A stretch of DNA of 18,867 bases, taken from positions 1 through 18,867 of the forward strand of contig CBFGJZ010000030.1 in assembly GCA_965649215.1 (NCBI GenBank), written 5' to 3'. A program made the translations under genes and the position numbers. Of this stretch, positions 1-18,867 are shown one piece after another (within the stretch, counting starts at the first letter, position 1; the number at the start of each line of letters is the position of its first letter). The DNA is from a candidate division WOR-3 bacterium (lineage in GTDB: Bacteria > Hydrothermota > Tepidihabitantia > Tepidihabitantales > CAIPLT01). The notes beneath the pieces were generated by a model, which was not told where the DNA came from, did not search any database, and saw only the letters and a list, made by a program, of their open reading frames with translations.

Positions 1-1413
1 GTTCATCACAATAAAGGAATTTAAATAAACTAATTCTTGGTTCGCATTTCCAACACCCCATATATTGTCTTCCACAATATCTAAGTCTTCTTGGGGTAAT
101 ACAATTATTCTCAATTGGAATGAATCGCCAACTTGTGCTGCTTCATCATACAGTCGCACCCAACTCGTATATTCACCTTCAATCTGATTTTCTGGAATTG
201 CAACCGTTAAGTTTATCATCGCGTCCGCACCCAGAGATAATGCAAAGGGATTATCAACTGATAAAGAGATCGCTTCTGCAGGAATCCAAGCTAAGAAATT
301 AGTTGTGTTAACCAAATCGTCTGCTGACCAATAGATATTATTCAAATCAATATTACCATAAGGATCAGGATCAACATTCAAAGTAGGATTATTCGGATTA
401 ATCGCATAAAAAACCCCACTGGCAATTGTGCCTGGCGCTTGAGTGAATGTCATCCAATTACTAACCAGATTACCGGTATTATCCGAAATATCTAAATCAG
501 CAATTGGCAGTACATTAAGAGTCACACCGACAACATCCGATGGCCAACCATCATCATCAAGTACTCGAATTTGACCTTGATAAGTACCGGCATAACTACC
601 TGCCGGAACCGAAATCCAAACTTCAACAACTGCAGAATCACCTAATGCTAATTGATCAATTGCTGCTTGTTCTACAGGAGTTGGTCCAAAAACACCAGTT
701 ACTGCAAGAAAGATATGACTACTGTTAATGTATTTACTGCTATCCCCAATATTCACAAAGTTCTGTGCCGCAAATCTTAAATTATACAAATCAACATTAC
801 CGAAATAATCCGGATCAGGATTATTATCTTCGGTCGGATTTAAGACTGTAAATCGATTAATAAATCGCAATTCATTCATTGCCTCAGTAGAACCGCTTAT
901 ATTTTCCTCAACGATATCGACATCTTCTTGCGCCCCAACCATAACTTTTAATTTAAATGAATCACTAACTTCGGCAACTTCATCGTACACAACTATCCAT
1001 CCTTCATAAGTCCCCTCATATTGATCTGTAGGAACATTAACTGTCACATCAACAAATACACCAACACCATTATTAAGGCTATAAGGGATTGGAGTTAAAC
1101 CAACATTAATATCAGATTGGGAAATCCAATAATAAGCAGTAAGATGATTTAAGTCAGAAACTGTATAATATATATTTGAAAGATTTTGATTACCATATGG
1201 GTCGGGATCAACATTATTATATCGGTCCGGATTCACTAACCAAAATTGACCGGTACCACTTAAACCCGGCGCAATCGAAAGAGACATGGTATTGCCTACC
1301 AAATTACCAAGATTATCAGCAATATCTAAGTCATAAGATGGCTGTGCCAAAGCTAATATTGGAGAAAAAATCATTATAGCTACTAGTAGCCACCAGTATT
1401 GAGAATGTTTCAT
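1..1413 (-). CDS. Secreted/surface protein with tandem ~136-142 aa Ig-like repeats (partial; 3' end runs off the window)
   Basis: Translated by hand: open frame from ATG at 1413 to base 1 (471 codons, no stop). SD AAGGAGGAG at 1426-1418. Signal-peptide-like start MKHSQYWWLLVAIMIFSPILALAQ. Repeat units begin D(L/V)DI at 1332, 924, 498 and 87 and contain NP..N(V/P)DPD(P/Y)(Y/F)GN and (V/I)P....G(T/E)Y motifs. Confidence 0.9.
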   Translation of the reverse strand, partial: MKHSQYWWLLVAIMIFSPILALAQPSYDLDIADNLGNLVGNTMSLSIAPGLSGTGQFWLVNPDRYNNVDPDPYGNQNLSNIYYTVSDLNHLTAYYWISQSDINVGLTPIPYSLNNGVGVFVDVTVNVPTDQYEGTYEGWIVVYDEVAEVSDSFKLKVMVGAQEDVDIVEENISGSTEAMNELRFINRFTVLNPTEDNNPDPDYFGNVDLYNLRFAAQNFVNIGDSSKYINSSHIFLAVTGVFGPTPVEQAAIDQLALGDSAVVEVWISVPAGSYAGTYQGQIRVLDDDGWPSDVVGVTLNVLPIADLDISDNTGNLVSNWMTFTQAPGTIASGVFYAINPNNPTLNVDPDPYGNIDLNNIYWSADDLVNTTNFLAWIPAEAISLSVDNPFALSLGADAMINLTVAIPENQIEGEYTSWVRLYDEAAQVGDSFQLRIIVLPQEDLDIVEDNIWGVGNANQELVYLNSFIVMN

Positions 1414-1431
1414 AACTCTCCTCCTTTTAAT

Positions 1432-1566
1432 TTAAATAAGCTGGTAGCTTGGTATATTGCCAACTACCAACTTAAAAAACATATTTATAAAATTAATATT
1501 AAAAATACTACTTAACCGGAAAATTTTCTCTTTACTTCTTACTTCCTTTATTACATTTAGTCCCAA
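1432..1566 (-). CDS. Candidate 44-aa small ORF in the leader of the repeat-protein gene
   Basis: TTG at 1566 with AAAGGAG 7 nt upstream. Reads MGLNVIKEVRSKEKIFRLSSIFNINFINMFFKLVVGNIPSYQLI, then TAA at 1434-1432, ending just before the SD of the downstream gene. No recognisable homology. Confidence 0.25.
   Translation of the reverse strand: MGLNVIKEVRSKEKIFRLSSIFNINFINMFFKLVVGNIPSYQLI
1439..1472 (-). terminator. Stem-loop in leader (possible attenuator/terminator or 5' stabiliser)
   Basis: Minus strand AGTTGGTAGTTGG-CAATATA-CCAAGCTACCAGCT followed by TATTT, about 12 nt upstream of the SD. Confidence 0.4.
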
Positions 1567-1696
1567 CTCGCACTCCTTTCTTTACTTCCTAGTTGCAAAC
1601 TAAAAATATAATTTTTAAAACCATCTCATTTAAAATATTATATCAAAGAACAACATAGTTATTTATAAAAACTTTTTATTTTAATAACTTTGCCTA

Positions 1697-1725
1697 ATTT
1701 TACTAAAACCTTTAAATCTTGTCAA
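1697..1725 (-). promoter_or_regulatory. Sigma70-type promoter for the repeat-protein gene
   Basis: TTGACA (1725-1720), 17 nt spacer, TAAAAT (1702-1697) on the minus strand. A second TGnTATAAT lies at about 1644-1636. Confidence 0.6.
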
Positions 1726-1928
1726 GAGGCAAGATAAAAAAATTATGAAAGAGTTTGTCGCCATTTTAAAAATTATAAAAAGTTTTTGAAAACCAAAGAG
1801 TTACAAAATTTTTTATACTTTATCAATTAAAGCGAAAAAGTGTATTTTCTCTATTTTATTACTATCCAGGATCTATTAGGGTAAAATAAATATTGATTAT
1901 TCCCTTTTTTTATATAATAATATTTAGT

Positions 1929-3785
1929 ATGAGTAGTTATTTAAGCTTTCAAAAGCCAAGTTTGAGTGAATCTTTACTGAGCCAAGTGAAACATCTAGTT
2001 AATCAGAATCGGCACTCTGAAATTGAAGCATTGTTTTTACGATTTTTATCAAAACAGCTTGCTGAAAGTACTATTCAAACTCAAACCACTTTCATCTCAG
2101 ACGCATCAAATACTGCTTTTATTGACTTAAAAAATGCATTGCAATATTTAGTCACTCCTCCTCTCAATCTTACTAATTTAGCCAAACAAATCGCTTCCAA
2201 TTTGTTTAATTATATCGTTGAGAATTATCCATCAGAAATTATATTATCTTATTTACGAAATGCCTATTTTTTACTTGATGGAGACCATACATTCAGGAAA
2301 AAAATTGTTCAAATTTATAAAGACAATTACCCTAATCTCATTAACTTAGATACTTTAGTTCATATCTCAAAAATTGATAGCGCTGATTTCAAATCTACCT
2401 TTGAGCAATTTGATAAGTTGGTTGCTTTTGCGAACAAATCACCTATTTATTCTAGTCGGTTTGGTTATGGCGAAATCATTGAGTTTGATTTTTTATTGGA
2501 GACAATAACCTGCAATTTTTTCCCATCTAACATTCAGACCATTCCTGTTGATAGTGCAGTAAAATCTTTTCAAGTATTACCGACGGATAATTTTTACTAT
2601 CTAAAAGCAAAAAACCCTAAGGCTATTCTAAAAATGCTTAAAGATAATCCAACCCATCTCTTAAAGATTATTCAACGGGATGTGAATAATGAACTCACGA
2701 GCAGCTTTATAAAATCTTTATTGTCAGATATTGCGGACAAGACGGATATCAAACCATTGCTAATATTATTAAGACCATCTCAAAAAAATACTGTCCGAAA
2801 ACTCAAACCAAACCAAACACTACAACAGCTTCAAAATCTCCGTAATAAAGAAAACTGGCAAGAACAATATCTTAACTTATTCTTTGTGACTACCGATGAA
2901 AAACTCATGTCTCAGATTATCAAAGAGCTTGATACCTCTTACCGTGATAAACTTATTCAAAAAGCAACTGAAAATTATAAAAAATATCCTCATCAATTTC
3001 TTTTTGTCGAGAGCTTTTTCTCACCGAATCTAATCAATGATGTAAATTTAACCTTATTTCGTTATTTAGAATTAGCTGTAAAGTCTAAAACCTTTGCTCG
3101 TCAGGTGCGCAAACTTATCATCTCTGATAAGTTTCGTATAATCAACGAAGCACTTTTAATAATTGACCAAGACCGTGCTCAGTCGCTTTGGCAAGACATC
3201 AGGCATCTTTCCGTCTGGTATCCGGAAGAACTCGATCAAATTCAAAAACTCTTTGAAACCCAATTTCCGCTTCTCTTTGCCTCAATTACTCAATATACTT
3301 ATCATACTCAAAAAGCGATTGACAATAAAACTCAAGAACTAAAACGACTTGTTAACGAAGAAATTCCTAAAGTTGCATCCGAATTAGCCCAAGCGCGTAG
3401 TTATGGCGATCTAAGGGAAAACTTTGAATTTAAGGCAGCAAAAGAAAAACAGAAACGACTTTTTAGCCAAATTGCTTCTTTAAAAAACCAATTAGCTTTG
3501 GCTCGCCCAATAGATTTTAATAATATCGACTCAACGAGCGTCTCGATTGGTACTAAAGTTATCTTAACTCGCTTAAACTCAAACCCAAATGAAGTTACTC
3601 TGTCAAACCAACAACAAATCACTTATTCCATATTAGGTCCCTTTGATTCGGATCTTTCCCAAAACATTATCTCTTACCAAGCTCCCTTTGCGCAGTTGTT
3701 ATTAGGTAAAAAAGTTGGTGATGAAATTGTTGACCAAGAAGGTACTCGCTATAAGATTATTGCGATTAATAAAGTAAATGGCTGA
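1929..3785 (+). CDS. greA: Transcription elongation factor GreA with long N-terminal extension
   Basis: C-terminal ~160 aa has the GreA coiled coil ARSYGDLRENFEFKAAKEKQ (conserved D/E pair) and the C-domain VSIGTKV..YSILGPFDSD..ISYQAPFAQLLLGKKVGDEI. The ~460-aa N-terminal extension resembles spirochaete/chlamydial long GreA. ATG 1929 is preferred over the TTG at 1893, which lies in promoter-like sequence. Confidence 0.85.
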   Translation: MSSYLSFQKPSLSESLLSQVKHLVNQNRHSEIEALFLRFLSKQLAESTIQTQTTFISDASNTAFIDLKNALQYLVTPPLNLTNLAKQIASNLFNYIVENYPSEIILSYLRNAYFLLDGDHTFRKKIVQIYKDNYPNLINLDTLVHISKIDSADFKSTFEQFDKLVAFANKSPIYSSRFGYGEIIEFDFLLETITCNFFPSNIQTIPVDSAVKSFQVLPTDNFYYLKAKNPKAILKMLKDNPTHLLKIIQRDVNNELTSSFIKSLLSDIADKTDIKPLLILLRPSQKNTVRKLKPNQTLQQLQNLRNKENWQEQYLNLFFVTTDEKLMSQIIKELDTSYRDKLIQKATENYKKYPHQFLFVESFFSPNLINDVNLTLFRYLELAVKSKTFARQVRKLIISDKFRIINEALLIIDQDRAQSLWQDIRHLSVWYPEELDQIQKLFETQFPLLFASITQYTYHTQKAIDNKTQELKRLVNEEIPKVASELAQARSYGDLRENFEFKAAKEKQKRLFSQIASLKNQLALARPIDFNNIDSTSVSIGTKVILTRLNSNPNEVTLSNQQQITYSILGPFDSDLSQNIISYQAPFAQLLLGKKVGDEIVDQEGTRYKIIAINKVNG

Positions 3786-4425
3786 ACCACTAATCTTAAA
3801 AGTTAATAAAGAGAATCCTTCCTTATCAGTAATTAAAAAGACCGCGGAGATTATTAAAAAGGGCGGTCTTGTAATCCTACCCACAGATACAGTTTATGGT
3901 CTTTCTTGTGATGCGACCAATCCGATAGCGGTTGCCAAAGTATTTAAAGTAAGGAAAAGACCATTTACTCAACCACTGTCTATCGCTCTCAGTAATTATG
4001 AGCAAATTCGATACTATGTTAAAGAATTTCCTAAGACTGCCCAACTGCTTGTCCAACAATTTTTGCCTGGTGCTTTAACTATCATCTTAAAAAAATCCAA
4101 ACTAATTCCCGATATTGTTACTGCATCAAGAAATGACATCGCTATTAGAATTCCTGATTGTAAAATTGTGCAAAAGACAATTGACTATGCTCAAGTTCCG
4201 ATTGTCATACCAAGTGCAAATCTTCACAATCAACCATCCCCGACCTGCCTGCAAGAGCTCTCATCAGAACTAATGAAACAAGTTGACCTAATCCTTGATG
4301 GTGGCAAAACTACCTATGGTATGGAATCAACTATTGTTTTATGCTTTAGGAAAAAGATTAAAATTATCCGAGAAGGTGCAATACCATCAGCAAAAATATT
4401 TTCTGTATTAAATCAAAAATCTTAA
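3778..4425 (+). CDS. tsaC: L-threonylcarbamoyladenylate synthase (TsaC/Sua5/YrdC)
   Basis: Motifs GGLVILPTDTVYGL, KRP..QPL, PGALT, AIRIPD, SAN, ESTIV, IREGAI. YrdC domain only. Overlaps the greA end by 8 bp. Confidence 0.93.
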   Translation: MAEPLILKVNKENPSLSVIKKTAEIIKKGGLVILPTDTVYGLSCDATNPIAVAKVFKVRKRPFTQPLSIALSNYEQIRYYVKEFPKTAQLLVQQFLPGALTIILKKSKLIPDIVTASRNDIAIRIPDCKIVQKTIDYAQVPIVIPSANLHNQPSPTCLQELSSELMKQVDLILDGGKTTYGMESTIVLCFRKKIKIIREGAIPSAKIFSVLNQKS

Positions 4426-6060
4426 TTATTTCAGAACAATTAAGCGTCGAATAAGATTATTAGATTCAGTTTTTATATTAACAAAATAGACCCCTGCCTT
4501 AATTTCGTTTACATCTAACCTAATATTAAACACATTTGAACTTTTTAACTTTTGAATCTTGATGACATTGCCTGATAAATCCAGGATTTTTACTTCCTGT
4601 AGCGGTAATTCGGTCTTCACATAAAGCACAGATTTTGCTGGATTAGGATAGATTATTAAATCTGGATCTCTTGCCATTTGATTTGAAAGCTGACTGCTAT
4701 TACGAGTCTTCATCTCTTTGGTATTACTAACTCGACAGCTCTTTTCATAAGCAAGATAATTTTGTGAAGTTACAGTAATCCAGATACTATCAATATTACT
4801 TGGTTCGATTAAAAAACTAACATTACCAAAAGAATCGGTCTTGTCTAAATAATAAAAATTATCGTCATCTGCTGCGCTGATACAGACCCAAGCATTAACA
4901 ATCGGCTCACCCTGCTCGTTTCTAACCATTACTGTAAATGTCTGAGGTGATGCGTTAATAATTGTATCGTGTTGGATTATCATTGGTTTTGGCACTCCAG
5001 TCCATAAACTCATCGTCGGGTCTCCTAAAAGATTCCATTCCGAATACAGAATATGACCAAAAGAATCAGGTGTAAATTGCCAAAGACTATCCAAACCTTG
5101 CTTTAATGCTTGACCGATATTAATTACTTTATTTTGAAAAATTGCTCGGAAAAAATTACGGCCGACAAAATTACGATACCGCGCGTATAATCCCGAAGTC
5201 GTAGTTCCTAAATACGCTACTGCACCGCGTGGATTTCTAACATTACCTGCTTTAAGCCACTTCTGTCCTAAATATCTCGGTTGTAATACAGTTTGACAAG
5301 ACCACGATAAAATTATTGGTGTTTTATTCTTGTTATTAAGATAGGGACACACTTTAAATGGTTCTGGCCAGTGGGTTCCTGCGCCATGCCCCGTATAGAA
5401 AAGATAAGATCGGCCCTGCTTTAGAGAATCTCGCACATCATTATGATTATGAGCAGGATTATATAAAGTATCAACCTGCACAAAATCACTGTTGTTCAGA
5501 ATCATAGCTCGGACAAAATTAACGCCTGCATTATGATAAGGTCCTGGGTCTTGACGGATAGTCAACGCTCGTTTATAAAACATCGTGTCTGTTAAATCAA
5601 CTCTTCGTTCATATCGCAATATTTTAGCAATCATTGATTGCAACTGGCGTTTAGTTCTGGCCGGCAACCGTCCGACGCACATTTCTAAAAGAGTATCACC
5701 ATTTACATCACCATATGGATTATCACTCGCTCCAACATTGGGATGCGGGTACGGCGGCAGATAATTAATATCACCGACCAATAAGATATATTCCGGAATA
5801 ATTTCCCACCCATAATAAGCATTATTAATATAATCTCTTATCAACTCTGGTTTGCGATCTCCTATTTCAGAAAGTTTCACGATTTTAGTTAAATAACCTT
5901 TCTTATGTTTCCATTGGGCAAATTCATGAAGTGTATTGTAAAAACGGTCCTCAGTAATTATTAATAAATTTGCTCCCCGGCTTTGATTAAAGTCATTGGC
6001 TATGGAAGAAACTACCGCAAATACCATTAAACTAAAGAATAGAATTAACCCTTTGTTCAT
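4426..6060 (-). CDS. C25 family (gingipain-like) cysteine peptidase with T9SS type A C-terminal sorting domain
   Basis: Signal peptide. C25 motifs LLIIT..F....QWKHKKG, YILLVGD, SDNPYG, VGRLPA, catalytic YTGHG and SWSC, GAVAYLG, WNLLGDP. Then an Ig-like domain and a CTD IYPNPA...DLSG...AGVYFV...LIVLK. Confidence 0.9.
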   Translation of the reverse strand: MNKGLILFFSLMVFAVVSSIANDFNQSRGANLLIITEDRFYNTLHEFAQWKHKKGYLTKIVKLSEIGDRKPELIRDYINNAYYGWEIIPEYILLVGDINYLPPYPHPNVGASDNPYGDVNGDTLLEMCVGRLPARTKRQLQSMIAKILRYERRVDLTDTMFYKRALTIRQDPGPYHNAGVNFVRAMILNNSDFVQVDTLYNPAHNHNDVRDSLKQGRSYLFYTGHGAGTHWPEPFKVCPYLNNKNKTPIILSWSCQTVLQPRYLGQKWLKAGNVRNPRGAVAYLGTTTSGLYARYRNFVGRNFFRAIFQNKVINIGQALKQGLDSLWQFTPDSFGHILYSEWNLLGDPTMSLWTGVPKPMIIQHDTIINASPQTFTVMVRNEQGEPIVNAWVCISAADDDNFYYLDKTDSFGNVSFLIEPSNIDSIWITVTSQNYLAYEKSCRVSNTKEMKTRNSSQLSNQMARDPDLIIYPNPAKSVLYVKTELPLQEVKILDLSGNVIKIQKLKSSNVFNIRLDVNEIKAGVYFVNIKTESNNLIRRLIVLK

Positions 6061-6074
6061 AAGCGATCCTCTAA

Positions 6075-6104
6075 ATTATAGACCTAAAAAGCAATAAATG
6101 TCAA
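6075..6104 (-). promoter_or_regulatory. Sigma70-type promoter of the C25 peptidase gene
   Basis: TTGACA (6104-6099), 18 nt spacer, TATAAT (6080-6075), 14 nt before the ATG at 6060. GAGGA SD-like motif in between. Confidence 0.6.
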
Positions 6105-6137
6105 TCTTTATAGCACCAATAAAATAACTTATTCGCC

Positions 6138-6165
6138 TTGATTTTATATCCTATTCAATTATAAT
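6138..6165 (+). promoter_or_regulatory. Promoter of rarA, probably producing a leaderless mRNA
   Basis: TTGATT (6138-6143), 16 nt spacer, TATAAT (6160-6165), 6 nt before ATG 6172. No SD. Confidence 0.6.
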
Positions 6166-6171
6166 ACCGAT

Positions 6172-7425
6172 ATGGTTGAAAATACCGATTTTCAAGCACC
6201 CCTTGCTGAACGATTACGACCAAAAGATTTATCTGAGATTGTTGGTCAAGAACACCTTCTTGGCGAAGATAAACCTTTACGCAAGATGATTGAAAAAGGT
6301 GAACTCCATTCCATGATCTTTTGGGGTCCGCCTGGCTCAGGTAAAACAACATTAGCTAGGATTATTGCTCACTACACCAAAGCAAATTTTATTTCTTTTA
6401 GCGCGGTCACTTCCGGCGTTGCAGACATTCGTCGGGTGATCAAAGAGGCAGAACAAAATCGTTTAGTACATAACAAATCAACGATTCTCTTTGTTGACGA
6501 AATTCATCGGTTCAACAAAACTCAACAAGATGCATTTTTACCCCATGTTGAAGCAGGCAAAATCATCTTGATTGGGGCAACCACTGAAAACCCTTCCTTT
6601 GAAGTCATTGGACCTTTACTATCTCGTTGTCGTGTCTATATTCTGCATCAACTCAAGCCCGAAAACATCAAAACTATTCTCAAGCGGGCACTCACTCATC
6701 CTAACGGTTTAAAAGATCTAAATCCCAGTGTTTCAGAAAAAATCTTAGATTATATTGTCAATATTGCTCAAGGTGATGCCAGAGTGGCACTAACCATTCT
6801 TGATTTAGCCGTCCACGCAACCGAACCCGACAAGGATAATACAAGAAAAGTCACAGAAACAACCATTGAACAAATCGCTTCTCGTAAGATTTTATTATAT
6901 GATAAAAGTGGGGAAGAACATTATAATTTAATTTCAGCACTTCACAAATCATTAAGAGATTCTGACCCTGATGCTTCATTATACTGGTTAGCAAGAATGC
7001 TTGAAGCGGGTGAAGACCCTTTATATATTGCCCGAAGATTAGTCCGCTTTGCCATAGAAGATATTGGCGATGCCAATAATCTGGCATTAGTTGTTGCTAA
7101 TGCCGCAAAAGAAGCAGTTGACTTTATCGGTAGACCCGAAGGTGATTTAGCTTTGGCACAAGCAGTCGTGTTTCTGGCAATGGCACCAAAGAGCAATGCA
7201 ATTTACAAAGCATATGAACTGGCAAAAAAAGATGCTCTGGAAAGTCTGACCGAACCGGTTCCTTTGCATTTAAGAAATCCCGTTACAACATTAATGAAAA
7301 ATATTGGTTATGGCAAAGATTACAAATATGCTCATGATTATCCAGATGCCAAAGTCGACCAAGAGCACTTCCCGCCCTCGCTTAAGGGCAGAAAATATTA
7401 TAAACCATACCAAAAGAAGAGATAA
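6172..7425 (+). CDS. rarA: Replication-associated recombination protein A (MgsA/RarA AAA+ ATPase)
   Basis: PLAERLRP, Walker A GPPGSGKTT, Walker B LFVDEIHRFNKTQQDAFLP, GATTENPSF, GDAR, YDKSGEEHYNLISALHKS, EDIG, VPLHLRN, YKYAHDY. Confidence 0.97.
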   Translation: MVENTDFQAPLAERLRPKDLSEIVGQEHLLGEDKPLRKMIEKGELHSMIFWGPPGSGKTTLARIIAHYTKANFISFSAVTSGVADIRRVIKEAEQNRLVHNKSTILFVDEIHRFNKTQQDAFLPHVEAGKIILIGATTENPSFEVIGPLLSRCRVYILHQLKPENIKTILKRALTHPNGLKDLNPSVSEKILDYIVNIAQGDARVALTILDLAVHATEPDKDNTRKVTETTIEQIASRKILLYDKSGEEHYNLISALHKSLRDSDPDASLYWLARMLEAGEDPLYIARRLVRFAIEDIGDANNLALVVANAAKEAVDFIGRPEGDLALAQAVVFLAMAPKSNAIYKAYELAKKDALESLTEPVPLHLRNPVTTLMKNIGYGKDYKYAHDYPDAKVDQEHFPPSLKGRKYYKPYQKKR

Positions 7426-7455
7426 ATTTGCCTTATAAATGGCATTTTCATTTAT

Positions 7456-7505
7456 GGGAAAATCAGTGTATATAGGAAAATTTTCCTTTAAATATATATT
7501 TTCCC
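7456..7505. promoter_or_regulatory. Nested palindrome, putative operator upstream of the R-M promoter
   Basis: GGGAAAAT-N10-AGGAAAATTTTCCT-N10-ATTTTCCC, all symmetric about 7480/7481 and ending 11 bp before TTGACA (7517-7522). Confidence 0.55.
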
Positions 7506-7516
7506 TTGATGGATAC

Positions 7517-7547
7517 TTGACAAAAAGAAGTTGGAAGGTAATATTAT
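7517..7547 (+). promoter_or_regulatory. Promoter of the R-M operon
   Basis: TTGACA at 7517-7522, then TAATAT (7539-7544) or TATTAT (7542-7547). ATG at 7558. Confidence 0.5.
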
Positions 7548-7557
7548 AAAAATAACT

Positions 7558-8784
7558 ATGCTTCAGAGAAGTAAAGACATCGCAATAAAATATGGTATTG
7601 ACACTAAACTTATTGAGGATATAAGTGACACTGATAAGAATTTAAGAGTTTTAGGCAATGATTTGACTTTTTTAGAAGTTAAAGAGTCTGAACGAACAAA
7701 ACATGTTCATCGTCTCCATCCATATCTTGGTAAATTTATACCACAGTTAGTTGAAGTATTTCTAAAAAAATACTTTTCTGTTGGCACTACAATTCTTGAC
7801 CCATTCTCGGGGTCGGGTACAACTCTAATTGAAGCAAATGTTTTAGGGATTAATTCAATAGGAATCGAATTATCGCCTTTTAATGTTCTAATTCAAGAAG
7901 TTAAAACAAAAAAATATAACATTCCTGAAGTCGAATTTGAAATAAAAGATGCATTAAAAAGACTAAAGACATTTAGCGTAAATATACAAAATAAAAACAA
8001 ATCACTTTTTGATAACTCTATTGAAAAATTCGAAACCTCGAGTGAATACTTGCGTACTTGGTTTTCTGAAAGAGCATTACAGGAAATTTTATTTTATCGA
8101 AGTATAATAAAAGATTATAAAAATCAAGATGTTTTAAAAGTTATTCTTTCTCGTTCTGCGCGTTCCGCCCGATTAATTCCGCATTATGATTTAGCTCGAC
8201 CCAAGAAGCCAGTTAAAGATATTTATTGGTGTATTAAGCACAAAAAATATTGTAAACCGATTGATGAGGCATTAAAGTTTATTAATCGTTATAGTTATGA
8301 TACAATAAAACGACTGAAACAATTTGATAAAATTAGAACCAATGCATCAATAAAAATTATTCAAGGTGATGCCAGAAAAGTAAAATTGCCCCAAAATTTG
8401 AAACTACATGGAATATTCACATCACCTCCATATGTCGGGTTGATTGACTATCATGAACAACACAGATATGCATATGAATTATTTAATTTTCTAAGACAAG
8501 ACGATAACGAAATCGGTTCAGCAAAGAAAGGACAAAATGGCAATGCTAAGATAGAATATGTCAAAGATATAACTAGCGTCTTTAAAAATGTTACTCAAAA
8601 TTTAATAAACGGCGCATTGGTTTTTATTGTGGCTAATGATAAATTCAATTTGTATCCACAAATTGGTAAGGAATGTGGGTTAGTCTTAAAAGATGTATTT
8701 CATAGACCGGTTCTAATGAGAACAGAAAGAGATCCTAATAAATATTTTGAATCGATATTTTACTTTGAAAAGGAAAACTATTAA
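7558..8784 (+). CDS. Type II DNA methyltransferase, amino-MTase with SPPY motif (likely N4-cytosine; M.MjaII-like)
   Basis: HVHRLHPYLGKFIPQLV, SAM-binding motif I ILDPFSGSGTT..EA, GIELS, GDAR, catalytic FTSPPY. ATG 7558 is preferred because the TTG at 7531 lies inside the promoter spacer. Confidence 0.9.
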   Translation: MLQRSKDIAIKYGIDTKLIEDISDTDKNLRVLGNDLTFLEVKESERTKHVHRLHPYLGKFIPQLVEVFLKKYFSVGTTILDPFSGSGTTLIEANVLGINSIGIELSPFNVLIQEVKTKKYNIPEVEFEIKDALKRLKTFSVNIQNKNKSLFDNSIEKFETSSEYLRTWFSERALQEILFYRSIIKDYKNQDVLKVILSRSARSARLIPHYDLARPKKPVKDIYWCIKHKKYCKPIDEALKFINRYSYDTIKRLKQFDKIRTNASIKIIQGDARKVKLPQNLKLHGIFTSPPYVGLIDYHEQHRYAYELFNFLRQDDNEIGSAKKGQNGNAKIEYVKDITSVFKNVTQNLINGALVFIVANDKFNLYPQIGKECGLVLKDVFHRPVLMRTERDPNKYFESIFYFEKENY

Positions 8785-9560
8785 TGTCTTTAACAAAAAA
8801 GACTAAAGATAATATTTTTAATTTAGTGGTAAATTCAGTACGAGAAAAACTACGAACCTATCAACCCGAGACAAACTATATGCCTTTTCATCATCGACTA
8901 TTAGGTAAAGACCGATATGCTATGTTTTCTTTTATTCAATCGATGAATACTACTTTTGGAATGTCGATGTGGGAACAAGTAGCCGTTGTTTTAGCAGAAG
9001 GTGCTGGCAATTATGCTGAAAGACAATTTAAGTTGCTGGGTGAAATAGATAAAACAACCGAAACGCTCCTAAGAGAACTACATTATAAATTAAGAAAAAA
9101 TGAAATGATTACAAATAAAGAAAAAGAAATTAATACAATTAGAAAATCTATTAAACAAGGCGAAGCAAAAGTTGATATAGATTCGATTGTTGATTTGTTT
9201 GTAAAAGTAAAAGATACAGAAAATTTATTCGATATCACAAGTGCTAAACCAAATATGAAGGAATTCGTTGCTCTAAAACTTAAACTGTTACGATGGACTG
9301 CGTTGAGAATGAGTCAAAACAAAAATGTTAAAATTTACACAAGATTAGCAATACCTTACAACCCATACCATCCAGAACCTTATGAAAGATGGACATTAAA
9401 AGGACTTTATGATTTAGACAATGGCGAAATTTTAGTAGGACAAGAGTTCTGGAATTTTGTTGGCAGTGGCGAAATATACGAAGATTTATTAAATATTTTT
9501 CAAGAAGCGGGCAACGAGTTACGAGAAGAAATTGATAAAAAGTTTGCTGAATTAAAGTAA
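8784..9560 (+). CDS. Type II restriction endonuclease, TdeIII/MjaII-like family (family members recognise GGNCC)
   Basis: Translationally coupled to the MTase (TAATG overlap, AAGGA SD). Motifs MPFHHRLLG...FSFIQSMNTTFG.S.WEQ, VDLF...FDITSAKPN, LAIPYNPY, LVGQEFWNF recalled as typical of this family. Specificity is inferred, not shown. Confidence 0.8.
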   Translation: MSLTKKTKDNIFNLVVNSVREKLRTYQPETNYMPFHHRLLGKDRYAMFSFIQSMNTTFGMSMWEQVAVVLAEGAGNYAERQFKLLGEIDKTTETLLRELHYKLRKNEMITNKEKEINTIRKSIKQGEAKVDIDSIVDLFVKVKDTENLFDITSAKPNMKEFVALKLKLLRWTALRMSQNKNVKIYTRLAIPYNPYHPEPYERWTLKGLYDLDNGEILVGQEFWNFVGSGEIYEDLLNIFQEAGNELREEIDKKFAELK

Positions 9561-9638
9561 TCACATAAGACGGAAATAGCTGTTTACTTTTTTAACATCT
9601 AAACTAAGTGTTAGCAATTTATTTTCCCCATAACCTTG

Positions 9639-9854
9639 CCTGACTTAGCAGATAATCTACTAAGTAACTGAGCGGGTGAGATAGTAGAAAACCTAGTTGG
9701 TATCATAGAAGATGAAATAGTCTGTAGTCTAATAGAAAACCTAACATCTGAGCTAATTCTTCACTTAGAAGGTGAGCCCCCAGGCTACCTAATAGGTAAC
9801 CTACTGACCAACCTAATAACTAACCTCGTGGATAATCAACTAAGATATGCACTG
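9639..9854. repeat. Degenerate tandem array of 18 x 12-bp units (consensus approx. GGTAACCTARTA)
   Basis: Units in phase from 9639 with no indels, e.g. gataatctacta, ggtgagatagta, gaaaacctagtt, gaaaacctaaca, ggctacctaata, ggtaacctactg, accaacctaata, gataatcaacta. Hand count: column 5 A 16/18, column 8 T 14/18, column 9 A 16/18, column 3 T 13/18. Confidence 0.8.
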
Positions 9855-9902
9855 CCTTGATTTTTACACAATAAGTTTTAACATTGTTAATTGGATTGTT
9901 CC

Positions 9903-10946
9903 TTAATTATTTAAATTTGGTTGCCAGATAATCTTACCCCGCTGATTAATATAGGTAAAATAACTGTCTCCATTTTTTATAACCATGGCTAAACCACCTG
10001 AAAAATCTTTGCCATCTTTAAAAATTGGGTCGGCGATATAACGACCCATTTTATCAATATAACCCCAGCGACCGCCGCCAAAGATTTTACTGCCACCAAG
10101 ATTTACTTTAGCGTGCCCTTCTTTGAAATTACCTGCCAATTCAAAGCGGGGATAAATCTCAATTTTACCCACTTTATTAATATAACCCCATTTCAGTTTT
10201 ACTCTTACAGGTGCTAATCCTTCAGTAAACTTATCTGCCCCATCATATTGAAAAGGAATAACAATGTTACCTGTGCTATCAATAAAGCCATATTTGGTAT
10301 TTTTAGATACTGCCGCTAACCCTTCAGAAAAATCCGAGGCAAAATCATATTGGGGTGGAATAACCATCTTGCCCGCGTGAGTTATATAACCAATTTTCTT
10401 GCTATTGTTTTCAGGTATTACCGCGGCATAACCTTCAGAAAAACTATTGGCTAAATAAAATCGTGGTTCAATTACCAAATTGCCCGTTTTATCAATATAT
10501 CCATATTTACCATTAATTCTTACCGCTGCCAACCTTTCTGAAAAATTAAGCGCATAATCAAATCGTGGTTCAATCATGACTTTACCACTATAGTCAAGAT
10601 AACCCCATTTCTTATCTTTACGAAATCGGGCTAATCCCTCATAAAAATTGTCACACTCATCATATTGAGTTAAAATCTTTATCTCACCATTATTGTCAAT
10701 ATAACCCCAGTGATTCGTCGTATCTTTAATCCGAGCCAAATCGTTAAAAAAATTATCGGCAAAAAGATAGTGTGGGGTGATAATCATTTCACCTGCTTGA
10801 TTAATATAACCATAAAGTTCATTTACTTTTATCGGAAATAATGGCTCAGCACTGACTAATAATGTAGCACCCAAACTACCAATCATAATAATCACCCACA
10901 ACCGAGCACTTCTAATTTTAAACTTCAGATTTTCCATATTTACCAC
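9903..10946 (-). CDS. Secreted WG-repeat (WG beta-repeat/KWG) protein
   Basis: Hydrophobic N-terminal segment, then about 9 units of ~35 aa: (W/Y)G(Y/F)ID..G..VI.P.(F/Y)..A..FSEGLA.V. The start could be ATG 10937. Confidence 0.9.
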   Translation of the reverse strand: MVNMENLKFKIRSARLWVIIMIGSLGATLLVSAEPLFPIKVNELYGYINQAGEMIITPHYLFADNFFNDLARIKDTTNHWGYIDNNGEIKILTQYDECDNFYEGLARFRKDKKWGYLDYSGKVMIEPRFDYALNFSERLAAVRINGKYGYIDKTGNLVIEPRFYLANSFSEGYAAVIPENNSKKIGYITHAGKMVIPPQYDFASDFSEGLAAVSKNTKYGFIDSTGNIVIPFQYDGADKFTEGLAPVRVKLKWGYINKVGKIEIYPRFELAGNFKEGHAKVNLGGSKIFGGGRWGYIDKMGRYIADPIFKDGKDFSGGLAMVIKNGDSYFTYINQRGKIIWQPNLNN

Positions 10947-11046
10947 TTATAAGTTAGTCTTTAACAATAATAATAAAAACACTTTTGCTTTTTTTATCAT
11001 TGCTACCCTACACCATTCTAATTATCTTACAATCTCTTAATCAGCT

Positions 11047-12399
11047 TTAATTAAGCCAATCAATATCACTCAACCCTAATTCATCTTTGCTCAGATTAGT
11101 AACAATTACTAACAGATAATTATTGGGATATAAATACTTTTTCGCAGCTTGATTAATTTGATCAAGAGTTAATTCTTCAATATAACTTTTAAATCGCTCT
11201 GGATAATCCAGTCCTTTTTTATATACTTCTAATTCCGCTAACAAATCCACCTTATCTCGCATCGCATCATAATAAAATGGAAAATTCCCAATGTAAAAGG
11301 TTTTCGCACGGTTTAACTCTTCTTGTTTGGCGCCTATCTCATACATCTTTTTAATCTCATCTAAAATATATCGGATTGCTCTTTGTGGGTCTGAGGTTTG
11401 CGTAGTTGCAACAAAAGCACCACCATATCTCATCCGATAAAAACCTGACCGCACATCATAAGCCAGCCCGCCAGTTTCTCGTACTGCATTACCAAGCCGT
11501 GAAGTTAATGGTGAACCACCCAAAATAAAATTCATCACGCGCACCGCAAAATAATCAGGCGCATTTTCCTTAATACCCCCAAAACCAATATAAATATAAG
11601 ATTGATTTAAAGTTGGCTGTTGTATTAAATAACCAACTGGCCGTTCGGCATAAGCAGTGCGTAAAAATTCACTAATTTCCCCTTGAACTTTTCCTTTGCG
11701 CATATTAACAAACTTTGTTTGTAATTTCTCTAATAATACCGCTTTATCAAAATCTCCGACAACCACGAAAAAACCATTATTAAGCGTATAAAACTGATTA
11801 TAAAAATCAACTAAGTCTTGGCGACGAATTCGGCTTACTGAAACCGTATCTCCACTGATTGGATGCGCATAAGGATGTTCTTTAAATAATAGTTCATAAA
11901 ACTTTTGCCAGCCAACTTGATGCGGATAATCATAACTCTGCTTGATATTCGCAATAATTTGATTTTTTACCTTGGCAAGTTCTGACTCTTTAAAATCAGC
12001 ATTCTGTAAAATATCCGTAAAAATATCTAAAACCAAATCAAAGTCTTTACTCAAACATCGCGCATGTAAACTACTCAGGTCATAACCTGTAGCATCAGAA
12101 ATACTTGCTCCAACCAATTCTAATTGACTACTAATTTCTGTGGCGGTTCTCATCTTTGTCCCACGCGTTAACATCTTTGCGGTTAAGTTTGCTAAACCTG
12201 CTTTATCCATTGGGTCATAGGCGCTTCCCGCATAACAAACCCATCGCATTTCAATCATTGGCAAATGATGCGTTTGATAAGTCAATACCACCAAGCCACA
12301 ATCGAGCGAATCCCGTGCAATTGGTAAAGCATTTGCAAAACTAAAAATTAAGCAAAAACAACTGAGACCAATTGCCAACCATGAATTTTTACTTTTCAT
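11047..12399 (-). CDS. M16 (insulinase/pitrilysin) family peptidase, non-catalytic subunit
   Basis: AGSAYDP..KAGLANLTAKML (no HxxEH), HPYAHP..G, VVGD, ILGGSPLTSRLGNAVRETGGLAY (conserved R/Y pair). Signal peptide. Confidence 0.88.
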   Translation of the reverse strand: MKSKNSWLAIGLSCFCLIFSFANALPIARDSLDCGLVVLTYQTHHLPMIEMRWVCYAGSAYDPMDKAGLANLTAKMLTRGTKMRTATEISSQLELVGASISDATGYDLSSLHARCLSKDFDLVLDIFTDILQNADFKESELAKVKNQIIANIKQSYDYPHQVGWQKFYELLFKEHPYAHPISGDTVSVSRIRRQDLVDFYNQFYTLNNGFFVVVGDFDKAVLLEKLQTKFVNMRKGKVQGEISEFLRTAYAERPVGYLIQQPTLNQSYIYIGFGGIKENAPDYFAVRVMNFILGGSPLTSRLGNAVRETGGLAYDVRSGFYRMRYGGAFVATTQTSDPQRAIRYILDEIKKMYEIGAKQEELNRAKTFYIGNFPFYYDAMRDKVDLLAELEVYKKGLDYPERFKSYIEELTLDQINQAAKKYLYPNNYLLVIVTNLSKDELGLSDIDWLN

Positions 12400-12401
12400 T
12401 T

Positions 12402-13742
12402 TTATTTTCCTTCTGGTAATAAAACAACTGTTGTTTTATTCTTAGCTATAAAGTATTTGTTAATTACCTCCCGCACATCATCTTTCGTCACCGCTTCAAT
12501 TCGCTGTGGATATTCCATCATATCATTAAGATTTCCTGTGGTAATCAACTGACGGCCGATGCGCATGCCCATTCCCCGAGCTCGGTCCTGGGCATAAATT
12601 TCATTGGCAATCACATTATTTTTAACCCGTTCCATTTCAAGGTCAGTTATCGAATCAGCCCCTAATGATTTTAATTTATTTAATTCTTCATAAATAATTC
12701 TTTCTACGGAATCAACATAAGCGACACTAAAAGGCGTGACGAAAAAATTAAACATTCCATAATCCCGTTCTAAATCATTCCACGCCCAAACCCGCAACGC
12801 AAATTGTTTTTCTTCGACTAACTTCTTGTAAAGACGAGCTTCTTTACCCATTGAGAGCAATGCTTCTAAAACCTCTAATGCATAAAAATCTTTCGAATAA
12901 ACATCGGTTGTGTGATGACCGATCATGATGGCTGGATGTGCCACACTCCGATACATCGTCATCCTTTGCTCGCCTTGTTGGGGTGGTTCATAAAACACAG
13001 GATGAGTTACCGCTCGAGATTTAATTTTACCAAAATATTTCCGCACCTTGTTATACACATCATTTAATTCAACATCGCCCGCAATGACACAAACCGCATT
13101 CGCGGGTTGATAATAAGTCCGATAATGATGCATCAAATCCGCTAAAGTAATTCGTTGAATGTCTTCCATCCAACCGATAACCGGATTGCGATAGGGATGA
13201 AACTTATACGCCAGTAAATCAAACTGTTCCCATAAAACATCATATGGTGCATTTTCACCCAACCGTCGCTCTTCCATAACAACTGCCCGCTCGGATTGGA
13301 ATTTCTTTTCCGAAATTAAAAGATTAGCCATTCTCTCGGCACCAAACTTTAATGCAGTTTCATAATATTCTTTGGCTAAATCAACCCAATAGCAAACATA
13401 TAAATTAGAAGTAAAAGCATTATCTTCCCCACCCAATGCATCGATCGCAGCAGAAATCTCCCGCGGCTGATAATTTTTTGTACCGTCCATATGTTCTAAT
13501 AAATGAGAAAGACCAGATTTACCCGGGGGGTCATATATTGCGCCAACATTAAACCATAATTGGGTTGAAACGGTTGGTGTCGCAGAGTCAACATAAACCA
13601 CAATATGTAATCCATTATCCAAATAAGTCTCATAAATTGGGAGATTGGGAGCAATTTGCACAAACTTGTCTTTTGCCCATAGGCCCCTGACAAAAAATAA
13701 AACAACAAAGAAAATGATAATAAATTTGCGATATTTTTGCAT
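12402..13742 (-). CDS. M16 family zinc peptidase, catalytic subunit
   Basis: LDNGL, VGAIYDP.GKSGLSHLLEH (HxxEH), NAFTS, ERAVVMEER, HPYRNPVIGW, YYQPANA..IAGD. Signal peptide. ATG 13742 is preferred because the GTG at 13760 overlaps the -10 region. Confidence 0.9.
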   Translation of the reverse strand: MQKYRKFIIIFFVVLFFVRGLWAKDKFVQIAPNLPIYETYLDNGLHIVVYVDSATPTVSTQLWFNVGAIYDPPGKSGLSHLLEHMDGTKNYQPREISAAIDALGGEDNAFTSNLYVCYWVDLAKEYYETALKFGAERMANLLISEKKFQSERAVVMEERRLGENAPYDVLWEQFDLLAYKFHPYRNPVIGWMEDIQRITLADLMHHYRTYYQPANAVCVIAGDVELNDVYNKVRKYFGKIKSRAVTHPVFYEPPQQGEQRMTMYRSVAHPAIMIGHHTTDVYSKDFYALEVLEALLSMGKEARLYKKLVEEKQFALRVWAWNDLERDYGMFNFFVTPFSVAYVDSVERIIYEELNKLKSLGADSITDLEMERVKNNVIANEIYAQDRARGMGMRIGRQLITTGNLNDMMEYPQRIEAVTKDDVREVINKYFIAKNKTTVVLLPEGK

Positions 13743-13750
13743 AGAATTAT

Positions 13751-13779
13751 ATGATAACACTGCTGAATATTTGTGTCAA
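13751..13779 (-). promoter_or_regulatory. Promoter of the M16 operon (near-leaderless)
   Basis: TTGACA (13779-13774), 17 nt spacer, TGn-extended TATCAT (13756-13751), 8 nt before ATG 13742. Confidence 0.65.
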
Positions 13780-13901
13780 TATAATTACTGCTCTTACTAA
13801 AATACCAAAATAATTTTAATTATCTATATTTTTATTCTTCTCATTACCTTTAAATACGCTCATAACAATTCTTATGAATACTAAAATTTTTAATAAAACT
13901 C

Positions 13902-13929
13902 TTGACAGAACCTTGATTTTATCTATATT
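13902..13929 (+). promoter_or_regulatory. Promoter of the HU gene
   Basis: TTGACA (13902-13907), 16 nt spacer, TATATT (13924-13929). TACAAT at 13933-13938 is an alternative -10. Confidence 0.45.
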
Positions 13930-13997
13930 TATTACAATGAGTAGTTTAACAATACCAAATCAAATTTTAGAAATCTGTATGAAAGGGGGTGAAAAAA

Positions 13998-14279
13998 ATG
14001 GCTAAAATCACAAAACAAGGATTAATTGAAAAACTTGCAAAAGCCAATGATGTACCTAAGAAAACTGCGGAAACTATGCTTAATACTTTCATCGACACAA
14101 TTATGATGTCTTTGAAAAAAGGAGATAAGGTAGCAATTCCTGGTTTTGGAACTTTTATGGTTCGTAAATCAAAAGCAAGAGTTGGTCGCAATCCTGCAAC
14201 CGGTGAAAAAATTAATATTCCCGCTAAGAAAAAGGCCGTATTCCGTCCTGGTAAAGAATTCAAAGCATTAGTGAAATAA
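13998..14279 (+). CDS. hup: HU family DNA-binding protein
   Basis: TKQGLIEKLA...KKTAETMLNTFID.I..SLKKGDKVAIPGFGTF....ARVGRNPATGEKINIPAKK...FRPGKEFK. SD AAGGGGGTG precedes ATG 13998. Confidence 0.96.
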   Translation: MAKITKQGLIEKLAKANDVPKKTAETMLNTFIDTIMMSLKKGDKVAIPGFGTFMVRKSKARVGRNPATGEKINIPAKKKAVFRPGKEFKALVK

Positions 14280-14290
14280 ATTCGTATTTT

Positions 14291-14345
14291 AAGAGGACAG
14301 CAAAAAACTTTCTTTTTACTCTTGACTGTCCTCTTTATTATATTT
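14291..14345 (+). terminator. Inverted repeat after HU, probable intrinsic terminator overlapping the mtnA promoter
   Basis: AAGAGGACAG (14291-14300) and CTGTCCTCTT (14326-14335) followed by TATTATATTT. 25-nt loop. Confidence 0.55.
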
Positions 14346-14357
14346 ATATAATATCCG

Positions 14358-15377
14358 ATGCAGCACCACAAAGCCCTACTCTACCACAATCATCAACTTA
14401 TAATTCTTGATCAAACCCAATTACCACACCGACTTAAATATCTGCGCCTAACCAATTATCGCCAAATCATAGGTGCTATTAAACGATTACAGATTCGAGG
14501 TGCACCGTTACTGGGCATCGCTGCCGCTTACGGTTTGGTTTTAGAATCAAACACATCACTTAAAAATCTCAGAAGCCATCTTTTCAAAGTTGCTCAAGCA
14601 TTAAAAACTGCCCGTCCCACCGCTGTTAATCTCAGTTGGGCAGTTGACCAAATGCTTAATATCATCAAAAACAAGAATATCCCAACCTGTCAACTAAATA
14701 AAATCCTTTTAGAACAAGCACGTTATCTAGAACAAAAAGAAATCAATAATTCTCTGCTCATTGGACAGTATGGTGCTCCCCTCATTAAAAATCATAGTAC
14801 AATTATGACTATCTGTAATACAGGCTGGCTTGCTGCACCCGGGATTGGAACCGCTCTGGGAATTATTTATACTGCTCACCAACAAGGCAAAAAAATACAT
14901 GTTTATGTATTAGAAACCCGTCCTCTTCTTCAAGGTTCACGATTAACTGCCTTTGAACTTACTCAAGCAAAGATACCATACACAATTATTACTGATAATA
15001 TGATGGCAACCGTAATGAAAGATACTAATCTTGTCATCATCGGTGCTGACCGTATTGCCCGTAATGGCGATACTGCCAATAAAATCGGCAGTTTAACCTT
15101 AGCAATCACTGCCCAATATTACAAAGTACCTTTTTATGTTGCAGCACCAACTTCCACGATTGACTTAACTAAGCAAACTGGTCAAGACATCCCAATTGAG
15201 CAACGAAGCGCGGAAGAGATTATCTGCCTTGGCAAAAAGTCGATCACTGTTAAAAATGCCCCGGTCTATAATCCTGCTTTTGATGTAACTCCGCACCATT
15301 TAATCACCGCAATTATAACCGAACAAGGAATTCTCAAAAGCCCCTACTCGCAATCAATTGCTAAGCTTTGCGTATGA
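14358..15377 (+). CDS. mtnA: S-methyl-5-thioribose-1-phosphate isomerase
   Basis: LDQTQLP, IRGAPLLG, ARPTAVNL, TICNTGWLA, ETRPLLQGSRLTAFEL, GADRIARNGDTANKIG, IPIEQR, NPAFDVTP..LITAIITE. Confidence 0.95.
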   Translation: MQHHKALLYHNHQLIILDQTQLPHRLKYLRLTNYRQIIGAIKRLQIRGAPLLGIAAAYGLVLESNTSLKNLRSHLFKVAQALKTARPTAVNLSWAVDQMLNIIKNKNIPTCQLNKILLEQARYLEQKEINNSLLIGQYGAPLIKNHSTIMTICNTGWLAAPGIGTALGIIYTAHQQGKKIHVYVLETRPLLQGSRLTAFELTQAKIPYTIITDNMMATVMKDTNLVIIGADRIARNGDTANKIGSLTLAITAQYYKVPFYVAAPTSTIDLTKQTGQDIPIEQRSAEEIICLGKKSITVKNAPVYNPAFDVTPHHLITAIITEQGILKSPYSQSIAKLCV

Positions 15378-16759
15378 TAAGGTATAATCAATCTAATATC
15401 TCATCTCTATTAAAAATATTTTTAGCGATTGTTGTTTACTTATCTTTTTTTTATCCAGTTCTCTTAGTTGCAGACACAATACCACCTTTACCTTTAGAAG
15501 AACTAAAAAAACTTAATATCCAATTTCAAGACACGCTCTTGCCTTTTCCTTTGTCTGATACATTCTCATTACAAGTTACGGGTGGTAATATTTTAGCAAG
15601 TTCGCTACTATTTTCTAAAGCGATCTTTAGTAAATCTCACTTAAAAATTTTTGCCTTAGTTGATAAAAATTACGATTATACAAATTACTTGAAATTTAAT
15701 AGCAGAATTAACTACGGGTGGTTAACAATAAACTCTTGGCAAAATCTTTCAGTAGGTTTAACCGATAACTTACGATATGACTTATCACCCCTTGATGCAA
15801 AATCAGCTTATCAAAATATTAATGTTATGTATCATCCAATTTGGTTTATCAAAAACATATACTTTGATACTAAACAGAATATTCGTTTAAGCCGCTATCT
15901 TAATCCTGAAGATAAAAATTATTTGGGTAATGACCTTATCCTAAAAATTAATCACCCAACTTGGCTGGGTAATCTAACTTATCAAACCGATCTCTTATAT
16001 CAGACAACAAAAAAAATAAATTTTGATAACAATCTTAGTTGTAAGGTAAACCTTTCCCATTTATTTTTAATAACTCCTCGTTTCTTTATCCAACCCTCAT
16101 TATCTTATTATCTACCAGAAAAGCAAATCGGTGAAAGAGTAAATTTGGGAATTCTCTTCAGTAACATTAAAACTCTGTTTGATCTTCAACACAACACAGT
16201 TATTCCTTACTATTTTGATACTCTATATGCAAATCTACTTCCGTATCGTTTTGAAACTTCTCCTTTAAAATATCTGCAGTCCGATTATACCCTCACAGTC
16301 AGTATTATATGGCATCATAATAGAATAAAAGGCAGTTTTGCTCAATATAATTCTTACCTAACTTTACAACCAATTCATGATTCCTTATTATACCAAACTA
16401 TACTGTCTCAATTACGAACAATTGAATTTTCAATGCGTAATCAATTGTATGGGATAACGAATAACTTAATTATTAATTATCCGTTTGGTAATTTTTTTAT
16501 AACCCCTAATTTTAACCTTACTGATTCGCTATCTTATCAATTTAAAAAAATGTTGATTGGTTTATCTTATCAGTATGTTGCAAAACGGACCTTGCCTTCT
16601 TATTCGATATTTTCTTTTAATTTTGGTTATCATTATAAGAATATAAACCTCACAACTGTTATTGAAAATATATTTAATAACCATTACTACCTAACGCAAA
16701 CTAATACCCATAAGGGAAGAAAATACTATCTCACAATTAGTTTTAATAAAATTATTTAA
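15374..16759 (+). CDS. Putative outer-membrane beta-barrel protein with TonB-dependent-receptor-like C-terminus
   Basis: ATGA overlap with the mtnA stop. Signal-peptide-like N-terminus. Aromatic-rich alternating strands. C-terminus LPSYSIFSFNFGY...IENIFNNHY.......GRKYYLTISF resembles the last strands of TBDRs. Confidence 0.6.
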   Translation: MIRYNQSNISSLLKIFLAIVVYLSFFYPVLLVADTIPPLPLEELKKLNIQFQDTLLPFPLSDTFSLQVTGGNILASSLLFSKAIFSKSHLKIFALVDKNYDYTNYLKFNSRINYGWLTINSWQNLSVGLTDNLRYDLSPLDAKSAYQNINVMYHPIWFIKNIYFDTKQNIRLSRYLNPEDKNYLGNDLILKINHPTWLGNLTYQTDLLYQTTKKINFDNNLSCKVNLSHLFLITPRFFIQPSLSYYLPEKQIGERVNLGILFSNIKTLFDLQHNTVIPYYFDTLYANLLPYRFETSPLKYLQSDYTLTVSIIWHHNRIKGSFAQYNSYLTLQPIHDSLLYQTILSQLRTIEFSMRNQLYGITNNLIINYPFGNFFITPNFNLTDSLSYQFKKMLIGLSYQYVAKRTLPSYSIFSFNFGYHYKNINLTTVIENIFNNHYYLTQTNTHKGRKYYLTISFNKII

Positions 16760-16822
16760 GATAGTAAATAGTGATTTATCCTTTAATCACTTGGATGCAA
16801 ATGGTTAACGATAAATATATTA

Positions 16823-18867
16823 TTATTTTATAACTAATATGGGTTTTGTTATTAAGTTGCGATTACAATTATATTCAAGATAATAAATCCCAGTTGCTAA
16901 ATTTGATAGTGTTATTGTTCTTGAATAAATACCTTGATCACAAGACTCATCGATTAACTTTTTAATTAGGCTCCCAGCGCTATTATATAATTTCACACTA
17001 ATCTTACTTCGTATTGGCACATAATAGGTTAGTGATAACATATTTTGGCAAGGATTAGGTTGAAGATTTATAAACTGATGTTCTAACTGACTCAACTTAG
17101 ATGATTGTTCGGTCATGGTCACATCATAAATCCTGACATTAGTTGGCATTATATCATTATAATATCCGAATTGATAAGACCAAAACTCTTGCGTATTATT
17201 GCCTTTTAATAGATAAATTCGGTGATTCCAAAATGCCAGTGCAGCTCCACCTTTTGGTACTGATTTCTTATTATATGGTAATGCGGGGATTGTTTCTTTT
17301 CTTGTCCACGAATTTGCTTGTGGGTTATATTGCCAAAATTCATTAGAACCACCGCCTTTAATCGCGTAGACAAAATAACCATCATTTGTTAATGCACCAC
17401 CGTTTTTAACTTTAACTTTCTTGTTTGTTCGTGGATTTAACAAGGGGATTGATTCTCGCATCGTCCATTGATCCAAGGTAATATAATAACTCACAAAATA
17501 ATTATTTTTCGCACTACCTTTAAGGACATAAATCGTATCCTCTAATAAAGTCATATCACTACCATCCTTGTATGCTTTATAATCCGGATTATACAACGCC
17601 CTTGCACAAACTTGCCAATTCTTCGTGATGGTATCATAAGCAAAGAAGTTCTGTTCGGGATACCTTACCGAACCTGCTAACAAATAAATTTTACCATTGC
17701 CAAAGACAATTTTTGAACCACCTTTTAATCCTTTTGAGATTGGCACCTCAGTTTTATATGACCATTGATTTTCGGAAATATTATATTGCCATAATTCATT
17801 ACTGCCACCACCCTTGATCGCAAAGATTTTATTATCGCCATCATATGTTAATGCTGCGCCTTTCTTTATATTTTTCTTTACCTCTTTGTCATTTACAAAA
17901 CGGTTTGGGATTGCTGTCATTTGATACCAATTAACTCCATCGTACTTATAAAATTCACGGCTGTTATTACCGCGAAATGCGAACAGACCAGAACTAGTTG
18001 CTACTAAAGCACCGCCATCTTTAACGTACTTTCCCGTCAATTGAGTCGGAAAATTTGTCTGCTGTAACCAACCAGCTGGTTCAGGTCGTTCAAGAACCAC
18101 AACTGTGCCATTTACCGTATCATTTAATGGATTATCATCAGTCGTCAATTTAGTATAACATTGTGTATAATAAGTGCCGACCAAAGCATTAAAATTACCA
18201 AATTCTACTTCGTTTGAGCTATCGGGTAGTAGATTTGCAACATATCGCTGCTGGCTAAAAACGATGTTATTATTAACATCCCGAATTAAAAAATATGCGG
18301 TACAGGAAGCAACCCGGTGATAATAATTTTTTACTAAGGCCCTTACTGAAATTTGTCCTGTATATTGAGTTCCCGTTGGACTTACAATTTCATGAATACC
18401 AACATCATGAAATCTAACTTGCACATTACCCGTTAACACATTATTTCCTGAATTATAATCATCTCCAAGCATCGTTGAACATCTGGTTATGAAATTACCA
18501 AAGTATCTTGCAGTCCAAGGGGCAAAAGAAACAACTTGATAAGAATTACCTGCAATGGTTGCGGTTTGAATATTAGAATAACCGTCATTAATTTCAAACT
18601 TAACATTGCAACTTATCGGATTGGGACCATAATTAGCAATCACTGCGACGGGATTAGTAACAAAACCAGAATCAACAACACCGTTCGGTGCTTCGATTAA
18701 AAGCGGGCTTGCATCTTTATTAAAAGTAAATAAAATAGCAGTTTGGGCAGTTGGTTTATGTGCTGATGGCGAGCCATTCACTACATATTGTTGATAATAA
18801 TTATTTGCACCAATACCACCTTGAATACCAATGGTACATGATGTGTCAGAAACTTGGGAAACTCGTT
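16823..18867 (-). CDS. Kelch-repeat protein with Ig/CARDB-like domains and T9SS type A C-terminal domain (partial; 5' end beyond the window)
   Basis: Frame stays open upstream of the track's GTG 18781 to the window edge (RVSQVSDTSCTIGIQGGIGANNYYQQYV). Two Ig-like units ending DD..S/PxNxT/V. Six K.GG/GA..L......Y..KG....EFW.Y repeats. CTD QPNP...KLYNSAG...LATGIYYL...KPILVIK. Confidence 0.88.
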   Translation of the reverse strand, partial: RVSQVSDTSCTIGIQGGIGANNYYQQYVVNGSPSAHKPTAQTAILFTFNKDASPLLIEAPNGVVDSGFVTNPVAVIANYGPNPISCNVKFEINDGYSNIQTATIAGNSYQVVSFAPWTARYFGNFITRCSTMLGDDYNSGNNVLTGNVQVRFHDVGIHEIVSPTGTQYTGQISVRALVKNYYHRVASCTAYFLIRDVNNNIVFSQQRYVANLLPDSSNEVEFGNFNALVGTYYTQCYTKLTTDDNPLNDTVNGTVVVLERPEPAGWLQQTNFPTQLTGKYVKDGGALVATSSGLFAFRGNNSREFYKYDGVNWYQMTAIPNRFVNDKEVKKNIKKGAALTYDGDNKIFAIKGGGSNELWQYNISENQWSYKTEVPISKGLKGGSKIVFGNGKIYLLAGSVRYPEQNFFAYDTITKNWQVCARALYNPDYKAYKDGSDMTLLEDTIYVLKGSAKNNYFVSYYITLDQWTMRESIPLLNPRTNKKVKVKNGGALTNDGYFVYAIKGGGSNEFWQYNPQANSWTRKETIPALPYNKKSVPKGGAALAFWNHRIYLLKGNNTQEFWSYQFGYYNDIMPTNVRIYDVTMTEQSSKLSQLEHQFINLQPNPCQNMLSLTYYVPIRSKISVKLYNSAGSLIKKLIDESCDQGIYSRTITLSNLATGIYYLEYNCNRNLITKPILVIK

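Follow-up and report, generated by a model that had tools for sequence, protein, structure and literature searches.

The array locus and its relatives

The window analysed here is an 18,867-bp stretch of DNA from a candidate division WOR-3 bacterium (contig CBFGJZ010000030.1), and it contains a tandem array of degenerate 12-bp units located in the spacer between convergent genes. As assigned by Pfam, the gene order around the array comprises an MgsA-type AAA+ ATPase, a DNA methyltransferase, a TdeIII-family restriction endonuclease, the array itself, a WG-repeat gene and two M16 peptidases (Table 1). The array starts 78 bp downstream of the endonuclease gene. The G+C content of the restriction-modification (R-M) genes is 0.30-0.31, that of the genes on either side 0.35-0.40 and that of the array 0.39. 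We take the target specificity of TdeIII-type enzymes to be GGNCC, a site that inspection of the sequence did not find within the array.

Table 1. Features in and around the 12-bp array, in window coordinates
Feature	Position	Strand	Details
MgsA-type AAA+ ATPase	6172-7425	+	Pfam
N6/N4 DNA methyltransferase	7531-8784	+	Pfam
TdeIII-family restriction endonuclease	8784-9560	+	Pfam
28-nt block adjoining the array	9616..9643	+	22/28 match to L001 2986-3013 (minus strand); P = 0.016 against shuffles, modest support
TTG-started mini-frame MPDLADNLLSN*	9636..9671	+	In-frame TTG, 10 codons, TGA
17 head-to-tail 12-bp units	9639..9842		Majority consensus GGTAACCTAGTA; 6-10/12 matches per unit; 0 out-of-phase indels
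Longest stop-to-stop frame over the array	9672..9860	+	62 codons; no ATG, GTG or TTG inside
Unit 18, doubtful member	9843..9854		4/12 consensus matches, the level of the flanks
WG-repeat gene, convergent	9903..10946	-	Pfam; 71% identical to the L001 orthologue

At the comparative level, the M16 peptidase of the contig stands alone in its 90% cluster, and its best relatives, named WOR-3 and Latescibacteria, are 57-69% identical to it. These names overrule a placement in Bacteroidota, which the type IX secretion sorting domains encoded in the window had suggested. A scan of GTDB genomes with this single peptidase returned no loci. When the scan was repeated with an alignment of 24 sequences drawn from at least 120 M16 matches, 17 loci were recovered, only two of which, L001 (67%) and L002 (59%), are close. 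Gene order is not kept in L002, which leaves L001 as the only syntenic relative found, and a distant one (dS of 1.0-1.65 between it and the window). The order of genes in L001 is M16 peptidase, WG-repeat gene, MgsA (90% identical), C25 peptidase (57%), Sua5 and a GreA fusion. There, the WG-repeat gene and mgsA converge on a 422-bp spacer (2724-3145) that lacks R-M genes, whose ORFs do not exceed 58 codons, and in which neither an array nor a period-12 signal was detected. Global alignment of the window and L001 spacers carried little information and yielded no alignable counterpart of the array. Since the R-M pair and the array are both missing from L001, both are specific to the lineage of the window, and the R-M pair is a lineage-specific type II insertion between mgsA and the WG-repeat gene.

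In spite of the high synonymous divergence (dS of 1.0-1.65), the two spacers share the 28-nt block that adjoins the array. In both genomes this block ends in TTG-CCN-GAY, followed shortly afterwards by an in-frame TGA. The block resembles the Bacteroidetes-type -7 motif TAnnTTTG; a promoter reading was dropped after 32 such motifs were found in the window against 29.5 expected. In L001, the stretch at 2860-2965 (minus strand), located downstream of mgsA, is C-rich, very poor in G and made of AAC repeats, with a weak period of 7 (z 3.7), a composition that in our view resembles a Rho-loading site.

Periodicity and units of the array

The array displays a strict 12-base period across positions 9639-9854, and its 18 twelve-mers and their in-phase translation match those listed in the preliminary description of this DNA, which had been made from the sequence alone. 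Autocorrelation over this interval reaches 0.451 at lag 12 (z 6.1), 0.521 at lag 24 (z 8.0), 0.483 at lag 36 (z 6.6), 0.458 at lag 48 (z 5.4) and 0.487 at lag 60 (z 6.4), and its peaks are confined to multiples of 12. In 1000 dinucleotide-preserving shuffles, the 99.9th percentile of the best lag was 0.409, so the proposed periodicity stands well clear of shuffled controls (z 5.4-8.0 at lags 12-60). Repeated words within the array tell the same story, as 26 of 30 pairs of 6-mers are spaced by a multiple of 12 (mean of 0.56 in-phase pairs and maximum of 6 in 1000 shuffles), together with all 10 pairs of 7-mers and all 5 pairs of 8-mers. The exact sub-repeats named earlier are indeed present at +24, +48, +96 and +180, and the register is kept throughout the array without any indel, as had been reported.

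The edges of the array are sharp, with 1-6 of 12 consensus matches in the flanking 12-mers against 6-10 of 12 in units 1-17. The count of 18 units put forward initially holds for 17 of them; the last one, with 4 of 12 matches, is not distinguishable from the flanks, and the convincing array thus comprises 17 units spanning 9639-9842. The units are highly diverged (mean identity to the consensus of 64%) and, consequently, standard repeat finders recover only a fraction of them: Tandem Repeats Finder picks up 9787-9826 alone (3.3 copies, score 38), which makes the label "cryptic" a fair one. A period-12 scan of the whole window and the 17 fetched loci placed the array as the strongest signal (z 6.85) among 44,769 windows of 144 bp. 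The second-ranked signal, at L008 13051 (z 5.2), corresponds to ordinary period-3 coding sequence. Another period-12 spot in the window, near 13795, was rejected as plain AT-rich spacer.

Regarding the relationship among the units, mean identity between them is 0.42-0.52 at separations of 1-14 units and does not fall with distance, a behaviour that fits a single amplification burst followed by independent decay. The units are star-like in their relation, and only one pair is identical at 11 of 12 positions. The array therefore consists of head-to-tail units of fixed length that share a common ancestral sequence, as is characteristic of a tandem repeat (minisatellite). Bacterial minisatellites, VNTR loci and decayed, "cryptically simple" repeats are likewise made of units of this kind with one consensus in a non-coding spacer, and a slippage or tandem-duplication origin is presumed for minisatellites as it is here. 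It has been argued that most tandem repeats are seeded through microhomology-mediated tandem duplication (bioRxiv 10.64898/2026.02.28.708716). Two features set the array apart, since the units of the VNTR loci used for typing are far less diverged and a repeat of such age would usually show some out-of-phase indels, of which this one has none. CRISPR arrays share with this locus a regular intergenic repetition beside a defence system, and their repeats are about 23-55 bp in length. In contrast, the units described here are 12 bp long and abut one another, with no unique spacers between them and no cas genes or domains nearby, in line with the earlier statement that the array is not a CRISPR.

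Column conservation, a neutral-decay model and the proposed origin of the array

The preliminary description had remarked that columns 3, 5, 8 and 9 of the unit are kept in 13-16 of the 18 copies, and identical counts were obtained here (T3 in 13, A5 in 16, T8 in 14 and A9 in 16). All well-kept columns are A or T in the consensus and all poorly kept ones are G or C: the mean retention is 13.1 of 18 units for consensus A/T columns and 9.4 for G/C columns, the CC of columns 6-7 being among the least conserved (10-11 of 18). The 77 differences from the consensus comprise 39 transitions and 38 transversions, and GC>AT changes hit 0.31 of the sites against 0.18 for AT>GC. A better retention of A/T columns is what AT-biased neutral decay is expected to produce in a genome with 34% G+C.

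The effect of such a decay was simulated by starting from a perfect 18-unit array whose units decayed independently, under three substitution models (2000 runs per model) adjusted so as to end at the 64% identity seen in the array (t = 0.5). The observed column variance lies within the neutral range (P 0.046-0.092 over the models). Changes at codon positions 1, 2 and 3 number 33, 22 and 22, against simulated values of 26-29, 25-26 and 25-26; one in-frame stop is present, against simulated means of 1.3-1.95; and hydrophobic residues occupy peptide positions 3 and 4 in 14 and 12 units, against about 11-12 in the simulations. AT-biased decay of a perfect GGTAACCTAGTA array by about 0.5 substitutions per site thus reproduces the column conservation, the wobble-position A, the single stop and the polar-polar-hydrophobic-hydrophobic pattern of the peptide. 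An ancestral unit reading G-N-L-V, once subjected to AT-biased drift, yields the tetrapeptide look, a nearly open frame and a retained wobble A, and these features are by-products of the ancestral unit and of mutation bias instead of signs of selection. The retained wobble A had been taken to argue for constraint on DNA or RNA, an inference that fails given that neutral AT-biased decay gives the same pattern.

Taken as a whole, the array is best explained, with a probability that we put at roughly 55%, as an old and degenerate minisatellite confined to this lineage. According to this model, a 12-bp unit near GGTAACCTAGTA would have multiplied head to tail to some 17-18 copies within the non-coding spacer on which the mgsA-side genes and the WG-repeat gene converge, possibly through slipped-strand mispairing or through tandem duplication. 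Once this amplification had ceased, each unit would have gathered AT-biased point substitutions independently, up to about 0.5 per site. An origin after the split of the window and L001 lineages fits with this figure, as dS between them is 1.0-1.65. At present, the array probably lacks any sequence-specific function.

Several observations do not sit easily with a neutral relic. Bacterial genomes have a deletional bias, and the survival of a functionless 200-bp tract undeleted through about 0.5 substitutions per site is unusual. The distance from the 28-nt block to the stop codon of the WG-repeat gene is practically equal in the two genomes (259 bp in the window and 262 bp in L001), which is unexpected if the array had added about 200 bp in one lineage, and the comparison involves a single, distant syntenic relative. 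Two further signals, both weak, favour a constraint on the register. Firstly, columns 5 and 9 are both kept in 16 of 18 units, and the neutral probability of at least two such columns is 0.036. Secondly, no out-of-phase indel has occurred against about 108 inferred substitutions; the probability of this outcome is 0.0045, 0.027, 0.12 or 0.34 if one indel is assumed for every 20, 30, 50 or 100 substitutions, respectively. Indel rates have been placed generally about an order of magnitude below those of base substitution (PMC6054270). The weight of the missing indels is softened by the fact that the unit contains no homopolymer runs and by ascertainment bias, as arrays that had slipped out of register would escape notice.

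These signals are the basis for the alternative that the array is a register-constrained DNA element, in which a cooperative protein would advance in 12-bp steps reading only a few positions of each unit (A at position 5 and TA at positions 8-9), indels being selected against while most bases drift. A conceivable role for such an array would be that of a scaffold, or of a barrier separating the two transcription units that converge here. We consider this unlikely, but of the alternatives to neutral decay it deserves the most attention. In its favour, register has been preserved along 204-216 bp that have taken up about 0.5 substitutions per site, column 8 (14 of 18) accompanies columns 5 and 9, and there is a precedent for phased 12-bp repeats bound by protein. 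It has been reported that tubC of plasmid pBtoxis contains seven 12-bp direct repeats, in two sets, which are coated by TubR (bioRxiv 10.1101/2022.04.29.490116). The period and the phased direct repeats are common to the array and to this type III (TubZRC) plasmid partition centromere. However, iterons and centromeres of the tubC or parC type consist of near-identical repeats next to their cognate genes, and at 6-10 of 12 matches per unit the array is far looser and its units far more divergent. Pfam analysis of the 14 ORFs of the window found no TubR/TubZ, ParR/ParM, Rep or other partition or replication gene, and the setting, syntenic with L001, looks chromosomal. Furthermore, the overall heterogeneity of the columns falls within neutral expectation, and all of the best-kept columns are A/T, which is the outcome that mutation bias would give. 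A phased matrix scan, one of the checks proposed at the outset, recovered no second array in the window, in L001 (including the syntenic spacer) or in L002. With no counterpart found there, in plasmids, in phages or in the proteins searched, the array behaves as a one-off, the very outcome that had been named beforehand as one that would refute the initial proposal. None of the roles suggested initially (a protein-binding array, an insulator, a non-coding RNA or a marker of a defence hotspot) gained positive evidence.

The more specific version of this idea, a chromosomal phased scaffold of low specificity in which only A5 and T8-A9 of each unit are read, whose register is kept by selection and which is coated by a cooperatively binding protein or, as RNA, by a protein that reads repeats, would have its nearest precedent in the TubR-tubC superstructure, although here without any partition genes, and seems to us slightly less probable still. 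In the part of the literature covered, nothing relevant was found on tandem repeats of WOR-3 or on degenerate 12-bp intergenic minisatellites of bacteria, and no phased scaffold of this type appears to have been described in the candidate phylum (WOR-3/Latescibacteria-like). If register were indeed selected, the array would represent a chromosomal instance, in a poorly studied phylum, of a type of phased array otherwise on record only for plasmid centromeres. Should the neutral reading be true, the value of the array is mainly methodological: conserved wobble positions and a tetrapeptide code can arise purely from an ancestral unit and AT-biased mutation, and any claim of constraint on a cryptic repeat should accordingly be preceded by a comparison of its column conservation with a decay model that is base-specific.

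Coding capacity, possible transcription and the restriction-modification cassette

On the plus strand, the frame that reads the tetrapeptides is open from 9615 to 9857 save for the TGA at 9669-9671. The translation is exactly the one listed earlier, together with the remark that the frame has an internal TGA and no good start; the TGA is there, but the absence of a start is not strictly true, as the frame contains a TTG at 9636. In this contig TGA does work as a stop codon, and 2 of the 13 tabulated long ORFs finish with it. Recoding of the TGA, for instance as selenocysteine, was rejected on the grounds that TGA ends two genes and that no RNA element was found with Rfam. The array shows no period-3 signal, lags 6, 18, 30 and 42 being depleted (z -3.9 to -2.6), and second codon positions have changed as often as third ones (22 vs 22). 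Codon usage is atypical too: ten of the Leu codons in the array frame are CTA, a codon used for 9.6% of Leu in the genes of the contig, and six of eight Asn codons are AAC, against 18% in those genes.

Database searches were equally unproductive. No candidate came out of a word-indexed search with the whole frame, the TGA being entered as X, against 5.8 billion proteins with lengths of 40-130 aa, and phmmer with the 62-aa frame against 1.84 billion representative proteins returned only two matches at E <= 0.001. One of them, P0003, was rejected as a homologue because it is a retroelement polyprotein. The other, P0002, is an unrelated protein of 268 aa and of G+C-rich origin, with about nine near-perfect DNLVGSLV repeats, a theme that resembles G-N-L-V. 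The translation of the array, [G/D/E]-[N/S/E]-[L/I]-[V/I/L], is 42% identical to (DNLVGSLV)n over 60 residues. The match slides, aligning in several registers, which indicates similarity of repeat to repeat, and P0002 was consequently rejected as a homologue for being a low-complexity repeat; moreover, the array frame has a stop, no later start and no purifying selection. The best Pfam match of the array frame (E = 0.06) is below the cut-off, and PDB sequences gave no match (best E = 0.62). At the structural level, the ESM Atlas recognition value of the frame is 1259, while 9 in 100 shuffled sequences reach 2300, and the single-sequence AlphaFold2 model contains three helices with a mean pLDDT of 54.6.

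In agreement with the earlier view that the array does not behave as protein-coding sequence, the frame at 9672..9860 is a by-product of a unit that reads G-N-L-V and not a supported gene. It is quite improbable that the array is instead a dead or barely constrained gene for (G/D/E/T)-(N/E)-(L/I)-(V/I/L) repeats, either a 74-codon ORF (TTG at 9636 to TGA at 9858) that the TGA at 9669 disabled in the recent past, or a small helical protein whose translation continues past this codon. The preserved register, the single interruption of the frame, the TTG at the start of the array, the helices of the AlphaFold2 model and the repeat of P0002 all speak for it. Against it stand the codon-position counts given above, a number of stops equal to the neutral expectation, the lack of codon periodicity, a 62-codon remainder that has no start after a functional stop codon, the dearth of homologues or of a recognisable family, the low pLDDT and ESM values, and the absence of an ORF at this position in L001.

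With respect to transcription, the array lies between convergent genes, a position that makes read-through transcripts likely. In this regard, it could be envisaged that a transcribed repeat RNA offers repeated sites to an RNA-binding protein, either as the 3' UTR of the endonuclease operon (plus strand), as that of the WG-repeat gene (minus strand, UAGGUU-type) or as a separate small RNA. We regard this as no less improbable than the repeat gene. The minus strand folds slightly better than shuffled sequence (z = -1.87, 4 of 100 shuffles folding as well), and the conserved 28-nt block adjoins the array. On the other hand, the z value of the plus-strand RNA is only -0.31 (-1.25 for the DNA fold), stabilities that do not rise above those of shuffles in the manner of a structured RNA. 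In neither the window nor the spacer of L001 did any Rfam family reach or approach its gathering score, the best scores in the window being 11.7-16.6 bits against gathering scores of 50-75. A sigma-70 scan, accompanied by a terminator scan, found just one site, a weak one on the minus strand, whereas shuffled sequences contain more. In addition, the window shows no enrichment of the -7-like motif of the block, and no alignable counterpart of the array exists in L001. Rho-utilisation (rut) sites are C-rich, G-poor stretches of unstructured RNA, and the plus strand of the array, with 44 C and 41 G in 216 nt, does not have this composition.

The least probable explanation is that the array did not arise in place, being instead cargo or a scar of a mobile R-M cassette or the marker of a hotspot for defence insertions. 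The proximity of the endonuclease, the absence of the R-M pair from L001 and a direct repeat that brackets the cassette point in that direction; against them, the array is outside the direct repeat, the 28-nt block that separates it from the cassette matches the L001 backbone, its G+C content differs from that of the R-M genes, the endonuclease query matched eight plasmid records (nine rows) that share no more than 46% identity with it and are too distant to be informative, and the array DNA gave only a 39-base match in plasmids (E = 0.09) and none in phages. Given its position outside the direct repeat, beside L001-like backbone, and its different G+C content, the array is provisionally treated as spacer DNA and not as cargo. 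The direct repeat itself consists of 12 nt (7494-7505 and 9617-9628, identical at 11 of 12 positions), and a single similar copy occurs at the corresponding position in L001. Its reading as a target-site duplication around the R-M cassette was dropped, as the repeat is not significant (P = 0.31).

Other features of the cassette and its surroundings were observed in the course of the analysis. An imperfect palindrome at 7456-7505 (25 + 25 nt, 76% complementary, no gap) lies between the stop of mgsA and the start of the methyltransferase gene, and may function either as a terminator or as an operator of the R-M operon. Only residues 18-116 of the 417-aa methyltransferase match the N6_N4_Mtase profile, at positions 117-213 of 221, and the remainder has no Pfam family, which suggests from the profile match a domain order that is unusual or permuted. 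Away from the array, no Pfam family was found at E <= 0.001 for the ORFs at 13967-14371 (134 aa) and 15368-16759 (463 aa). GreA/GreB domains constitute the last ~160 residues of a 630-aa protein of the window (1893-3785) and of a 708-aa protein of L001 (8157-10283), the long N-terminal parts of both having no Pfam family. Finally, a Por_Secre_tail sorting domain (type IX secretion) is present on the C25 peptidase (4426-6060) and on a Kelch-repeat protein (16823-18781) of the window.
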